This document shows positions 1 to 62,521 of a stretch of DNA of 62,521 bases, in pieces. A program made the translations under genes and the position numbers. The notes beneath the pieces are model-generated. The model saw only the letters and a list, made by a program, of their open reading frames with translations. It was not told the origin of the DNA and did not search any database. Numbering within the stretch: position 1 is the first letter of the stretch; each line of letters opens with the position of its first letter. Location: NCBI GenBank assembly GCA_036276035.1, contig DASUCM010000009.1, positions 1 through 62,521 on the forward strand, read 5' to 3'. The stretch comes from Candidatus Limnocylindria bacterium (GTDB lineage: Bacteria; Chloroflexota; Limnocylindria; P2-11E).

Positions 1-248
1 AGCCGCACGTTCAGCGGCCGGCGCTTCACCGCGGCGGGCTCCTGCGCGACGAGCCCGGTGAGCGGCCAGCGCACGATCGGCGTCGGCGTCGGGGTCGGCG
101 TGGGCGTCGGGGCGGGGGTCGACGGTCGCGTCGTGGCCGTCGGGGCGACGCTCGGCGCCGGGGTGGTCTGGGTCGCCGTGCCCCCGCCGCAGGCGGCGAT
201 GAGGAGGGCGAGCGCAGGCAGGAAGGCGAGCCACCGGTTGCTTGTCAT
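1..248 (-). CDS. DUF3048-like lipoprotein, N-terminal fragment (ORF continues past the left window edge)
   Basis: Reverse-strand ATG at 248-246 gives MTSNRWLAFLPALALLIAACGGG (signal peptide plus lipobox Cys). A (PT)n linker follows, then VRWPLTGL..KRRPLNVR, which parallels KAVWPLRG..KRRPIVVRVPND of the next ORF. It is missing from the ORF track only because it has no stop inside the window. Confidence 0.6.
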   Translation of the reverse strand, partial: MTSNRWLAFLPALALLIAACGGGTATQTTPAPSVAPTATTRPSTPAPTPTPTPTPTPIVRWPLTGLVAQEPAAVKRRPLNVR

Positions 249-312
249 GTGACGCGTCAAGCGTAGCAGCGCAAGACACGCGGCCGGGTGGCGAAGCGGT
301 GTCGCGACGCGC

Positions 313-1311
313 TCACTTGCCGAGCTCGTAGCTCAGCGGGACGACGTGGATCCAGGTAAGACCCGGACGCAGCGCGATGACGCCCCCGCCCGCGTCCTTG
401 AACGCATAGTTCCCGTCGCCGCTGCGCTCCCACGTCCCGTCGAAGCGCTTGCCATCGCTGAGCACGACGACAGGTCCGGTCCCGGTCGAGCGGATCTCGA
501 GCGAGAGCGAGCCGTGCTCGTCCTCGACGAGGCCCGGCACCTCCGAGATCTCGGTCTTGATGACCACGACGTTCGTCGGAACGACCTCCTGCTTCGTCGC
601 GTCGTCGATCGTCGCCTGCCCGCCCTGCGCGCGCTTGAAGCCGGAGCCCTGCGGCGTGTACTCGACGCGCGTCGACGCGGAGTAGGGGACGACGAACGAG
701 GTCACCGCCGTGCCGCCGGACGCGTTCCCGAACGCGAGGGGCGGGACGTCGACCTTCGCATCGTCCTTCGCCGCCTCGCGGATGCGCTTCGTGGACGTGT
801 AGACGTTCTGCGGCGCGGGTCGCTCGGTCACGCGATCGAACGCGGCCGCGTGCTCGAACTGGTCGACGTCGACGAACCGCCCGCTCTTCGCCGCGTCGCG
901 GATGCGCTGCAGGACGGTGCCCTGCGCGCCGACGTGCGCGAGGATGCCGCGCAGCATCGGCAGGTAGTGGAGGTCCGAGAGCCGCGCGCTGCGGATCGGC
1001 CCGACCTTGTCCGCGTCCTGCGAGTGGTAGACGACGGCGTACCGCGTGATGCCCCCCTCGACGAGCATCTCGAACACGACGTCGGCCGCGGCGAGCCCGG
1101 CCTGCGGGCGTGCTGACGGATCGTTCGGCACGCGCACGACGATCGGCCGGCGCTTCGTCGCGTCCGCGCTCGGCGCGTCGGTCCCGCGCAGCGGCCAGAC
1201 CGCCTTCGCCGCTGCCGGCGGCGACGCGGTCGGTCCGCCCGGCGCGGGGGCGTCGGCCCCGCCGCCGCACGCGGCGACGACGACGAGCGCGGTAACGGCA
1301 AGCGCGCGCAC
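313..1311 (-). CDS. DUF3048-family secreted lipoprotein
   Basis: Track ORF 313..1389. I place the start at GTG 1311-1309 (VRALAVTALVVVAACGGG, signal peptide plus lipobox) rather than TTG 1389. The body (RPIVVRVPNDPSARPQAGL..VFEMLVEGGITRY) fits my recollection of DUF3048/YerB-like proteins. Confidence 0.75.
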   Translation of the reverse strand: MRALAVTALVVVAACGGGADAPAPGGPTASPPAAAKAVWPLRGTDAPSADATKRRPIVVRVPNDPSARPQAGLAAADVVFEMLVEGGITRYAVVYHSQDADKVGPIRSARLSDLHYLPMLRGILAHVGAQGTVLQRIRDAAKSGRFVDVDQFEHAAAFDRVTERPAPQNVYTSTKRIREAAKDDAKVDVPPLAFGNASGGTAVTSFVVPYSASTRVEYTPQGSGFKRAQGGQATIDDATKQEVVPTNVVVIKTEISEVPGLVEDEHGSLSLEIRSTGTGPVVVLSDGKRFDGTWERSGDGNYAFKDAGGGVIALRPGLTWIHVVPLSYELGK

Positions 1312-1400
1312 GGGGCCGTCCCGGTGCAATCCGCGGGCCTGCCGGAGTGCTAGCGTCTCGCGCGCACGACCCACCCACCGGCGAAACAAGGGAGGAGCCC

Positions 1401-2312
1401 ATGCGCAAGGCCATCGCCGCCTACCTCGTCGCGTTCCTCGTCGCCTCGGCGCTCATCGCCGCGCCCGCGAACGCCGCCGTCGTCGACACGTACGACTGCG
1501 CGGAGGTGCCGGCCATCACGCCGGAGCTCGACCACGACGTCGCGCGCGGCGACGACATCGTCAAGGAGCCGACGATCGACGAGCCCACCGAAGCGCTCCC
1601 GGCGAGCGCGCGCGGCAAGGGCAGCTCCAAGTTCCGCGCAACGGTCCCCGTGTACTTCCACGTCGTCAGCCTCGATGGTGTCATCGGCAACGTCTCGGAC
1701 GAGGCGATCGCGAAGCAGATCGAGGTCATGAACCTCGCCTTCGACGGCACCTACGGCGGCGTGAAGACGGGCTTCAGGTTCGAGCTCGCCGGCATCACGC
1801 GCACGGTGAATGCGGAGTGGTACTACGCGGGGCCGACGACCCCGGGCGAGACCGCCATGAAGAAGGCGCTCACCACCGGCGCTCCGCACGCGCTCAACTA
1901 CTACTCGACGACCGCCGGCCCGTACCTCGGGTGGGCGTACTTCCCGGGTCTGCCGGCCGCGCGCATGTTCCTCGACGGCATCGTCGTCGACTGGGAGTCC
2001 ATGCTTGGCACCTCCACCCGCTACGCGGGCCGCTACGACCTCGGCCTCACGGCCGTTCACGAGGCGGGCCACTGGGTCGGCCTGCATCACGTCTTCAACG
2101 GAGGCTGCAACCACTGGGGCGACTATGTCGACGACACGCCGAAGCAGCTCACGGCGACCCGTGGGTGCCCGACCGGGCAGGACAGCTGCTCCGCCCCCGG
2201 CATCGACTCGATCCACAACTACATGGACTACTCGTACGACTCGTGCTACTTCGAGTTCACCGCGGGTCAGACCCTTCGCATGCAGGACCACTGGCTGCAC
2301 TTCCGCCAGTAG
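1401..2312 (+). CDS. secreted zinc metalloprotease, M43 (pappalysin/ulilysin-like) family
   Basis: ATG 1401 is preceded by GGGAGGA. Signal peptide MRKAIAAYLVAFLVASALIAAPANA. Extended zinc motif HEAGHWVGLHH, then a Cys-rich segment GGCNHWGDYVDDTP. Confidence 0.85.
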   Translation: MRKAIAAYLVAFLVASALIAAPANAAVVDTYDCAEVPAITPELDHDVARGDDIVKEPTIDEPTEALPASARGKGSSKFRATVPVYFHVVSLDGVIGNVSDEAIAKQIEVMNLAFDGTYGGVKTGFRFELAGITRTVNAEWYYAGPTTPGETAMKKALTTGAPHALNYYSTTAGPYLGWAYFPGLPAARMFLDGIVVDWESMLGTSTRYAGRYDLGLTAVHEAGHWVGLHHVFNGGCNHWGDYVDDTPKQLTATRGCPTGQDSCSAPGIDSIHNYMDYSYDSCYFEFTAGQTLRMQDHWLHFRQ

Positions 2313-2396
2313 CGGCCACGCACCCTGATGACGCGGACACGCCCCGGTCGGATGACCGGGGCGTGTCGCGCTCTGGGGTGGTGGGGTGTCGTCGAG

Positions 2397-2816
2397 CTAG
2401 CGGCGGGCCTTCGCTGCTCCCGCCGTTGCCTGGCCGAACGCCTTGCCGTCTGCCTTCGCGGCCGCTGCGGTCTCGGCGCCGGACGTGTCGTTGTCGGAGT
2501 CCTCGTCGTTGTCGGAGTCCTCGTTGTCGACGTCCTCGTCCTCGTCGTCGTCACCGCGCGACTTCGCGGCCTCGCTCGTGGCCTCGCCGTGCGCGCTCGC
2601 CGCCGCGCTGACGATCGCTCCCTTGCCCGGGCCGCTCTCCGTCTCGCGCGCGAGCTCGGAGATCGCCGTGCCATGCGCGCGCGCGACCGCGCCCGCATCC
2701 GAACCGTCGATGTCCGCCTGGATGTCGTCCTCGCTCGCGAGCGCGGCGCCGCCGGATACGGCGAGGCTCGTGGCGACGAGCAGCCCAGCGAGCTTGTGCG
2801 TCATGTGGATCTTCAT
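2397..2816 (-). CDS. small secreted acidic protein, unknown function
   Basis: Signal peptide MKIHMTHKLAGLLVATSLAVSGGAALA. Internal AHG(T/E)A..SE.A repeats and a D/E/N/S-rich stretch. Strong third-position GC in this frame. Confidence 0.55.
   Translation of the reverse strand: MKIHMTHKLAGLLVATSLAVSGGAALASEDDIQADIDGSDAGAVARAHGTAISELARETESGPGKGAIVSAAASAHGEATSEAAKSRGDDDEDEDVDNEDSDNDEDSDNDTSGAETAAAAKADGKAFGQATAGAAKARR
2488..2523. repeat. perfect 18-bp tandem duplication (2 units: tcgttgtcggagtcctcg) inside the acidic region of the 2397..2816 gene
   Basis: Read directly: units at 2488-2505 and 2506-2523, followed by a partial third copy (ttgtcg). In frame, encoding repeated D-S-D-N-D/E-E. Confidence 0.9.
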
Positions 2817-2951
2817 GTGTCCCCTTCCGACAGGTGTTGTCGAAAGGCCTATCGGATGAAAGGGCCGATCCGTTTGGCGTCACGCATCACCCGGTCGGCA
2901 GGCGGGCGAGCGAGCCCGGCTAAAGCGAACAGGCGAGCGTGGGCTTGCTGG

Positions 2952-3824
2952 TCAGCGCCCCTTGAGCGCTTCCTTCAGCAGGCCCGGGATCTCGCTCGGC
3001 GCGTTCGCGACGGGGATGCCCGCCTCCCCGAACGCGCGCACCTTCGACTCGGCTGTGCCCTGGTTGCCCGAGACGATCGCGCCGGCATGGCCCATCCGCT
3101 TGCCGGGGGGCGCCGAGCGTCCGGCGATGAACGCGACCGCCGGCTTCCGCCCGTGCGCGCGCATGTAGTCGGCCGCCTTCTCCTCGGCGCTGCCGCCGAT
3201 CTCGCCGACGATGACGATGGCTTCCGTCGCGTCGTCCTCGTTCAGCAGCCGGACCGCGTCGGGCGTCGGCAGCCCGATGACCGGGTCGCCGCCGATGCCG
3301 AGGCAGGTGGACTGGCCGAGCCCGGCCTTCGTGAGCAGGTCGGCGATCTCATAGGTGAGCGTCCCGCTGCGGGAGACGAAGCCGATGCCGCCGGGCGAGA
3401 AGTTCTCCGCCGGCATGATCCCGATCTTGCACTCGCCGGGCGTGATCGCGCCCGGGCAGTTCGGGCCGATGAGCACGGTGTCGCTCTGCCGGAGCACCGC
3501 CGCGACCGTGACCATGTCCCGGATGGGGATGCCCTCGGTGATCGCGACGACGAGGTCGATCCCCGAGTCGATCGCTTCGAGGATCGCGTCCCGGGCCGCC
3601 TGCGCGGGCACGAAGACGATCGTCGCGTTGGCACCGGTGGCCTCCACCGCCTGCGCGACGGTGTCGAAGAGCGGGATCCCGTCCTGCGTCGTCCCCCCCT
3701 TGCCGGGCTTCGTCGCGCCGACGACGCGCGTGCCGTACTCGATCATCCGCGCCGCGTGGAACGCGCCCTCGCGGCCGAGGCCCTGCACGAGGACCTTCGT
3801 GCCCTTCCCGAGCAGCACGCTCAT
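2952..3824 (-). CDS. sucD: succinyl-CoA synthetase alpha subunit
   Basis: 290 aa: MSVLLGKGTKVLVQGLGREGAFH.., ..SRSGTLTYE.., GHAGAIV. ATGA overlap with the sucC stop (3821-3824). Confidence 0.95.
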   Translation of the reverse strand: MSVLLGKGTKVLVQGLGREGAFHAARMIEYGTRVVGATKPGKGGTTQDGIPLFDTVAQAVEATGANATIVFVPAQAARDAILEAIDSGIDLVVAITEGIPIRDMVTVAAVLRQSDTVLIGPNCPGAITPGECKIGIMPAENFSPGGIGFVSRSGTLTYEIADLLTKAGLGQSTCLGIGGDPVIGLPTPDAVRLLNEDDATEAIVIVGEIGGSAEEKAADYMRAHGRKPAVAFIAGRSAPPGKRMGHAGAIVSGNQGTAESKVRAFGEAGIPVANAPSEIPGLLKEALKGR

Positions 3825-4963
3825 CGTGATGCCCGCGCGGCGCGGACCGCCTCGGCGGCCGCCTCGTCCATCGTCGCCTTCGAGATGAGCGGTGCGCCCT
3901 CGAGGAGCTTGCGGCCGGCCTCGGCCTCGGTGCCCGAGAGGCGGATGACGAGCGGGACCTTCGGCGGGTCCTTCGCGATGACGGAGAGGATCCCCTTCGC
4001 GACCTCGTCGCCACGCGTGATGCCGCCGAAGATGTTGATGAACACGCTGCGCACGCGCGGGTTCGCGAGGACGATCTCGAGCGCCGCCCGGACGACGTCC
4101 TCCTTCGCGCCGCCGCCGACGTCCAGGAAGTTCGCGGCACGTCCGCCGGCGTTGCGCACGGCGTCGAGCGTGCCCATGACCAGACCGGCGCCGTTCCCGA
4201 TGATGCCGACGTCCCCCTCGAGCTGGACGTACGAGAACCCGAGCCCGCGCGCCTTCTCCTCAGCGGCCTCGTCCGGCGCCACCTCGCGCAGCTTCGCGAG
4301 CTCGAGCTGCCGGAAGAGCGCGTTGTCATCGACGTCGAGCTTCGCGTCGCCTGCGATGACCGAGCCGTCCTCCTGGATGAACAGCGGATTGATCTCGAGC
4401 AGCGTCGCGTCGGTCTCCTCGTACGTGCGGTACAGGCGCTGCGCGATGTCGGCGACCGCGTCGCGCTGCGCCGCGTCGACGCCCGCCGCAAAGCAGAGCG
4501 CCCGCGCTTCGAACGGCAGGAGACCGAGCAGCGGGCTCGGCCAGCGCCGCGCGATCTTCTCCGGCGTCGACGCCGCGACCTCCTCGATGTCCATGCCACC
4601 CACCGTGGACAGCATCACGACCGGGCAGCGCAGGTCCCGGTCGAGCGTGATGCCGAGGTAGAGCTCCTTCGCGATCTTCGCGGCGCGCTCGACGTACACC
4701 TTCTCGACGCGCAGCCCCTTGATGTCCATCCCGAGGATGGCCTCGGCATGGGAGCGCGCCTCGGCCGGCGTCTTCGCGAGCTTGATGCCGCCGGCCTTGC
4801 CACGCCCGCCGACGTGGACCTGCGCCTTCACGACCCACGGCCCGGTACCCATGGCGCGCGCCGCCGCTTCCACCTCGGCCGGCGTCGTCGCGACGCGTCC
4901 CTCGGGGATCGCGATGCCCGCCCGCGCGAGGACCTGCTTCGCCTGGAACTCGTGGAGCTTCAC
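3821..4963 (-). CDS. sucC: succinyl-CoA synthetase beta subunit (ATP-grasp)
   Basis: 380 aa: MKLHEFQAKQVLARAGI.., VVKAQVHVGGRGKAGGIK.., INIFGGITR. Confidence 0.95.
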   Translation of the reverse strand: MKLHEFQAKQVLARAGIAIPEGRVATTPAEVEAAARAMGTGPWVVKAQVHVGGRGKAGGIKLAKTPAEARSHAEAILGMDIKGLRVEKVYVERAAKIAKELYLGITLDRDLRCPVVMLSTVGGMDIEEVAASTPEKIARRWPSPLLGLLPFEARALCFAAGVDAAQRDAVADIAQRLYRTYEETDATLLEINPLFIQEDGSVIAGDAKLDVDDNALFRQLELAKLREVAPDEAAEEKARGLGFSYVQLEGDVGIIGNGAGLVMGTLDAVRNAGGRAANFLDVGGGAKEDVVRAALEIVLANPRVRSVFINIFGGITRGDEVAKGILSVIAKDPPKVPLVIRLSGTEAEAGRKLLEGAPLISKATMDEAAAEAVRAARASR

Positions 4964-5115
4964 TGGGGATGGCGAGGATAGCCCGCGAGCGCCGGATGCA
5001 TCGCGCGACGCACGCTCGCCGTTCGTCGAACGACGGCGGGCGGGTGCGCTCGCGAGCGGTGCTGGCGGCCCTGTCCCGGCAGTCTTCGCGCATGCCGGCG
5101 ATGTGGAGGACGACG

Positions 5116-5319
5116 ATGGAGCTGCTGGACACGATCCGACTCGCGATGCAGGACGCGGCCCGGGCGGAGCGCCTCATGGCCGACGAGCGCTTCGTGCAGA
5201 GCCTCCGCCGCTATCCGGCGGCGGCCCTCCGCACCTTCGCCCTGGCGCACCCGGGGGCATTGCCCGAGGAGCGGCTCCGCCGGGTCGAGCGCAACGTCCT
5301 TCTTCGCCGCATCGCCTAG
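5116..5319 (+). CDS. small hypothetical protein (67 aa)
   Basis: ATG 5116 is preceded by GGAGGA about 8 nt upstream. Third-position GC is high. The longer track ORF (4969..5319) has an Arg-rich, junk-like N-terminus. Confidence 0.35.
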   Translation: MELLDTIRLAMQDAARAERLMADERFVQSLRRYPAAALRTFALAHPGALPEERLRRVERNVLLRRIA

Positions 5320-5337
5320 ACGTACAGTGCGCGCCCG

Positions 5338-5877
5338 GTGCGGCGCGTATCAGTGGTGGGGTCGGGATCGGGCGCGGGCAAGACCTCCTTCGCCCGCGCC
5401 CTCGCGCGTCGCATCGGAGTGCCCTTCATCGAGCTCGACGCGATCCACTGGCAGCTCGGCGGCTGGACCATGCCTGAGCGCGAGGTGTTCCGCGGCTGGG
5501 TGGAGGAGGCGACGCGGGGCCCGGCCTGGGTCGTCGACGGCAACTACTCGGCATCGCGCGACCTCGTTTGGGCCCGTGCCGACACCGTGGTCTGGCTCGA
5601 CCTTCCCCCGGCCGTGATGCTCTGGCGCACGGTCCGCCGTACGGTCTCGCGCTCCCTGCGGCGGGAGGTGCTCTGGGGAGGGAACCGGGAGTCGATCTGG
5701 AACGCGCTCGCCGGGAAGGACGCGCTCATCCCGTTCTTCATCCGCACGTACCGCGGGCGGCGGCGACGCTTCGCGCGCGAGCTGGCCCTGCCGGAGCACG
5801 CGCATCTCCGGGTGCACCGCTTCCGCTCGAGCGCGGAGGCCGAACGCTGGCTGCGCAGCATTCCGCCGGTCCCGTAG
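5338..5877 (+). CDS. P-loop NTPase, adenylate-kinase-like / FlaR-type
   Basis: Walker A GSGSGAGKTS at the N-terminus, about 180 aa, ..VVDGNY.. core typical of small nucleotide-kinase-fold proteins. Confidence 0.7.
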   Translation: MRRVSVVGSGSGAGKTSFARALARRIGVPFIELDAIHWQLGGWTMPEREVFRGWVEEATRGPAWVVDGNYSASRDLVWARADTVVWLDLPPAVMLWRTVRRTVSRSLRREVLWGGNRESIWNALAGKDALIPFFIRTYRGRRRRFARELALPEHAHLRVHRFRSSAEAERWLRSIPPVP

Positions 5878-6020
5878 AGCACACGCCGGCCGCGTCGTGC
5901 GGGGTCGTCCGCCCGCCGCCGCGGCCCGAGCCTTCCCCGTAGCGGAAGGAAGGTGGCCGGGATGACCTGGGAAGACGCGACGCCCCCCACCGCGTGGCGC
6001 CGCCTTCGGGAGCGGGTCGT

Positions 6021-6638
6021 CTAGGCAGACAGGGCGCGCGCGAGCACCGCGACGCCCAGCAACACGACGATGAGGCTCCCGCCCAGCGAGGCCCAGGCGC
6101 GCGCCGAGGGGGGCAGCCGGCCGTGAAGAGCGCCTGAGATCGTTGCGAGCAGGAGCTGCCAGGCCGCGGACGCCGTGAACACGCCGAGCGCGAACGCCGG
6201 GACGCTCTGGATGGCCGTGCCTCCGAGTCCGATGGCGATCGCGACGAAGTACCCGAGCGTCGCAGGGTTCGCGGCGGTGAGGCCGGCGAAACGGAGGTAG
6301 GTGGATACGAGGTCACGTGTGGCGGCGGTCGCCGTGGGCTGCTCCGCCGCCGCCCGGCGGGAGCGGACCGCGGTCCACATCCCGATCACGACGAGCGTGA
6401 CGCCCGTGGCGAGCTGGAGCGTGCGCTCGGCTCCCGCGAGCATCGCCGACACCGCGGAGCCGAGGAGGAGCGCCGACAGGGCGTAGCCGAAGTCCACGCT
6501 CGCGGCGCCGAGCCCCGCGGCCGCCGCGGGGGCGAAGCCGCGGCGCAGGCCGGTGGTCATGATGAGCGTGGCGATCGCGCCCGGCGGCATGGCGATCGCG
6601 AGGCCCGCGAGCGCGCCGGTCGCGAACGACTCGATCAG
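6021..6638 (-). CDS. LysE-family amino-acid/metabolite exporter
   Basis: Six-TM pattern; N-terminal LIESFATGALAGLAIAMPPGAIATLIM resembles the LysE/RhtB N-terminus. The start is assigned to CTG 6638-6636 (CTGA overlap with the upstream stop) because no canonical start lies in the 28 codons upstream. See finding. Confidence 0.7.
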   Translation of the reverse strand: MIESFATGALAGLAIAMPPGAIATLIMTTGLRRGFAPAAAAGLGAASVDFGYALSALLLGSAVSAMLAGAERTLQLATGVTLVVIGMWTAVRSRRAAAEQPTATAATRDLVSTYLRFAGLTAANPATLGYFVAIAIGLGGTAIQSVPAFALGVFTASAAWQLLLATISGALHGRLPPSARAWASLGGSLIVVLLGVAVLARALSA

Positions 6639-7135
6639 AGGTGGCGCCGGCTTTCCTGCTCGATGTCGGCGATGAGGCGCCGCGCGCCCGTGATGACGAC
6701 CTCCAGGGCGTCGGCGATGGACTTGCGCGCCGCCGGCTCGAGGTCGGTCGGCAGCTCGTCCTCGTCGAGGATCTCGATCGCTCCGCCCGGTCGCACCAGC
6801 ACGTCCACGACGAGGTCGCGGTACGCGACGAGCCCCGGAGCGATCTCGGTCTGGTCCGCGATGTTCACGTAGTGGGCGAGCGTGCGGCCTTCGTTGACCC
6901 AGTGGTAGACGTTGTACGGCCGGTCGACCCAGTAGTGGGAGATCGTGGCCGTGCCCTTCGGGATGAGGATCGTGCCGGCGACGTGCCAGTCCCGGTCGAG
7001 GACGTAGCGGAGCACCGCACGCCTGCCGGATTCGAGGACGAGGACCTCGCAGACGAACTCCTCGATGGTCCCATCGAGGCGGGTCTTCCGCTCGATGACG
7101 GTTTGACGGTCCACTACGCGCCGGTAGCATGACAT
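6635..7135 (-). CDS. DUF402-domain protein (FAU-1/RNase G-E-related fold)
   Basis: MSCYRRVVDRQTVIERKTRLDG..HYWVDRPYNVYHW..YRDLVVDVLV fits DUF402. The track ORF extends to 7741 only through Arg/Asp-rich sequence antisense to the next gene. Alternative start at GTG 7114. Confidence 0.7.
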   Translation of the reverse strand: MSCYRRVVDRQTVIERKTRLDGTIEEFVCEVLVLESGRRAVLRYVLDRDWHVAGTILIPKGTATISHYWVDRPYNVYHWVNEGRTLAHYVNIADQTEIAPGLVAYRDLVVDVLVRPGGAIEILDEDELPTDLEPAARKSIADALEVVITGARRLIADIEQESRRHL

Positions 7136-7141
7136 CGCCGG

Positions 7142-9169
7142 ATGAGAGAGCTGTACCAGGTCGTCGAGGTCGCCCCGTCCTGGTATCAGGACAACATCCC
7201 CTGCCAGGAAGCCTGTCCCGTGCGCACGAACTGCCGCGGCTACCTGAACCTGGCTGCCGCCGGGGAGTTCGAGAAGGCGTGGGAGCTCGCGCTCGACCCG
7301 AACCCCATGGCGTCGATCTGCGGCTCCGTGTGCGCCGCGCCTTGCGAGACGGCCTGCCGCCGCAAGGAGGTCGATAAGCCTCTTTCGATCCGCTACATGA
7401 AGAAGTTCCTGTCCGACTGGACGCACCAGAACGTGCGGATCGACGGACGGGCCTACACGCAGCCGCCGCCCCCCGTCTTCGGCGCGCCGTCGAAGCGGGT
7501 CGCGGTCGTCGGCGCGGGCTGCGCTGGGCTCTCCGCGGCCAGCGACCTCGTGAAGCAGGGCTTCGGCGTGACGGTCTACGACGCGCTCGACCAGGCCGGC
7601 GGCACGACCCTCGCGGGCGTCCCGCCGTTCCGGCTGCCGCGCGAGGTGATCGACCGCGACATCGCGGGCGTGGTGAACGAGAACGTCGAGCTGCGCCTGT
7701 CGACCTACGTCGGCCGCGACGTCACGTTGCGCCAGCTGCACGACGAGTACGACGCCGTGCTCGTCACCGCCGGCTGCTTCGAGCCGAACTACATCGGGAT
7801 CCCGGGCGAGGAGGCGCAGGGCGTCGTCGCAGGGATCGTCTTCCTCGAGCGTGCGTACCGGCAGCGCCCGGTCGAGGTGGGGAAGCGCGTGGTCGTGCTC
7901 GGCGGCGGCTACACCGCGATGGACTGCGCGTCGACCTCATGGCGCCTTGGCGCCGACGAGGTCTTCATCGTCTACCGCCGCGGCCGTGACGAGATGGTCG
8001 TCGACGAGGAGGAGCTCGCCGAGACCGAGCGCGAGGGGATGCACTTCGTCTACCTGTCGTCGCCGGTCGAGGTGCTCGCCGACGAGAAGGGCCACGTGCG
8101 GGGCGTGAAGTTCATCCGGAACAAGCTCGGCGAGCCGGACAAGAGCGGCCGCCGCAGTCCCGAGCCGATCGCGGGGAGCGAGTTCGAGATCCCCTGCGAG
8201 ACCGTGCTCCTGGCGCTCGGCCAGGCCCCGGACACGACCTTCCTCTCCGACTTCCCCGAGTTCCGGGTGAAGCGCTGGCGCGACGTGAAGGTCGATCCCG
8301 AGACGTACCAGAGCGCGGTGCGGAAGATCTTCCTCGCGGGTGACTACCGGACCGGGCCATCGACGATCATCGAGGCCGTCGCCGACGGGCGCTCGGCCGC
8401 CCAGCAGGTGGCGCGCTTCCTCGACCCCGAGGCAGCGTCCGTCCGCGTCCCCGAGTACCACGAGGTCGTGACGCTGCGCCGGTCGAGCACACCCGACAAC
8501 GTCGGGCTCGTCGCCGGCGAGGGCGAGCTCGCGCGCATCTACCACAACATGTCCGTCGATTACGACCGCATCCCGCGCCAGGAGATGCCGAAGCTCTCGA
8601 AGAAGGACCGCCGCGGCCTCTTCCTCGAGGTGAACCAGGGCTACTCGGAGGCGCAGGCGATCGCGGAGTCCGACCGCTGCCTCAAGTGCAACTTCAACAT
8701 CGAGATCGTCGGCGAGCTCTGCATCATCTGCGGCGGCTGCGTCGACGTGTGCCCGATGGACGTCATCCACATGGTGGACATGAGCGACATCGTCGATGAC
8801 GGGGCGATCCCCGCGGTCGGTCAGGCGAAGCAGTGGCAGAACGGCGTCGCGTTCTTCCTCGACGAGACCGCGTGCATCCGCTGCGCTCTCTGCGTCATCC
8901 GCTGCCCGACCGACGCGATCACGATGAACCGCTACGGCTCGGTCATGCCGTCGGTCGGGCGGGCGCTGCCGAAGGAGTCGCTCGACGACGAGATCCACCT
9001 CGACCTCACCGTCGGCAGCCGCAAGTCGATCCGGCCGCTCCCCATGTACGATCCCGTGCTGGCGGCGGGTCTGAAGGACGTTCCCGGTAACGGTCACGCG
9101 CATTCGAACGGCCATGGCAACGGTCATGTCGCGCCCGTCGGGACGCGCGACGTGACGGCGAAGCACTAA
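7142..9169 (+). CDS. GltD-like NAD(P)H-dependent flavo-iron-sulfur oxidoreductase fused to a C-terminal 2x[4Fe-4S] ferredoxin domain
   Basis: N-terminal Cys cluster (IPCQEACPV..CGSVCAAPCETAC). Two dinucleotide folds (VAVVGAGCAGLSAA; VVVLGGGYTAMD). C-terminal CIICGGCVDVCP and CIRCALCVIRCP. His/Gly/Asn-rich tail. Confidence 0.85.
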   Translation: MRELYQVVEVAPSWYQDNIPCQEACPVRTNCRGYLNLAAAGEFEKAWELALDPNPMASICGSVCAAPCETACRRKEVDKPLSIRYMKKFLSDWTHQNVRIDGRAYTQPPPPVFGAPSKRVAVVGAGCAGLSAASDLVKQGFGVTVYDALDQAGGTTLAGVPPFRLPREVIDRDIAGVVNENVELRLSTYVGRDVTLRQLHDEYDAVLVTAGCFEPNYIGIPGEEAQGVVAGIVFLERAYRQRPVEVGKRVVVLGGGYTAMDCASTSWRLGADEVFIVYRRGRDEMVVDEEELAETEREGMHFVYLSSPVEVLADEKGHVRGVKFIRNKLGEPDKSGRRSPEPIAGSEFEIPCETVLLALGQAPDTTFLSDFPEFRVKRWRDVKVDPETYQSAVRKIFLAGDYRTGPSTIIEAVADGRSAAQQVARFLDPEAASVRVPEYHEVVTLRRSSTPDNVGLVAGEGELARIYHNMSVDYDRIPRQEMPKLSKKDRRGLFLEVNQGYSEAQAIAESDRCLKCNFNIEIVGELCIICGGCVDVCPMDVIHMVDMSDIVDDGAIPAVGQAKQWQNGVAFFLDETACIRCALCVIRCPTDAITMNRYGSVMPSVGRALPKESLDDEIHLDLTVGSRKSIRPLPMYDPVLAAGLKDVPGNGHAHSNGHGNGHVAPVGTRDVTAKH

Positions 9170-9193
9170 GAGAGAGAGAGGGCTCTGCGACCG

Positions 9194-9921
<728 letters not shown>

Positions 9922-9925
<4 letters not shown>

Positions 9926-10692
9926 CGCTCCAGCGCGGGCCGCAGCCGTTCCCCGGCCAGGAGAAGCGCCTCCGCCTGCTCGCGTTCGTCCGGCAGGACT
10001 CCGTCGTGCGCGTCGACAAGCGCGTCGAGGACACGGCCATGGTCTGGCCGCACCTGCTCGTCATCGAGTTCATCGTCGCGATGCTCTGGTTCATCGCCCT
10101 GTTCGTGCTCGCGGCGCTGTTCAACGCCCCGCTGCAGGACCACTCCAATCCGGACCGCACCCCGAACCCGTCGAAGGCGCCGTGGTACCTCCTCAACCTG
10201 CAGGAGCTCCTGCTCCACATGGACAAGGGCCTCGCCGGCGTCGTCGTCCCGACGATCTGGATCGTCTTCATGATGACGATCCCGTATCTCGACCGGAGCC
10301 GCGAGGGCGTCGGGATCTGGTTCACCAGCCCGAAGGGCAGGACGATCGCGGTCTTCTCGGCGATCTACAGCACGGTGCTCACCTTCGGCCTGATCGGCCT
10401 CGACTTCGTCCTGAAGAAGATCGGCTACGTCGAGTTCGCGAGCCAGTACCTGCCGGGCGGCAAGGTGCTCTTCCCGGACTACCTCATCCCGATCGGGACG
10501 ATGATCGCGCTCACGGGGCTCCTCGTGCTCATCGTGAAGCGGGTCTTCAACGGCTCGACGCGGGACGTGATGATCGCCGTCTGGACCGGCTGGGTCTGCA
10601 CCTTCCTCGTCCTCACCTTCGTCGGCACGTCGATGCGCGGCCCCGGCATGGACCTCTACGCGCCATGGAACCTGCCGGCGACGATCGAATGA
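9922..10692 (+). CDS. petD: cytochrome b C-terminal half (subunit IV-like, extended)
   Basis: ATGA overlap with petB. The Qo-loop motif position reads [13 protein letters not shown]. At least 5 predicted TM helices. Confidence 0.85.
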
Positions 10693-11264
10693 TCCGGCCG
10701 CACGACGACACCTCCATCCAGGCGGGCGGGCTGCTCGGCCGGATCAAGCGCCGGCAGTTCTTCCGGCTCGCCTTCCTCGGCGGCACGCTCCTCGCCCTCG
10801 GCGAGATCAGCGCGGCCATCGTCCCCTTCATGCGGGTGAACAAGATCGTCGGGCTCGGCGCGAAGATCCCCGCCGGGAAGAAGTCCGACATCCTCGCGAA
10901 GTTCCAGTCGACCGACGACACGCCGCAGCTCTACGTCGAGGGCAAGTTCTTCCTGCTGCATGCCCCCGGCGGGATCCTCGCCGCGTACCGCAAGTGCACG
11001 CACCTCGGCTGCAGCGTCCCGTACGTCGCGGGCGAGCTGAGCCCGACCGGCGAGAAGGGCCAGTTCCACTGCCCGTGCCACGGCTCGCTCTTCAACAAGA
11101 AGACCGCGGTGGTGCAGGGCGGACCCGCGCCGAAGCCGCTCCAGCTGTTCCACATCACGGAGGACGCCGGCGGGTCGCTCATCGTCGACACGAACCCGCT
11201 GAACGTCATCGACCGGACGTCGAACGAATTCGACCCGGCGCACATCGAAGTGCGGGACGCCTGA
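10689..11264 (+). CDS. petC: Rieske [2Fe-2S] subunit
   Basis: ATGA overlap with the previous gene. Twin-arginine-like RRQFFRLAFLGG. Cluster boxes CTHLGC and CPCHGS. Confidence 0.9.
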   Translation: MIRPHDDTSIQAGGLLGRIKRRQFFRLAFLGGTLLALGEISAAIVPFMRVNKIVGLGAKIPAGKKSDILAKFQSTDDTPQLYVEGKFFLLHAPGGILAAYRKCTHLGCSVPYVAGELSPTGEKGQFHCPCHGSLFNKKTAVVQGGPAPKPLQLFHITEDAGGSLIVDTNPLNVIDRTSNEFDPAHIEVRDA

Positions 11265-12361
11265 TGCCCTTCGACGTCAACACGGTCCTGGCGATCTTCT
11301 CCGCGCTCCTCTTCGTCGGCCTCATCGGCCTCTTCGCGTTCCTCATCCGCCACCAGGAGCAGGTCGAGCCCGAGGAGGAGGTGTATGGCGTCGAGCTCCT
11401 CCGCCAGCATTACGACCCCGGCGCGACGATCGAGCAGCCGACGCCGTACTACGTATCGCCCATCCCGGCGTCCCCGGACCCGCTCGAGATCGCGGGCAAC
11501 CTCGACAAGAAGATCCTCATCGGGGCCGCCACGATCTTCGCCGTGCTCGGGATGATCGGCGGCTACTTCGTCATCCAGGGCGACGCCAGCCCGCTGGGTG
11601 AGGGCGGTCTGCGCGCCGCCGCCGTCAAGCACCAGCTGCGGCTCGATGTGCGGCGCGGCAAGGAGGTCTACGCGAACCTCTGCTACGACTGCCACGGGCG
11701 CGACGGCAAGGGTGGGACGACGCCGGAGGGGCAGGTCCTCCCGGGACTGCCGCTCAACGTTGCGGGCAACAAGTTCGAGACGCTGAAGGGCGATCCGGCC
11801 GCGCTGCAGGCGCGCCGCAAGCTCATCGAGCAGACCATCGAGCGCGGTCGCCACTTCCCGCCGCCCCGCTACTCCATGCCGGCCTGGGGGCGCGACGAGG
11901 GCGGGCAGCTTTCCGACTGGCAGGTGAAGCAGCTTGCCGACCTGATCATGTACGGCACCGACGAGGACTGGGCCGACATCGCGCACATCCGGCAGGAGCA
12001 CGACGCCGATCACCAGGTCGCGGAGCGCATCCCGCCGCCGCCGGCCGTCCAGTCCGGACGCGAGGTCGCGCAGGGGACCTGCGCCTCGTGCCACGGCATC
12101 GCGACCGGCCAGCCGAGCCTGGTCCCGCCGGCCCCGAACCTCAGCGACTGGATCGCCGCGGGGTCCAAGCCGCGTCCGGAGAATGCGCCGCTCACGGCGC
12201 TTGCCGCGACAGACCCGGATTGGCTCACGAAGTGGGTCTCCAACGCGAAGAAGATCAAGCCCGACACGCTGATGACCCCGCAGGCGGCGTCGGAAGGCGG
12301 CACGCTGCCTGACGAGTCCATCCGTCGGGTGGTCGCGTGGCTGCGGGGCGAGGAGCGTTGA
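11264..12361 (+). CDS. membrane-anchored dihaem c-type cytochrome
   Basis: TGATG stop/start overlap. N-terminal TM helices. Two CxxCH motifs (CYDCH, CASCH). Confidence 0.85.
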   Translation: MPFDVNTVLAIFSALLFVGLIGLFAFLIRHQEQVEPEEEVYGVELLRQHYDPGATIEQPTPYYVSPIPASPDPLEIAGNLDKKILIGAATIFAVLGMIGGYFVIQGDASPLGEGGLRAAAVKHQLRLDVRRGKEVYANLCYDCHGRDGKGGTTPEGQVLPGLPLNVAGNKFETLKGDPAALQARRKLIEQTIERGRHFPPPRYSMPAWGRDEGGQLSDWQVKQLADLIMYGTDEDWADIAHIRQEHDADHQVAERIPPPPAVQSGREVAQGTCASCHGIATGQPSLVPPAPNLSDWIAAGSKPRPENAPLTALAATDPDWLTKWVSNAKKIKPDTLMTPQAASEGGTLPDESIRRVVAWLRGEER

Positions 12362-12362
12362 G

Positions 12363-12473
12363 ATGATCACCGAGATCGGGGAGTCCCAGGAGTTCTACGT
12401 CGTCTTCATCACGGTGTTCATCCTCCTGGCGACGATGTACTTCCTCCAGAAGTGGTGGACCACCTACCGGTAG
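12363..12473 (+). CDS. 36-aa single-TM peptide, candidate small subunit of the Rieske/cyt b6 complex
   Basis: Below the ORF-track length cut-off. The ATG lies 1 nt after the cytochrome c stop (TGAGATG). Translation MITEIGESQEFYVVFITVFILLATMYFLQKWWTTYR. All 35 codons after the ATG end in G or C. Confidence 0.5.
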   Translation: MITEIGESQEFYVVFITVFILLATMYFLQKWWTTYR

Positions 12474-12958
12474 CGGCCCGCCCGCCGCGGCCACGGCCGC
12501 ACCGCAACACCCTCACGCTCCTCGTCGGCCGCATCACCACCATCAAGCTCGCCTACTGGGCCGCATTCACCGTGTTCGAGCTCGCGCTGCCGCGTCTTCT
12601 TGACGCGCCGCCCGCGCAGCGGCTCCCGTATTCGGTCGTCGCGGCGGTCCTCCTGCTCGCCGGCGCGGTCGCCTGGGCACGCCGGTCCGCGCGCGCTGTC
12701 GACCGCCGGCTCGGCGGGCTCTATCGGTCCGCGCCGACGGTGGCGACGGCGTTCATCGCGGCCTCGGTCGTCGCCTCGCCGGCGTCGATCCCGCTGCTGC
12801 TCGTGGAGCGGGCGCGCACGCTCGAGGGCGGCTGCGCGCCGGGCGCGATCTGCTCGCTCGCGCCGATCCTCCTCTGGGTCGCGGTGCTTGCCGCCGGCAC
12901 GGTCCTCGTGCCGGCGGCGTTCGCGCTCTCGATGCGCGGGGAGGACCGCGCTCCGTAG
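12452..12958 (+). CDS. hypothetical membrane protein
   Basis: Track ORF of 168 aa with about 4 hydrophobic segments and high third-position GC. The start is uncertain: GTG 12452 overlaps the 36-aa ORF by 22 nt. Confidence 0.4.
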   Translation: MVDHLPVAARPPRPRPHRNTLTLLVGRITTIKLAYWAAFTVFELALPRLLDAPPAQRLPYSVVAAVLLLAGAVAWARRSARAVDRRLGGLYRSAPTVATAFIAASVVASPASIPLLLVERARTLEGGCAPGAICSLAPILLWVAVLAAGTVLVPAAFALSMRGEDRAP

Positions 12959-12970
12959 ACTCCGCGGCGG

Positions 12971-14419
12971 ATGAGGGCCGCGGTCGCCATGGCGCTCGCG
13001 GTCTCGCCGACGCTCCTGCTCTCCTGGCTCCTCGCGACGCCATCGGCCAACCGCATCCTCAACATCCCGGTCCAGCACGTCGTGGTCACCACGAACGTCT
13101 CCGTGGTCGCGCTGCTCGCCGGTGTGCTCGTGGCCCGCGCCGCGCTCGGCGCGCGTCAGTTCGGGACCGTGCTCGTCGCGCTCGGCTTCATCACCATGGC
13201 CGGCTTCTTCACGGTCCACGCGCTGTCGACGCCGAACGGCGGCATCGTCACCGATCCCGCCGCCGGCCTCGTCACGGGGGTGTCCGCGGAGCTCGCGCTG
13301 CTCGTCCCCGCGGCCATCTTCGCGCTCCGCTACACGCGTCTCCGCGCGCTCCTCGAAGGGCGTATCGCTCCGGGTCCGCTCATCGCCGCGGTCGTCACGG
13401 CGCTCGTCGGGTACGCGGTCCTTGGCCTCGGCTGGCCCGGCGGCTTCGCCGGCCTCGCGGAGCTGCTGCTCGCGGCGGGGGGCTCGTACGCGTACGACCC
13501 CTCGGGCTACGGCTACGGCGCCGCGGGGCAGGAGGGCATCGTCCCGTACCTCGCCGCCGGGCTCGCGGTCGCGCTCTACCTGTTCGCGGCGTGGAGCGCG
13601 GGACGCGAGCACATGCGCACGCGCCTGCCGATGTCCCTCGCGCTCGCGTTCGCCTTCGCGCTCCTCGCGCAGGCGCAGCTCTCGCAGTTCCTCGGACCCG
13701 TCTGGACCGCATCGTGGTGGACGTACCACGGCCTCATGCTCGCCGGGGTCGCGATCGCGGTCGGCGCGATCTTCCTCGAGCTCGACCGCCGCCGCGGCCT
13801 CGAGCGCTTCCTGCCGTCGGCCGTCGTCGACCGCGTCATCGCGGGCGACGCGAAGCTCGTCGGCGAGCGCAGGACCGTGACGATCCTCTTCGCCGACCTG
13901 CGCGGCTCCACCGCGCTCGCCGACCGGATCGCGCCGGAGCAGGCGGTGGCCGTGATGAACGGGTACGTCCGCGCCTTCGCCTCGTGCGTGCTCGAGCACG
14001 GCGGCATCCTCGACAAGTTCACGGGCGACGGGATCATGGCCATCTTCGGCGCGGCGGGCGACGTGCAGCGCGGCGTCGAGGATGCGGTCGCCGCGGCCCT
14101 CGACATCCGCGCGCGGGTGGCGCGGCTCTCCGCGGAGCGCGAGGCCGCCGGCGAGCCGTCGCTCGGCTACGGGGTGGGGCTGCACTGCGGCGACGTCGTG
14201 CTCGGCGCGGTCGGGCTCCCCGAGCGCAGCGACTACACCGCGCTCGGCGACACGGTGAACACCGCGTCGCGCATGGAGTCGCTCACGAAGGACCTCGGCG
14301 TCGACATCGTCGTCTCGGCCGAGATCGCGCGCCGGCTCGACACGGGCGCGGTCACGCGGCTCGGCGAGGCACAGGTGCGGGGAAAGAGCGCGCCGCTCGA
14401 GGTCTTCGGGCTGCGCTAG
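12971..14419 (+). CDS. membrane-anchored class III adenylate/guanylate cyclase
   Basis: About 290-aa polytopic N-terminus. Cyclase core VTILFADLRGSTALAD..KFTGDGIMAIFG..GLHCGDVVLGAVG..DYTALGDTVNTASRMES. Confidence 0.85.
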   Translation: MRAAVAMALAVSPTLLLSWLLATPSANRILNIPVQHVVVTTNVSVVALLAGVLVARAALGARQFGTVLVALGFITMAGFFTVHALSTPNGGIVTDPAAGLVTGVSAELALLVPAAIFALRYTRLRALLEGRIAPGPLIAAVVTALVGYAVLGLGWPGGFAGLAELLLAAGGSYAYDPSGYGYGAAGQEGIVPYLAAGLAVALYLFAAWSAGREHMRTRLPMSLALAFAFALLAQAQLSQFLGPVWTASWWTYHGLMLAGVAIAVGAIFLELDRRRGLERFLPSAVVDRVIAGDAKLVGERRTVTILFADLRGSTALADRIAPEQAVAVMNGYVRAFASCVLEHGGILDKFTGDGIMAIFGAAGDVQRGVEDAVAAALDIRARVARLSAEREAAGEPSLGYGVGLHCGDVVLGAVGLPERSDYTALGDTVNTASRMESLTKDLGVDIVVSAEIARRLDTGAVTRLGEAQVRGKSAPLEVFGLR

Positions 14420-14637
14420 TCGGAGGCGGGCGCGGGCTTCGTGGGGGCAGCCTTCGCGGCCGCCGGCTTCTTCGGCACGTAGATCGCGGACGCGACCGAC
14501 TCACGCCAGCCGGGGACGGTCTCCACCTTCGTGATGCGGTACGAGCGGTGGTTCACGTCGATGAGCCCGCCGATCTCGGCGCCGTACGCGACCGCGCTCT
14601 GCCCGTCGAACGGGCCGCCGTGCAGCTTCACGGTCAT
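14416..14637 (-). CDS. small hypothetical protein (73 aa)
   Basis: ATG 14637-14635: MTVKLHGGPFDGQSAVAYG..YRITKVE.. with a Lys/Ala/Pro-rich tail. The rest of track ORF 14416..14919 looks like junk. Its stop overlaps the convergent cyclase stop (CTAG). Confidence 0.45.
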   Translation of the reverse strand: MTVKLHGGPFDGQSAVAYGAEIGGLIDVNHRSYRITKVETVPGWRESVASAIYVPKKPAAAKAAPTKPAPASD

Positions 14638-14654
14638 GCTGCCCGACGGCCTGG

Positions 14655-14762
14655 TCACTTCCCCCGACCGTACGCCGCGCCCTTGCGGGCCTTCTGGGCC
14701 CGCAAGGCGGCGATGCGGTTCTTCTCGGCCTTGTCCCGCTTGGGACCCTGCTGCTTCGGCAC
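14655..14762 (-). CDS. 35-aa highly basic peptide (candidate)
   Basis: Not in the track. The GTG lies 2 nt after the TAA of the zinc-ribbon gene. Translation VPKQQGPKRDKAEKNRIAALRAQKARKGAAYGRGK. 33 of 35 codons end in G/C, and second-position GC is low. Confidence 0.35.
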   Translation of the reverse strand: MPKQQGPKRDKAEKNRIAALRAQKARKGAAYGRGK

Positions 14763-14764
14763 CG

Positions 14765-15082
14765 TTAGTACCGGCGCGGGCCGGAGGACTGGCGCTGCTG
14801 GAAGCAGTCGCTGCAGTACACCGGCTTGTCGCCACGCGGCTGGAACGGCACGCGGGCCTCCTTGCCGCAGCTCGAGCAGGTCGCGGTGAACATCTCACGG
14901 TCGCCACGGCCGGCGCCACCGCCTCGTCCGCCCTCGCCGGCGCGGTGCGCCGCGCGGCAGGTGGGGCAGCGGGACGGCGGGTTCTGCAGGCCGCGGGACT
15001 GGTAGAACTCCTGCTCGCCGGATGTCCAGACGAACTCCTGGGAGCAGTCGCGGCAGGTCAGCGTCTTGTCTGCGAGCGTCAC
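14765..15082 (-). CDS. zinc-ribbon protein (N-terminal zf-trcl-like CxxC..CxxC plus C-terminal CxxC-x17-CxxC)
   Basis: GTG 15082 is preceded by GAGGAGGA. LTCRDCSQEFVWTSGEQEFYQSRGLQNPPSRCPTCR and CSSCGKEARVPFQPRGDKPVYCSDC. Confidence 0.7.
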   Translation of the reverse strand: MTLADKTLTCRDCSQEFVWTSGEQEFYQSRGLQNPPSRCPTCRAAHRAGEGGRGGGAGRGDREMFTATCSSCGKEARVPFQPRGDKPVYCSDCFQQRQSSGPRRY

Positions 15083-15263
15083 GTGGTGGTCCTCCTCGTA
15101 CTGGCCGACGTCCGTAGAGAGATCGGGTGACCCGGTCGGGAGGATGTCCTCACGTGCCTTGGACCTGACTCCGTTCGATGACGGCACTCCGCTTGGGAGC
15201 CGCCTCAGTGTACGTCCGCGGGCCCCGCCGACCTAGCGTCCTGCTCCGGGCCACGCGCGTCGC

Positions 15264-15929
15264 TCAGAGGATGTCCGTGAGCCATCGCCAGCGCTTGGTC
15301 GCGCCCGCGGGCTCGGTCCACGGCCGAGCGAGCGCGGCGACGTCCGCCTCGAGCTGCTGCGTGAACGCGTCGATCGCGGCCTTCGTGGCGGGCCCTTCGG
15401 GCGGCATGCGGGCAGGTCCGACGCTGACCTCGAGCTCGCGTCCGAGGTACAGCTCGGCGGTGCCGCGCAGCCAGACCGGCACGACCGGTGTGCGCGCGCG
15501 GAACGCGAGCCAGCCGCTCCCTCGCTCGAACGGGCCGAGGTCAGCCTCCCGCCGTGAGACCCGGCCCTCCGGGAACAGGGCGAGCACGCCGCCGCCCTCG
15601 AGCACGCGCAGCGCCTCGGCGATCGCCGAGCGATCGAGCGCGACGGTGCGATCGATGAGGACGAGCCCGCCGACCGCCGCGATCGCGGCGCGCTTCCACC
15701 AGTGGGAGCGCACGGCCTGCCGGTCGCCCATGAAGTGGATCCGCGGCTCCGCAGGCAGCAGCGCGATGAGGACGAAGGGATCGGCCCAGCCCTGGTGGTT
15801 CGCGATGAGCACGTACGGGCCTGCCGCGGGCGGCGCGCCCTCGAGGCGCAGCCGGAAGAGGCGTCCGAGGAGCGCGCGAACGACGAGGCGCGCGACGCGA
15901 GGGATCGGCCCCGCGCGCGCCGCGATCAC
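15264..15929 (-). CDS. plsC: 1-acyl-sn-glycerol-3-phosphate acyltransferase family
   Basis: Acyltransferase motifs NHQGWADP and FPEGRVS. Start assigned to GTG 15929 (GTGA overlap with the LysR stop at 15926-15928). The longer track ORF N-terminus is Arg-rich junk. Confidence 0.8.
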   Translation of the reverse strand: MIAARAGPIPRVARLVVRALLGRLFRLRLEGAPPAAGPYVLIANHQGWADPFVLIALLPAEPRIHFMGDRQAVRSHWWKRAAIAAVGGLVLIDRTVALDRSAIAEALRVLEGGGVLALFPEGRVSRREADLGPFERGSGWLAFRARTPVVPVWLRGTAELYLGRELEVSVGPARMPPEGPATKAAIDAFTQQLEADVAALARPWTEPAGATKRWRWLTDIL

Positions 15930-16816
15930 GAGCGCCGCCGCGCGCGCGAGCCGTCGCCGAACAGCGCGGCGAAGCGCACGGCGGCAGGCGAGAGCGTCCA
16001 GTCGCGGCGGTGCGCGAGCCCGACCGTCCGCTCGAGCGGCGGGTCGGCGAGGCGGACCGCGACAAGCGCGCCGCCGCGCTCGATGACGCTCGCCGGGACG
16101 ACCGCGACGCCGAGGCCGGCGGCGGCCATGCGCAGGACACCGTCCATCTCGCCGCCCTCGAGCGCGAAGACCGGCTCGAAGCCGGCCTGCTGGCACGCGG
16201 CGATGGTCACCGCGCGCAGGTCGTATCCCTCGCGGAACATGACGAGCGGGACGTCGCGGAGGTCGGCGACGCGGATCGAGCGCCGCCGCGCGAAGCGGTG
16301 ATCGCGCGCGACGGCGACGACGAGCTCCTCGCGATAGAGAGGCGTCGTCGCGAACGATGCCTCGGGCGCCGGAAGGATGACGAGCGCGACCTCGATGTCG
16401 CCGCGCTCGAGGCGCTCGAGGAGCGCGCGCGACCCTGCTTCGTGGAGGACGAGCTCGATCCCGGGATGTTCCGCGTGGAAGCGGGCGAGGACCTCCGGGA
16501 GCACGACGGTCGTGAGGCTGGGGGTCGCCCCGACCGAGAGCCGGCCCCGCCCGAGCCCGGCGAGGTCACGGACCTCGTTGCGCGCGCCGTCCACGTCGGC
16601 GAGCACGCGCTTGGCCCAGGGCAGCAGCGCCTCCCCGGCCTGCGTGAGCGCGATCTCGCCGCGCGCGCGCTGGAACAGCGCGGCGCCGAGCTCGCCCTCG
16701 AGCTTGCGGATCTGCTTGCTCACGGACGGCTGCGCGACGGCGAGGTCCTGGGCAGCCTGCGTGAAGTGGCGGCGCTCGGCGACGGCCACGAAGTAGCGGA
16801 GCTGGTGGATCTCCAC
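15926..16816 (-). CDS. LysR-family transcriptional regulator
   Basis: GTG 16816: VEIHQLRYFVAVAERRHFTQAAQDLAVAQPSVSKQIRKLE.. plus a substrate-binding domain. The remaining roughly 850 N-terminal codons of track ORF 15926..19357 are antisense to sdhCAB. Confidence 0.9.
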   Translation of the reverse strand: MEIHQLRYFVAVAERRHFTQAAQDLAVAQPSVSKQIRKLEGELGAALFQRARGEIALTQAGEALLPWAKRVLADVDGARNEVRDLAGLGRGRLSVGATPSLTTVVLPEVLARFHAEHPGIELVLHEAGSRALLERLERGDIEVALVILPAPEASFATTPLYREELVVAVARDHRFARRRSIRVADLRDVPLVMFREGYDLRAVTIAACQQAGFEPVFALEGGEMDGVLRMAAAGLGVAVVPASVIERGGALVAVRLADPPLERTVGLAHRRDWTLSPAAVRFAALFGDGSRARRRS

Positions 16817-16821
16817 GGTCC

Positions 16822-16836
16822 ATAGCCTACGGCTAT
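16822..16836. promoter_or_regulatory. 15-bp perfect palindrome ATAGCC-TAC-GGCTAT (T-N11-A type), candidate LysR operator
   Basis: Read directly in the 36-bp gap between the divergent lysR (16816) and sdhC (16853) start codons. Confidence 0.5.
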
Positions 16837-16852
16837 CGGTGCGAGAGCGACC

Positions 16853-17704
16853 ATGTCTTGGCCTTCTGGTCGGCCGCTGGGTACGGTAGCCGCCGTGGCA
16901 ACGACCGTCCGGGCCGGCGGCGCCGGACGAGGCACCGACGCGCGCAGGATCGAGCGCGGGGACCTCTGGTGGCTCGAGCCCGTCGCCATCGTCACGGTCC
17001 TCGGGCTGTTCGTCCTCTACTCGGCCTGGGCCGGCCTCGTGAACGCGCACTACTACAGCGAGCCGTACCTCTCGCCGTTCTACTCGCCGTGCATCAGCTC
17101 GAGCTGCCCGCACGTCACGTTCGGCGTGCCGTTCGTCGGCGACTGGTGGGGCTTCTCGCCGGCGGTCTTCATCGTCGGCTTCCCGCTCGTGTTCCGGCTC
17201 ACCTGCTACTACTACCGCCGCTCGTACTACCGGGCGTTCTTCTGGTCCCCGCCCGCGTGCACGGTCCCCGATGCGCGCGCGAAGTACGCCGGCGAGACGA
17301 AGTTCCCGTTCGTGCTGCAGAACCTCCACCGCTACGCGTGGTACCTCGCCGTTCCGATCTGGGCGATCCTCACCTACGACGCCGTCCTCGCCTACATCTT
17401 CCCGACGCCGGACCACACCGGCTTCCGCTTCGGGGTCGGCCTGGGCAGCTTGATCATGACCGCGAACATCGTCCTCATCGGCCTGTACACGTTCTCGTGC
17501 CATTCGTGCCGCTACCTCTGCGGTGGCTACCTCGACCGCTTCCGCGGCGCGCCGATCCGCTACCGCCTGTGGAACTGGGCGAACAAGCTGAACGTGAAGC
17601 ACTCGCTGTTCGCCTGGGCCTCGCTCTTCTCCGTCGGCCTCACCGACCTCTACATCCGCATGGTCTCGATGGGCTGGATCACCGACCCGCGGATCGTGTT
17701 CTAG
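16853..17704 (+). CDS. sdhC: succinate dehydrogenase membrane anchor, mycobacterial Sdh1 (Rv0249c-like) type
   Basis: 283 aa, polytopic, directly upstream of sdhA/sdhB. Cys/His clusters CISSSCPH and SCHSCRYLC. Confidence 0.8.
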   Translation: MSWPSGRPLGTVAAVATTVRAGGAGRGTDARRIERGDLWWLEPVAIVTVLGLFVLYSAWAGLVNAHYYSEPYLSPFYSPCISSSCPHVTFGVPFVGDWWGFSPAVFIVGFPLVFRLTCYYYRRSYYRAFFWSPPACTVPDARAKYAGETKFPFVLQNLHRYAWYLAVPIWAILTYDAVLAYIFPTPDHTGFRFGVGLGSLIMTANIVLIGLYTFSCHSCRYLCGGYLDRFRGAPIRYRLWNWANKLNVKHSLFAWASLFSVGLTDLYIRMVSMGWITDPRIVF

Positions 17705-19558
17705 ATGAAGGAGGACATCCAGCGCCTCGAGTACGACGTCGTCGTGATCGGCGCAGGCGGCGCCGGGATCCGCGCCGCGATCGAGGCGAGCGCGCAGGGC
17801 GCGCGGACCGCGCTCATCTGCAAGTCGCTGTTCGGCAAGGCGCACACCGTGATGGCCGAGGGCGGCATCGCCGCCGCGCTGCGCAACGTGTGGAAGGAGG
17901 ACTCCTGGCAGGTCCACTTCCGCGACACCATGCGGGGCGGGAAGCTCATGAACAACTGGCGCATGGCGCAGCTTCACGCGCAGGAGGCGCCGGACCGCGT
18001 CCTCGAGCTCGAGGAGTGGGGCGCGCTCTTCGACCGCACGAAGGACGGGCTCATCCTGCAGCGCGACTTCGGCGGCCACCGCTACGCGCGGCTCGCGCAC
18101 GTCGGCGACCGGACCGGCCTCGAGATGATCCGCACGCTGCAGGACCACGCGGTGCACAAGGGCATCGACGTCCACATGGAGTGCACGATCCAGCGTCTGC
18201 TCCTCGCCGACGGCGCGGTGAGCGGCTGCGTCGGCTACTGGCGCCAGACCGGCGCGCTCGTCGCGTTCGGCGCGAAGGCGATCGTCCTCGCGACGGGCGG
18301 CGTCGGCAAGGCCTGGAAGATCACGTCGAACTCCTGGGAGTACACGGGCGACGGGATCGCGCTCGCGCTCGACGCCGGCGCCGACCTCATCGACATGGAG
18401 ATGACGCAGTTCCATCCGACCGGGATGGTCTGGCCGCCGAGCGTGCGCGGCATCCTCGTCACGGAGGGAGTGCGCGGTGACGGCGGCACGCTCAAGAACA
18501 GCGCCGGCCGCCGCTTCATGTTCGACTACATCCCCGAGTTCTTCCGCGGCGACACCGCCGACACGGAGGCCGAGGCGGACCGGTGGTACGAGGACAAGAT
18601 CAACAACCGCCGGACCCCGGACCTGCTGCCGCGCGACGAGGTCGCGCGCGCGATCAACTCCGAGGTGAAGGCGGGCCGCGGCACCCCGCACGGCGGCGTG
18701 TACCTCGACATCGCGTCGCGCCGGAGCGCCGAGTACATCCGCCAGCGCCTCCCTTCCATGTACCACCAGTTCAAGGAGCTCGCGGACGTCGACATCACGA
18801 CGACGCCGATGGAGGTCGGCCCGACGCTGCACTACATCATGGGCGGCGTCCGGGTCGAGGCCGACACCGCCGCGACGACGGTGGCCGGCCTCTTCGCGGC
18901 GGGCGAGGTCGCGGCGGGGATGCACGGCGCGAACCGCCTCGGCGGCAACTCGCTCTCGGACCTCCTCGTCTTCGGCCGTCGGGCGGGGCTCGGCGCGGCG
19001 GCGTACGCGGGCAGGCGGGGCGCGGCGCCGTTCGACGACGCCGCGCTCGCTCGCAGCGCCGAGGACATCCTCGCGCCGTTCTCGCGGCCGGACGCCGGCG
19101 AGGATCCGTACCAGCTCCACGAGCGCCTGCAGAGCACGATGCAGGCGAACGTCGGCATCGTGCGGACCGAGGACGAGCTGGCGAAGGCTCTCGCCGACAT
19201 CGAGCGGCTCCGCGCGCGCGCCGAGAAGGTGCGCGTCCGGGGAACACGCGTGTACAACCCCGGCTGGCACCTCGCGCTCGACCTCCGCTCGATGCTCACC
19301 TGCGCGGAGGCGGTCACGCGCTCCGCGCTCCGGCGGACCGAGAGCCGCGGTGGCCACACCCGCGCGGACTTCCCGAAGACGGACAAGGAGTGGGGCCGGA
19401 AGAACATCGTCGTCAGGCGCGGGGACGGCGGCCTCGTGCTCGCCGACGAGCCGATCCCGCAGCCGCCGCCCGAGCTGCAGGCGCTGCTCGGCGACGACCT
19501 GCCGACAGCGGCGCCGGTCACGCCGGCGCCCGCGCGCGAGGTGGTCCCGACGACATGA
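17705..19558 (+). CDS. sdhA: succinate dehydrogenase/fumarate reductase flavoprotein subunit
   Basis: 617 aa: YDVVVIGAGGAGIRAA.., HTVMAEGG, HPTG, RGDGG. Confidence 0.95.
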   Translation: MKEDIQRLEYDVVVIGAGGAGIRAAIEASAQGARTALICKSLFGKAHTVMAEGGIAAALRNVWKEDSWQVHFRDTMRGGKLMNNWRMAQLHAQEAPDRVLELEEWGALFDRTKDGLILQRDFGGHRYARLAHVGDRTGLEMIRTLQDHAVHKGIDVHMECTIQRLLLADGAVSGCVGYWRQTGALVAFGAKAIVLATGGVGKAWKITSNSWEYTGDGIALALDAGADLIDMEMTQFHPTGMVWPPSVRGILVTEGVRGDGGTLKNSAGRRFMFDYIPEFFRGDTADTEAEADRWYEDKINNRRTPDLLPRDEVARAINSEVKAGRGTPHGGVYLDIASRRSAEYIRQRLPSMYHQFKELADVDITTTPMEVGPTLHYIMGGVRVEADTAATTVAGLFAAGEVAAGMHGANRLGGNSLSDLLVFGRRAGLGAAAYAGRRGAAPFDDAALARSAEDILAPFSRPDAGEDPYQLHERLQSTMQANVGIVRTEDELAKALADIERLRARAEKVRVRGTRVYNPGWHLALDLRSMLTCAEAVTRSALRRTESRGGHTRADFPKTDKEWGRKNIVVRRGDGGLVLADEPIPQPPPELQALLGDDLPTAAPVTPAPAREVVPTT

Positions 19559-20343
19559 CCGAGGTGAAGATGAAGGTCTGGCGCGGCGACCGCGAGGGCG
19601 GCGAGTTCACCGAGTACCTCGTGCCCTCCGACGAGGGCATGGTCGTCCTCGACGTCATCCACCGCATCCAGGCGCTGCGCGCGCCGGATCTCGCGGTGCG
19701 TTGGAACTGCAAGGCCGGGAAGTGCGGCTCGTGCAGCGCCGAGATCAACGGCGCGCCGCGGCTCATGTGCATGACGCGCATGAACACGTTCGAGCCAGGC
19801 GAGGAGATCACCGTCTCGCCGCTCAAGACGTTCCCGGTGATCCGCGACCTCGTCACCGACGTCTCCTTCAACTACGAGAAGGCGAAGACGATCCCCGCGT
19901 TCACGCCGCGCCCGAAGGAGGCCGACGGGACCAGGCGCATGTATCAGGAGGAGGTCGACCGGGTCCAGGAGTTCCACAAGTGCATCGAGTGCTTCCTCTG
20001 CCAGAACGTCTGCCACGTCATCCGCGACCACGAGGAGAACAAGCGGTCGTTCTCGGGCCCGCGCCTCTTCGTTCGGCTCGCGGCGCTCGAGATGCACCCG
20101 CTCGACACGAACGACCGCCTCGAGCTCATCCGTGCGAAACAGGGCCTCGGCTTCTGCAACATCACGAAGTGCTGCACCGAGGTGTGCCCCGAGCACATCA
20201 AGATCACCGACAACGCGATCATCCCATTGAAGGAGCGCGTCGTGACCGAGTTCTACGACCCGCTCGCGTGGGTGAAGCGGAAGGTGATGGGTCAGCGCCC
20301 GACGGCGCCCGGCCGCGGCGAGCCGGAGCCTCCGTCCGCCTGA
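19555..20343 (+). CDS. sdhB: succinate dehydrogenase iron-sulfur subunit
   Basis: ATGA overlap with sdhA. CKAGKCGSCSAEING.., CIECFLCQNVC, CTEVCP. Confidence 0.95.
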   Translation: MTEVKMKVWRGDREGGEFTEYLVPSDEGMVVLDVIHRIQALRAPDLAVRWNCKAGKCGSCSAEINGAPRLMCMTRMNTFEPGEEITVSPLKTFPVIRDLVTDVSFNYEKAKTIPAFTPRPKEADGTRRMYQEEVDRVQEFHKCIECFLCQNVCHVIRDHEENKRSFSGPRLFVRLAALEMHPLDTNDRLELIRAKQGLGFCNITKCCTEVCPEHIKITDNAIIPLKERVVTEFYDPLAWVKRKVMGQRPTAPGRGEPEPPSA

Positions 20344-20510
20344 GCTCGCGGCGCGCCTTCGTCCTTGCCGCTGGCGCCGTCCTCGCCGTCGCCACCGTCG
20401 CCCTCGTCATCCGTCCGGCGTTAGAACGCGGTGGTGCGGGTGAACTCCTGCTGATCTTCGGCTTCTTCGGCGCCGTCCTGCTGTTCGAACGCTGGCTGCG
20501 CACCCGGTAG
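20340..20510 (+). CDS. 56-aa two-TM peptide downstream of sdhB (candidate)
   Basis: LSSRRAFVLAAGAVLAVATVALVIRPALERGGAGELLLIFGFFGAVLLFERWLRTR. There is no ATG/GTG/TTG inside the ORF. CTG 20340 overlaps the sdhB stop (CTGA). The nearest canonical in-frame start is GTG 20268, inside sdhB. Confidence 0.35.
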   Translation: MSSRRAFVLAAGAVLAVATVALVIRPALERGGAGELLLIFGFFGAVLLFERWLRTR

Positions 20511-20572
20511 CGGCTACCGTCTAGCGGCCTGCATCCGATCAGATAGCCCGGGCCGGACGCGCCCGGTGTACG

Positions 20573-23500
20573 TTGCGGCCGAGGGGCGGGGTCGAAGTAG
20601 AACGCATCGCGCGGCGCACCTTCTGGCTCATCGCGGTGACCGCCGTCGCCGCGCTGCCGCTCGTCGCCCTCGGATCGCTCCAGCTCGTCGCCGGCGCCGC
20701 GCACCCGCTCCTCGGTCTCTTCGTGTTCGCGGGCATCGTCGTGCTGTCGCTCCGCACGATCACCCTGCGCGCGCACACCGACCTCAGCCTCGCGGATGTC
20801 GTCGTGCTCGCCGGCATCGTGCTGCTTCCCGTCGCGGCGGTCGCGCCCCTGGCCGCGCTCGCGCGCGCCGTGAATGACGCCATCCTCCGCCGCCCGACCC
20901 CCCATCTCGTGCGCAACGCGGCCGCGACCGCGGTGTCGAGCGGCGTGGCATCGCTCGTCTACGCGGGCGTCACCTCCCTGGTCCCCGGGACGGGAGCCGT
21001 GGCGACGATCCCCGGCGCGGTCGCGGCGGCCGTGACGCTCGTCCTCGTGGACGTCGGTCAGCTCATCGCGCTCCTGCGCACGCTGCCCGCGGCCGCGGAG
21101 CTCCCGCTCCGCTGGTCCTGGGTCTGGCACACGGCGCGCGCCCAGCTGTTGTGGGCGCTCTCCGCTGTGGTCGTCATCGAGGCCGGACGCATCGAGCCCC
21201 TCTTCCTCGTCCCCGGCGTCCCGCTCCTCCTCCTCGGCTACCAGGACATCCGCGCGCGCTTCACCGCCGAGCGGCGATCGCGAGTGCTGGCGACCCTCGT
21301 CGAGGTGAGCCATGCGGTCGGCGCGTCGCTCGACCCGACGCTCGTCTTCCGCGCGCTCTACACGAACGTGCGCGCCTCGCTCGAGGCGGACGCGTTCTAC
21401 GTCGCGCTGCTCTCCTCGAACGGCACGATGGTCTCGTACCGCTTCCTTGTCGACGCGAACGAGGAGCTGCCACCCCAGGACCGGGCGAAGTACGGCACCC
21501 TCGCCGGACACTGCATCGACACCGACCGCGCGATCCTCATGCGCGACGCCGAGCGCGACTACGCCTCGCTCGGGATCGAGCGCAACCCGTGGGGGACGGT
21601 CCGCGAGCGGTCGATCATGGTGGCGCCGCTGCGCATCCGCGGTCAGGCCGTGGGCGCGATCTCCGCGCAGAGCGTGAACGCGAACGCGTACGACGAAGGC
21701 GACCTCGAGCTGTTCGGCGCGATCGCGAACGAGGCGGCTGTCGCGATCGAGCGCGCCGAGCTGTACGCGCGCACAGCCTCCCTCTCCGGCCGCCTGTTCG
21801 AGCTCCACCGTGTCGGCATCGAGATGAGCGCGGAGCGCGACGTCGCGGCGGTGGCGCGGCGCCTCTCGGGGACGGCGCGCGAGCTGCTCGGTTCCGCCGC
21901 TGTCACGGTCTTCCTCGATAACGGCGGCGACAGCTTCGACTTCGTCACCCGCGCCGGCCCGTCGCAGACGGAGGTCGCGAAGCTGCCGAAGAGCCTGCCG
22001 CTCACCGCGCGCGCGATGAAGGAAGGCGTCGTCGAGGTCGCCGACTCCGCGACCGCCCCGCCGGAGTCGCGCCGCATGCTCGAGGCATCGGGCCACCGGG
22101 CGGTCCTCATCTACCCGCTGCGAGCGGCGAACGACGTCGTTGGCCTGGTGTTCGTGACCTGGACGCAGCCGCACGCCGTCACCGCCGACGAGCGCGAGCT
22201 CCTCGACATCCTCATGAACATGGGCGCGACGGCGCTCCGGAGCCTGCGCCTGTACGCCGAGCTCGACGAGGCGTACCTCGCGACCGTCCAGACGCTCATG
22301 ACGACGATCCAGGCGCGGGACGGGTATCGCGAGGACCACCAGCGCCGTGTCGCGGAGGACTCCGTGGCGCTCGGGGAGCGCCTGCGCCTGCCGGAGGACT
22401 CGCTCCGAGACCTTCGCTACGCGTCGCTCTTCCACGCCCTCGGCAAGATCGGCGTCGCTCCGTCGATCCTCTCGAAGCAGGGTCCTCTGACCGGCGAGGA
22501 GCGCCGGGTCGTCCGCGAGCACCCGATCCTCGGCGCGCGGATCATCGAGGCGATCCGCTTCCTCCGCGGTGTCGTCCCGATCGTGCGCCACGCGAACGAG
22601 CGCTGGGACGGCAGCGGCTACCCGGACGGGCTCGCCTTCGAGGCGATCCCGTACGAGGCCCGCCTGCTGCAGATCGTCCTGTCGTACCACGCCATGCTGG
22701 CGGACCGCCCGTACCGTCATGGCCTGGAGCCGCGCGTCGCGCTCGGCGAACTGCGCCTGCTCGCCGGTAGCCGGTACGACCCGGGCCTCGTCGAGGAGTT
22801 CGTGCGCATGATCGAGGAGCGCGGTGGCGTCGAGTCGGCGCAGCTCGAGGTCCAGGAGGGCGCGCGCGAGCTCGCGATCCTCGCCGAGATCACGCCGCAG
22901 TTCAACACGCTGCTCGACCTGAAGCAGCTGCTCGACCGCGTGCTGCGCAGCCTCGAGCGCTACTGGCCAGGCAGCCGCATCCACATCCTGCTCCGCGACG
23001 AGCACACCGAGGAGCTCGTCGTGCGCGCGGTCGCCGGGGAGGAAGGGGCGGCGCTTGCCGCCGGCGTGCGCCTCGCGCGCGGGCACGGTCTCGCGAGCTG
23101 GGTCGTCGAGCACCGGGAGCCGCTCAACGTCGAGGACATCAACGCCGACCCTCGCGCGAGGCAGCAGGACGGCAGGACCCGTGCGCGGATGCTCGTCCCG
23201 CTCATCAACGAGGCCCGCGCGATCGGCGTCCTCGCGGTCTCCAGCGATCATGCGGGTGCCTTCTCCCAGCGCGACGTCACCCTCCTGCAGGCGGTCGGCG
23301 CCCAGATCGCGGCGGCCATCGAGGTCGCCGACCTGCACGAGCGCCTGAAGCACGCCGCGAACACCGACGCGCTCACCGGCCTGCACAACTTCCGCTACTT
23401 CTACGACCGCCTCGAGGAGGAGATCGCGCGCGCGGAGCGGCGCGGCACGCCGCTCGCGGTCGCCTATTTCGACATCGACGGGCTGAAGCGCGTGAACGAC

Positions 23501-23833
23501 AGTCACGGCCACATCGCCGGCGACGCCGTCCTTCGGACGCTCGGGAGCGCGATCGACAGCCACGTTCGGGCCGAGGACGTTCCCGCGCGATATGGGGGCG
23601 ACGAGTTCGCGATCGTGATGCCGGAGACCGCGCGCGAGGAGGCGGAGAAGGTCGTCGGCCGGCTCATGGAGCTGCTCGACAGCAGCAGGATCGACCTCGG
23701 CGACGAACGTACCATCGCCATGCCCGCGCGATCCTGGGGCGTGTCGTCCTACCCGACCGACGGCACGACCGCGAAGGAGCTCGTCGAGAACGCCGACACC
23801 CGCGCGTACGCACGCAAGCGCGCCAAGGCGTAG
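20573..23833 (+). CDS. multidomain c-di-GMP signalling protein: TM region, GAF, HD-GYP-like, GAF, GGDEF
   Basis: 1086 aa. ..ERWDGSGYPDGL.. (GYP motif). RAEDVPARYGGDEFAIV (RxxD I-site plus GGDEF). Two GAF-like blocks. Confidence 0.9.
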   Translation: MRPRGGVEVERIARRTFWLIAVTAVAALPLVALGSLQLVAGAAHPLLGLFVFAGIVVLSLRTITLRAHTDLSLADVVVLAGIVLLPVAAVAPLAALARAVNDAILRRPTPHLVRNAAATAVSSGVASLVYAGVTSLVPGTGAVATIPGAVAAAVTLVLVDVGQLIALLRTLPAAAELPLRWSWVWHTARAQLLWALSAVVVIEAGRIEPLFLVPGVPLLLLGYQDIRARFTAERRSRVLATLVEVSHAVGASLDPTLVFRALYTNVRASLEADAFYVALLSSNGTMVSYRFLVDANEELPPQDRAKYGTLAGHCIDTDRAILMRDAERDYASLGIERNPWGTVRERSIMVAPLRIRGQAVGAISAQSVNANAYDEGDLELFGAIANEAAVAIERAELYARTASLSGRLFELHRVGIEMSAERDVAAVARRLSGTARELLGSAAVTVFLDNGGDSFDFVTRAGPSQTEVAKLPKSLPLTARAMKEGVVEVADSATAPPESRRMLEASGHRAVLIYPLRAANDVVGLVFVTWTQPHAVTADERELLDILMNMGATALRSLRLYAELDEAYLATVQTLMTTIQARDGYREDHQRRVAEDSVALGERLRLPEDSLRDLRYASLFHALGKIGVAPSILSKQGPLTGEERRVVREHPILGARIIEAIRFLRGVVPIVRHANERWDGSGYPDGLAFEAIPYEARLLQIVLSYHAMLADRPYRHGLEPRVALGELRLLAGSRYDPGLVEEFVRMIEERGGVESAQLEVQEGARELAILAEITPQFNTLLDLKQLLDRVLRSLERYWPGSRIHILLRDEHTEELVVRAVAGEEGAALAAGVRLARGHGLASWVVEHREPLNVEDINADPRARQQDGRTRARMLVPLINEARAIGVLAVSSDHAGAFSQRDVTLLQAVGAQIAAAIEVADLHERLKHAANTDALTGLHNFRYFYDRLEEEIARAERRGTPLAVAYFDIDGLKRVNDSHGHIAGDAVLRTLGSAIDSHVRAEDVPARYGGDEFAIVMPETAREEAEKVVGRLMELLDSSRIDLGDERTIAMPARSWGVSSYPTDGTTAKELVENADTRAYARKRAKA

Positions 23834-24636
23834 TGGCGCCGCCGACGCTTGCGGAGCTCCGGGCGCGCCGGGCGCAGGAGTGCCGCCTCACCAGGGACCG
23901 CGCGCTCGGGTCGCTCGAGGAGGCCGAGGCGTTCCTGCAGGATCGGCGGGTCCTCACCCAGACCCAGGACTCGTCGCTGCCGAGCCTCTTCGCGGCCACG
24001 CATGAGGCGCCGTACGCGCTCGGCAAGGCCGGCTTCGGGTCGTGGCCGAAGACGAAGTGGACCTGGGGCGGCGAGCTCGCCTCCCGCCCGCACGTCCAGC
24101 CGGTGAAGGTGCACAAGGGGAAGCTCCTGCTCTTCTCGGCCGAGGGGGCGGCGGTCATCGACCCGCTCTGCCGCGACGCGATCGCGCGCGCCGAGGACGG
24201 CGAGCTCGGCGACGACGCCGCGGCGATCCTTCGTCGCCTGAAGGCGGCCGGACCGAGCAGCGCCGACGACGTGCGGAACGAGCTCGGTCTCGAGACGAAG
24301 GCCTTCCGCGCCGCGCGCGAGAAGCTCGAGCGCGAGGGTGCGCTCGTCTCGCGATCGATCGAAGGAGGCTCGCCTGCGGCGGGCGAGGCGCCGCAGGTGC
24401 ACCGTCACGGCAGCACGCTCGCGCGGTGGGACCAGTCCTTCACGCAGCGGCGCAAGGCGCCGCTCGAGCGCGCGCTCGACGACCTCGTGCTGCTCGGCAT
24501 CCGCGCCGCCGTCGTCGTGCAGGAGGACGAGCCGCTCGGCTGGTTCACCTGGCCGGTGCCGCGCGACACCGTGCGCCGCCTCCTCGCGGCCGGGAAGCTC
24601 GTGCGGCCCGCGGCCGGCTGGGTCGGCTATCCCTAG
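23833..24636 (+). CDS. conserved hypothetical protein, possibly winged-helix (HTH_42/AlkZ-YcaQ-like)
   Basis: 267-aa ORF; GTG shares one nucleotide with the upstream TAG (TAGTG). Coding-like codon usage. The family assignment is tentative, resting only on the N-terminal ..RRVLTQTQD.. context. Confidence 0.5.
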   Translation: MAPPTLAELRARRAQECRLTRDRALGSLEEAEAFLQDRRVLTQTQDSSLPSLFAATHEAPYALGKAGFGSWPKTKWTWGGELASRPHVQPVKVHKGKLLLFSAEGAAVIDPLCRDAIARAEDGELGDDAAAILRRLKAAGPSSADDVRNELGLETKAFRAAREKLEREGALVSRSIEGGSPAAGEAPQVHRHGSTLARWDQSFTQRRKAPLERALDDLVLLGIRAAVVVQEDEPLGWFTWPVPRDTVRRLLAAGKLVRPAAGWVGYP

Positions 24637-24641
24637 CGTCG

Positions 24642-25481
24642 CTACCGCCGCGCGCGCAGCGTGAACGAGAGCGGCAGCTCGCCCGCGTAGCCCGGCGGCA
24701 GCGTCCACTCGCCGGCGCCCGGCTCACCTGACTCTTCGCTCCGCACCAGGAACGGGAGTGCCTGCCACGGCGCGGTCGTGCGCTCGTGGAGGAACTCGAT
24801 GCGGAGCCCCGCGTCGGCGAGAGAGGTGACGATCTCGCCAAGATCGTGGATCCACGCGTACTCCTTGCGCTGCGCGAACGTCCTGCTGCGGTCCGCGTAG
24901 GTCCCCTGCACGTCGAGCTCGAGCGCGTCGGGACGCGCGAGGTACGGATAGCCGAGACGCAGCTCGGTCGCGCTGTCCGAGTCGTCGAAGGCGAGCAGCA
25001 CCGGGTGGACCTCGTGGATGTAGAAGAAGCCGCGGGGCCGCAGGTGCTTCGCGATGACCCGGGCCCAGCGCGCGAGGTCCGGCAGCCAGCCGATGACGCC
25101 GCGTGAGGTGTACACGATGTCGAAGGTCTCCCCGAGCTCGAGCTCGAGCACGTCTGACGCGACGAAGCGGGCCTGGAGACCGAGCTCCGCCGCGAGCGCC
25201 CGCGCCTGCGCGATGGCCGGCTCGGAGAAGTCCACGCCGGTGACGCGCGCGCCGAGCCTCGCGAACGAGAGCGTGTCCATCCCGAAGTGGCACTGGAGGT
25301 GGAGCAGGTCCTTGCCGCGCACGTCGCCGAGCTCGGCGAGCTCGACCGGGCGGATGCGCGTGGCGCCCTTCTTGAACGCGTCGACGCCGTAGAAGTCCGA
25401 GGCGTAGTGGACCGGGACGCGCTCGTCCCAAAGACGGCGGTTCGCCGCGAGCTGTTCGCGCGTCGGCTCGCCGGCGCTCAC
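24642..25481 (-). CDS. class I SAM-dependent methyltransferase
   Basis: Motif I-like LLHLQCHFGMDTLSFARLGARVTGVDFSEPAI. 279 aa. Confidence 0.85.
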   Translation of the reverse strand: MSAGEPTREQLAANRRLWDERVPVHYASDFYGVDAFKKGATRIRPVELAELGDVRGKDLLHLQCHFGMDTLSFARLGARVTGVDFSEPAIAQARALAAELGLQARFVASDVLELELGETFDIVYTSRGVIGWLPDLARWARVIAKHLRPRGFFYIHEVHPVLLAFDDSDSATELRLGYPYLARPDALELDVQGTYADRSRTFAQRKEYAWIHDLGEIVTSLADAGLRIEFLHERTTAPWQALPFLVRSEESGEPGAGEWTLPPGYAGELPLSFTLRARR

Positions 25482-25500
25482 GGCGCCGCTACAGGACCGG

Positions 25501-25974
25501 TCAGTTCTCGAAGACCCGGCTCTGGCGGATGGGAAAGCCGCTGCGCAGGCAATCGGCCTCGGACCGCAGCGTGTTGGCCACGTAGTCGGGCGGGACGACC
25601 ACGTAGTTGAACTGCCAGATCGGGCTGTACTTCGCCATCCCGGGTATCGAGTCGTAGATGTTCAGCTGGCGCGGCACGCGCGACGGCTCCCGGACGAGAT
25701 GGCCGTCCGCGTCGAGCTCGACGTCGTAGACGATCTGGTACTCCTGCGCGACCTTCACGGTCGCGGGATCGACCTGAAGCTCCCCTTGCTCTGACGCGAA
25801 GACGATCCGTCCGTCGAACCACACGCGTTCGATCGCGTAGCCGTACGGGTTGGAGTAGGTGAGCCGCTCGGTACCGCTCCGGTCGAACGGCGCGCTCTCT
25901 GAGTGCGCGTAAGGGACGCCGTCGCGGATGTCCCACACGCCCTCGGGCTCGTCGTCGTCGACGCGTCCCGTCAA
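25501..25974 (-). CDS. hypothetical protein (157 aa), translationally coupled to mdh
   Basis: TTG start 25974-25972 overlaps the mdh stop (TTGA). Non-junk composition (..YGYAIERVWFDGRIVF.., ..SPIWQFNYVVVPPDY..). Confidence 0.6.
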   Translation of the reverse strand: MTGRVDDDEPEGVWDIRDGVPYAHSESAPFDRSGTERLTYSNPYGYAIERVWFDGRIVFASEQGELQVDPATVKVAQEYQIVYDVELDADGHLVREPSRVPRQLNIYDSIPGMAKYSPIWQFNYVVVPPDYVANTLRSEADCLRSGFPIRQSRVFEN

Positions 25975-26960
25975 GCCGCGAGCAGGTCCTTCACGATCTC
26001 GCGCTCCTTCTCGAGCTCGGCGATCGTCGCGGCGATCTTCGCCTTGGCGAAGTCGTTCAGCGTGATGCCCTGGACGATCTCGAACGTGCCGTCCCCCCGC
26101 GACCGGGTCGGGAACGACGACACGATCCCTTTCGGCACCCCGTACGAGCCGTCGGAGACGACGGCGAGGCTCGCCCAGTCGTCACCGGGCGTCTTCTGCA
26201 CGAGGCTGCGCACGTGGTCGACGATCGCCTGCGCGGCGGAGAACGCGCTCGAGGCGCCGCGCGCCGCAATGACCGCGGCGCCGCGCTGCTGCACCGCGGG
26301 GATGAACTCGCCCTCGAGCCAGGCCTGATCCACCAGGTCCGTCGCCTTCTTGCCCGCGACGAGCGCGTTCGTGAAGTCGGGATAGAGCGTCGCGCTGTGG
26401 TTGCCCCAGATGGCGAGCTTCGTCACGTCGCGGACCCGCGCCTTCGCCTTCTGCGAGAGGAGCGAACGGGCGCGGTTCTGGTCGAGGCGGGTGAGCGCGG
26501 TCCAGCGGTCGTCGGGGACCTTTCCGCCGGCCGCGGTGCGGGCGATGAGGCAGTTCGTGTTGCAGGGGTTCCCGACCACGACGACGCGGACGTCCGACGA
26601 GCCGTGCTGCGCGACGGCCTTGCCCTCCTCGACGAAGATCGGCCCGTTCTTGCGGATGAGGTCGCCGCGCTCCATGCCCGGGCCGCGCGGCACGCTGCCG
26701 ACGAGGAGGACCCAGTCCGCGCCGGCGTGGCTCTCGGCGCGGTCGGCGCTCGCGCTGACGCGGGAGAGCAGCGGGTACGCGCCGTCCTCGAGCTCCATGA
26801 CGACGCCCTTCGCCTTCTCGATCATCGGCGGGATGTCCGCGAGGCGGAGGTCGACCTCGACGTCCGGGCCGAACATCTCGCCCGCCGCGATCCGCGGGAG
26901 GAGCGCGTAGGCGACCTGCCCCGTGGCGCCGGTCACGACGACGCGGACCGTTCTAGCCAA
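25971..26960 (-). CDS. mdh: malate dehydrogenase (LDH/MDH type-2 family)
   Basis: MARTVRVVVTGATGQVAYALLPRIAAGEMFG.. 329 aa, ..IWGNHS... Confidence 0.95.
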   Translation of the reverse strand: MARTVRVVVTGATGQVAYALLPRIAAGEMFGPDVEVDLRLADIPPMIEKAKGVVMELEDGAYPLLSRVSASADRAESHAGADWVLLVGSVPRGPGMERGDLIRKNGPIFVEEGKAVAQHGSSDVRVVVVGNPCNTNCLIARTAAGGKVPDDRWTALTRLDQNRARSLLSQKAKARVRDVTKLAIWGNHSATLYPDFTNALVAGKKATDLVDQAWLEGEFIPAVQQRGAAVIAARGASSAFSAAQAIVDHVRSLVQKTPGDDWASLAVVSDGSYGVPKGIVSSFPTRSRGDGTFEIVQGITLNDFAKAKIAATIAELEKEREIVKDLLAA

Positions 26961-27378
26961 GGGTGTCGTCCGCCCCGCCGTAGACAGCCTCGGCCTCGAT
27001 CTCCACGAGGATGCGCGGGTCGATGAAGTCCGCCTTCACGATCGTCGTCGCGGGGCGGATGTCGCGGAAGATCTCGCCGTGCAGCACGGCGACGCCCTCG
27101 ATGTTGGCGACCTCGCTCACGTACACGCGCGTCATGATGACGTCCGCGAACGAGGAGCCGTAGGCCTCGAGCGCCTCACGGATGATCTCGAGGGCCCGCC
27201 GGGTCTGCTCCACGATGCCGCCCTGCACGGGGACGCCGTTCGCGTCGAGCCCCGCGGTGCCCGCGACGCGGATGACGCTGCCGTGCCGGACCGCGCGCGA
27301 GTAGCCGAACTGGAACTCGAACTTCGTCTTCGTGCTGTGAAGCCAGCGCTTCGGGTTGTTCGGGTCGCGCTCAGGCAC
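26953..27378 (-). CDS. RidA/YjgF-family (Rid) protein
   Basis: 141 aa: ..VRVAGTAGLD.., ..DVIMTRVYV.., ..PATTIVKA.., ..VEIEAEA... Confidence 0.8.
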   Translation of the reverse strand: MPERDPNNPKRWLHSTKTKFEFQFGYSRAVRHGSVIRVAGTAGLDANGVPVQGGIVEQTRRALEIIREALEAYGSSFADVIMTRVYVSEVANIEGVAVLHGEIFRDIRPATTIVKADFIDPRILVEIEAEAVYGGADDTLG

Positions 27379-27405
27379 GGGGGGATCCTGCGCGGCGCCG
27401 CGGCA

Positions 27406-28491
27406 TCACGCCTGCATCCGCCGGATGACCGCGTCGGCGAACTCGCGCGTGCCGACCGCCGTCCGGTCGTCGCGGTCCGCCTTCAGGTCGTAGGTCACGT
27501 CCTTGCCCTCCCTCACGACGCCGGCGATCGCCCGCTCGAGCCGGTCGCCGGCCTCGCGCTCCCCGATGTGCCGCAGCATGAGCACGCCCGCGAGCATGAG
27601 CGCCATCGGGTTGACCTTGTTCTGCCCAGCGTACTTCGGCGCGGAGCCGTGGATCGCCTCAAAGACCGCGACCCCGTCCTCGCCGATGTTCGCGCCCGGC
27701 GCAACGCCGAGCCCGCCCGCCAGGCCGGCGACGAGGTCGCTCACGATGTCGCCGTAGAGGTTCGGCAGCACGAGGACGTCGTAGAGCTCCGGCTTCTGGA
27801 CGAGCTGCATGCACATGTTGTCGACGATGCGGTCCTCGTACGCGATCTCGGGGTACCCCTTCGCGACCTCGCCGCAGACGCGCAGGAAGAGCCCGTCCGC
27901 GAACTTCATGATGTTCGCCTTGTGGACCGCGGTGACCTTTTTACGCCCGTTCGCGCGCGCGTACTCGAACGCGAACTTCGCGATCCGGCGTGAGCCGAAC
28001 TCGCTGATGTACTTGATCGCGATCGCGGAGTCCTCGCGGATCTTCTTGCCCGAGGTCCGCTCGATCGCCGCGCGGACCTCCGCGAGCTCCTTCGTGCCGA
28101 GGTCGTACTCGATGCCCGCGTACAGGTCCTCGATGTTCTCGCGCACGACGACGAGGTCGATGTTCCCCATCGGCGCCTGCACGCCCTCGTACGTGCGCGC
28201 GGGCCGGAGGTTCGCGTAGAGGTCGAATTCCTTGCGGAGCGCGACGTTCACGGAGCGCATGCCGGTACCGAGCTCCGTGGTGAGCGGGCCCTTCAGCCCG
28301 ACCTTGTTGCGCCGGATCGAGTCGAGCGCCTCCTTCGGGAACGGATCACCGTGCTTCTCGATCGCGGGCAGGCCGATCTGCTGCTCGTCCCACGCGATGC
28401 GCACCCCGGTCGCGTCGATCGCCCGCTTCGTCGCGGCGACGATCTCGGGGCCGGTGCCGTCCCCCGGGATGAGCGTGATCGTGTGCGTCAA
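27406..28491 (-). CDS. icd: isocitrate dehydrogenase, NAD-IDH/isopropylmalate-dehydrogenase family
   Basis: ITLIPGDGTGPEIV.., SIRRNKVGLKGPLTT.., NLYGDIVSDL. It sits between aconitase and mdh. A homoisocitrate or isopropylmalate DH cannot be fully excluded. Confidence 0.8.
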   Translation of the reverse strand: MTHTITLIPGDGTGPEIVAATKRAIDATGVRIAWDEQQIGLPAIEKHGDPFPKEALDSIRRNKVGLKGPLTTELGTGMRSVNVALRKEFDLYANLRPARTYEGVQAPMGNIDLVVVRENIEDLYAGIEYDLGTKELAEVRAAIERTSGKKIREDSAIAIKYISEFGSRRIAKFAFEYARANGRKKVTAVHKANIMKFADGLFLRVCGEVAKGYPEIAYEDRIVDNMCMQLVQKPELYDVLVLPNLYGDIVSDLVAGLAGGLGVAPGANIGEDGVAVFEAIHGSAPKYAGQNKVNPMALMLAGVLMLRHIGEREAGDRLERAIAGVVREGKDVTYDLKADRDDRTAVGTREFADAVIRRMQA

Positions 28492-28518
28492 CGCGCGACC
28501 GTCACCGCGGCGTGTCGC

Positions 28519-30591
28519 TCATCTCGGGGTCTTGCCCGCTTCCTTCGCCGTCTTCACGGCGTCGTCCCCCGCGACCGGGAGGTTGAGGCTCTCGCGCGGC
28601 GAGCCCTGGTCGGCCGAGGCGCTCACCACGACACCCGCGGAGAGGTTCTCGCCGCCGGCCCGCAGCTCGGCGAGGAGCCCGCCGGCGAGCAGCGTCTTCG
28701 CCTCACCGGGCAGGAAGCTGACGCGGAGCGGGATCTCCTGCCCGCGGCCGGTGCGCGCGATGACGACCTCGTCGGTCTTGTTCGACTCGAGCGCCGCGCG
28801 CAGGCCGTCGATGGTCAGCGTGTCGCCCTGCTCGATCTTCGCGAGGTCCCCCTCGTGCTGGAACGTGAGCGGCGGCAGGCCCTGCGCGATGAGGTTGCGG
28901 CGGTGGATGCGGGCGAAGGACTGCGCGATGACCGCCTTGATGCCGAGCGCCTTCGGCGCGAGCGCGGCGTGCTCGCGGCTCGAGCCCTGGCCGTAGTTCT
29001 GGCCGGCCACGACGAACCCGCCGCCCCTCTCGCGGGCGCGCGCCGGGAACTTCGGGTCGAAGCGCCGGAAGGTGAACTCCGCGATCGCGTTCACATTGGA
29101 CCGGAGCGCCATGACGACGGCGCCGTCCGGCGAGAGGTCGCCGGTCGACACGTTGTCGCCGAGCTTGATGATGACCTCGCCCTGGAGCGTGCTCGGCAGG
29201 GGGATCTGGCGCGGCGGCGGCTGGATGTTCGGGCCCTTCACGACGCGGACCATCCGCGCCTCGTGCTCCGGGAGCGGCACGAGGATGTTCGAGTCGTCGA
29301 CGGCGGGGTTCATCGCCGGGACCTGGAAGGTCGGCTCCTCGCCGAGGTCGCGCGGGTCGGTGATGACGCCGCGCAGCGCGGTCGCGGCCGCGGTCGTCGG
29401 GCTGCAGAGATACACCTGGTCGTCGTCGGTGCCGCTGCGCCCCGGGAAGTTGCGGTTGAAGGTCCGGACCGAGACGCTCCCGGTCGGCGGTGCCTGGCCC
29501 ATGCCGACGCAGGGACCACATGCGGGCTCGAGCATGCGCGCGCCGGCGGCGATGAGCGCCTGGTACGCGCCGCCGCCCGCGAGCATGTCGAGGATCTGCT
29601 TCGAGCCGGGCGTCACGGTCATGAAGACCTCGCGGTCGATCGTCTTCCCCTTCAGGACCTGCGCCACGATGGCGAGGTCGTCGTACCCGGAGTTCACCGA
29701 CGAGCCGACGCAGACCTGCTGCACCTTCGTTCCCGCGACCTCCCGGACGGGAACGACATTCCCCGGGCTCGACGGCTTCGCGATGAGCGGCTCGAGCTTC
29801 GCGAGGTCGATCTCCTCGCGCTCGTCGTACGACGCGCCGGGGTCGGCCGCGAGCGCCACGAAGTCGCCCGCGCGACGCTGCTTCGTGAGCCAGTCCTGCG
29901 TCTGCCGGTCGCTGGGGAAGATCCCGGTGGTCGCGCCGAGCTCCGCGATCATGTTGCAGATCGTCCCGCGCTGCGGGACGTTCAGCGTCTCGACGCCGGG
30001 GCCGGTGAACTCGAAGATCCGGCCGACGCCGCCCTTCACGTCGCGGCGGCGGAGCAGCTCCAGGATGATGTCCTTTGCCTGCACCCAGGGCCCCAGCCTG
30101 TTCGTGAGACGGACCTCCACGACCTTCGGCATCGCCATGACGAAGGGATGGCCGGCCAGCGCGACAGCGACGTCGAGGCCACCCGCGCCGATCGCGATCA
30201 TCGAGACGGAGCCGGCCATGACGGTGTGGCTGTCCGCGCCGAGAAGGACCTGACCGGGCTTCGCGAAGCGCTCCATGTGCAGGTAGTGGCAGATGCCCGT
30301 GCCCGGACGCGAGAAGTGGAGGCCGACACGCATCGCCGACGAGCGCAAGAACATGTGGTCGTCGGGGTTCTTGAAGTCGATCGCGAGGATGTTGTGGTCC
30401 ACGTACACGATGCCGAACGGGATCTTGATGCGGTCGACGCCGAGCTCCTCGAGCTGCAGGAGGGCCATCGTCCCGGTCGTGTCCTGAAGGAGCCCCTGAT
30501 CGACGGTGAGGGCGATCTCCGTGCCCGGCTTGAGGTCGCCGTCGGCAAGGTGCGACGAGATGATCTTCTGGGTCAGGTTCAGGCCGGGCAT
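28519..30591 (-). CDS. acn: aconitate hydratase, short (about 690 aa) form
   Basis: ATG 30591: MPGLNLTQKIISSHL... Cluster-ligand region ..ACGPCVGMG... C-terminal swivel ..NYGQGSSREHAALAP... The upstream 120 codons of the track ORF look like junk. Confidence 0.9.
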   Translation of the reverse strand: MPGLNLTQKIISSHLADGDLKPGTEIALTVDQGLLQDTTGTMALLQLEELGVDRIKIPFGIVYVDHNILAIDFKNPDDHMFLRSSAMRVGLHFSRPGTGICHYLHMERFAKPGQVLLGADSHTVMAGSVSMIAIGAGGLDVAVALAGHPFVMAMPKVVEVRLTNRLGPWVQAKDIILELLRRRDVKGGVGRIFEFTGPGVETLNVPQRGTICNMIAELGATTGIFPSDRQTQDWLTKQRRAGDFVALAADPGASYDEREEIDLAKLEPLIAKPSSPGNVVPVREVAGTKVQQVCVGSSVNSGYDDLAIVAQVLKGKTIDREVFMTVTPGSKQILDMLAGGGAYQALIAAGARMLEPACGPCVGMGQAPPTGSVSVRTFNRNFPGRSGTDDDQVYLCSPTTAAATALRGVITDPRDLGEEPTFQVPAMNPAVDDSNILVPLPEHEARMVRVVKGPNIQPPPRQIPLPSTLQGEVIIKLGDNVSTGDLSPDGAVVMALRSNVNAIAEFTFRRFDPKFPARARERGGGFVVAGQNYGQGSSREHAALAPKALGIKAVIAQSFARIHRRNLIAQGLPPLTFQHEGDLAKIEQGDTLTIDGLRAALESNKTDEVVIARTGRGQEIPLRVSFLPGEAKTLLAGGLLAELRAGGENLSAGVVVSASADQGSPRESLNLPVAGDDAVKTAKEAGKTPR

Positions 30592-30691
30592 GTGGTGCCT
30601 CCTCGGGAGCTTCGAAAAGGAGCGGCTCGGGACGAATCTTAGGCTCGGCGGACGACCTCTGCCTGCGGCCTCCGTCGGGGACAATGCGGCG

Positions 30692-31771
30692 ATGACCACG
30701 CGCGGCGCGACCGTGGAGTTCCGCGACGTCACGAAGCGGTACGCGCGCGCCGCGGACGCGTCCCGCGCGGTGAACGGGCTCTCGCTCACGGTGGGCGCGG
30801 GCGAGATCTGCGTCCTCGTCGGGCCGTCCGGCTGCGGCAAGACGACGACGCTGAAGATGGCGAACCGCCTCATCGAGCCGACCTCGGGGGAGATCCTCAT
30901 CGACGGCCGGAACGTGCTGAGCGGGGACCCGGTCGCGCTCCGCCGGCGCATCGGCTACGTCATCCAGCAGGTGGGGCTCTTCCCGCACCGGACGATCGCC
31001 GAGAACGTCGCGACCGTGCCCGAGCTGCTCGGGTGGCCGGCTGCCCGGGTGCGCGACCGCGTGGGGGAGCTCATGGAGCTCGTCGGGCTGGACCCCTCGT
31101 ACGCGGGGCGCTACCCCGCGCAGCTGTCCGGCGGGGAGCGCCAGCGCGCCGGTGTCGCGCGCGCGCTCGCCGCGGAGCCGCCGCTGATGCTGATGGACGA
31201 GCCCTTCGGTGCCGTCGACCCGATCGTGCGCGAGCGTCTGCAGGACGAGTTCCTCCGGATCCACCGGGCGCTCGGGATGACGGTCCTGTTCGTCACGCAC
31301 GACATCGACGAGGCGATCAAGATGGGCGACCGCGTCGCGGTCATGCGCGCCGGCGCGCTCGTCCAGTACGCGCCCCCCGCGGAGCTCCTGACCCGGCCCG
31401 CGGACGAGTTCGTCGCCCGTTTCGTCGGCGCGGACCGTGGCCTGAAGCGCCTCGCGCTCATCTCGTGCGGCGAGCTCACGCTCCGCGAGCCGCCGACCGC
31501 GCGGGCCGCGGACACGATCGCGCGAGGCGTGGGCTTCGTGCTGCTCGTCGACGGCGAGCGACGGCCCGTCGGCTGGGTGAACCGCGCGCGGCCAGAGCTG
31601 GGCGCGGATCCCTCCTCGCCGCTGGTGACGCGCGAGACGCGCGTGAAGGACGCGCTGTCCGCGCTCCTCGCGGCGGGGGTCGCGACCGCGCTCGTCGTCG
31701 ACGAAGACCGCCGCCTCCTCGGGACCATCGCACTGGACGACATCACGCACCTGCTCGCGGAGCGGGCGTGA
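30692..31771 (+). CDS. glycine betaine/choline-type ABC transporter ATP-binding protein with CBS pair
   Basis: GPSGCGKTT, LSGGERQR, LMDEPFGAVD. C-terminal CBS-like repeats. Confidence 0.9.
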   Translation: MTTRGATVEFRDVTKRYARAADASRAVNGLSLTVGAGEICVLVGPSGCGKTTTLKMANRLIEPTSGEILIDGRNVLSGDPVALRRRIGYVIQQVGLFPHRTIAENVATVPELLGWPAARVRDRVGELMELVGLDPSYAGRYPAQLSGGERQRAGVARALAAEPPLMLMDEPFGAVDPIVRERLQDEFLRIHRALGMTVLFVTHDIDEAIKMGDRVAVMRAGALVQYAPPAELLTRPADEFVARFVGADRGLKRLALISCGELTLREPPTARAADTIARGVGFVLLVDGERRPVGWVNRARPELGADPSSPLVTRETRVKDALSALLAAGVATALVVDEDRRLLGTIALDDITHLLAERA

Positions 31772-32421
31772 GCGCGGACGAGCCGCTCGTGCGCTGGGAC
31801 TGGATCGCGGGCCACCTCGACGAGGTCGCGCTCCGCGTGGGTGAGCACCTCCTGCTCACCGTGGTCGCGGTCTCCGTCGGCTTCGTCATCGCGTTCGCGA
31901 TCGCGCTCGCGTCACTCCGCTGGCCGCGGGCCTACGGCCCGGCGACGTGGGCGGCCGGGATCCTCTACACGATCCCGAGCCTTGCGCTCTTCGCGCTGCT
32001 CATCCCCTTCACCGGCCTCACCCTCCTCACTGCCGAGATCGGCCTCGTCGGCTACACGCTGCTCATCCTCCTGCGGAACATCGTCGCCGGCATCCGTGCC
32101 GTCCCCGCTGACGCGACCGAGGCCGCGGCCGGCATGGGCTACACCGGCGCGCAGACGCTGTGGCGCGTGCAGCTCCCGCTCGCGCTGCCGGTCATCGTCG
32201 CCGGCATCCGCGTCGCGACGATCACGACGATCGGCCTCGTCACCGTGACCGCGCTCATCGGCCAGGGCGGGCTCGGCTACTTCATCCTGCTCGGCATCCA
32301 ACGGTTCTTCAGCACGCCGCTGCTGCTCGGCGCGTTCCTCTCGGTCGCGCTCGCGATCGCCGCCGACGCGCTCCTCGTGCTCGCGCAGCGAGCGCTCACG
32401 CCGTGGGCGCGGGCGCGCTGA
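31768..32421 (+). CDS. ABC transporter permease (OpuC/OpuB type)
   Basis: GTGA overlap with the ATPase gene. EAA-like loop ..EAAAGMGYTGAQTLWRVQLPLALP... Confidence 0.85.
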   Translation: MSADEPLVRWDWIAGHLDEVALRVGEHLLLTVVAVSVGFVIAFAIALASLRWPRAYGPATWAAGILYTIPSLALFALLIPFTGLTLLTAEIGLVGYTLLILLRNIVAGIRAVPADATEAAAGMGYTGAQTLWRVQLPLALPVIVAGIRVATITTIGLVTVTALIGQGGLGYFILLGIQRFFSTPLLLGAFLSVALAIAADALLVLAQRALTPWARAR

Positions 32422-32428
32422 CGGCGTA

Positions 32429-33109
32429 GTGGACTTCCTCGCGTCCGTCGTCGCGTGGTTCGCCGACCCGCAGCACTGGCGCGGCGACGACGGTATCCCG
32501 ACGCGGGTATGGGAGCACGTGCAGCTCTCTGGCGTGTCGGTCGCGATCGCCGCGGTCATCGCGCTGCCGCTCGGCCTCTACCTCGGCCACACCGGACGGG
32601 GCGGCTTCGTCGCGATCAACGTCGCGAACATCGGGCGCGCCCTGCCATCGCTTGCGCTCATCGCGCTCGGCCTCGTGGCGAGCATCGCGCTCGGGCTCGG
32701 TCTCGGGTTCTGGCCGACCTTGTTCGCGCTCGTGCCGCTCGCGCTCCCGCCGATCCTCACGAACACGTACGTCGCCATGCGTGGCGTCGACGCGGACACG
32801 ATCGAGGCCGCCCGGGGCATGGGTCTGCGCGAGGCGCAGGTGCTCCGGCAGGTGGAGCTGCCCCTCGCGCTGCCGCTCATTCTCGGCGGGTTGCGGACGG
32901 CGGCCGTGAACGTCGTCGCGACGGCGACCCTGGGGGCGCTCGTCGCCGGCGGAGCGCTCGGCCGGTACATCGTCGACGGCCTCGCGCTCCAGGAGTTCGA
33001 CCGCCTCTTCGCCGGGGCGCTCCTCGTCGCGCTCCTCGCCATCGTCACGGAGGCGACGTTCGGGATTTTGGCGCGCGCGGCGCGTTACTCTGGCAGCGCG
33101 GCCGAGTGA
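32429..33109 (+). CDS. ABC transporter permease (second subunit)
   Basis: ..EAARGMGLREAQVLRQVELPLALP... 226 aa. Confidence 0.85.
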   Translation: MDFLASVVAWFADPQHWRGDDGIPTRVWEHVQLSGVSVAIAAVIALPLGLYLGHTGRGGFVAINVANIGRALPSLALIALGLVASIALGLGLGFWPTLFALVPLALPPILTNTYVAMRGVDADTIEAARGMGLREAQVLRQVELPLALPLILGGLRTAAVNVVATATLGALVAGGALGRYIVDGLALQEFDRLFAGALLVALLAIVTEATFGILARAARYSGSAAE

Positions 33110-33168
33110 GCGCGAAAGCCTCGCGGCCGGTACTGGTGTCCAGAGGTCCCCGGAGAAGGAGAGTCGTC

Positions 33169-34068
33169 ATGCGCCGCTTCCTCCCGACGCTCGTGATCCT
33201 CGCGTTCCTCGTCTCGGCCTGCGGCGGAGGAGGCGCCCCGAGCGGCATGACCACGATCCGCATCGGCTCGACGAACTTCACCGAGCAGCTCATCGTGGGT
33301 GAGCTGTACGCGCAGGTCCTCGAGGCGAACGGCTACAAGGTCGAACGCAAGTTCAACCTCGGCGCGCGCGAGGTCGTCGTGCCGGCCCTCGAGTCCGGCC
33401 AGATCGATCTCGAGGTCGACTACCTCGCGACGCTGCTCGCGTTCCTCGACAAGAACGCGACCGGCTCGACCGACGCGGCGACGACGGCGAAGACGCTCGA
33501 CGAGAAGCTCCGGGCGAGGAACCTCGTCCAGTTCGACTTCGCGCCGGCCGTCGACCAGAACGGCATCGTCGTCACGAAGGAGACCGCGACGCGTCTGAGC
33601 CTCAAGAAGATCAGCGACCTCGCTCCGGTCGCGAAGGACCTCACCTTCGGCGGTCCGCCCGAGTGCCCGAACCGCGAGTTCTGCGCCCTCGGCCTCGAGA
33701 AGGTGTACGGCATCAAGTTCAAGACGTTCCGTCCGCTCGACGTCGGCGGCCCGCTCACCGTCACCGCGCTCGAGGGGAAGCAGATCGACGTGGCGCTGCT
33801 CTTCACCAGCGACGCCGTCATCGCCGTGAAGGGCTTCGTGCTCCTCGAGGACGACAAGAAGCTCCAGCTCTCCGACAACATCGTCCCGATCGTGCGCAAG
33901 GACGTCGCGGACAAGGGCGGCAGCGACCTGCGGACCCGCGTGAACGAGGTGAGCAGGAAGCTGACGACGGCGGAGCTCACCGAGCTGAACAAGCAGGTGG
34001 GCGTCGACAAGAAGGATCCGAAGGACGTCGCGCGGGAGTGGCTGAAGAAACAGGGCCTGCTGAGATAG
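33169..34068 (+). CDS. compatible-solute ABC transporter substrate-binding lipoprotein
   Basis: ATG 33169 preceded by GGAGAAGGAG. MRRFLPTLVILAFLVSACGGG lipobox. ..IGSTNFTEQLIVGELYAQVLE.. typical of OpuCC/OsmX-like binders. Confidence 0.85.
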   Translation: MRRFLPTLVILAFLVSACGGGGAPSGMTTIRIGSTNFTEQLIVGELYAQVLEANGYKVERKFNLGAREVVVPALESGQIDLEVDYLATLLAFLDKNATGSTDAATTAKTLDEKLRARNLVQFDFAPAVDQNGIVVTKETATRLSLKKISDLAPVAKDLTFGGPPECPNREFCALGLEKVYGIKFKTFRPLDVGGPLTVTALEGKQIDVALLFTSDAVIAVKGFVLLEDDKKLQLSDNIVPIVRKDVADKGGSDLRTRVNEVSRKLTTAELTELNKQVGVDKKDPKDVAREWLKKQGLLR

Positions 34069-34478
34069 GCGAGCGTCCCGCGGTCCGGGGCCCGCTCGGC
34101 GGACCTGTCGCCGCCGGGGTCGCCGTCGCCTCGTGGGGCACGTTCGAGAGCGAGGTGTTCGCGGTCCTCGAGGACGGGCAGGTCTGGAACCGGTACTGGG
34201 ACGGCGCTTCGTGGCACGACTGGAAGCCGATGGGCGGCACGTTCACCGGCACGCCCGCGGCGTCCGCGCGCGATGCCGACCGGATCGACGTGCTCGCGAT
34301 CGGTGTGGACGGTGTGCTCCGCCATCGGTGGTGGGACGGCGCCGTGTGGGTGCCCTGGCGTGAGCTCGAGGGAGCGTCCTCTGACGCCGCGACCGTGTCG
34401 TGCTCGTGGGTCGGCGGCGAGCTGCGGATCTTCATCGTCGATGCGGCCGCCATGGTGTGGTGCGTCATCCGGCGCTGA
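34069..34478 (+). CDS. Trp-rich beta-propeller-repeat (DUF346/tectonin-like) fragment; start undefined
   Basis: About 2.5 repeats (ASWG..VFAVLEDGQVWNRYWDGASWHDWKPMGG / ..IDVLAIGVDGVLRHRWWDGAVWVPWRELEG / ..CSWVGGELRIFIV..). The first canonical in-frame start (GTG 34155) lies inside repeat 1. Confidence 0.3.
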
Positions 34479-34506
34479 GCCCGCTCCGGACTACCATCGC
34501 GACAAG

Positions 34507-36255
34507 ATGACGGAGCCCGCCGAGCTCGAGGCCCAGCGCAAGGCCAGGGCAGCCGCCGCGATGCCCGCGGCCCTCGCTGAGAAGATGCGCACCGACCGCG
34601 CGGCGGGTGAGCGGCGACCGGTGACGGTCCTCTTCGCCGATGTCGTCGGTTCGACGACGCTCGTCGAGAGCATGGACCCCGAGGACTGGACCGAGATCGT
34701 GAACGAGGCCTTTGACGCGATGTCGACCGCGATCTATCGCTACGAGGGGACGATCGCGAGGCTGATGGGCGACGCGGTCCTTGCCTTCTTCGGCGCGCCC
34801 GTCGCGCACGAGGACGATCCGCAGCGGGCCGTCCGCGCGGCGCTCGACATGATCCACACGATCGACGCGAAGCTCCGTCCGCGGGTCCAGGTGGAGCACG
34901 GCTCGGACTTCCGGATCCGCGCCGGGATCAACACGGGCGAGGTCGTGGTCGGGGTCGTCGGGAGCGACCTCGCGTACGAGTACACGGCCATGGGGGACGC
35001 GGTGAACGTGGCGTCGCGCATCCACTCGGCGGCAGATCCGGGCACCCTGCTCGTCACGGCCGCGACGTACCAGCTCGTCGCGCCGGTCGTCGACGCGGTG
35101 GATCGCGGCGAGCTCGACGTCAAGGGCAAGTCGGGTCCGGTCCGGCTGTACGAGATACGCGGACTTCGTGCCGTGCCCGGGGCGACCCGCGGTCTTGCGG
35201 GACGCCAGAGCGCGCTCGTCGGCCGGGACGACGAGCTCGCGCGTCTCGAGGAGGCCTTCGAGCCGGTGCGCGCGGGACAGGGCCGCGTCGCGTGCCTGAT
35301 CGGCGATGCCGGCCTCGGGAAGAGCCGGCTCATCGCGGAGTTCGCGGAGAGCGCGAGGGCGCGCGCGCAGTCGGACGTCATCTGGGCACGCGGTCAGTGC
35401 CTGTCCTACGGACAGGGCATCCCCTACCACCTGGTCATCGACCTCCTGCGCTCGCTCGTCGGCGTCGGCGCGACCGCCGACGAGTCGGAGTTCGCGTCAG
35501 CGCTCGAGCGCCGTACAAAGGAGCTGCTCGGCGACGCCTGGGCGGACACGTATGCCTACCTCGCGCACATGTGCGGGCTGCCGCTCGCTCCGGAGCTCGC
35601 GTCGCGGATGACGCGCGTCGATTTCGAGGTGCTGAAGCGGTACGTCTCGGCCCTCCACCAGCTGGTGCAGGCGATGGCGACCGCGCGCGGGTCGTGCGCC
35701 GTCGTGCTCGTGTGCGAGGACGTCCACTGGGCTGACGCGTCGTCGGTGGACGTCATCTACCAGGCCATGCCGCTCGCGAACGAGCTCCCCCTCATGTGGC
35801 TCGTCACGTCCCGCCCGGAGCGCGCGGCGACGGGCTGGCGCCTGATCACTGCCGCCCGCGACATCTTCGGCGACGCTCTCGTCGAGCTCCGGCTGTCGCC
35901 GCTGTCGAACGAGTCCACGCGGAGGCTGGTGGCGAACCTGCTCGAGATCGAGTCCCTGCCGGATGCGGTGCGCGACGTCATCCTCGCGAAGGCCGAGGGC
36001 AACCCGTTCTTCGTGGAGGAGGTCATCCGGATGCTCATCGACCGCGGCGCGATCGTGGAGCGCGACGGGCGCTGGGTCGCCACGGGCGAGATCGGGGACG
36101 TCGAGATCCCCGGCACGCTCCAGGGCCTGCTCCTGGCGCGCATCGACCGGCTCCCGCCGAGCGCGCGGCGCACGATCCGGACGGCGTCGGTCATCGGACG
36201 CCGGTTCCCGCTCCGCGTGCTGGAGCGGCTCATCGACGCGGCGGCGAAGCCGTGA
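34507..36255 (+). CDS. class III adenylate/guanylate cyclase fused to an AAA/STAND ATPase (N-terminal part of a split protein)
   Basis: VTVLFADVVGSTTLV..RLMGDAVLAFFG..EYTAMGDAVNVASR. Walker A GDAGLGKSRL. It ends at TGA 36253-36255, in the middle of what is normally one polypeptide. Confidence 0.85.
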   Translation: MTEPAELEAQRKARAAAAMPAALAEKMRTDRAAGERRPVTVLFADVVGSTTLVESMDPEDWTEIVNEAFDAMSTAIYRYEGTIARLMGDAVLAFFGAPVAHEDDPQRAVRAALDMIHTIDAKLRPRVQVEHGSDFRIRAGINTGEVVVGVVGSDLAYEYTAMGDAVNVASRIHSAADPGTLLVTAATYQLVAPVVDAVDRGELDVKGKSGPVRLYEIRGLRAVPGATRGLAGRQSALVGRDDELARLEEAFEPVRAGQGRVACLIGDAGLGKSRLIAEFAESARARAQSDVIWARGQCLSYGQGIPYHLVIDLLRSLVGVGATADESEFASALERRTKELLGDAWADTYAYLAHMCGLPLAPELASRMTRVDFEVLKRYVSALHQLVQAMATARGSCAVVLVCEDVHWADASSVDVIYQAMPLANELPLMWLVTSRPERAATGWRLITAARDIFGDALVELRLSPLSNESTRRLVANLLEIESLPDAVRDVILAKAEGNPFFVEEVIRMLIDRGAIVERDGRWVATGEIGDVEIPGTLQGLLLARIDRLPPSARRTIRTASVIGRRFPLRVLERLIDAAAKP

Positions 36256-37751
36256 CCGCGAAGGCGGACGTCGGTGCGCTCGAGGCGTCCGGTCTCGTCG
36301 GGATCGCCGCGATGGAACCGGAGCTCGAGTACCTGTTCCGCCACGTCCTGGTGCAGGACGCGGCGTACGCCTCGCTGCTGAAGCAGGAGCGGCGCGAGCT
36401 GCACCGGCGGATCGCTGACGCGCTCGTCGAGCTCTATCCCGAGCGGCGCGGCGAGCTTGCCGGCGTCATCGGCATGCATCTCGAGGAGGCGGGCGAGGCC
36501 CGCAGGGCGGCTCCCTTCCTGGTCGAGGCCGGCGATCACGCGCTCTCGCGCTTCGCGAGCCGCGAGGCGAGAGCGCTCTACGACCGCGCGTACGACGCGC
36601 TGCGCAGCGAGGACGGCGACCCGGGGACCGATCGCCTGCGCGTGCGCGCTGGGGTCGGTGCGGTGAAGGCTGGGTGGGGGTCGAGCATCCCCACCGCCGA
36701 CGTCGACCGCATCGCCGGGCTCGTGGCGGTCGCGGAGCACCTCGGCGATCCGAGGCTCGCCACCGAAGTGCACTTCTGGAACATCCTGCTGCGGCGCTCG
36801 ACCGGCGGCGCGGAAGCGGAGCAGGCCACCCGTGCGTCCGTGGAGCGCCTCGAGCAGCTGGGCGCGGAGCACGGCGATCCCATCGCCCAGGTCATGCCTC
36901 AGGCCCTGATGGGCGCCGGGATGGTGTTCGGCGGACAGCTACGAGCGGGCGTGGCGCTGCTGGAGAAGGCGATCCCCGCGCTCAGCGCGGGCGGCGACTC
37001 CCTCGGCGTCGCCGTCCTGCACGACGTCCTCACGATCGCGTACGCACGGCTTGGCGAGTTCGAGGCCGCCGAGCACAACGCGGAGCGCGCCGACGAGCTC
37101 GCGGCGCAGGGGGACCCGATCGCGCGGCTCGACGCCATGCTCGCGCGCGCGGCGATCGCCTCGGAGCGCGGCGACCTCGAGGACGCGGTCCGGCTCGCCG
37201 GCGACTGCGTCGCGACCGCGGAGAGCCTCGGCGCGACCGGCTGCGCGATCCCCGCGAACTACTTTCTCGGCGACGGCCGCCTGCGTCTCGGCGAGGCTGC
37301 GCTCGCGCGGGATCGCTTCGCGCGCTCGCTGCAGATCGCGGCAGGCGATGCCGGGTCGGCCGGCAGCCTGACCACCCTCGCCCAGGCCGGCCTCGCGTCC
37401 GCGGCCGCCCTTCTCGGCGATCGCGCCGAGGCCACCGCCGGCTGGGATGCCTCGCTGCTCGCCACGCGCAAGTACGGCGACCGCTTCAGCGAGGCGGCGA
37501 TCCTGTTCCGCCGCGCCGCGATCCTCGTGCAGGGATCGCCGTCGGACTGGACGTCCATCCTCGCGGACCTCGAGACCGCGATCGGCCTGTTCGAGGAGAT
37601 GGAGACGCGGCCGGCGCTCTCGCGTGCCCTCCGCGTCTACGGCGACGCGCTCACGCGTGCGGGCCGGCCGGACGAAGGCCGCGCGGCGATCGAGCGGTCG
37701 CGCGCGATCGCGGCCGAGCTCGGCCTGCGCGACCGACCCGTCGTGGCGTGA
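36252..37751 (+). CDS. C-terminal continuation: helical/TPR-like module of the cyclase-AAA protein
   Basis: GTG 36252 (GTGA overlap). ..LEASGLV..EYLFRHVLVQDAAYASLL..LHRRIADAL.. followed by TPR-like repeats. Confidence 0.75.
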   Translation: MTAKADVGALEASGLVGIAAMEPELEYLFRHVLVQDAAYASLLKQERRELHRRIADALVELYPERRGELAGVIGMHLEEAGEARRAAPFLVEAGDHALSRFASREARALYDRAYDALRSEDGDPGTDRLRVRAGVGAVKAGWGSSIPTADVDRIAGLVAVAEHLGDPRLATEVHFWNILLRRSTGGAEAEQATRASVERLEQLGAEHGDPIAQVMPQALMGAGMVFGGQLRAGVALLEKAIPALSAGGDSLGVAVLHDVLTIAYARLGEFEAAEHNAERADELAAQGDPIARLDAMLARAAIASERGDLEDAVRLAGDCVATAESLGATGCAIPANYFLGDGRLRLGEAALARDRFARSLQIAAGDAGSAGSLTTLAQAGLASAAALLGDRAEATAGWDASLLATRKYGDRFSEAAILFRRAAILVQGSPSDWTSILADLETAIGLFEEMETRPALSRALRVYGDALTRAGRPDEGRAAIERSRAIAAELGLRDRPVVA

Positions 37752-38356
37752 CGGAGGAGCTCGACCTCCTCGACTGGCGGCGGCGCGTCGCGGCCGTGTA
37801 CGCCGAGGTGCGCAGCCAGGGCCCGCGGGTCGGGCACGTGCGCTGGCGCGCGGTCCGCGACGAGCTGTTCAAGACACACCCGCAGTCCCCGCTCGCGCTC
37901 CCCGCGCGGACGGCGTTCAAGGCCCTGAGCTACTTCGACTACGACCCGAAGCTGCGCCTCTCGGCGCGCGTGCGCGGGCGCCCTGGCGAGCGCTTCGAGA
38001 TCCAGACGAGCACCGGCGAGCAGCTGGCGATGCGCCGCTTCGGGATCGTCGAGCTCGAGTGGGGGACGCTCGACGTCTTCTGGATCGCCGTGTACGGCGG
38101 CGGCGTGTTCCTCCCGTTCCGCGACGCGACGAGCGGCACGACGACGTACGGCGGCGGGCGGTATCTCCTCGACACGATCAAGGGCGCCGACCTCGGCATG
38201 ACCGAGCGCGGCGAGATCGTCCTCGACTTCAACTTCGCCTACAACCCGTCCTGCGCCTACGACCCGCAGTGGTCGTGCCCGCTCGCGCCGCGCGAGAATT
38301 CGCTCACCGTCCCGATCGAGGCGGGGGAGCGCATCTTCGAGGGGGCGGAACGGTGA
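37748..38356 (+). CDS. DUF1684-domain protein
   Basis: GTGA overlap with the previous gene. ..FDYDPKLRL.., ..VFLPFRDATSGTTTYGGGRYL.., ..DFNFAYNPSCAY... Confidence 0.8.
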   Translation: MTEELDLLDWRRRVAAVYAEVRSQGPRVGHVRWRAVRDELFKTHPQSPLALPARTAFKALSYFDYDPKLRLSARVRGRPGERFEIQTSTGEQLAMRRFGIVELEWGTLDVFWIAVYGGGVFLPFRDATSGTTTYGGGRYLLDTIKGADLGMTERGEIVLDFNFAYNPSCAYDPQWSCPLAPRENSLTVPIEAGERIFEGAER

Positions 38357-39930
38357 GCGCGAAGGGCTGGACGCTCCTCGCCACGGTGCTCGCGTCGGGG
38401 ATCGTGTTCCTCGACTCGACCGTCGTGAACGTGGCGCTCCCGCGCATCGGCCAGGAGCTCCCGAGCACGGTCTTCGGCGTCCTCGAGGGTCAGTCGTACG
38501 TGTACACCGGCTACCTGCTGACCGTCTCCGCGCTGCTCATCCTCGCGGGCGCGCTCACCGACTACTACGGACGCAAGCGGATGTTCGCGATCGGCCTTGC
38601 CGGCTTCGGCATCACGTCGGTGCTCTGCGGGCTCGCGCCGAACATGGAGCTCCTCGTCCTCTTCCGCCTGCTCCAGGGTGCGGCCGGCGCGATCCTCGTG
38701 CCGGGATCCCTCGCGATCATCCGGAGCACGTTCGAGGGCGAGGCGCAGGGCCGCGCGTTCGGGCTCTGGGCGGGGGCGTCCGCGGGCACGACGATCCTCG
38801 GCCCCTTCCTCGGCGGCATCCTCGTCGACACCGTCTCGTGGCGCGCGGCGTTCCTCATCAACGTGCCGCTCGTCGCGCTCGCGCTGTACGCCACGGCGGT
38901 ACACGTGCGCGAGACGAAGGACGCGGAGGCGAGCGGACGATTCGACTGGCTCGGTGCGTTCGTCGCCGCGGTCGCGGTCGGCGGGCTGTCGTTCGGCGCG
39001 ATCTACGGCCAGCAGCGCGAATGGCAGGACCCGCTCGCGTTCGTTGCGCTCGGGCTCGGCACGCTCGCGACCGTCGCGCTCCCGTTCCTCATGGCGCGCC
39101 GGCGCGATCCGCTCGTGCCGCTCTCGCTCTTCCGCTCGCGGAACTTCTCGGTCACGAACCTGTCGACACTTCTCATCTATGGCTCGCTGTACGTGACCTT
39201 CTACTACCAGGCGCTGTTCCTCCAGGGCACGCTCGGCTACAGCGCGGCAGCCGCCGGCCTCGCGGGGCTGCCCGGCGGCGTTCTCCTCACGCTCCTTTCC
39301 ACGCGCTTCGGCGCGCTCGCCGGCCGCTACGGCCCGCGCCTCTTCATGAGCGCCGGTCCCGCGCTCATGGCGCTCGGCGTCCTGTGGTTCGCGCGCGTGC
39401 CGTCGTCGAGCGGCGCGTGGCCGTTCACGCCGGGCGACGCGTCGACCTACCTCCCGCCGCCGAGCTACCTCGCCGACTTCCTGCCTGGCCAGGTCGTGTT
39501 CGGCCTCGGGCTCGCGATGATGGTCGCGCCGCTCACGACCGCCCTCATGTCGAGCGTGCCCGGCCGATATGCGGGGGTCGCCTCGGCGGTGAACAACGCG
39601 ATCTCGCGTGTCGGGCCGCAGCTCGCGGGCGCGCTCATCTTCATCGCGATCACCTCCTCCTTCTACGCCGGGATGGCCCAGCGGCTGCCGGGCATCGACA
39701 CCGCCGCGCCGTCGTTCCGCCAGGCGGTCTCGCCGCTGAACCGGCCGAAGCCCGTCACCGGGAGCGTCCCGCAGTCCGTGGCCGAGCGTCTCGACCAGAT
39801 CGATCGCGCCTCGCGCGAAGAGTCGACCGACGCCTTCCACCTCGCGATGCTCGTGAGCGCCGGGCTGCTCGCGGCCGGTGCCGCGGTGAACGCGGTGGGG
39901 ATCCGCAGCGAACGCGCGGACCCGGGTTAG
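38353..39930 (+). CDS. MFS transporter, DHA2/EmrB-like (14-TMS type)
   Basis: GTGA overlap with the previous gene. ..LDSTVVNVALP.., ..LTDYYGRKRMF.., ..FRLLQGAAGA... Confidence 0.85.
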   Translation: MSAKGWTLLATVLASGIVFLDSTVVNVALPRIGQELPSTVFGVLEGQSYVYTGYLLTVSALLILAGALTDYYGRKRMFAIGLAGFGITSVLCGLAPNMELLVLFRLLQGAAGAILVPGSLAIIRSTFEGEAQGRAFGLWAGASAGTTILGPFLGGILVDTVSWRAAFLINVPLVALALYATAVHVRETKDAEASGRFDWLGAFVAAVAVGGLSFGAIYGQQREWQDPLAFVALGLGTLATVALPFLMARRRDPLVPLSLFRSRNFSVTNLSTLLIYGSLYVTFYYQALFLQGTLGYSAAAAGLAGLPGGVLLTLLSTRFGALAGRYGPRLFMSAGPALMALGVLWFARVPSSSGAWPFTPGDASTYLPPPSYLADFLPGQVVFGLGLAMMVAPLTTALMSSVPGRYAGVASAVNNAISRVGPQLAGALIFIAITSSFYAGMAQRLPGIDTAAPSFRQAVSPLNRPKPVTGSVPQSVAERLDQIDRASREESTDAFHLAMLVSAGLLAAGAAVNAVGIRSERADPG

Positions 39931-41444
39931 ACCGACAGCAGCGGCGCGACCGCCTCCGCGAGCAGCCGCTCGTTGTCGGCGGTGCGGAAGTCGTGGAGCG
40001 GGTTCGGCGGGAGCATGACCTCATGCACGTCGGTGCCCCGCCGTACGTAGAGGCAGGGATAGATCTCTCCGGCCGCGTTCTCCTCGACCGTCGCCGCGAT
40101 CGCGTCGCCGCGGCCGGAGTCGAGGAAGTGCATGAGGGGCCAGACCCCGTCGTCCACGATCCCGCGCCCGGGGTCGGAACGCAGGATCCGTGCGAGGTAT
40201 GCCTTCTGATGCCAGAGCTCGGGTCCGTGCGTGAGCTCCTGCAGGAGGAAGGGGATGACCTCTGCCGCGCGGAGGCTCGGCCGCTCCGGTTCGACACCGA
40301 AGTGCTTTCGCGCGATGTGGCGAGCGAGGATGCGGCCGTTGTAGCGGTGGCCGTTCACGCCGCCGGAGTTGCTCGGCATCCCGTGCTTGCGCAGCCCCGG
40401 TGAGGCCTGGTGGATCGTGCCGGCGAAGTACAGGCCGGGCACGGACGCGCTCTCCCAGAGCGCCGTCTGGGCCGGCAGGCGGTTCCGTCCGACGGTCGCG
40501 ACACCGAGCGCGACGAGATCCTGCACCGGCGACGTGAACCCGGTGGCGGCGATGACATCGTCCGCGTCGAAGACGAGCTCGCCCGACCCGTCGCTGCGCT
40601 TCGTGCGCACGCGGAAGCACTCCCCGTTGCGCTCGATCGCCTCGATCGAGGCGTTGAGCAGCGTCACCCCGCCGCCACCGATGACGTGATCCTCGTACGG
40701 CTGGACGTAGCGGGCGCGGACGCCGACGAGCGAGTTCGTCGTGATCGACAGCTTCGTCGGCGTCGGGGAGGCGAGCACGAGGTTGCGCGCCCAGGGCAGG
40801 AAGCCGGTCGCGAGCTCGAAGGCGGAGTTCTCCTTGCCGATGATGAAGATGCGGCGGCCGGCGTACGTCTCGGCCGGCCGGGTGTCCGCGTAGTGGGCGG
40901 CGAGCTCGATCCCCGCCATGGCGGGCCGCCACGGCTGTGCGACACCGACCGCGAAGACCGGCACCCGGCAGCGGTACTCGCCGTCGCTCGTGACGAGCAC
41001 GAACTCCTCGCCCTCACGGCGCGTCCCGGTCCAGGTGCAGCCGAAGCGAACGCGCACGCCGGTGCGCTGAGCGAACGTGGCCAGGCTGCGCTCCATCTCG
41101 GGCCGGGATGGATAGTTCGAGGTGCCGTCCATGATCTCTGTCATCAGACCGCGGTTCTCCGGCTCCTCGGCGAGGAGACTGTTCCAGTCGTAGCGCTCGA
41201 ACTCGCGCGCGGTCCGCTCGAACTGCACGTACGGCTTCGTCCAGGAGAGCAGGCGCTGGAAGAACGGCCACTTCCGGAACATGCCGCCCGCCGCCTCGTC
41301 CATCGAGATGACGGCGTGATCGATCCCGAGGCGAAGGAGCGAGTACGAGAGCTGGAGGCCACCGGGTCCGCTGCCGACGATCACGACCGGGTACGCGCCC
41401 GGCGGGAAGGGCCGCTCGGCGCGACCGGGCCCCGCCCCGCTCAA
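39927..41444 (-). CDS. FAD/NAD(P)-binding oxidoreductase (flavin monooxygenase / pyridine-nucleotide-disulfide-reductase-like) with C-terminal extension
   Basis: VVIVGSGPGGLQLSYSL; second fold RIFIIGKENSAFE; ..ATGF... Start assigned to TTG 41444 (TTGA overlap with the upstream stop). Confidence 0.7.
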   Translation of the reverse strand: MSGAGPGRAERPFPPGAYPVVIVGSGPGGLQLSYSLLRLGIDHAVISMDEAAGGMFRKWPFFQRLLSWTKPYVQFERTAREFERYDWNSLLAEEPENRGLMTEIMDGTSNYPSRPEMERSLATFAQRTGVRVRFGCTWTGTRREGEEFVLVTSDGEYRCRVPVFAVGVAQPWRPAMAGIELAAHYADTRPAETYAGRRIFIIGKENSAFELATGFLPWARNLVLASPTPTKLSITTNSLVGVRARYVQPYEDHVIGGGGVTLLNASIEAIERNGECFRVRTKRSDGSGELVFDADDVIAATGFTSPVQDLVALGVATVGRNRLPAQTALWESASVPGLYFAGTIHQASPGLRKHGMPSNSGGVNGHRYNGRILARHIARKHFGVEPERPSLRAAEVIPFLLQELTHGPELWHQKAYLARILRSDPGRGIVDDGVWPLMHFLDSGRGDAIAATVEENAAGEIYPCLYVRRGTDVHEVMLPPNPLHDFRTADNERLLAEAVAPLLSV

Positions 41445-41866
41445 CTCGTCTGTCGTCGGGTCGCGTTGCGCAGTTTTCGTGCCTCGGCCTGGAGGATCCG
41501 GTACGCGACGCGCGGATGCTCGATGAGGAAGGCTTCGAGGCGCTCGCCCGCGAGCACGAGGCAGCGCAGCGGCCGCAGCGCGACGACATCGGCGCTGGGC
41601 GGCTCGCCGAGCAGGACCGAGATCTCGCCGAAGACGTCGCCGCGGGCGAGGGTGTTCACGCGCTCCCCGTTCGCGATCGCGGCGGCCTCGCCCTCGAGCA
41701 CGATGTAGAAGGCCGAGCCGGAGAGTCCCTGCCGCACGACCCGCTGGTCCTGCGGGAAGTACTGCTCGTCCAGCTCGTGCGCGATGTGTTCGAGCTCGGG
41801 CCGCGAGAGATCCGCGAAGATCGCCAGTGACGCGAGGGTGTCGACGACCTCTTCCTGCGTGGCCAT
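41441..41866 (-). CDS. stand-alone cyclic-nucleotide-binding-like domain protein
   Basis: ATG 41866. ..FADLSRPELEHIA..GSAFYIVLEGEA..GDVFGEISVLLGEPPSADVVA... There is no DNA-binding or other effector domain. Confidence 0.75.
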   Translation of the reverse strand: MATQEEVVDTLASLAIFADLSRPELEHIAHELDEQYFPQDQRVVRQGLSGSAFYIVLEGEAAAIANGERVNTLARGDVFGEISVLLGEPPSADVVALRPLRCLVLAGERLEAFLIEHPRVAYRILQAEARKLRNATRRQTS

Positions 41867-41889
41867 GCGTCGTACGATGCCACTCCAGC

Positions 41890-44526
41890 ATGACCTCCGC
41901 ACTCCCGACCGGAACGGTCACCTTCCTCTTCACCGACATCGAGGGCTCGACCGGCCTGTTGCGCGCCCTCGGCATGGACACCTATGACCGCCTGTTGGTG
42001 GAGCACGGCCGCATCCTGCGCGAGGCGCTCTGCGCCGCGACCGGCCGCGGCCACGAGGTCCGCGTCGAGGGCGACTCGTTCTTCGTCGCCTTCCAGTCGG
42101 CGCCGGACGCGGTCGCCGCGGCGGTGACGGCCCAGCGGGCGCTCGCGGCGCAGGCCTTCCCGGGCGCGGCCGAGGTGCGCGTGCGCATGGGCCTGCACAC
42201 GGGCGAGGGGCGGCCGGCCGCGGCCGAGGCGGGCGCCGACTACGTCGGGATCGACGTCCACCGTGCCGCCCGGATCGCCGCGGCGGCGCATGGCGGGCAG
42301 ATCGTCATCTCAGACACGACCTGGACGCTCGTCCGCGACTCGCTCCCGCCGGGCGTCAGCGCGCGCGACCTCGGCCCCCATCGCTTCAAGGACTTCGCCG
42401 ACGCGGAGCGGATCCACCAGCTGGTCATCGACGGCCTGCGTTCCGAGTTCCCGCCGCTGCGCAGCCTCGACCGCACGCCGAACAACCTCCCGGCGCAGCT
42501 GACGACCTTCGTCGGGCGCGCGCAGCTCGAGGAGGTCCGTGCGCTCCTGCGCGACGGCGCGCGGCTGCTCACGCTCACCGGGCCCGGCGGGACCGGCAAG
42601 ACACGCCTTTCCATCGAGGCGGCTGGCGATGTCGCCGACGCCTTCCCGGACGGGGTGTACTGGGTACCGCTCGCGGCGATCACCGACAGCGCCCTCGTCG
42701 GTCCGGCCATCGCGACCTCCCTCGGGCTGCACGACGCCGGCAGCCGGCCGGTCGCGGAGCGGATCGCCGAGCACCTGCGTGACCGGACGGTCCTCCTCGT
42801 CATCGACAACTTCGAGCAGGTGCTGCCCGCGGCGCCGCTCATCGGTGAGCTCCTTCGCGCGGCCCCGAAGCTCAAGGTCATCGCGTCGAGCCGCGCGCCG
42901 CTCCGCGTGTACGGCGAGCAGGAGTTCCCGGTGCCGCCGCTCACGCTCGCGGATCCGGGCGCCGCGTTCGAGGTCCTCGCGCAGTCCGAGGCGGTGCGCC
43001 TCTTCGTCGAGCGTGCGATGGCGGTGAAGCCCGACTTCCAGGTGACCGTGCAGAACGCGCGGCCGATCGCGGAGCTCTGCGCCCGCCTCGACGGCCTGCC
43101 GCTCGCGATCGAGCTCGCCGCGGCGCGGGTGAAGATCCTCCCGCCGGACGCGATCCTGCAGCGGCTCGGTCACACCCTCGACCTGCTGTCGGCGGGCTCG
43201 CGCGACCTTCCGGACCGGCAGCGCACCCTGCGCGGCGCGATCCAGTGGAGCTACGACCTCCTCGAGCCGCCCGCCCGCACGCTGTTCGCGCGCCTTGCCG
43301 CCTTCGCCGGCGGGGCCTGGCTCCCGGAGATCGAAGCGGTCTGCGCGGACGGCGGGGATGTGCTCGACGGGCTGTCGGTGCTGGTCGACCAGAGCCTGCT
43401 GCGGCAGCGCGACGCCGACGGCGAGCCGCGCTTCGTCATGCTCGTCACGATCCGCGAGTACGCGCTCGAGCGGCTCGAGGCGTCCGGTGAGGGCGAGGCG
43501 ATCCGCCGCCGCCACGCCGAGACCTACCTCGACCTCGCGCGGCGGACGCAGCCCGAGCTCACCGGCCCGAGGCAGCGCGTGCTCCTCGACCGGCTCGAAC
43601 GGGATCACGACAACCTGCGTGCCGCGATGGAGTGGGCGATCGGGCACGACGCGAGCATCGCGATGCGGCTGGTGGGCTCGATGTGGCGGTTCTGGCACAT
43701 GCGCGGGCACCTGGACGAGGCGGAGAACGTGGCGCGTCGCGTGCTCGCGCTGCCGTTCGACGCGTCGCTCGACCGCGAGCGGCTTGTCGCGCTCGACGGA
43801 GCGGGCGGTGTGTCGTACTGGCGCGGCGAGTTCGGCCCGACGCAGGAGCGCTACCAGGAGGCCCTCGACATCGCGACGCGCCTCGGGGACCGGCGCCAGG
43901 TCGCCGAGCAGTCCTACAACCTCGGGTTCACCTACCAGGTCGACCGCACCGACATCCCGCGCGCGGTCGGCCTCGCCGAGGCGGCGCTCTCGACGTTCCG
44001 CGATCTCGGCGATCGCCCCGGCATCGCGAAGTCGCTCTGGTCGCTCTCCTACGCGCTCTTCCAGCTCGACGACCGCGCTCGCTCGCGCCCCCTTCTGGCG
44101 GAGTGCATCGCGCTCATGCGCGAGCTCGACGACCGGTTCGGGCTCGCCTGGGCGCTGCACGCGCAGGCGCTGAACGACATGAAGGACGGGATGCTCGAAG
44201 GAGCGTACGGGAGCATCGGCGAGAGCCTCCGGATCTTCGCGGATGCCGGCGATGTCTCGGGGATCACGCTCCTGCTCATGGACTCGGCCATCCTCGCGGC
44301 GCTGCGCGGGGATCTCGAGCGCGCCGTGAGGCTCTTCGCGGCGGGCGAGCGGGTCCGCGACGAGAGCGGCGCGATGCTCGCCAACGTCATCGAGAATTGG
44401 CAGCTGCCGGCTGTCGACGTCGTACGGGACGCGAGCGCGAGGTTGACGGATGCTCGCGTGGAGGGTGGACGGCTCACCCGCGACGAGGCGATCGCGCTCG
44501 CGCTGGGGAACGAGGTCCGCGCCTAG
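41890..44526 (+). CDS. class III cyclase fused to an NB-ARC/STAND ATPase and TPR repeats
   Basis: VTFLFTDIEGSTGLL..RVEGDSFFVAF..GIDVHRAARI. Walker A GPGGTGKTRL. ..LLVIDNFEQV... C-terminal TPR-like repeats. Confidence 0.85.
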   Translation: MTSALPTGTVTFLFTDIEGSTGLLRALGMDTYDRLLVEHGRILREALCAATGRGHEVRVEGDSFFVAFQSAPDAVAAAVTAQRALAAQAFPGAAEVRVRMGLHTGEGRPAAAEAGADYVGIDVHRAARIAAAAHGGQIVISDTTWTLVRDSLPPGVSARDLGPHRFKDFADAERIHQLVIDGLRSEFPPLRSLDRTPNNLPAQLTTFVGRAQLEEVRALLRDGARLLTLTGPGGTGKTRLSIEAAGDVADAFPDGVYWVPLAAITDSALVGPAIATSLGLHDAGSRPVAERIAEHLRDRTVLLVIDNFEQVLPAAPLIGELLRAAPKLKVIASSRAPLRVYGEQEFPVPPLTLADPGAAFEVLAQSEAVRLFVERAMAVKPDFQVTVQNARPIAELCARLDGLPLAIELAAARVKILPPDAILQRLGHTLDLLSAGSRDLPDRQRTLRGAIQWSYDLLEPPARTLFARLAAFAGGAWLPEIEAVCADGGDVLDGLSVLVDQSLLRQRDADGEPRFVMLVTIREYALERLEASGEGEAIRRRHAETYLDLARRTQPELTGPRQRVLLDRLERDHDNLRAAMEWAIGHDASIAMRLVGSMWRFWHMRGHLDEAENVARRVLALPFDASLDRERLVALDGAGGVSYWRGEFGPTQERYQEALDIATRLGDRRQVAEQSYNLGFTYQVDRTDIPRAVGLAEAALSTFRDLGDRPGIAKSLWSLSYALFQLDDRARSRPLLAECIALMRELDDRFGLAWALHAQALNDMKDGMLEGAYGSIGESLRIFADAGDVSGITLLLMDSAILAALRGDLERAVRLFAAGERVRDESGAMLANVIENWQLPAVDVVRDASARLTDARVEGGRLTRDEAIALALGNEVRA

Positions 44527-44534
44527 GTCGGCGG

Positions 44535-44565
44535 GCTACTTCGCTTCGCTCAGTAGCTTCGTGTA
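44535..44565. repeat. 31-bp direct repeat, copy A (intergenic)
   Basis: gctacttcgcttcgctcagtagcttcgtgta, identical to 44613-44643. It contains the internal dyad GCTACT..AGTAGC. Confidence 0.9.
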
Positions 44566-44612
44566 TGCGACAGGACGGCGCTTCGCGCCGGCCGGTCTTA
44601 CCGCATCACTCC

Positions 44613-44643
44613 GCTACTTCGCTTCGCTCAGTAGCTTCGTGTA
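44613..44643. repeat. 31-bp direct repeat, copy B (covers the last 9 codons plus stop of the 44614..46266 gene)
   Basis: Identical to 44535-44565. The reverse strand reads ..YTKLLSEAK-stop. Confidence 0.9.
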
Positions 44644-46266
44644 GTCCTTGATCGTGTAGCGGAAGTCGTCCTTCTCGTTCTCGAGCGTGCGCACGATGAG
44701 CCGCATCGTCTTGTTCACGGCCTCCATGCGCGACGTCACGGCCTTGTCGTTCTGGAGCACCGTGTTCAGGTCGTATGCCTTCGCCGACCTGAACAGCATC
44801 CGGAACATCTCCATCTCCTCGTGGAGCGTCGCGGGCTTGTCCTGCGCCTTCTGGTAGTTCGCCCACATCTTGTCGACGCCCTTCGCCTCGATGGTGTCGA
44901 GCCAGGCCCGCTCGCTCTTGTCGTCGACCGCGCGGTACGAGTTGTAGACGATCTCTTTCGTGCCGGCCGGGGTGCGGCCGACCATGAGGCGGGCCATGAA
45001 CTCGTCGATGTCCATCCGATCGACGACGACGTCCTCGTCGAAGTTGCGCTTGATGAGGAACGTCGCGTGGATGCGCGCGGGCTCCATCGGGTTCGTGAAG
45101 ACGCGCTCCTTCGGGAAGACCGTCGTGATGTCGAGCATCGCCCGAGTGTTCTCGAACGCGAAGAAGCGGCCGATGGTCGTCCGCAGCTCGTTGTCGTCCA
45201 TCTTGTCGAACGGCGCCTTGCCCTTCAGCTGCGTGAAGACCTTGTCGATCGTCGGTGCGTGCTCCTGCAGGAATTCCGGTGAGACATCGGGCGCGTTCTC
45301 GAGCCGCGACCGCACCATGTCGAATGCCGCCTGGGGGAAGTTCTCGACGAGGTTCGAGCGCAGGTAGAAGACCTTCTCCGAGGTGTACGCGTACGCCTCG
45401 GGGTGGTCGATGTCGAGGTCCTTCGCGGCGACGGTGATCTCCGCGTCGTCGAGCCCGCGGCCGATCACGGTGTTCGAGGAGCCCTTGTGCTCCTCGAGCC
45501 AGCGATAGCACTGGTACCCGCGAGCGACCTCCGTGCCGCCCTCGAGCACGCGGGCGGGGGAGACGCGCCTGCCGTCCTTCGTCGGGTAGGCGTAGCGCAC
45601 GTAGACCCAGTCGTCGGAGTGAAAGCGCGTGTTCGGGAACTCCATGAGCCCGTACGTGCTCGTCGACTTCCCCGTGCCGGTCGGGGCGATGTACAGGACG
45701 CCCTTGCCGTCCTTCGTGACCACCGCGCCGTGGATCGAGTGGATGCCGTAGTCGACCGCGAGCTTGCGGCCGACGGCGCCGAGCACCCAGCTCTTCAGCT
45801 GTCCGTAGTAGGAGGTGTTGAAGAAGATGACCGTGTCGTTCTGCCGGCTGTAGTACGCGGCCTCGGCCTCCGTCGCGACGCGACCGAGCGCGACGACGAG
45901 CACGTCGGGCGTCTCCGCGATCTTGATCCCGGTGCGGTCGACCCACTCCTTCGGCGAGAACCAGTTGTCCCGCCAGTAGCCGATGAGGTGCTCGCTGTTC
46001 GTGATCGCCCGCACGCGCAGGCCGTGGATGACGACGTCGTGGCTGTAGGTCGGCTGCTTCGCACCGGCGATGTGCTCGAACGAGCTCGCGAGGAGCCGCT
46101 TGAACAGGCCGGGCTTCTGGTCGACGGTCTTGTCGTGCACCGGCGTGCGGCCCTTCTGCCGGGTGATCGTGTTCTTCGCGCCGATCGGCGTGCCGGGCCA
46201 CTCCGGTGCCATCGCGTCGTCGGACGTCGGGAACGAGTACAGGTCCTTCTTCTCAGCGATCGCCAA
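44614..46266 (-). CDS. HPr-kinase/PEP-carboxykinase-superfamily P-loop protein, function unknown
   Basis: TTG 46266 is preceded by GGGGAGG. NTSYYGQLKSW, IHGAVVTKDGKGVLYIAPTGTGKSTSTYGL and RFHSDDWVYV line up with the PEPCK (T.YGGEMKK / FFGLSGTGKTTLS / IGDDEHGW) and HprK (HGVLV..GVGVLI.G.SGVGKSE..L..G..LVADD) cores as I remember them. K/N/D/E/Y/F-rich composition. Confidence 0.75.
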   Translation of the reverse strand: MAIAEKKDLYSFPTSDDAMAPEWPGTPIGAKNTITRQKGRTPVHDKTVDQKPGLFKRLLASSFEHIAGAKQPTYSHDVVIHGLRVRAITNSEHLIGYWRDNWFSPKEWVDRTGIKIAETPDVLVVALGRVATEAEAAYYSRQNDTVIFFNTSYYGQLKSWVLGAVGRKLAVDYGIHSIHGAVVTKDGKGVLYIAPTGTGKSTSTYGLMEFPNTRFHSDDWVYVRYAYPTKDGRRVSPARVLEGGTEVARGYQCYRWLEEHKGSSNTVIGRGLDDAEITVAAKDLDIDHPEAYAYTSEKVFYLRSNLVENFPQAAFDMVRSRLENAPDVSPEFLQEHAPTIDKVFTQLKGKAPFDKMDDNELRTTIGRFFAFENTRAMLDITTVFPKERVFTNPMEPARIHATFLIKRNFDEDVVVDRMDIDEFMARLMVGRTPAGTKEIVYNSYRAVDDKSERAWLDTIEAKGVDKMWANYQKAQDKPATLHEEMEMFRMLFRSAKAYDLNTVLQNDKAVTSRMEAVNKTMRLIVRTLENEKDDFRYTIKDYTKLLSEAK

Positions 46267-46297
46267 GCAGCGCCTCCCCTACGTGTTCGTCGAAAGT

Positions 46298-47449
46298 CTA
46301 GGGAGCATGGGCTGCGGCCGCTCCGCGGACGGCCGAGACGATGACCAGGCTCACGACGCCCGCGATCGGGAGCGCCAGCGCTGCGCTCACGAGGTAGGGC
46401 AGGAGCGGGTCGGCGTCGTGGAGCGCTCCCGCGAGGATGCTGCCCCCGCCCGCGCCCGCGGTGTACGCGAGCTGGAACGCGGCGTAGCCCACGGAGAGCC
46501 GGGCCGGTGGCAGCACACGTTCGATCGCCGCCGCGACGACCGGATTCGCGGCCTGGTTCGCGCCGATGAGCAGCGAGCCGAGCAGCAGCACGGGCAGCGC
46601 GCCGGTGCCCAGGACGAGCGCCGTGCTGCCGACCGCGACGAGGAGCGAGGCGCCGACGACCGCCGGGACGACGCCGACCTGATCCGAGAGCCGTCCCGCC
46701 GCTGCGGAGAACGCGGCGGACCCGAGCGAGACCGCCGCGACGAGCACGCCGATCACCTCCAGGGGTGCGCGCGCGACGTCGCGCAGGTAGACGGTGAAGA
46801 GCGGGGTCGGCAGATATGCGAGCGCGCCCGCGAGCGGCGCGAGCCCGAGCAGCGCCCAGAAGCGGCCGGAGAGCCTGCCGCCACGGAGCGTCTCTCGCGG
46901 CGCGGTGGCCGAGATCAGCGCGTCGCAGATGAGCGAGAGCCCGAAGAAGAGCACGGCACCCGCGAAGGGCGCGCGCAGGCCGTACGCGCCCGCGATGACG
47001 CCCGAGAGCGGCGACGCGAGGATGATCCCGAAGAAGAACGAGCCGTAGACGACGCCCATCGACGCGCCGAGGCGCTCCCGCGGCACGCTCGCCGCCAGGT
47101 GCGAGGTCATGATCGGCAGGCCGGCGATCGCGCCCCAGTACAACGCCGACCCGATGAACGCGAAGCGCCAGTCCTGCAGCGGCAGGAAGGCCGCGGCGCC
47201 GAGCATCCCGCTCGCCGCGGAGACCATGAGCATCGGCTTGCGTCCGACGCGGTCCGCGAGGAAGCCGGCAGGGAGCACGCCGAGCGCGCCGGCGATCGTG
47301 CCGACGCCGATGACCAGGCCGATGTCGGTGCCGGTCGCGCCGAGCGAGTCGAGGAACAGCGAGATGACCGGCGCGATGAGGCCGAAGCCGATGCCCCAGA
47401 GCAGCTGCGCGCCCGCAAGGAGCCGGGTGTCGCGGGTCAGGCCGCTCAG
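46298..47449 (-). CDS. MFS transporter
   Basis: The track ORF starts at GTG 47278, inside the loop motif (LPAGFLADRVGRKP). Upstream in the same frame I read an intact TM1/TM2 (TRLLAGAQLLWGIGFGLIAPVISLFLDSLGATGTDIGLVIGVGTIAGALG). Start assigned to CTG 47449 (CTGA overlap with the M20 stop). Confidence 0.7.
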   Translation of the reverse strand: MSGLTRDTRLLAGAQLLWGIGFGLIAPVISLFLDSLGATGTDIGLVIGVGTIAGALGVLPAGFLADRVGRKPMLMVSAASGMLGAAAFLPLQDWRFAFIGSALYWGAIAGLPIMTSHLAASVPRERLGASMGVVYGSFFFGIILASPLSGVIAGAYGLRAPFAGAVLFFGLSLICDALISATAPRETLRGGRLSGRFWALLGLAPLAGALAYLPTPLFTVYLRDVARAPLEVIGVLVAAVSLGSAAFSAAAGRLSDQVGVVPAVVGASLLVAVGSTALVLGTGALPVLLLGSLLIGANQAANPVVAAAIERVLPPARLSVGYAAFQLAYTAGAGGGSILAGALHDADPLLPYLVSAALALPIAGVVSLVIVSAVRGAAAAHAP

Positions 47450-48648
47450 GCGGTGCCCTTCACCACACCTGCGCGCCGGCGCTCCGCGAACTCGGCCTTC
47501 GCTCGCGCGAGGAGCTGCGGGTCTGCGAGGCAGTCGACCGCGAGCAGCGCGAGCGCCTTCGCCGCGGCGAGCGCGTTCGCGTGCGCTTCAGGCGTCGCGG
47601 CCGCGTCGCGGAACGCCGTGGAGTGACCGGGCGTGCCTTCGGGCGCGATCCCGATGTACGGGTGCGCGGCCGGGACGATCTGGCTCACGTTGCCCATGTC
47701 GGTCGAGCCCATGCGCTCATCGTCCGTGGTCGGCGTGACCTCGATCCCGAAGGACCGGACGTGCTCGGCCCAGCGCTCGGCGAGCGGCGTCGAGGGGACC
47801 ATGTTCTCGTAGCCGGAGTTCTCGTTCACGGTGACGACGACGCGCGTGCCGGTCGCGGCCGCTGCGCCCTCCGCGCAGGCGATGAACCGCCGCAGGACCT
47901 CCTTCTGGTACGTGTGGTCCCGCGCACGCACGCTGAACTTCCCCGCCGCGTACTCCGGGATGATGTTCGCCGCGCTCCCTCCGGACGTGATGATCCCGTG
48001 CACGCGCGCGTCCGGCTTCAGCTGCTGCCGCATCGCGTTCACCGCGTTGAAGGTCTGGATGAGCCCGTCGAGCGCGTTGATGCCGCGGTCCGGCTGCGCG
48101 GCCGCGTGCGCGGCCTTGCCGTAGAACTCGAGCTCGACGCGGTTCGACGCGAGCGAGGTGCGCCCCGAGAGCGTGCGCGAGCTCGGGTGGACCATCATCG
48201 CGGCGTCCACGCCCTCGAACCCGCCGGCGCGGACGAGCGCGACCTTCCCGCCGCCGCCCTCCTCCGCCGGGGTCCCGATCGCGGCGATGCTGCCGGCGAG
48301 CTCGCCGAGCACCTCGCGCGCGCCGATCGCCGCGGCGGTCCCGATCATCGCGATGAGGTTGTGGCCGCAGGCGTGGCCGATGTCGGGGAGCGCGTCGTAC
48401 TCCGCGAGGATCGCGACCGTCGGCCCGCCGGCGCGGCCCTTCGCGTCAGCGCGGTAGGACGTCTCGAGGCCCTTGTACGGGCGCTCGACCTCGAAGCCAC
48501 GCTCGGCCAGGAACGCCGCGATCCGTCCCGACGCGCGGTGCTCCTGATAGGCGACCTCCGGATCTCTGTGCAGCGCGAGCGAGAGCTCGACGAGCGCGTC
48601 GCGCTCCTTGTCGATGCGCGCGATGACGCGCGAGCGCAGCTCCTTCAT
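47446..48648 (-). CDS. M20-family amidohydrolase/peptidase (PM20D2/AbgB-like)
   Basis: 400 aa. ..EYDALPDIGHACGHNLI.., ..GTPAEEGGGGK.., ..FYGKAAHAAAQP... ATGA overlap with the upstream regulator. Confidence 0.9.
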   Translation of the reverse strand: MKELRSRVIARIDKERDALVELSLALHRDPEVAYQEHRASGRIAAFLAERGFEVERPYKGLETSYRADAKGRAGGPTVAILAEYDALPDIGHACGHNLIAMIGTAAAIGAREVLGELAGSIAAIGTPAEEGGGGKVALVRAGGFEGVDAAMMVHPSSRTLSGRTSLASNRVELEFYGKAAHAAAQPDRGINALDGLIQTFNAVNAMRQQLKPDARVHGIITSGGSAANIIPEYAAGKFSVRARDHTYQKEVLRRFIACAEGAAAATGTRVVVTVNENSGYENMVPSTPLAERWAEHVRSFGIEVTPTTDDERMGSTDMGNVSQIVPAAHPYIGIAPEGTPGHSTAFRDAAATPEAHANALAAAKALALLAVDCLADPQLLARAKAEFAERRRAGVVKGTA

Positions 48649-49271
48649 GCGCGCGAGGGTACCGCCTGGTGGCCGTGGAGGAGCGCGACGATGATGCGGT
48701 CGAGCGAGCGGTCCGCTTCCTCGAACAGCGACGCCGCACGTTCGGGATCGAGCGAGCGTCGCCGAGCGATGGTCGCGATCTCGGCCATGAAGCGCGCGCG
48801 GAAGAAGAGGAAGACCTCGGTCGCCTCGCCGAGCGAGAGCTCGCGCCGCTGCGCCTCCACGCCGTACTCGCGGCCGAGCTGTGCGGCCTGGCGCAGGAGC
48901 TCCTCGCGGCCGCGGCCCTCGGTGTCGAGCGCGCCGAGGAGCAGCTGGCTCATGCGCATCCCGCGCTCGCGGAACCAGCGCAGCGACGCTTCATCGAATC
49001 GCGAGTGCCAGTCCTGCTCCGCCATGTCGGAGCGGACCCGGCGGCGGAACTCGGCGGCGACGCGGTCGGGCGGCTCGCCGATCGCCGACAGCGAGCGGTG
49101 CGCCTGCCGCGGCCGCGGCAGCATCGCGGCGATCGTCTCGGCGCGGAAGCGCCGGTGACCGCCGGGGGTGCGCAGGAGCTCCACCTTGCCCGCGTCGGCC
49201 CAGCGCCGCAGCGTGTCCGGGTCGACGCCGAGCATCCGGCTCGCGGCGCCGAGCGTGAGCCACTCTCCCAA
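48645..49271 (-). CDS. MerR/excisionase-type HTH regulator with an uncharacterised C-terminal domain
   Basis: WLTLGAASRMLGVDPDTLRRWADAGKVELLRTPGGHRRF at the N-terminus. Confidence 0.8.
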   Translation of the reverse strand: MGEWLTLGAASRMLGVDPDTLRRWADAGKVELLRTPGGHRRFRAETIAAMLPRPRQAHRSLSAIGEPPDRVAAEFRRRVRSDMAEQDWHSRFDEASLRWFRERGMRMSQLLLGALDTEGRGREELLRQAAQLGREYGVEAQRRELSLGEATEVFLFFRARFMAEIATIARRRSLDPERAASLFEEADRSLDRIIVALLHGHQAVPSRA

Positions 49272-49332
49272 CAGACACTGCTCCCTTCGCTGGCTTCGCC
49301 TACTTCGCTCGCGGGGGCCCAGGATGGCCTCG

Positions 49333-49378
49333 GTCGGGCAAAGCCCTCCCTCGGCAGATTCGCATAACTTTGCCCGAC
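49333..49378. terminator. 11-bp perfect inverted repeat GTCGGGCAAAG-N24-CTTTGCCCGAC (terminator and/or operator)
   Basis: Read directly. It lies between the stop of the MFS gene (49380) and the merR-like start (49271). The loop is the most AT-rich stretch locally (gattcgcataa). Confidence 0.5.
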
Positions 49379-49379
49379 T

Positions 49380-50723
49380 TTAGTCCGCGGCGGTGGGTTC
49401 GGTCTCCGCGGGTCCTTCCGCGTCCGCGATCCGGCGCTCGGGCTCGCGGATGTCGTACGCGCGCAGCGGCGAGAAGTAGGTGACGCCGACGGAAAGTGCC
49501 ATGCACGCGCCGGCGACCGCGAACGCGGCAGGCGAGCCCGCCGCGGCCTGCACCCAGGAGAGCAGCGCCGGCGAGGACGCGTTCGCGATGAGCACGATCG
49601 TCCGGAACGATCCGTTCACGCGGCCGCGCAGCGCGGCCGGCACTTCGCGCTGGCGCGGCAGGTACACGTACACGATGTGCGCGGCCCAGGCGGTCTGCCG
49701 CGCGGCGACGAGCGCGACGATGAGCCGCCAGTCGCGCGCGAGCGCGGCCAGCGCGGACGAGAGCGCGGCTACGGCGACGACGCCGAGCATCGTCTGGCCG
49801 ACCGGGCGGCCGCGGGCCAGGAGCGGCGCGGCGAGGGACCCGAGGATCGTGACCACGCCCGTGAGCGAGAGCGCGAGGCCGATCGTCGCGGCATCGAGCC
49901 CGTGCTCGACGCTGAGGACGAAGAGCAGCAGCGTCTGGATCCCGACGCCGCCGAGGTTCGAGAGGAACATCAGCAGAAGCAGCGCGCGGAGGATCCGGCT
50001 CCGCCAGATGAACGAGAAGCCCTCCCCGATCTCTCGCGCGACATTCGCGGGCGTGAGGGACGCGGTGACGCTCGAGCGCTCGAGCAGTGGCGGCATGAGC
50101 AGGAAGACGACGAGCGTCGGGACGAACGCCGCGACGGCGATCCAGAGCGCGGCCGCGTCCGCGGCGACGCCGCCACCGAGCGCCGCGATCGTCGCGCCGC
50201 CGAGGAGCGGGCCCGCGACACGCGCCGCGCGGTCCGCGCCGAGGTACGCCGCGTTCGCGGTCGTGAGCTCGCTCTCCTCGACGAGCGATGGCAGCACGCT
50301 GAAGTCCGTCGTCACGCCCCACAGCACTTCGACCGTTCCGAGGAGGAAGCTCACGGCGTAGAGGAGCTCGAGCGAGAACACGCCGAACGTCACCGACAGC
50401 GGCACCGCCGCCATGAGGGCGGCGCTCGCGAGATCGCACCAGATGAGCAGGAGGCGCTTGTCGACGCGGTCGATGAGCGCGCCCGCGAGCGCTCCGAAGA
50501 ACACGTACGGGACCATCTGGGTCACCCGGAGCAGGGCCGCGGCGCCGAGCGAGTGGGTGATGTCGAGGACGAGGAGCGGCATCGCGAGCCGCGCCACCTC
50601 ACCGCCGACGGAGCCGAGGCCGACCGACGCGATGAAGAGGTTGAACCAGCGGTGGCGGAAGGGGCCGCGGCGCACGCGGCGAGGATATTGGGGGCGAGGG
50701 GGCGGGGAGCGGGGGCTCGGCAT
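49380..50723 (-). CDS. MFS transporter (EntS/MFS_3-like)
   Basis: ATG 50723. ..FRHRWFNLFIASVGLGSVGGEVARLAMPLLVLD.., about 12 TM. The rest of track ORF 49380..51758 looks like junk. Confidence 0.85.
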   Translation of the reverse strand: MPSPRSPPPRPQYPRRVRRGPFRHRWFNLFIASVGLGSVGGEVARLAMPLLVLDITHSLGAAALLRVTQMVPYVFFGALAGALIDRVDKRLLLIWCDLASAALMAAVPLSVTFGVFSLELLYAVSFLLGTVEVLWGVTTDFSVLPSLVEESELTTANAAYLGADRAARVAGPLLGGATIAALGGGVAADAAALWIAVAAFVPTLVVFLLMPPLLERSSVTASLTPANVAREIGEGFSFIWRSRILRALLLLMFLSNLGGVGIQTLLLFVLSVEHGLDAATIGLALSLTGVVTILGSLAAPLLARGRPVGQTMLGVVAVAALSSALAALARDWRLIVALVAARQTAWAAHIVYVYLPRQREVPAALRGRVNGSFRTIVLIANASSPALLSWVQAAAGSPAAFAVAGACMALSVGVTYFSPLRAYDIREPERRIADAEGPAETEPTAAD

Positions 50724-50801
50724 GCCGTCTGCTGGACAGGCACGAGCCCGGCGGCCACCGCCGTGAGCAGGGCCACGAACGTGGGCAGAAGGAGAGAGCT
50801 C

Positions 50802-50984
50802 TTGGGTCAGGTCAACGTGAATCCGGGCGGATCGACGAACGACGGCGGCTTTGGTGCCGGCATGATCATCGGCATCATCGTCCTCATCCTCATCGTGCTC
50901 GTGCTCGTGTTCTATGCGGGCCCGCAGATCATCAACGTGAACACGAACACGCGCTCCCTCGCGGACCTCTTCCTCGCCGCGTAA
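50802..50984 (+). CDS. small membrane protein (about 60 aa)
   Basis: TTG 50802 (or GTG 50817) after AAGGAGAG. ..GGFGAGMIIGIIVLILIVLVLVFYAGPQII... Followed by a strong hairpin. Confidence 0.4.
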   Translation: MGQVNVNPGGSTNDGGFGAGMIIGIIVLILIVLVLVFYAGPQIINVNTNTRSLADLFLAA

Positions 50985-51017
50985 TGCTTCGCTGAGGCGT
51001 CCAGGCATCGATCCCGC

Positions 51018-51044
51018 GGGCGGGACCGGACCCCGGTCCCGCCC
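51018..51044 (+). terminator. GC hairpin: 12-bp perfect stem (GGGCGGGACCGG / CCGGTCCCGCCC), 3-nt loop
   Basis: Read directly, 34 nt after the stop of the small membrane ORF. No U-tract. Confidence 0.5.
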
Positions 51045-51062
51045 GTCGCGCATCATCAGCAG

Positions 51063-51491
51063 GTGCGCGTCCTCTTCCTCTGCAGCCACAACAGCGCGCG
51101 GTCGCAGATGGCCGAGGCTCTCCTGCGCCGCGAAGTGGGTCCGGACGTCGAGGTCGCGAGCGCGGGGACGACCGCGCGCGGTGTCCACCCGCTCGCCATC
51201 CGCGCGATGGCCGAGGCCGGCATCGACATCTCGTCGCAGCGGAGCAAGACGGTCGAGGAGCTCTCCGGCGACTTCGACGTCGTCGTGACCGTGTGCGACA
51301 CGGCGTGCCCGATCCCGCCGCGCCATCGGCTGCTCCTGCGCTGGAAGTTCCCCGATCCCTCCGCGGCGGGCGGCACCGAGGAGGAGCGGCTCACGGCGTT
51401 CCGGCGCGTCCGCGACGGGATCGCGTCGCGCGTGCGCGTGCTCGCCCGGCGTCTCGACGGGATGAAGGAGGCGGCATCGCAACAGGCGTGA
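51063..51491 (+). CDS. LMW protein-tyrosine-phosphatase / ArsC-family arsenate reductase
   Basis: VLFLCSHNSARSQMAEAL (CX5R-S loop) and the downstream CDTAC pair. No ars transporter or regulator is adjacent. Confidence 0.8.
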   Translation: MRVLFLCSHNSARSQMAEALLRREVGPDVEVASAGTTARGVHPLAIRAMAEAGIDISSQRSKTVEELSGDFDVVVTVCDTACPIPPRHRLLLRWKFPDPSAAGGTEEERLTAFRRVRDGIASRVRVLARRLDGMKEAASQQA

Positions 51492-51543
51492 TGACGCTGG
51501 CAGCGGAGATCCGGATAACGAGGCCGCCGCTCCGCAGTTGGTC

Positions 51544-52863
51544 ATGGTGATGAGCTCCCTCGCGCGGATCGCCGCGCTCGCGCTCGTCCTCGCGACGATC
51601 GCCCTCCCGGCGAGCGAGGGCTCGCGTGCCTCCGCGGCGCATCCCGCGCTCAGCGCGACCTGCGTGTCGTCCGTCGGGCCGGGCATCCCTCCGCCCGCGC
51701 GCATCGCCGCTGGTGTCCCCGGCTTCCACGCGGCGTGGTACGGGCAGAGCGGGTACATGTCGCTGTGCGCCGGCGAGCGCGCGACGGCGACCGTCGCGTA
51801 CTACAACTCCGGCTCCTTCGGCTGGGTGCAGGGACGGATGGGCCAGGCGGCGTACCTCGGGACGTGGCACGCGGAGCCCGGACAGGATCAGCCGAGCGTG
51901 CTCGGCGGCGACGGGCAGCGCGGCTCTCCCGCGACGGGGTGGCCCCGCTACGACCGCGTCGCGGCGCAGCCCGCGGGCTACGTCGGCCCGGGTCAGGTCG
52001 CGTGGTTCCAGTTCGTCGTGCAGGCGCCGTCGCTCCCGGGCACCTACCGCCTGGGCATCCGCCCGCTCATCGAGGGCTCGACCTGGCTCGAGGACTTCGG
52101 CGTGTTCTGGGAGGTCACGGTCCTCAACGCCGATGGCAGTGCGCCACGCCCGACGCCCGGACCCGCGGCGAACGTCTTCTACGCGATCGGCGAGGGCGTG
52201 AGCGCGCAGGACATCCAGGAGGTCCACGAGGGCGTCGATCGCGTCGCCACATACATCCGCGACGGGATCGGTGGCGCGCTGAAGCGGCCGGTGACCGTGC
52301 GCATGTACGCCGGCACGAACGAGGCGGTGTGCTGCCTCGCGGATCAGAACGGGTTCCGCATCGTCGTGGATCACCGCACGTGGCGCACGCCGCCGGCCCC
52401 CGCGCCCGACACCTGGTCGGCGGCGACCGAGCGCAAGGAGATCGCGGGCCACGAGTACGTGCACGTGTGGCAGGGGCATCAGGGCTCGGGCGGCTGCCTC
52501 TCAGGGCCGATCTGGCTCGTCGAGGGCATGCCCGAGTCGATCTCGTACCGGACGATGATCCGCGACGGCCTCATCAGTCAGGCCGCGCTCGATCGCTTCG
52601 AGAAGCGCTGGATCGCGGCGGCGCGGTACGTCCCCCTGCGCGAGCTCGAGAGCGCGTTCCCGAACGACACGAACCCGTACAACGTGAGCTGGCTCGCGGT
52701 CGACCGCGTGCTCGCGCCGGGATCGCAGGCACCGCTGCGTGCGTACTGCGAGCGCGTCGGCAACGGGCAGCCGTGGCGCACCGCCTTCACCGCGGCGTTC
52801 GGCGAGAGCGTCGACTCCTTCTATTCGCGCTTCGAGGCGTACCGCGCGGAGTTCGTCCGCTAG
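51544..52863 (+). CDS. secreted protein: NBR1-Ig-like beta-sandwich module plus HExxH (putative metallopeptidase) C-terminal domain
   Basis: Signal peptide MVMSSLARIAALALVLATIALPASEG. ..FHAAWYGQSGY..YYNSGSFGW..PGQVAWFQFVVQAP..GTYRLGIRPLIEGSTWLEDFG... IAGHEYVHVWQG. The track start at TTG 51538 is also possible. Confidence 0.75.
   Translation: MVMSSLARIAALALVLATIALPASEGSRASAAHPALSATCVSSVGPGIPPPARIAAGVPGFHAAWYGQSGYMSLCAGERATATVAYYNSGSFGWVQGRMGQAAYLGTWHAEPGQDQPSVLGGDGQRGSPATGWPRYDRVAAQPAGYVGPGQVAWFQFVVQAPSLPGTYRLGIRPLIEGSTWLEDFGVFWEVTVLNADGSAPRPTPGPAANVFYAIGEGVSAQDIQEVHEGVDRVATYIRDGIGGALKRPVTVRMYAGTNEAVCCLADQNGFRIVVDHRTWRTPPAPAPDTWSAATERKEIAGHEYVHVWQGHQGSGGCLSGPIWLVEGMPESISYRTMIRDGLISQAALDRFEKRWIAAARYVPLRELESAFPNDTNPYNVSWLAVDRVLAPGSQAPLRAYCERVGNGQPWRTAFTAAFGESVDSFYSRFEAYRAEFVR
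51660..52137. repeat. dispersed paralogous segment, copy 1 (about 480 bp; partner at 61137-61614)
   Basis: Identical runs of 17-33 nt were read in both copies, for example ttccacgcggcgtggtacgggcagagcgg, gagcgtgctcggcggcgacgggcagcgcggctc, ggtcaggtcgcgtggttccagttcg and ggcatccgcccgctcatcgagggc. Confidence 0.85.
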
Positions 52864-52964
52864 CACGCCCGGAGAGCGCACGCCCGCGCGTCATGGCACC
52901 GCCTCTGCTGGCAAGAGGGGGTACCGGCGAGACGCCGGCGGATCTCACTCACAGGAGGCGTTCC

Positions 52965-53156
52965 ATGCAGGACAAGGACAAGGACAAGAAGGACGAGATC
53001 GGAAAGCAGGGCGGCCAGACCGGCCAGGGTGGACAGCCCGGCGCGGGCGGGTCCGGCGGCCAGAGCGACTGGGACAAGAAGGGCGGCAGCGGTACCGGTG
53101 GCGAGGCCGGCCGCACCGGTGGCACCGGCACGCCGCCGCCAGGGACGGACCGCTAG
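52965..53156 (+). CDS. small Gly/Gln/Lys-rich hydrophilic protein (63 aa)
   Basis: ATG 52965 is preceded by AGGAGG at optimal spacing. MQDKDKDKKDEIGKQGGQTGQGGQPGAGGSGGQSDWDKKGGSGTGGEAGRTGGTGTPPPGTDR. Confidence 0.55.
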   Translation: MQDKDKDKKDEIGKQGGQTGQGGQPGAGGSGGQSDWDKKGGSGTGGEAGRTGGTGTPPPGTDR

Positions 53157-53290
53157 TGCGTGAGCTGCCGCCACGGCCCGGCGAGCATCCGCCGAGCGAG
53201 CGGCAGGCGGACATCGGGCTCCCCAAGGACCAACCGGTGAAGCCGCCGGACGACAAGGCGGGGGAGCCGAAGCAGATCCCGCAGATGTGA
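53156..53290 (+). CDS. 44-aa Pro-rich peptide (candidate)
   Basis: GTG shares one nucleotide with the upstream TAG (TAGTG). Mostly G/C-ending codons. It ends 4 nt before a terminator hairpin. Confidence 0.3.
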   Translation: MRELPPRPGEHPPSERQADIGLPKDQPVKPPDDKAGEPKQIPQM

Positions 53291-53294
53291 CAAG

Positions 53295-53319
53295 AGAGGG
53301 CGCCGGATCGGCGCCCTCT
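53295..53319 (+). terminator. intrinsic-terminator-like hairpin: 10-bp perfect stem (AGAGGGCGCC / GGCGCCCTCT), 5-nt loop, followed by TCCTTTGTCC
   Basis: Read directly downstream of the two small ORFs and upstream of hemA. Confidence 0.65.
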
Positions 53320-53395
53320 TCCTTTGTCCTGGCGAATCTCGGCATACCTACGGACTGCGCTTGAGGCAGGCGAGGTGTGGCGCCATGGTCGAGGC

Positions 53396-54553
53396 ATGCG
53401 GCTCGTCGTCGCCCGCGCGCACCAGGCCACGTCGGACCTCGACGAGCGCGAGCGGTTCGCAGCGCAGGTGACGGCGGCACCGCCGTCGTCCGCGACCCTG
53501 CCGCTGCTCACGTGCCACCGCGCCGAGGTGTACGCGGCGATCCCCGAGGATGCAGATCCCCGCGCCTGGTGCGAGGCGGCGCTCGGCCCGCTGACGCCAG
53601 GCGTCCTCGTGGAGAGCGATCGCGCCGCAGTGGTCCACCTCTTCCGCGTCGCCGCCGGTCTCGACTCCGCGATCCCGGGCGAGCGACAGATCCTCGGGCA
53701 GATCCGGAGCGCCTACGAGCGCGCGCGTCCGACGCTCGGCGGCCCGCTCGCGGCGCTCTTCGAGCGCGCGCTGCACGTGGGCCGGACGCTGCGCGCGACC
53801 TCGTCCCTCGGCAGCGCACGGACCTCGCTCGGCTCCCTCGCCGTCTCCGCCGCGCTCGCGCGCGTCGCGTCGCCCGCGGCCGCGAGCGTCGTCGTCCTCG
53901 GCGCGGGCGAGATGGGCAAGCTCGCGGCCCGGGCGCTCTCGCGCCGCGTCGCCGCGCTGACGATCGTGAATCGCGACGCCGGGCGCGCGTCCGCGGTCGC
54001 CGACGCCACCGCCGGCCGCTCGCTCCCCCTCACCGCGCTGCCGGTGGCACTCGCTGCCGCGGACGCGCTCATCGCGGCGGCGGACACGCGTGGCGCGGTC
54101 CTCACGCGCGAGCTGCTCGCGCCGCACGCAGCGCGCGGCCTCGTGGTCGTCGACATCGCCGTGCCCCGCAGCGTCGCGCCGGATGCGCGCGAGGCGCTCG
54201 GCCCGCTCTACGTGAGCGTCGACGACCTCGTGCACCCGAGCGACACCCTCGATCCGAACGAGCGCGCGCTCTGCGACGCGCGGTGCGAGGAGGAAGCGGA
54301 GGCGCTGCTCGGCGCGATCCGCGGGCGCGTGGCGGGCGAGACGATCGCGCGCCTCCGTGACCGGGCAGAGGCCGTCCGCCGCCGGCAGCTCGACCGCGCG
54401 CTCTCGCGCCTCGGGCATCTCTCGGACCGCGACCGCCGCGTCATCGAGGCGCTCTCGACCGGCCTGGTCAATGCCCTCATCCACGAGCCGACCGCCGCGC
54501 TGCGCGAGTCCCCCGGACGCGCGGGGGCGGCGCGGGAGCTGTTCCGGCTGTGA
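53396..54553 (+). CDS. hemA: glutamyl-tRNA reductase
   Basis: ATG 53396: MRLVVARAHQ.., ..LLTCHRAEVY.. (catalytic Cys context), ..VVVLGAGEMGK.. NADPH fold. Confidence 0.9.
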   Translation: MRLVVARAHQATSDLDERERFAAQVTAAPPSSATLPLLTCHRAEVYAAIPEDADPRAWCEAALGPLTPGVLVESDRAAVVHLFRVAAGLDSAIPGERQILGQIRSAYERARPTLGGPLAALFERALHVGRTLRATSSLGSARTSLGSLAVSAALARVASPAAASVVVLGAGEMGKLAARALSRRVAALTIVNRDAGRASAVADATAGRSLPLTALPVALAAADALIAAADTRGAVLTRELLAPHAARGLVVVDIAVPRSVAPDAREALGPLYVSVDDLVHPSDTLDPNERALCDARCEEEAEALLGAIRGRVAGETIARLRDRAEAVRRRQLDRALSRLGHLSDRDRRVIEALSTGLVNALIHEPTAALRESPGRAGAARELFRL

Positions 54554-55404
54554 GGGCGGGGACGCGCGGCAGCCGGCTCGCGCTGGCGCAGACCCAAATG
54601 GCCCTGGCCGCGCTCGACGACGTCGAGCTCGTGGTGATCCGCACGCGCGGCGATGACAGCGACGCGCCGCTCCGCGAGCTCGGCGAGGGGATCTTCGTGC
54701 GGGCGCTCGAGGACGCCCTCCGGCGGGGCGACATCGACGTCGCGGTGCACTCGCTCAAGGATCTGCCGACGGAGGAGCCCGGCGACCTCGTCGTCGCCGC
54801 CATCCCGCGCCGCGCGGACCCGCGCGACGTCGTGATCGCGCGCGGGCGCGGCGGCCTCGCAGCACTGCACAGCGGCGCCGTCGTCGGCACGGGCAGCGTC
54901 CGGCGCGAGGCGTTCCTGCGCGCGGCGCGACCCGATCTCGTGATGCGGCCGGTCCGTGGCAACGTCGACACGAGGCTCGCCAAGGTGGAGCGCGGCGAGT
55001 ACGACGCCGTCGTGCTCGCGCTCGCCGGGCTCGTGCGCCTCGGCGTGCAGGTGGCGGAGCAGGAGATCCTCCCGATCGACATGTGCCCGCCCGCGCCCGG
55101 CCAGGGCGCGCTCGCGATCCAGTGCCGTCGCGAGGACGACCAGACCCGCACGCGCCTGAGCGCGCTCGACGATCCGGGGACGCGTGACGGCGTCGCCGCC
55201 GAGCGCGCCCTGCTTCGCGCGCTGGGCGCGAGCTGCGAGATCGCGCTCGGGGCCCATGGCCGCCGGGAAGGACGCGAGATCGCGCTCGATGCGGCGCTCG
55301 CGATGCCGGACGGCGTGCGGCGCGTGAGCGTCCGAGCCGCGGATCCGGCGGCGGCGGCGGCACGCGCGCACGACGCGCTGGCAGGGACGGTCGCGAGTGC
55401 CTAG
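54550..55404 (+). CDS. hemC: hydroxymethylbilane synthase (porphobilinogen deaminase)
   Basis: GTGA overlap with hemA. ..RGSRLALAQT.., ..HSLKDLPT.., ..RGNVDTRL.., ..PAPGQGALA... Confidence 0.92.
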   Translation: MRAGTRGSRLALAQTQMALAALDDVELVVIRTRGDDSDAPLRELGEGIFVRALEDALRRGDIDVAVHSLKDLPTEEPGDLVVAAIPRRADPRDVVIARGRGGLAALHSGAVVGTGSVRREAFLRAARPDLVMRPVRGNVDTRLAKVERGEYDAVVLALAGLVRLGVQVAEQEILPIDMCPPAPGQGALAIQCRREDDQTRTRLSALDDPGTRDGVAAERALLRALGASCEIALGAHGRREGREIALDAALAMPDGVRRVSVRAADPAAAAARAHDALAGTVASA

Positions 55405-56083
55405 CGCGGTGATCCTCACGAGACCCGCCGGCGAGAACGCGGCGCTCGCCGCGACGCTGCGCTCGCACGGCCACGACGTCCTCGAGCTGCCCTGCATCGC
55501 GGCCGCGCCGCTCGACGACGACAGCGCGCTCGCCGCCGCGCTCCGCGCCCTCACGGCGCGCGACCGCCTCGTCGCGACGAGCGCCTCGGGTGCCGAGGCG
55601 ATCCTGCGCACCGCCGTGCCGATCGCGGCGCCCGTCGCGACCGTCGGCGGGCGCGCCGCCACCCGGCTCCGCGCGTCGGGCATCCTCGTGGACCGCACGG
55701 CGTCGACCGGACGCGAGCTGGGCCTGGCCCTCGAGCTCCCGGAGGGTCACGTGCTCCTCGCGCGCTCCGACCGGGCCCTCCCGGATCTCCCCGCGACCCT
55801 TCGGGCGCGCGGCGCGGAGGTGCGCGAGGTCGTCGCCTACCGCACGGTCGCGCGCGTCGATGGCGACGTCGAGCGGGCAGGCGCTCTCGCGTCGGCCGGC
55901 GCCGCGATCGTCGTCGCGTCGCCGAGCGCCTTCGACGCGCTGCTCGAGCGGCTCGGTGCGGGCGTCGTCGCGCGCGGCCGCGTGATCGCGACCGGTCCGA
56001 CGACCGCTGCGCACGTCCGCGCGCGCACCGGCCGGCCTGCGGCGGTCGCGTCCTGGGACCGCGTGGGGGAGCTGGTCCGATGA
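55397..56083 (+). CDS. hemD: uroporphyrinogen-III synthase
   Basis: 228 aa, 8-nt overlap with hemC. ..VILTRPAGENAALAATLRSHGHDVLELP... The family is weakly conserved, so the call leans on its operon position between hemC and hemB. Confidence 0.8.
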   Translation: MPSAVILTRPAGENAALAATLRSHGHDVLELPCIAAAPLDDDSALAAALRALTARDRLVATSASGAEAILRTAVPIAAPVATVGGRAATRLRASGILVDRTASTGRELGLALELPEGHVLLARSDRALPDLPATLRARGAEVREVVAYRTVARVDGDVERAGALASAGAAIVVASPSAFDALLERLGAGVVARGRVIATGPTTAAHVRARTGRPAAVASWDRVGELVR

Positions 56084-57072
56084 TCGTCACGGCGGACCGC
56101 GCAGGCACGCTGCGGCGGACGCGCCGCTTGCGGCGGACCGCGGCGCTGCGCTCGCTCGTCCGCGAGACGAGGCTCGACCCGCGGTCGCTCGTGCTGCCCG
56201 TGTTCATCGACGCGAACGCGCGCGCCGAGATCCCGATCGCGTCGATGCCCGGCCAGTCCCGCTGGCCGGTCTCGGCCGCGGCCTCGCTCGCCGCGCGCGC
56301 GAGCGAGGCGGGCCTCGGCGGCCTGCTCGTCTTCGGCCTGCCGGAGGAGAAGGACGATCGGGGTGAGGCGGCGGCCGACCCGCTCGGGCCCGTCGCGAGC
56401 GCGCTCCGGGCGATGCGCGCGGCCGCGCCGGATGCCGTGCTCATCGCGGACGTCTGCCTCTGCGAGTACACGACGCACGGGCACTGCGGGGTCATCCGCG
56501 ACGGCGACATCGACAACGACGCGACCTTGCCGGTCCTCGCGGCCGCGGCCGCGACCTACGCCGAGGCCGGCGCGGACATCGTCGCGCCGAGCGACATGAT
56601 GGACGGCCGCGTCGCGGCGATCCGCCGGGCGCTCGACGCGCGCGGCCTCGAGCGCACCGCGATCCTCAGCTACGCGGCGAAGTTCGCCTCGTCCTTCTAT
56701 GGACCGTTCCGCGACGCCGCCGACTGCGCGCCGCAGTTCGGCGACCGCGCCGGCTACCAGATGGACCCGGCGAACGGCCGTGAGGCCCTCCTCGAGTGCG
56801 CGATCGACCTCGAGGAGGGCGCTGACGCGCTCATGGTGAAGCCGGCGGGCCCGTACCTGGACGTCATCGCCGCGGCCAGCGCGCGCTTCGACGTCCCGAT
56901 CGCGGCCTATCAGGTGAGCGGCGAGTACGCCGCGCTCCACGCGGCAGCCGCAGCAGGCTGGCTCGACCTCCGGCGCGCGGCGATCGAGTCTCTCACCGGC
57001 ATCGCGCGGGCGGGCGCGGACATCACGATCACCTACTTCGCACTAGAGGCCGCCGAGTGGCTGCGCGGGTAG
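56080..57072 (+). CDS. hemB: porphobilinogen synthase (ALA dehydratase), Zn-type
   Basis: ATGA overlap with hemD. Cys-rich metal site DVCLCEYTTHGHCG. ..MVKPA.. active-site Lys context. Confidence 0.95.
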   Translation: MIVTADRAGTLRRTRRLRRTAALRSLVRETRLDPRSLVLPVFIDANARAEIPIASMPGQSRWPVSAAASLAARASEAGLGGLLVFGLPEEKDDRGEAAADPLGPVASALRAMRAAAPDAVLIADVCLCEYTTHGHCGVIRDGDIDNDATLPVLAAAAATYAEAGADIVAPSDMMDGRVAAIRRALDARGLERTAILSYAAKFASSFYGPFRDAADCAPQFGDRAGYQMDPANGREALLECAIDLEEGADALMVKPAGPYLDVIAAASARFDVPIAAYQVSGEYAALHAAAAAGWLDLRRAAIESLTGIARAGADITITYFALEAAEWLRG

Positions 57073-58340
57073 ACACGAACGCCACGCTGCGCGAGCGCGC
57101 GCGCCGGCTGATGCCCGGCGGCGTCTCCAGCCCCGTCCGGGCGTACCGCGCGGTCGGGGGCGAGCCGCCGTTCATCGTGTCGGGCGAGGGCTCCCGGGTA
57201 CGCGACGCCGACGGTCGCACGTACATCGACCTCGTGTGCTCGTGGGGCCCGCTCATCGCCGGTCACGCGCACCCCGCCGTCGTGCGCGCGATCACCGAGC
57301 AGGCGAAGCGCGGCACGTCGTACGGAGCGCCCACGCCGCTCGAGGTGGAGCTCGCCGAGCGCGTGGTCGGGCGCATGCCGTCCGTCGAGATGGTCCGCTT
57401 CGTCTCGTCCGGGACCGAAGCCTGCATGAGCGCGCTGCGCGTCGCGCGGGCGGCGACCGGACGGACGGCGGTGCTGAAGTTCGCCGGCTGCTACCACGGC
57501 CACTCCGACGCGCTCCTCGCGCGCGCGGGGTCGGGCCTCGCGACCCTCGGCCTCCCCGACTCGGCGGGCGTCCCGGCCGCGTTCGCCGGCGAGACGCTCA
57601 CCGTGGACTTCAACGACCTCGAAGCGGCGGACGCCGCCGCCTCGCGCCTGCCGCTCGCCGCGATCATCGTCGAGCCATTCGTCGGCAACGCGGGCTGCAT
57701 CCCGCCCGAGCCCGGATTCCTCGAGGGGCTCCGCAGTGTCGCGGACCGCACAGGCGCGCTCCTCGTGTTCGACGAGGTCATCACCGGGTTCCGCGTCGCG
57801 CGGGGCGGGGCGCAGGAGCGCACCGGCGTGCGTGCGGACCTCACCTGCCTCGGCAAGGTGATCGGCGGCGGTCTGCCCGTCGGCGCGTACGGCGGCAGGC
57901 GCGAGCTCATGGAGCTCGTCGCCCCGGCCGGTCCGGTCTACCAGGCCGGAACGCTGTCGGGCAACCCGCTCGCGATGGCCGCCGGGGTCGCGACGCTCGA
58001 TCTGCTCGATGACGCCGCCTATGACCGGCTCGAGCACCTGGGCGCATCCCTCGAGGCCTCGCTCGTGGACGCCGCCGCGCGGGCCGGCATCGCGGCGCGC
58101 GTGCAGCGGGTCGCATCCCTGCTCACGCTGTTCTTCACGGACGGCGCGGTCCGGGACGAGCCCTCGGCGCGGCGGAGCGACCTCGCGCGGTTCGCGGCGT
58201 TCCATCGCGCGATGCTCGCGCGCGGCATCCTTTTGCCGCCGTCGCAGTTCGAGTGCTGGTTCCTCTCGCTCGTGCACGACGAGGACGCGCTCGCGCAGAT
58301 CGCCGAGGCGGCGCGGGCCTCGCTTGAGGAGCTTGCGTGA
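57057..58340 (+). CDS. hemL: glutamate-1-semialdehyde 2,1-aminomutase
   Basis: ..RRLMPGGVSSPVRA.., ..FDEVITGFR.., ..LGKVIGGGLPVGA... Confidence 0.95.
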   Translation: MAARVDTNATLRERARRLMPGGVSSPVRAYRAVGGEPPFIVSGEGSRVRDADGRTYIDLVCSWGPLIAGHAHPAVVRAITEQAKRGTSYGAPTPLEVELAERVVGRMPSVEMVRFVSSGTEACMSALRVARAATGRTAVLKFAGCYHGHSDALLARAGSGLATLGLPDSAGVPAAFAGETLTVDFNDLEAADAAASRLPLAAIIVEPFVGNAGCIPPEPGFLEGLRSVADRTGALLVFDEVITGFRVARGGAQERTGVRADLTCLGKVIGGGLPVGAYGGRRELMELVAPAGPVYQAGTLSGNPLAMAAGVATLDLLDDAAYDRLEHLGASLEASLVDAAARAGIAARVQRVASLLTLFFTDGAVRDEPSARRSDLARFAAFHRAMLARGILLPPSQFECWFLSLVHDEDALAQIAEAARASLEELA

Positions 58341-59038
58341 ACGAGCTCTACCGCTACCTCACCCTCGCGCTGCCCGGCGAGTGGAGGCGTCTGCCCGAGG
58401 AGGATCGCGCCGCGCACAAGCGCGAGTTCGCCGACGCGGTCGCCGCCTGCGGCGTGGCGGTCCACGCGTACTCGCTCGTCGGGACGCGGGCCGATGCGGA
58501 CCTGCTGCTGTGGCTCGTCGCCGACGACCTCGAGGCGATCCAGCGCGCGGAGTCGCGGCTCGCGGCGACCGCGCTCTGGACGTGGAGCGCGCGGCCGTAC
58601 GCCTACCTCGCGGCCCGTCGCCGCTCGCCGTACGTCGCGGCGCACGAACACGCCGGGAGCGAGCACGCGAGGCCGGGCGCGGGTCCGGTCGGCGACCGCC
58701 GCCACCTCGTCGTTTACCCGCTCACGAAGAAGCGGACGTGGTACGCGCTGCCGCACCAGGAGCGCACCCGGATCATGGCCGCGCACTTCGCGGTCGGGCA
58801 CCGCTACCCGGAGATCCGCATCCACACCGGCTACTCGTTCGGCATCGACGACCAGGAGTTCGTCGTCGCGTTCGAAGTCGACGACGTGCGCGAGTTCCTC
58901 GCGCTCGTCGCCGACCTCCGTGAGACCGAGTCGTCCGCGTTCACCGAGCGCGAGACGCCGATCTTCGTCGGCACCGCGATGACGATCGGTGAGAGCCTCG
59001 ACCGCGTGGACGGCGCGGCGCAGGCGGTGTCCGCGTGA
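58337..59038 (+). CDS. chdC: coproheme decarboxylase (chlorite-dismutase family, HemQ/ChdC)
   Basis: GTGA overlap with hemL. 233 aa. ..VVYPLTKKRTWYALP.., ..IHTGYSFGIDDQEFVVAFE... Confidence 0.88.
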   Translation: MNELYRYLTLALPGEWRRLPEEDRAAHKREFADAVAACGVAVHAYSLVGTRADADLLLWLVADDLEAIQRAESRLAATALWTWSARPYAYLAARRRSPYVAAHEHAGSEHARPGAGPVGDRRHLVVYPLTKKRTWYALPHQERTRIMAAHFAVGHRYPEIRIHTGYSFGIDDQEFVVAFEVDDVREFLALVADLRETESSAFTERETPIFVGTAMTIGESLDRVDGAAQAVSA

Positions 59039-60072
59039 CCGATCCGCTGCTCGTGCGCGCGCTCCGCCGCGAGCGCGTGGAGCGGACACCCGTGTGGTTC
59101 ATGCGCCAGGCGGGACGCTGCCTCGCCGAGTACCGCGCCCTGCGCGAGCGTCACGGCATCCTCGAGATCGCGCGCGATCCGGAGCTGTCCGCGCGCGTCA
59201 CCGCCATGCCGGTCGAGCGGCTCGGCGTCGATGGCGCGGTGCTCTATGCCGACATCATGCTGCCGCTCGACGGCATGGGCGTGCCGTTCCACATCCAGCC
59301 CGATCTCGGCCCGATCGTCGGGCGCCCGGTCCGCACGTCGGCGGACGTCGCCGCGCTGCGCGTCGTCGACGCCGAGGAGGCGACGCCGTATCTCTTCGAG
59401 TCGATCCGCGAGCTCCGCCGGACGCTGCCGGCGCAGGTCGCGCTCATCGGCTTCGGCGGCGCGCCGTTCACGCTCGCCTCCTATCTCGTCGAGGGCCGGC
59501 CCTCGCGCGACCTCGCGCGGACGAAGGCCCTCCTCTACGGCGAGCCCGCGACCTGGGACGCCCTCATGTCGACCCTCGTCGAGGTCCTCACCCGCTACCT
59601 GCGGGCCCAGGTCGCCGCGGGCGCGCAGGTCATCCAGCTCTTCGACTCGTGGGCGGGCGCGCTCGCACCTGAGACGTATCGCCGCGCGGTGCTCCCGCAC
59701 ACGCGCCGGATCTTCTCCGGCCTCGCGGACCTCGGCGTGCCGCGCATCCACTTCGCGACCGGCAACCCGCTGCTGCTCCCGCTCCTTGCCGAAGCGGGCT
59801 GCGACGCGGTCAGCGTCGACTGGCGCATCCCGCTCGACGAGGCGTGGCGGGCGATCGGCGACCTCGGCATCCAGGGCAACCTCGATCCCGGCGCCTGCGT
59901 CGCGCCGTTCGACGTCGTCGCGCGCGAGGCGCGCGACGTGCTACGCCGTGCCGGCGGACGGCCGGGGCACGTGTTCAACCTCGGGCACGGCGTGCTGCCC
60001 GAGACCGAGGCCGACACGCTCGCGCGACTTGTCGAGCTCGTCGCGCGCGAGACGCAGGCGGTGGCGGCGTGA
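59035..60072 (+). CDS. hemE: uroporphyrinogen decarboxylase
   Basis: GTGA overlap with chdC. ..TPVWFMRQAGR.., ..FDSWAG.., ..NLGHG... Confidence 0.95.
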   Translation: MTDPLLVRALRRERVERTPVWFMRQAGRCLAEYRALRERHGILEIARDPELSARVTAMPVERLGVDGAVLYADIMLPLDGMGVPFHIQPDLGPIVGRPVRTSADVAALRVVDAEEATPYLFESIRELRRTLPAQVALIGFGGAPFTLASYLVEGRPSRDLARTKALLYGEPATWDALMSTLVEVLTRYLRAQVAAGAQVIQLFDSWAGALAPETYRRAVLPHTRRIFSGLADLGVPRIHFATGNPLLLPLLAEAGCDAVSVDWRIPLDEAWRAIGDLGIQGNLDPGACVAPFDVVAREARDVLRRAGGRPGHVFNLGHGVLPETEADTLARLVELVARETQAVAA

Positions 60073-60950
60073 CGTCGGGCCTCGTGCTCATGACCTACGG
60101 CGCGCCGCGCGATGCGGCGGACGTGCCGGACTACCTCGCGCGCGTGCGGGGCGGGCGCACACCGGCGCCGGAGCTCGTCAGCGAGTTCGTCGGCCGGTAC
60201 GAGCGCATCGGCTGGTCCCCGCTCATCGAGAGGACCGAGGCGCAGGCGGCCGCGCTCGAGCGCGCGCTCGGCCCCGGCTGGCGCGTCCGCGCCGGCATGC
60301 GCTTCTCGGCGCCGTCGGTCGCGGACGCCGTCGACGCGCTCGGCCCGGTCGACCGGGTCGTCGGGATCGCGATGTCCCCGCAGTTCTCGCCGCTCCTCAT
60401 GGCCGGGTACGCGACGGCGCTCCGGTCCGCGGCGGCCTCGCGCGGCGTCGCCTCGACGGTCGCGGGCGCGTGGCATCGCGAGCCCGCCTTCATCGCGGCG
60501 CTCGCGGGGCTCGTCCGGGACGCGCGCGCCGAGAGCGAGCCGGATGGGCCGATCCTCTTCACCGCGCACAGCCTGCCGCGGCGCGTCTTCGACGCCGAGC
60601 CGGAATATGTCGCGCAGCTCCGCGAGACCGCGGACCTCGTCGCCGCGGCCATCGGCCTCGAGGAGGCGCGCTGGCGCTGGGCGTACCAGAGCGCGGGCCA
60701 TACGCAGGAGGAGTGGCTGCGCCCGGACCTGAAGGAGCTCTTCCCTGAGATCGCCGCGGCCGGAGCGTCGGAGGTGCTCGTCGTCCCGGTGCAGTTCCTC
60801 GCCGATCACCTCGAGGTGCTGTACGACCTCGACGTCGCGACCGCTGCCGAGGCCGCGGCGCACGGGCTGCGCTACCGGCGCATCCGGATGCCCAACGACG
60901 ACCCGCGCTTCATCGCCGCGCTCGCCGCGGTCGCGCGCGCCACGGTCTGA
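60069..60950 (+). CDS. cpfC: ferrochelatase (coproporphyrin ferrochelatase type)
   Basis: GTGA overlap with hemE. ..LVLMTYGAP.., ..FTAHSLP.., ..VVPVQFLADHLEVLYDLD... Confidence 0.9.
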   Translation: MTSGLVLMTYGAPRDAADVPDYLARVRGGRTPAPELVSEFVGRYERIGWSPLIERTEAQAAALERALGPGWRVRAGMRFSAPSVADAVDALGPVDRVVGIAMSPQFSPLLMAGYATALRSAAASRGVASTVAGAWHREPAFIAALAGLVRDARAESEPDGPILFTAHSLPRRVFDAEPEYVAQLRETADLVAAAIGLEEARWRWAYQSAGHTQEEWLRPDLKELFPEIAAAGASEVLVVPVQFLADHLEVLYDLDVATAAEAAAHGLRYRRIRMPNDDPRFIAALAAVARATV

Positions 60951-61014
60951 CCCGCCGCCCGAGCGCTCGCTCGTCCGCCGTCACGGATGGACGTGCGCGA
61001 GAGTTGAGCAGGTG

Positions 61015-62521
61015 ATGCGCCCGATCGTCGCCGCGTTCCTCGTGCTCGTCTCCGTCGTCAGCTCGTCGATGGCCGCCGCGCACGGCTCGCTCGCCGGCGA
61101 GGGTGCTCGCGTCGCGCTATCCGCGGCCGCCGCGACCTGCACCTCGTCCGTCGGCCCGGGGATCGCGCCGCCTGCGAGCGTCCCCGCGGGGCTGCCCGGG
61201 TTCCACGCGGCGTGGTACGGGCAGAGCGGCTACCCGACGCTCTGTCCGGGGGACCGCTCGACCGCGGTCGTCGCGTTCTACAACAGCGGCTCGCGCGGCT
61301 GGGTCGGCGGCCGCATGGGCGAGGTCGCGTACCTCGGCACCTGGGGGCCCGAGCCGGGACAGGATCAGGCGAGCGTGCTCGGCGGCGACGGGCAGCGCGG
61401 CTCACCCGCGACGGCGTGGCCGCGCTACGACCGCGTCGCCGTGCAGCCGTCGCCGTATGTCGGGCCCGGTCAGGTCGCGTGGTTCCAGTTCGAGGTGCAG
61501 GCGCCGCTCATCGCGGGCACGTACCGCCTCGGCATCCGCCCGCTCATCGAGGGCGCGACCTGGCTCGAGGACTACGGCGTCTTCTGGTACGTCACGGTGC
61601 TGAACGCGGACGGCACGCCGCCCGCGGTCACCGGCGCCCCGGGCTCGCGGCAGATCGCGTACCGGTCGACCGACCTCGCCTCGGGGACGGCGAAGCTCGC
61701 GGCGGCTGCGGGCGGCGAAGTGACGCTGACACCCGGCGCCCTTTCGGGATCGTGGCAGTCGGACTGGATCGTCCCCGGCTTCGGCTGGTCGCAGCTCATC
61801 CCCTCGTGGAGCGCGGTCACTCCTCACGGCTCGTCGATCAGCGTCGAGATGCAGGCCACACCCGATGGCCGCCGCGAGACCCGCTGGTGGTCGTTCGGCG
61901 AGTGGGCCGATGTTGACACCTATATCGGTCGCAGGTCGCGCGCGGGGCAGTCCGACGGCGACGGCCGCGTGGAGGTGGACACCTTCTTCGCGGGGCTGAC
62001 GGCCATGCGCGCGTACCGCCTGCGCGTGAGCCTGCAGCGCGCGGAGGCCTCCGTCGCGACGCCGCGGCTTCGCGCGATCGGCGCCGTCGTGTCCGACGCG
62101 CCGACCGCGCCGCTCCCGCGCATCCCGAGCGCGCACACGGGCGTCGTGCGCGATCTCGCGGTGCCCCCGCTCTCGCAGGAGGTCCACGCGGGCGAGTACC
62201 CGCAGTACGACGGAGGCGGTGAGGCCTGGTGCAGCCCGACCTCGACCGCGATGGTCATGGGCTACTGGGGCGTGGCGCCGCCCGCGCCGGAGCTCGCGCA
62301 GATCCCGTATGCCGACCCGCAGGTCGATCACGCGGCCCGGTACACCTACGACGCGAGCTACCGGGGCACGGGCAACTGGCCGTTCAACACCGCGTACGCG
62401 GCGCGCTACGGTCTGCGCGCGTTCGTCACGCAGCTGCGTTCGCTCGGCGAGGCGGAGGCGTTCATCGCCGCGGGCATCCCGCTCGTCGCGTCGATCACCG
62501 TGGGACCGAACGCGCTGCCGG
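61015..62521 (+). CDS. secreted protein: NBR1-Ig-like module (paralogous to 51544..52863), middle domain and peptidase-C39-like domain; 3' end outside the window
   Basis: I translated this frame by hand: 502 codons with no stop to the window edge, so it is absent from the track. MRPIVAAFLVLVSVVSSSMAAA signal peptide. ..FHAAWYGQSGY..GTYRLGIRPLIEGATWLEDYG... ..GGGEAWCSPTSTAMVMGYWG.. (papain-like Cys context). Confidence 0.75.
   Translation, partial: MRPIVAAFLVLVSVVSSSMAAAHGSLAGEGARVALSAAAATCTSSVGPGIAPPASVPAGLPGFHAAWYGQSGYPTLCPGDRSTAVVAFYNSGSRGWVGGRMGEVAYLGTWGPEPGQDQASVLGGDGQRGSPATAWPRYDRVAVQPSPYVGPGQVAWFQFEVQAPLIAGTYRLGIRPLIEGATWLEDYGVFWYVTVLNADGTPPAVTGAPGSRQIAYRSTDLASGTAKLAAAAGGEVTLTPGALSGSWQSDWIVPGFGWSQLIPSWSAVTPHGSSISVEMQATPDGRRETRWWSFGEWADVDTYIGRRSRAGQSDGDGRVEVDTFFAGLTAMRAYRLRVSLQRAEASVATPRLRAIGAVVSDAPTAPLPRIPSAHTGVVRDLAVPPLSQEVHAGEYPQYDGGGEAWCSPTSTAMVMGYWGVAPPAPELAQIPYADPQVDHAARYTYDASYRGTGNWPFNTAYAARYGLRAFVTQLRSLGEAEAFIAAGIPLVASITVGPNALP
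61137..61614. repeat. dispersed paralogous segment, copy 2 (partner at 51660-52137)
   Basis: See copy 1. By eye, protein-level identity is roughly three quarters over about 160 residues. Confidence 0.85.

Follow-up and report, generated by a model that had tools for sequence, protein, structure and literature searches.

Where does a protein begin when its gene has no ATG, GTG, or TTG at the expected place? This question is raised by a LysE-family exporter gene in a stretch of 62,521 nucleotides from an uncultured soil organism, Candidatus Limnocylindria bacterium (GenBank assembly GCA_036276035.1, contig DASUCM010000009.1), the whole of which we call the window. [quoted passage not shown] The sequence reads exactly as claimed, with CTG at 6638-6636 and TGA at 6637-6635, and 15 orthologues agree with a start at this place.

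Anatomy of the junction

Both genes lie on the minus strand, and the features at issue are as follows.

6635..7135, minus strand: DUF402 gene, 166 amino acids, from ATG 7135 to the stop TGA 6637-6635 (Pfam PF04167, E value 1.7e-15)
6651..6657, minus strand: AGGAAAG within the DUF402 codons for EQES, the sole purine-rich stretch
6635..6638, minus strand: CTGA stop/start overlap, made up of CTG 6638-6636, the proposed LysE start, and TGA 6637-6635, the DUF402 stop
6021..6638, minus strand: coding sequence of the LysE-family exporter, 205 codons when counted from CTG, with the stop TAG at 6023-6021
6591..6635, minus strand: LysE codons 2-16 (IESFATGALAGLAIA), the first half of the first transmembrane helix (TM1), missing from a product started at Met17
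6588..6590, minus strand: internal ATG, Met17, the start chosen by gene callers, giving a product of 189 amino acids

In the minus-strand reading, the DUF402 protein ends in ...IEQESRRHL*, and the LysE frame, which is one base off that of DUF402, crosses the junction as ...GKPAPP-CTG(6638-6636)-ATC-GAG-TCG..., with CCA CCT as the codons just upstream. CTG and TGA have T and G in common, and the C of CTGA falls on the third base of the final DUF402 codon (CTC for leucine or CGC for arginine), where it is synonymous. Read from CTG, the exporter is a protein of 205 amino acids, LIESFATGALAGLAIAMPPGA. The nearest in-frame canonical start codon on the 3' side of CTG is ATG 6590-6588 (Met17), which lies within TM1. 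On the 5' side, the nearest is ATG 7130, 164 codons away, and the resulting open reading frame (ORF) of 369 amino acids (6021..7130) spans the entire DUF402 gene in the other frame. The earlier statement that the 28 codons upstream of CTG contain no ATG, GTG, or TTG is thus correct, its quoted translation being identical to ours and ATG 7130 being the first such codon. The same frame had been described as Arg/Pro/Gly junk lying inside the DUF402 gene, and it is indeed rich in these residues and without a family match.

The product and its surroundings

A Pfam scan places the product in PF01810 (LysE type translocator) with 49.3 bits against a cut-off of 25.6, the alignment running over residues 14-199, counted from CTG, and profile positions 2-190 of 193. 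Scores against TIGR00948 (lysine exporter LysE; 18.9 bits, cut-off 213.65) and TIGR00949 (RhtB-type, homoserine/threonine exporter; 16.9 bits, cut-off 183.95) fall far under the equivalog cut-offs, and so the LysE assignment holds at the family level only. The product resembles the LysE/RhtB/ArgO exporters of PF01810 in being an all-helical membrane protein of about 200 amino acids with an N-terminal helix that is broken at a P-G motif. It differs from them in scoring below the NCBIfam equivalog cut-offs and in the pairing of its gene with a DUF402 gene, which, to our knowledge, is not a feature of this family.

The AF2 model of the product is all-helical (mean pLDDT, 70.5), with helices at residues 2-16, 20-29, 35-66, 71-96, 107-122, 125-142, 146-170, and 177-204 and a break at MPP 17-19. 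According to this model, a start at Met17 would delete the helix of residues 2-16, which makes up half of TM1.

The ATG of DUF402 (7135, minus strand) is 6 bp away from ATG 7142, at which a divergent gene for a flavoprotein/ferredoxin of 675 amino acids begins. The DUF402 ATG has no Shine-Dalgarno (SD) sequence (duplex, +1.2 kcal/mol), and the mRNA of the DUF402-LysE pair is probably leaderless. In the two relatives whose contigs reach that far, the divergent flavoprotein gene also adjoins the pair. In relatives (loci L017, L019, L022, and L037), a conserved 67-amino-acid ORF and a SKI-like gene of 174-179 amino acids are found on the other strand downstream of the pair; a faint match gives the SKI-like protein a shikimate-kinase fold, and beyond its gene lie succinyl-CoA-ligase-like genes. 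The pairing of DUF402 and the exporter hints at a shared nucleotide- or metabolite-related function.

Orthologues and the recurrence of CTG

A search of 40 related genomes yielded 15 LysE orthologues, all of which have ATG, GTG, or TTG at, or 2-5 codons from, the codon homologous to the window CTG. In G001, which belongs to the same genus (71% identity), GTG stands at exactly the homologous codon (...CCG GTG ACG GAG TCC...) and forms a GTGA overlap with the stop of a DUF402 gene ending in ...ESRRYR*. The window carries C where this nearest relative has the G of its start codon. The anatomy of CTG on the stop codon exceeds chance, as evidenced by the canonical starts in the 15 orthologues and the GTGA of G001.

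A protein search recovered many full-length LysE relatives of 203-206 amino acids (about 70% identity), along with several of 187-189 amino acids that begin with MPPGAIATL, i.e., at Met17 (P0003 and similar). The latter bear out the earlier prediction that gene callers would truncate the protein at the internal Met, since these shortened products are what public collections hold. DNA was read for five of the relatives begun at Met17, and all five contigs have CTG ATC, with CTGA overlapping the stop of DUF402. Two of these contigs belong to the window species (99.5% identity) and were assembled from two sequencing runs other than that of the window, SRR32752238 and SRR34877030 being runs that contain this species; the other three represent further lineages (70-74% identity) from farmland, forest, and other samples, found in ENA, Logan, and other sources. 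The frame 5' of Met17 in the CTG contigs is open for 71-377 codons, with one far-off canonical codon or none; in L021-L023, the open frame upstream has no canonical codon anywhere. This recurrence in contigs of the same species and in three further lineages indicates that the C of CTG is no assembly error.

A search for the locus in relatives returned five loci on metagenome contigs and two on genome contigs, and most of the relatives' DNA comes from the contigs that encode the matched proteins. DUF402 lies directly 5' of LysE with a 4-nucleotide (nt) overlap in all clade members fetched. The first-pass annotation had suggested aligning orthologue N-termini and asking whether an NTGA junction is conserved. 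Every one of the 11 DUF402-LysE clade lineages with DNA has it, as GTGA in seven and CTGA in four, and the seven canonical lineages always use GTG in the overlap, never ATG.

In a protein tree built without the N-terminal residues, CTG lineages occupy four places, corresponding to four changes on the maximum-likelihood tree, and in two cases a CTG lineage is sister to a GTG lineage. A single CTG clade was rejected by the AU test (P = 0.003), and the tree requires at least two flips between G and C. These flips are synonymous in DUF402, changing CTG/CTC for leucine in one group and CGG/CGC for arginine in another.

Selection on the codons ahead of Met17

Between CTG lineages, codons 2-16 have a mean pS of 0.37 (range, 0.29-0.56) and a mean pN of 0.04 (range, 0-0.08). 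The sister pair L020/L021, in which both members have CTG, differs by four synonymous and no nonsynonymous changes in these codons and has a dS of 0.39 and an omega of 0.11 over the whole gene. Moreover, whole-gene omega is 0.32 for CTG-CTG pairs (0.11-0.46 across CTG lineages) and 0.33 for GTG-GTG pairs, and therefore selection is not relaxed in the CTG lineages. The LysE ORF is intact in all lineages. This pattern of substitution indicates that LysE codons 2-16 are under purifying selection and are translated in CTG lineages. Together with the structural model, it leads us to rule out a start at Met17, gene decay, and assembly error as main explanations.

CTGA junctions across the genome

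The genome has a GC content of 71.9%. Junctions at which a coding frame ended by TGA is followed by a coding −1 frame number 253 for GTGA, 119 for ATGA, 32 for TTGA, and 120 for CTGA, as counted with a crude GC3-based filter and without a gene finder. In 59 of the 120 CTGA cases, a canonical start lies no more than three codons downstream, mostly as an ATG right after the stop (TGATG). Among the remaining 61, 29 are free of canonical starts over the 30 codons before CTG and the 10 codons after it and resemble coding sequence until the next such start is reached, against 17 of 146 control frames (Fisher P = 7e-8). The controls were the two other frames after TGA stops; an NTAG/NTAA control was dropped because antisense shadow frames, whose commonest stop is TAG, contaminate it.

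A Pfam scan of 20 of the 29 junctions found that the domain begins before the first canonical start in 12. The genes concerned encode a MurI-like racemase, guanylate kinase (Gmk), a ROK kinase, and a HAD hydrolase; ScpA, a GlcF-like iron-sulfur protein, and two MFS transporters, one of them in the window; and a beta-lactamase-fold protein, a DUF192 protein, an APH-type kinase, and an LpxL-type acyltransferase. The transporter in the window is located as follows.

CTG 47449-47447, gene down to about 46300, minus strand: CTGA junction of an MFS transporter, with its Pfam domain from residue 12

Its first canonical start lies 57 codons 3' of CTG, and the 46 open codons 5' of CTG contain none.

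Orthologous junctions bear this pattern out. At the Gmk junction, seven genomes of the family have CTGA, six have GTGA, and one has TTGA; at the MurI junction, three genomes have CTGA. The trpA and rsmE junctions, which are both GTGA here and were picked regardless of CTG, gave no CTGA in about 25 relatives each, which suggests that CTG is tolerated at particular genes rather than scattered at random. Surveys of 400 kb each, with small counts, found 2 CTGA candidates among 56 junctions in G006, from the same family, and 1 among 57 in G028, from another family of the same class.

Four-fold degenerate third positions are 52% C, 43% G, 2% A, and 3% T, with CTC and CGC as the preferred leucine and arginine codons. 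N of NTGA occupies the third position of the final sense codon upstream, and codon bias therefore pushes it toward C. Nevertheless, N is C at no more than about 29 of about 433 junctions, roughly a ten-fold depletion, while A is enriched about ten-fold. The depletion of C fits a weak but usable start that is purged from most genes and tolerated in some.

Several further genes of this genome lack a canonical start. Dtd (G000 C4:49983, plus strand) has a CTG shortly after an upstream TGA, with GGAG 10 nt upstream; CoaX (G000 C5:5212, plus strand) reads TGAcCTG, with GGAAGG 11 nt upstream of CTG; and a DppB-like permease gene (G000 C150:3932, plus strand) reads TGAtcgCTG, its CTG being 3 nt after the stop. 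In these three, CTG stands past the stop codon, and thus CTG starts would not be confined to the 4-nt overlap. In a RuvC-like gene that follows a TGA (G000 C138:4339, plus strand; ETVLGVDPGTTG...), none of ATG, GTG, TTG, and CTG precedes the conserved DPG motif.

Coding-like frames of G000 contain an in-frame TAG in 325 cases genome-wide, TGA in 74, and TAA in 20. Recoding of TAG was considered and rejected; the excess is attributed to antisense shadow frames with high GC3, TAG being the only stop that ends in G or C.

Initiation signals and a proposed mechanism

The LysE start has no usable SD sequence. At positions −18 to −4 of CTG, the duplex with the anti-SD sequence has a free energy of −3.3 kcal/mol, compared with a mean of −2.8 kcal/mol for the coding background. 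AGGA is 15 nt from CTG, too far upstream for a normal SD sequence, and the AGGAAAG to which it belongs lies inside conserved DUF402 codons. The Met17 ATG has no SD sequence either (−2.5 kcal/mol). A scan between DUF402 and LysE found no promoter-like or terminator-like site. The RNA fold of the junction is no better than that of shuffled sequences (z = −0.25), which leaves a coupling element of the unfolding type unsupported.

Two genome-wide ways of accommodating CTG were considered and rejected. The initiator tRNA is canonical, with C1 and the three G-C pairs of the anticodon stem, and so an altered initiator tRNA is not the cause. Stronger SD sequences do not offset a weak CTG, as CTGA genes have the same mean duplex energy as GTGA genes (−4.3 kcal/mol in both).

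In infC of this genome (G000 C162, minus strand, ~4531-5100, L099), the conserved N-terminus is not preceded by any canonical start. The gene has an ATA with an 8-nt spacer behind AAGGAG, and a start on this ATA is likely, as in the autoregulated infC genes of other bacteria that use AUU or AUA. If infC does start on ATA, discrimination against weak starts is probably retained, and CUG should be a weak start.

We propose that the exporter is probably translated from CUG 6638-6636, overlapping the UGA of DUF402, and that its initiation is coupled to the termination of DUF402. DUF402 and LysE would form one operon, in which ribosomes that finish DUF402 remain bound to the mRNA and begin anew on CUG, two bases back, by termination-reinitiation at a −4 overlap. 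The near-cognate CUG would be decoded by the initiator tRNA as fMet-tRNA, initiation of LysE would depend on translation of DUF402, and the outcome would be a low exporter level tied to that of DUF402. Over evolutionary time, a codon bias favoring C may drive recurrent G-to-C flips that turn GTGA into CTGA, which would be kept in genes that tolerate weak initiation.

The first-pass annotation had offered either CTG initiation or termination-reinitiation. The conservation of NTGA and the selection on codons 2-16 support that pair of readings without separating them. We favor coupling over plain CTG initiation, because LysE lacks a usable SD sequence and has the 4-nt overlap in every lineage with DNA. 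Nevertheless, CUG may also work without reinitiation, given the other likely CTG starts that lie a few bases after a stop.

Alternative explanations

The best-surviving alternative, although an unlikely one, is translation from the adjacent ATC (6635-6633), which shares only the A of UGA (TGATC, a −1 overlap) and would leave CTG uninvolved. Every CTG lineage has ATC in second place, and in Escherichia coli, initiation from AUC is about as weak as that from CUG (10.1101/063800). However, ATC is also the second codon in six of the seven GTG lineages, and its conservation is explained by selection at the protein level. The base that differs between relatives is the N of NTG, which in the clade is only G or C. 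Also, the second codons of other CTGA genes vary, with ACC, AGC, AAC, or ACG as well as ATC, which makes CTG, and not the ATC that follows it, the common factor.

Far less probable is a start at the internal ATG (Met17, 6590-6588), which would give a protein of 189 amino acids and make the 16 codons upstream an untranslated spacer. Met17 is the first canonical start past the DUF402 stop, and public gene calls begin there. Against it, codons 2-16 change almost only synonymously, the residues they encode form the TM1 helix in the AF2 model, and the Pfam domain begins at residue 14, ahead of Met17. Moreover, besides having no SD sequence, the Met17 codon is ATC in the clade member L032, and the residue is Ile in most outgroup orthologues.

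We regard it as slightly more improbable still that the gene is a recent pseudogene made by mutation of its start codon, or that the C is an assembly error or a minor variant in the metagenome-assembled genome (MAG). A change from GTG to CTG needs only one base, and the source genome is a MAG of 83% completeness. Nevertheless, two further, independent assemblies of the window species have CTG, as do three other lineages, and decay is countered by ORFs that are intact everywhere, an omega equal to that of the GTG lineages, and a CTG sister pair that has diverged to a dS of 0.39 at an omega of 0.11.

A DUF402-LysE fusion, made by a programmed −1 frameshift before the stop or by a start at the far-upstream ATG 7130 (the 369-amino-acid ORF), is the least credible of all. 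In its favor, the LysE frame of the window runs open across all of DUF402. However, no slippery heptamer precedes the stop, where the bases differ by lineage (CAC CTC TGA versus TAC CGC TGA). The frame upstream is rich in Arg, Pro, and Gly and matches no family; in L021, it stays open for just 55 codons, and in L021-L023, it has no canonical start. Moreover, GTG lineages have a regular start codon right at the junction. The two outcomes named at the outset as refuting a CTG start, initiation at Met17 or at a far-upstream canonical codon, are therefore both unsupported, since Met17 is often Ile and L021-L023 have no canonical codon upstream.

Relation to known systems

Overlaps of −4 nt of the NTGA type (ATGA, GTGA, and TTGA) are known to be coupled by termination-reinitiation (Huber et al. 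2019, PMC6728339; review, PMC12548453). The DUF402-LysE pair resembles them in that its genes are co-directional, the start shares two bases with TGA, the overlap is kept in relatives, and, as in many coupled pairs, there is no SD sequence at a working distance. It differs in that its start is CTG, which makes it a variant of the class; surveys of NTGA overlaps and the annotations behind them omit CTG. For instance, a survey of NUGA junctions in Mycobacterium tuberculosis, which was annotation-based, has no CUG starts (10.1101/2022.06.01.494293). A literature search found no description of CTGA junctions as a class.

CUG is a recognized near-cognate start (10.1101/520783, 10.1101/063800), with 1-2% of the activity of AUG in E. 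coli reporters (10.1101/063800), and for one CTG start, in Deinococcus deserti, an N-terminal peptide has supplied proof (PMC4007540; Baudet et al. 2010). The exporter gene shares with bacterial CUG starts a single first-base mismatch to the initiator anticodon, the lack of a canonical alternative, and an expectation of weak expression. It differs from them in that the evidence here is comparative, CTG recurs across lineages of one family, and at least a dozen genes of one genome are concerned, mostly with CTG exactly on the stop codon.

Another relevant precedent is the AUU start of infC in E. coli, a conserved weak start that sets the level of expression. Like starts of this type, the LysE start appears to be a non-canonical codon kept by selection, in a genome whose infC is non-canonical too. 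In contrast to infC, no autoregulatory loop is known or implied for LysE, and the codon flips between GTG and CTG among relatives. In sum, both the CUG start and NTGA coupling were already known, while the recurrent placement of CTG on an NTGA overlap appears to be new and is backed by solid comparative genomics.

Implications

If CTG on the stop codon works as proposed, a dozen or more proteins of the genome besides this exporter are misannotated in public collections. LysE relatives would be stored there as fragments of 187-189 amino acids that lack half of TM1, and the same error would be made by any pipeline restricted to ATG, GTG, and TTG. CUGA without an SD sequence is also a natural test of whether a ribosome that has just terminated accepts a start that a free 30S subunit refuses, and the junction consequently bears on the open debate over 30S versus 70S reinitiation. 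Moreover, it exemplifies a conflict between overlapping genes, in which the third base of the upstream codon prefers C and the downstream gene needs A, G, or T.

More broadly, we lean, if only by a little, toward the idea that CUG is a regular reinitiation codon of Limnocylindria and perhaps of many high-GC prokaryotes, used at a few percent of −4 UGA overlaps and at particular genes only. Codon bias would make the C, and CTGA would persist where weak, coupled expression is acceptable or useful. If this is true, thousands of public proteins have been truncated or mis-extended by standard gene finders, and a ribosome at termination would be far less selective in its choice of start codon than a free 30S subunit.

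Follow-up and report, generated by a model that had tools for sequence, protein, structure and literature searches.

How does translation of a transporter gene begin when its reading frame holds no canonical start codon ahead of the first two membrane helices? The question is raised by an MFS gene in a window of 62,521 nucleotides (the whole stretch of DNA that was analysed) from Candidatus Limnocylindria, an uncultured soil bacterium. The MFS frame lies on the minus strand, is open from 47587 and adjoins the gene of an M20-family amidohydrolase. The features of the locus, in the direction of transcription, are as follows.

48645-49271, minus strand: gene for a MerR/BldC-like HTH regulator, whose stop overlaps the M20 ATG in a canonical ATGA (48645-48648)
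47446-48648, minus strand: gene for an M20-family amidohydrolase of 400 aa (Pfam Peptidase_M20 and M20_dimer; TIGR01891), the putative upstream coupling partner
47588-47590, minus strand: in-frame TGA, the upstream limit of the open MFS frame, with no ATG, GTG or TTG from there to 47278
47456-47463, minus strand: GTGAAGGG, a purine-rich Shine-Dalgarno-like stretch that ends 6 nt 5' of the CTG and doubles as codons for the conserved M20 C-terminal V-K-G
47447-47449, minus strand: CTG, the proposed MFS initiation codon, in a 4-nt CTGA overlap with the M20 stop, at the switch in codon log-odds and conserved in the clade
47446-47448, minus strand: TGA, stop of the M20 gene (sequence, ORF list)
47438-47440, minus strand: second in-frame CTG, an alternative start candidate, aligned with the TTG start of L005, L006 and L009-L011
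47279-47437, minus strand: N-terminal coding stretch 5' of the first canonical start (TM1, loop and most of TM2), marked by dN/dS and positive codon log-odds
47276-47278, minus strand: GTG, the earliest canonical start triplet in the MFS frame, within motif A (GFLADRVGRKP); the gene-caller start, giving a 326-aa product
46298-47449, minus strand: full-length CDS of a DHA1-like MFS transporter, 383 codons plus the TAG stop at 46298-46300, with TM1/TM2 included only if the CTG is the start
44614-46266, minus strand: gene of 550 aa, a conserved downstream neighbour with weak ScmC/HprK-related matches and a canonical TTG start 31 nt past the MFS stop

A sequence-only reading of the window had reported neither a stop nor a canonical start in the MFS frame up to 47521. 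This held, the nearest upstream in-frame stop being the TGA at 47590-47588. The ORF list and a motif match likewise bore out that the first ATG, GTG or TTG is the GTG at 47278 and that it falls inside a conserved loop motif: the triplet specifies the V in GVLPAGFLADRVGRKP, MFS motif A of the loop between TM2 and TM3. The 57 codons upstream, which had been taken for a normal MFS N-terminus, have that character. Pfam MFS_1 matches residues 12-187 of the CTG-started protein along profile positions 2-179 (108.1 bits against a cut-off of 33.4, 5.9e-31), a match that covers the N-terminal helices and motif A and places the protein in the MFS superfamily, and hydropathy puts both TM1 (residues 10-32) and TM2 (43-59) upstream of GTG 47278. 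NCBIfam returned MFS/DHA-type matches, every one far under its equivalog cut-off, so that no substrate can be assigned to the transporter.

The 57 codons at the N-terminus are translated and subject to purifying selection. In the MFS frame the codon log-odds are negative 5' of 47449 and positive from 47449 on, and in the M20 frame the reverse is seen. Comparison with relatives at 85-93% amino-acid identity gave a dN/dS of 0.07-0.19 over the 54 codons upstream of GTG 47278. No ATG, GTG or TTG is available that would keep this conserved N-terminal domain. By itself the absence is unimpressive, as 57 coding codons would lack a canonical triplet by chance with P ~0.05 at 5.2% canonical triplets per codon; the same absence in dozens of independent assemblies takes the junction beyond chance. 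A canonical start far 5' inside M20 was considered and rejected: the window has none, and in relatives the nearest lies 70-160 codons upstream, where the MFS-frame score is strongly negative.

At the junction the MFS frame reads CGC CTG AGC GGC CTG ACC CGC GAC, with the first CTG at 47449-47447, and the M20 frame ends GGC ACC GCC TGA. The sequence of both frames thus agrees with the original observation that this CTG overlaps the M20 stop TGA at 47448-47446. The two genes are co-directional, stop and start share three bases and the downstream gene is in the -1 frame, as in pairs coupled through a 4-nt overlap, except that the restart codon in the window is CTG and not ATG, GTG or TTG. The M20 protein scores 216.6 bits against the TIGR01891 amidohydrolase model (cut-off 153.75). 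The gene order MerR - M20 - MFS is repeated in L074 and L079, and the MerR-to-M20 junction is canonical in every one of the same operons; the neighbours in L079 and L080 support the 550-aa gene as a conserved part of the surroundings. No internal promoter or terminator was found between M20 and MFS, and neither a special tRNA (ARAGORN) nor a known RNA element (Rfam) was found in the window.

The reading we favour, with a probability of about 60%, is that the MFS gene starts by weak initiation at CUG 47449-47447, coupled to termination of M20, and that the locus encodes a complete 12-TM MFS transporter. In this model of termination-reinitiation, or tight translational coupling, a ribosome that has finished M20 would remain bound to the mRNA, step back by one base and start again, the initiator tRNA reading as a start the near-cognate CUG that shares three bases with the M20 UGA stop (C-UGA). 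CUG being inefficient as a start, no more than a minor share of the ribosomes that terminate would be expected to restart, so the transporter may be produced in a low and constant proportion to the soluble enzyme, and only while the enzyme gene is translated. We infer initiation at CUG with fMet, dependence on M20 termination and the rationale of low expression; the predicted N-terminal peptides of the CTG-started protein are (M)SGLTR / DTR..., LIESFATGALAGLAIAMPPGAIATLIMTTGLR. On its best reading, this would be a mechanism of a known kind in an unusually conserved form. Termination-reinitiation requires overlaps or very short distances (PMC10666635), and in E. coli CUG, AUA, AUC and AUU initiate at ~1-2% of AUG (bioRxiv 10.1101/063800). 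The purine-rich GUGAAGGG 6 nt upstream of the CUG may help. In the M20 3' ends compared, however, GAAGGG is kept with or without an MFS gene downstream; because the conserved V-K-G dictates it even where there is no MFS gene, a Shine-Dalgarno role is inseparable from the constraint on the M20 protein. A literature search on Limnocylindria start-codon usage and on bacterial CTGA overlaps gave nothing specific.

We compared ~80 related loci from Limnocylindria and other Chloroflexota. Where M20 abuts the MFS gene (M20 stop at -8, -5 or +1), a canonical start was present in 0/41 loci, whereas 19/24 loci in which M20 lies farther off or is missing have one, located between -6 and 0 codons. The contrast is strong (Fisher P = 3e-12), with the qualification that the loci are phylogenetically non-independent: the counts overstate independence, collapsing to 26 clusters at 90% nucleotide identity, and L074-L080 are a biased subset, having been picked for their truncated gene calls. 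The correlation of M20 abutment with loss of the canonical start indirectly supports coupling. A canonical start hidden by a sequencing error, which the sequence-only reading had named as one way to be wrong, was discarded, as the same frames and junction occur in L012, L013, L074, L075 and L077-L080 and start-less junctions recur in many independent assemblies.

Within the clade of 78-91% identity, every locus that lacks a canonical start has a CTG homologous to 47449; this codon is also present in the L005 group. It lies three codons before a conserved Leu and overlaps the stop in the window locus, L012, L013, L074, L075 and L077-L080. In L007, L008 and L076 the CTG holds the same position off the stop and in another frame, the stop lying 16, 31 and 4 nt upstream, respectively. 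The adjacent conserved Leu codon, by comparison, varies (CTC, CTG, ATC, TTG). Relatives' canonical starts fall at -6 to 0 codons, so that the conserved near-cognate codon sits at or next to the position at which orthologues start canonically. A further case is L043, with CTG where its homologues have TTG (L023/L024) or GTG (L019-L025), non-overlapping and with an SD-like GGTGGGA. One locus runs counter to the favoured reading: the 31-nt gap between M20 stop and CTG in L008 exceeds the distances reported for reinitiation (PMC10666635).

The claim that CTG within CTGA is the start found support in the clade and had to be widened beyond it. Deeper clades carry ATA (strongly enriched), GTA or CTA over the stop instead of CTG, which makes CTGA one form of a broader non-canonical junction. 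Counted by cluster over the abutting junctions (~26 clusters), the overlap codon is CTG in 11, ATA in 8, CTA in 5 and GTA in 3; codons of the CUG/AUA class occupy the junction in 19/26 sequence clusters, at 50-60% protein identity. The CTA and GTA junctions have no single-mismatch near-cognate nearby. Since these deeper relatives share the same abutting junction, not every member needs a near-cognate codon, and the actual mechanism may depend less on the codon than we have stated.

How far could this go? Restart after M20 termination might be largely codon-independent and occur on whichever codon overlaps the stop (CUG, AUA, GUA or CUA); bacteria would then have an equivalent of the loosened demand on the restart codon seen in caliciviruses. 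A stop in the 4-nt overlap phase and the absence of a canonical start are common to all 26 abutting clusters, the overlap codon lies at -3, -2 or 0, which are canonical start positions of non-abutting relatives, the calicivirus restart codon tolerates one to three substitutions (PMC5972666), and GTC is functional as a start in Streptomyces (PMC5472188). We nevertheless judge full indifference to the codon unlikely. The base before TAG/TAA stops is A in 8/15 clusters, against 4% A at third positions (P ~3e-8), a bias that points to selection on codon identity (AUA). CTG is moreover retained in L007, L008, L076 and L043, where it does not overlap the stop, and our literature search gave no bacterial precedent for restart on non-cognate codons. 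The excess of TAG/TAA stops at the M20-MFS junction over window genes was not significant (P = 0.065). A wider proposal, advanced tentatively and as possible rather than probable, is that in Limnocylindria and related Chloroflexota the M20-MFS junction has long been under selection against canonical starts, restart on any stop-overlapping N-U-R codon (CUG, AUA, GUA, CUA) being a bacterial form of relaxed-codon termination-reinitiation that would set a very low transporter-to-enzyme ratio.

The full-length transporter could also initiate at the second CTG, 47440-47438, three codons downstream. L005, L006 and L009-L011 have TTG at exactly that codon, gene callers begin P0003 there, and the position is ATG in L047 and L049 and ATA in L060. 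Within the clade, though, it is CTC in L012, L013, L075, L077-L079 and L008 and ATC in L007, L074, L076 and L080, all of which keep the upstream CTG; the second CTG is thus not maintained as a usable start. It also lies 15 nt from the GAAGGG stretch and makes no contact with the stop codon, and we consider initiation there improbable.

Still less probable is that the locus is a decaying pseudogene, an assembly artefact or the source of only a truncated 10-TM product from GTG 47278. Gene callers do predict proteins of 307-343 aa for the gene in the window and for many of its relatives, and a single T-to-C change could have removed a TTG start, but the gene is intact and conserved, its ORF is unbroken in all relatives, and independent assemblies of different samples show the same junction. 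A start at GTG 47278, which the sequence-only reading had set beside pseudogenization as a possible refutation, would cost the protein TM1 and TM2 and so break the 6+6 fold, and would leave untranslated 54 codons that are under selection (dN/dS 0.07-0.19) and show coding usage from 47449. The GTG inside motif A is not conserved as GTG, and relatives are called from differing internal codons.

The least credible route is a programmed -1 ribosomal frameshift near the M20 end that yields an M20-MFS fusion and makes a start codon unneeded, for although it would explain the complete absence of canonical starts, is topologically possible (cytoplasmic enzyme, cytoplasmic MFS N-terminus) and suits an MFS frame that in abutting loci is always -1 to M20 and open upstream for 12 to >400 codons, a comparison of the final 12 M20 codons across 60 loci revealed no conserved X XXY YYZ slippery heptamer, the RNA at the junction or downstream of it showed no conserved structure (consensus -1.8 kcal/mol, 0 covariation), the MFS-frame codon score is strongly negative 5' of 47449, a Peptidase_M20 domain is fused to MFS in 0/89 homologues, those relatives in which a 100-nt spacer intervenes have a free-standing MFS that starts on TTG, and the MFS frame of L007, L076 and L015 is in the other phase or stop-blocked and still has no canonical start. 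P-site slippage at the stop was rejected on inspection, the last sense codons (GCC, CGC, GGC, AGC, GCA, CAA, ACA, TCC...) being unable to re-pair one base back.

Initiation at the stop-overlapping CUG, the reading we favour, has relatives among known systems. In E. coli, the AUU start of infC is a conserved non-canonical codon that sets the level of expression. In Streptomyces, a conserved GTC start of sigR sets protein stoichiometry (PMC5472188). The MFS gene resembles both in having a weak codon other than ATG, GTG or TTG at what is probably its true start, kept across many genomes and overlooked by gene callers, and its product is plausibly held low relative to its operon partner; it differs in that the codon is CUG (in deeper clades AUA, GUA or CUA) inside a 4-nt stop overlap and that the gene is not known to be linked to IF3 or to autoregulation. 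With termination-reinitiation at ATGA and GTGA (Huber et al. 2019, PMC6728339; PMC10666635) it shares the co-directional pair, the three common bases, the phase and the short or absent spacer. The restart codon, in contrast, lies outside the canonical NTG starts, and TAG/TAA stops give NTA, an overlap codon that these surveys treat as impossible or as an annotation error. The enriched codons, CUG and AUA, both belong to the near-cognate class measured in E. coli (Hecht et al., bioRxiv 10.1101/063800); those were reporter measurements, whereas the M20-MFS case concerns a single natural junction at which they are fixed in 19/26 clusters. Termination-reinitiation in calicivirus and influenza B (PMC5972666) also restarts right at the stop/start overlap and tolerates near- or non-cognate codons. 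Unlike the MFS junction, it is a eukaryotic 40S/80S mechanism with a TURBS element that pairs with 18S rRNA.

NCBI translation table 11 includes CTG and ATA among possible starts, and standard gene callers accept ATG, GTG and TTG only. Such callers cut the transporter by 40-75 residues, with loss of TM1/TM2. The truncation affects the window gene and the majority of its public relatives (P0004-P0019, and NCBI entries such as P0020). In Limnocylindria MAGs, annotation suffers systematically wherever such junctions occur. The M20-MFS family offers a natural, deeply conserved test case of how strictly a start codon is chosen by a ribosome that restarts on a stop/start overlap, and bears on whether weak restart codons fix the stoichiometry of operon products. 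The clean contrast between abutting (0/41) and non-abutting (19/24) loci, together with the always-canonical MerR-to-M20 junction, makes the start-codon question directly testable.

The list of NTGA junctions drawn up from the letters of the window was largely reproduced from ORF coordinates and a codon-usage junction screen, which count ~13-17 canonical ATGA/GTGA-type overlaps. An ATAG junction at 34065 might offer an AUA start; GTG 34155 is a plausible start there and the codon signal rises only at that point, which leaves this junction ambiguous. CUG starts in CTGA overlaps are proposed for 3 of about 60 genes in the window, the other two being the following.

6021-6638, minus strand: gene for a LysE-family exporter, whose CTG at 6638-6636 overlaps the stop of a DUF402 gene
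20340-20510, plus strand: conserved 56-aa two-TM protein, after the gene for an SdhB-like Fe-S subunit, in an ORF with no canonical start at all

Both had been named as CTGA cases (6635-6638 and 20340-20343), and residue-for-residue alignment with the canonical starts of orthologues corroborates them. LysE orthologues begin MIESFA..., aligned to LIESFA in the window with CTG 6638 opposite their M1, and the homologous junction is GTGA in L084 and CTGA in L081-L083. Among the ~60 genes called in the window, only the MFS and LysE genes have no canonical start at a distance of up to 25 codons from the point where coding is estimated to begin; the LysE gene is likewise truncated by gene callers, and the 56-aa membrane protein may be missed entirely. 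Its orthologues begin MSSRGVF or MTARLAF, aligned to LSSRRAF, so that CTG 20340 corresponds to their M1, and its ORF has a codon score of +21, against -69 and -81 in the remaining forward frames.

The MFS transporter gene lies in a four-gene cluster at 44614-49271 (minus strand), encoding in order a MerR/BldC-like HTH regulator, an M20 amidohydrolase (TIGR01891), the MFS protein, whose NCBIfam matches were all far under the equivalog cut-offs, and a protein of 550 aa that weakly matches ScmC/HprK-related kinases. This gene order was repeated in three related loci (L074, L079, L080).

48645-49271, minus strand: MerR/BldC-like HTH regulator, first gene of the cluster
47446-48648, minus strand: M20 amidohydrolase
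46298-47449, minus strand: MFS transporter, proposed start CTG 47449-47447

On the minus strand, the M20 frame ends ...GGT GTG GTG AAG GGC ACC GCC TGA (stop at 47448-47446). Set one base upstream, the MFS frame reads ...GGG CAC CGC CTG AGC GGC CTG ACC CGC GAC ACC CGG..., its first CTG (47449-47447) sharing three bases with the stop (CTGA); a second in-frame CTG at 47440 is a detail that the sequence-only reading did not contain. A mechanical ORF list placed the preceding in-frame stop at TGA 47590-47588 and the first canonical start (ATG, GTG or TTG) at GTG 47278. This GTG supplies the V in GVLPAGFLADRVGRKP, motif A of MFS proteins, located between TM2 and TM3. The sequence-only reading was therefore correct in that the frame has no canonical start before motif A and that CTG 47449 overlaps the M20 TGA. 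It was also right that TM1 and TM2 are intact upstream of GTG 47278: in the 383-aa protein translated from CTG 47449, residues 12-187 matched Pfam MFS_1 (profile positions 2-179, E = 5.9e-31), and by hydropathy TM1 spans residues 10-32 and TM2 residues 43-59, both lying upstream of the GTG 47278 codon (residue 58).

Codon usage was scored with a log-odds model trained on 35 long ORFs of the window. From 47449 on, the MFS frame scored +6 to +14 bits per 10 codons, against -11 to -23 before it, and the M20 frame showed the opposite switch. Of ~60 model-called genes, all but the MFS gene and a LysE-like gene at 6638 had a canonical start no more than 25 codons from where coding was estimated to begin. 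Furthermore, the 54 codons from CTG 47440 to GTG 47278 gave dN/dS of 0.07-0.19 in comparisons with relatives sharing 85-93% amino acid identity there. This shows that the MFS N-terminus is coding and under purifying selection, which excludes both a pseudogene, against which codon usage and the relatives also speak, and a truncated product from GTG 47278. A sequencing error was likewise ruled out by the N-terminal coding evidence and the relatives' loci, so that all three refuting routes named beforehand are closed.

A protein search returned 89 homologues of the MFS protein. Many of the closest (78-89% identity) were annotated at only 307-343 aa from differing internal codons, indicating that gene callers failed on these as well. 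The organism, at ~72% GC, falls within or near Candidatus Limnocylindria (Chloroflexota). Loci from 5 genomes, 67 metagenomes and 8 exact protein look-ups were compared, registered on the conserved motif L-x-R-D/E...LWGxGFG. In 41 of them the M20 stop lay 8 or 5 nt before, or 1 nt into, the conserved Leu codon, every time in the phase of a 4-nt overlap. None of these 41 M20-abutting loci (26 clusters at 90% nucleotide identity) had a canonical start from -25 to +5 codons, whereas 19 of 24 loci with M20 farther off or absent carried ATG, GTG or TTG at -6 to 0 codons (Fisher P = 3e-12 for loci that are phylogenetically related). Excluding L074-L080, which were picked for their truncated calls, the contrast was 0/35 versus 19/23. 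The MerR-to-M20 junction of these operons was canonical throughout (ATGA, GTGA, TTGA or CTGATG). One MFS homologue with 53% identity (L015, contig SXGR01603663.1, junction near 60-100) follows an M20-like stop by ~27 nt in another phase and has neither a canonical nor a near-cognate start before TM1; it is one short contig, and an assembly error is possible.

In the clade 78-91% identical to the window protein (the window locus, L007, L008, L012, L013, L074-L080 and the L005 group), all members carry CTG three codons ahead of the conserved Leu. It overlaps the M20 TGA in the window, L012, L013, L074, L075 and L077-L080, behind last M20 codons that vary among GCC, CGC, GGC and AGC. In L076, L007 and L008, where 4, 16 and 31 nt, respectively, separate the CTG from an upstream M20 stop in a different frame, CTG is retained and a canonical start is absent. 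The conserved Leu codon itself (window 47440) varies among CTC, CTG, ATC and TTG, the L005 group using TTG. Amino acid conservation begins at the CTG position as L-[ST]-G-[LI]-[TS]-R-D-T-[RK], with indels and frame differences farther upstream. Together, this favours 47449 over 47440 as the probable MFS start. The proposal of CTG as start within a CTGA overlap is thus supported by the clade-wide CTG, the codon switch at 47449 and the N-terminal dN/dS. In a more distant clade, one locus (L043) has CTG exactly where clear homologues have TTG (L023/L024) or GTG (L019-L025); this junction is free of stop overlap, and GGTGGGA precedes it.

With TAG or TAA as the M20 stop, the MFS-frame codon that overlaps it was ATA in 8 clusters (L002-L004, L014, L021, L027, L028, L031, L045, L056, L057, L059, L064), CTA in 5 (L032, L038, L044, L052, L054, L062) and GTA in 3 (L029, L069, L046, L034). 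ATA makes up 0.04% of codons and A 4% of third positions in these genes, and A preceded the stop in 8/15 clusters (P ~3e-8) or, collapsed to lineages, 5/9 (P ~1e-5). Moreover, L060 (near 1581) has no canonical start but a solitary ATA, 92 nt past M20, at the conserved-Leu position where relatives start. From this enrichment and the lone ATA, AUA appears to be selected, which suggests its use as a start codon in these lineages. The base before the stop was C in 11/11 TGA clusters, never G, A or T (P = 0.008 for the seven from unbiased scans, assuming independence), a pattern that may reflect avoidance of a strong start in the overlap. L026 (near 1992) has tandem in-frame M20 stops, TGA TAA, giving two consecutive near-cognates, CTG ATA, in the MFS frame; its sisters L045, L057 and L059 read ACA TAA and thus keep ATA.

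The most economical reading is that ribosomes just terminated on UGA would drive initiation of MFS on the overlapping CUG, a near-cognate codon for the initiator tRNA; the act of initiation itself we infer. In E. coli, codons of the class that includes CUG and AUA initiate at ~1-2% of the AUG level (bioRxiv 10.1101/063800). Termination-reinitiation reportedly requires overlaps or very short distances (PMC10666635), which fits the loss of canonical starts only where M20 adjoins MFS. With a weak restart, output of the membrane transporter would stay at a constant small share of the enzyme's, as the GTC start of Streptomyces sigR has been shown to set stoichiometry (PMC5472188). The GUGAAGGG stretch 6 nt upstream of CTG may act as a Shine-Dalgarno sequence, but it codes for the conserved M20 C-terminus V-K-G, also at loci with no following MFS gene, so that such a role is inseparable from protein constraint.

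Alternatively, whatever codon overlaps the stop might serve for restart, as in caliciviruses, a eukaryotic viral precedent (PMC5972666). This would cover the CTA and GTA lineages, which share the abutting junction and an intact, conserved MFS N-terminus, and in which no single-mismatch near-cognate codon was found near the junction. The sigR GTC start documents that codons with two mismatches can initiate in high-GC bacteria (PMC5472188). Against such codon-independent restart, ATA is enriched and CTG persists at loci that lack the overlap, which argues that the identity of the codon is important. A -1 frameshift producing an M20-MFS fusion would account for the constant phase and missing starts, but the evidence is against it: no conserved slippery heptamer or RNA structure was found (RNAalifold -1.8 kcal/mol, no covariation), in L007, L076 and L015 the phase differs or a stop lies in frame, spacer-bearing relatives encode a stand-alone MFS, and none of the 89 homologues carries an M20 domain.

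Taken on its own, the gene is one more instance of a known phenomenon, the non-canonical start codon. Across the family, a single operon junction has stayed without canonical starts over deep divergence, and the codon overlapping the stop is CUG or AUA, sometimes GUA or CUA. No description of translational coupling of this type was found in the literature searched.

A junction screen of the window returned 13 canonical 4-nt overlaps and two CTGA junctions without a nearby canonical start, 47449 and 6638; a further CTGA at 20340 went unflagged, probably because of the short ORF.

6021-6638, minus strand: LysE-family exporter; CTG 6638-6636 shares bases with the stop (TGA) of a DUF402 gene upstream
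20340-20510, plus strand: conserved two-TM protein, 56 aa; CTG 20340 overlaps the SdhB-like TGA

At both of these CTGA cases, which the sequence-only reading had listed, CTG aligns exactly with the orthologues' first residue. The exporter lacks a canonical start before TM1, and orthologues (70-74% identity) begin MIESFA(A/T)GALAGLAIAMPPGAIA, matching the window's LIESFATGALAGLAIAMPPGAIA residue for residue with M1 against CTG. The junction reads CCT GTG ATC (GTGA) in L084, CCT CTG ATC in the window and L083, and CCG CTG ATC in L081 and L082; L084 differs from the window and L083 by a synonymous change in the last DUF402 codon. The 56-aa ORF directly follows an SdhA/SdhB-like pair (17705-19558, 19555-20343), scores +21 by codon usage where the remaining forward frames score -69 and -81, and contains no ATG, GTG or TTG anywhere. 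Family members start MSSRGVF, MTSRGVF or MTARLAF, and the window's LSSRRAF aligns with CTG 20340 at their M1. The product could be a small membrane anchor or subunit, and the ORF may escape gene callers.

An ATAG junction was also seen at 34065, after a gene ending at 34068, with a Trp-rich repeat protein downstream (34065-34478, plus strand). Its only canonical candidates are GTG 34038 (31-nt overlap) and GTG 34155, and its start is ambiguous because the codon signal rises near 34125-34155.
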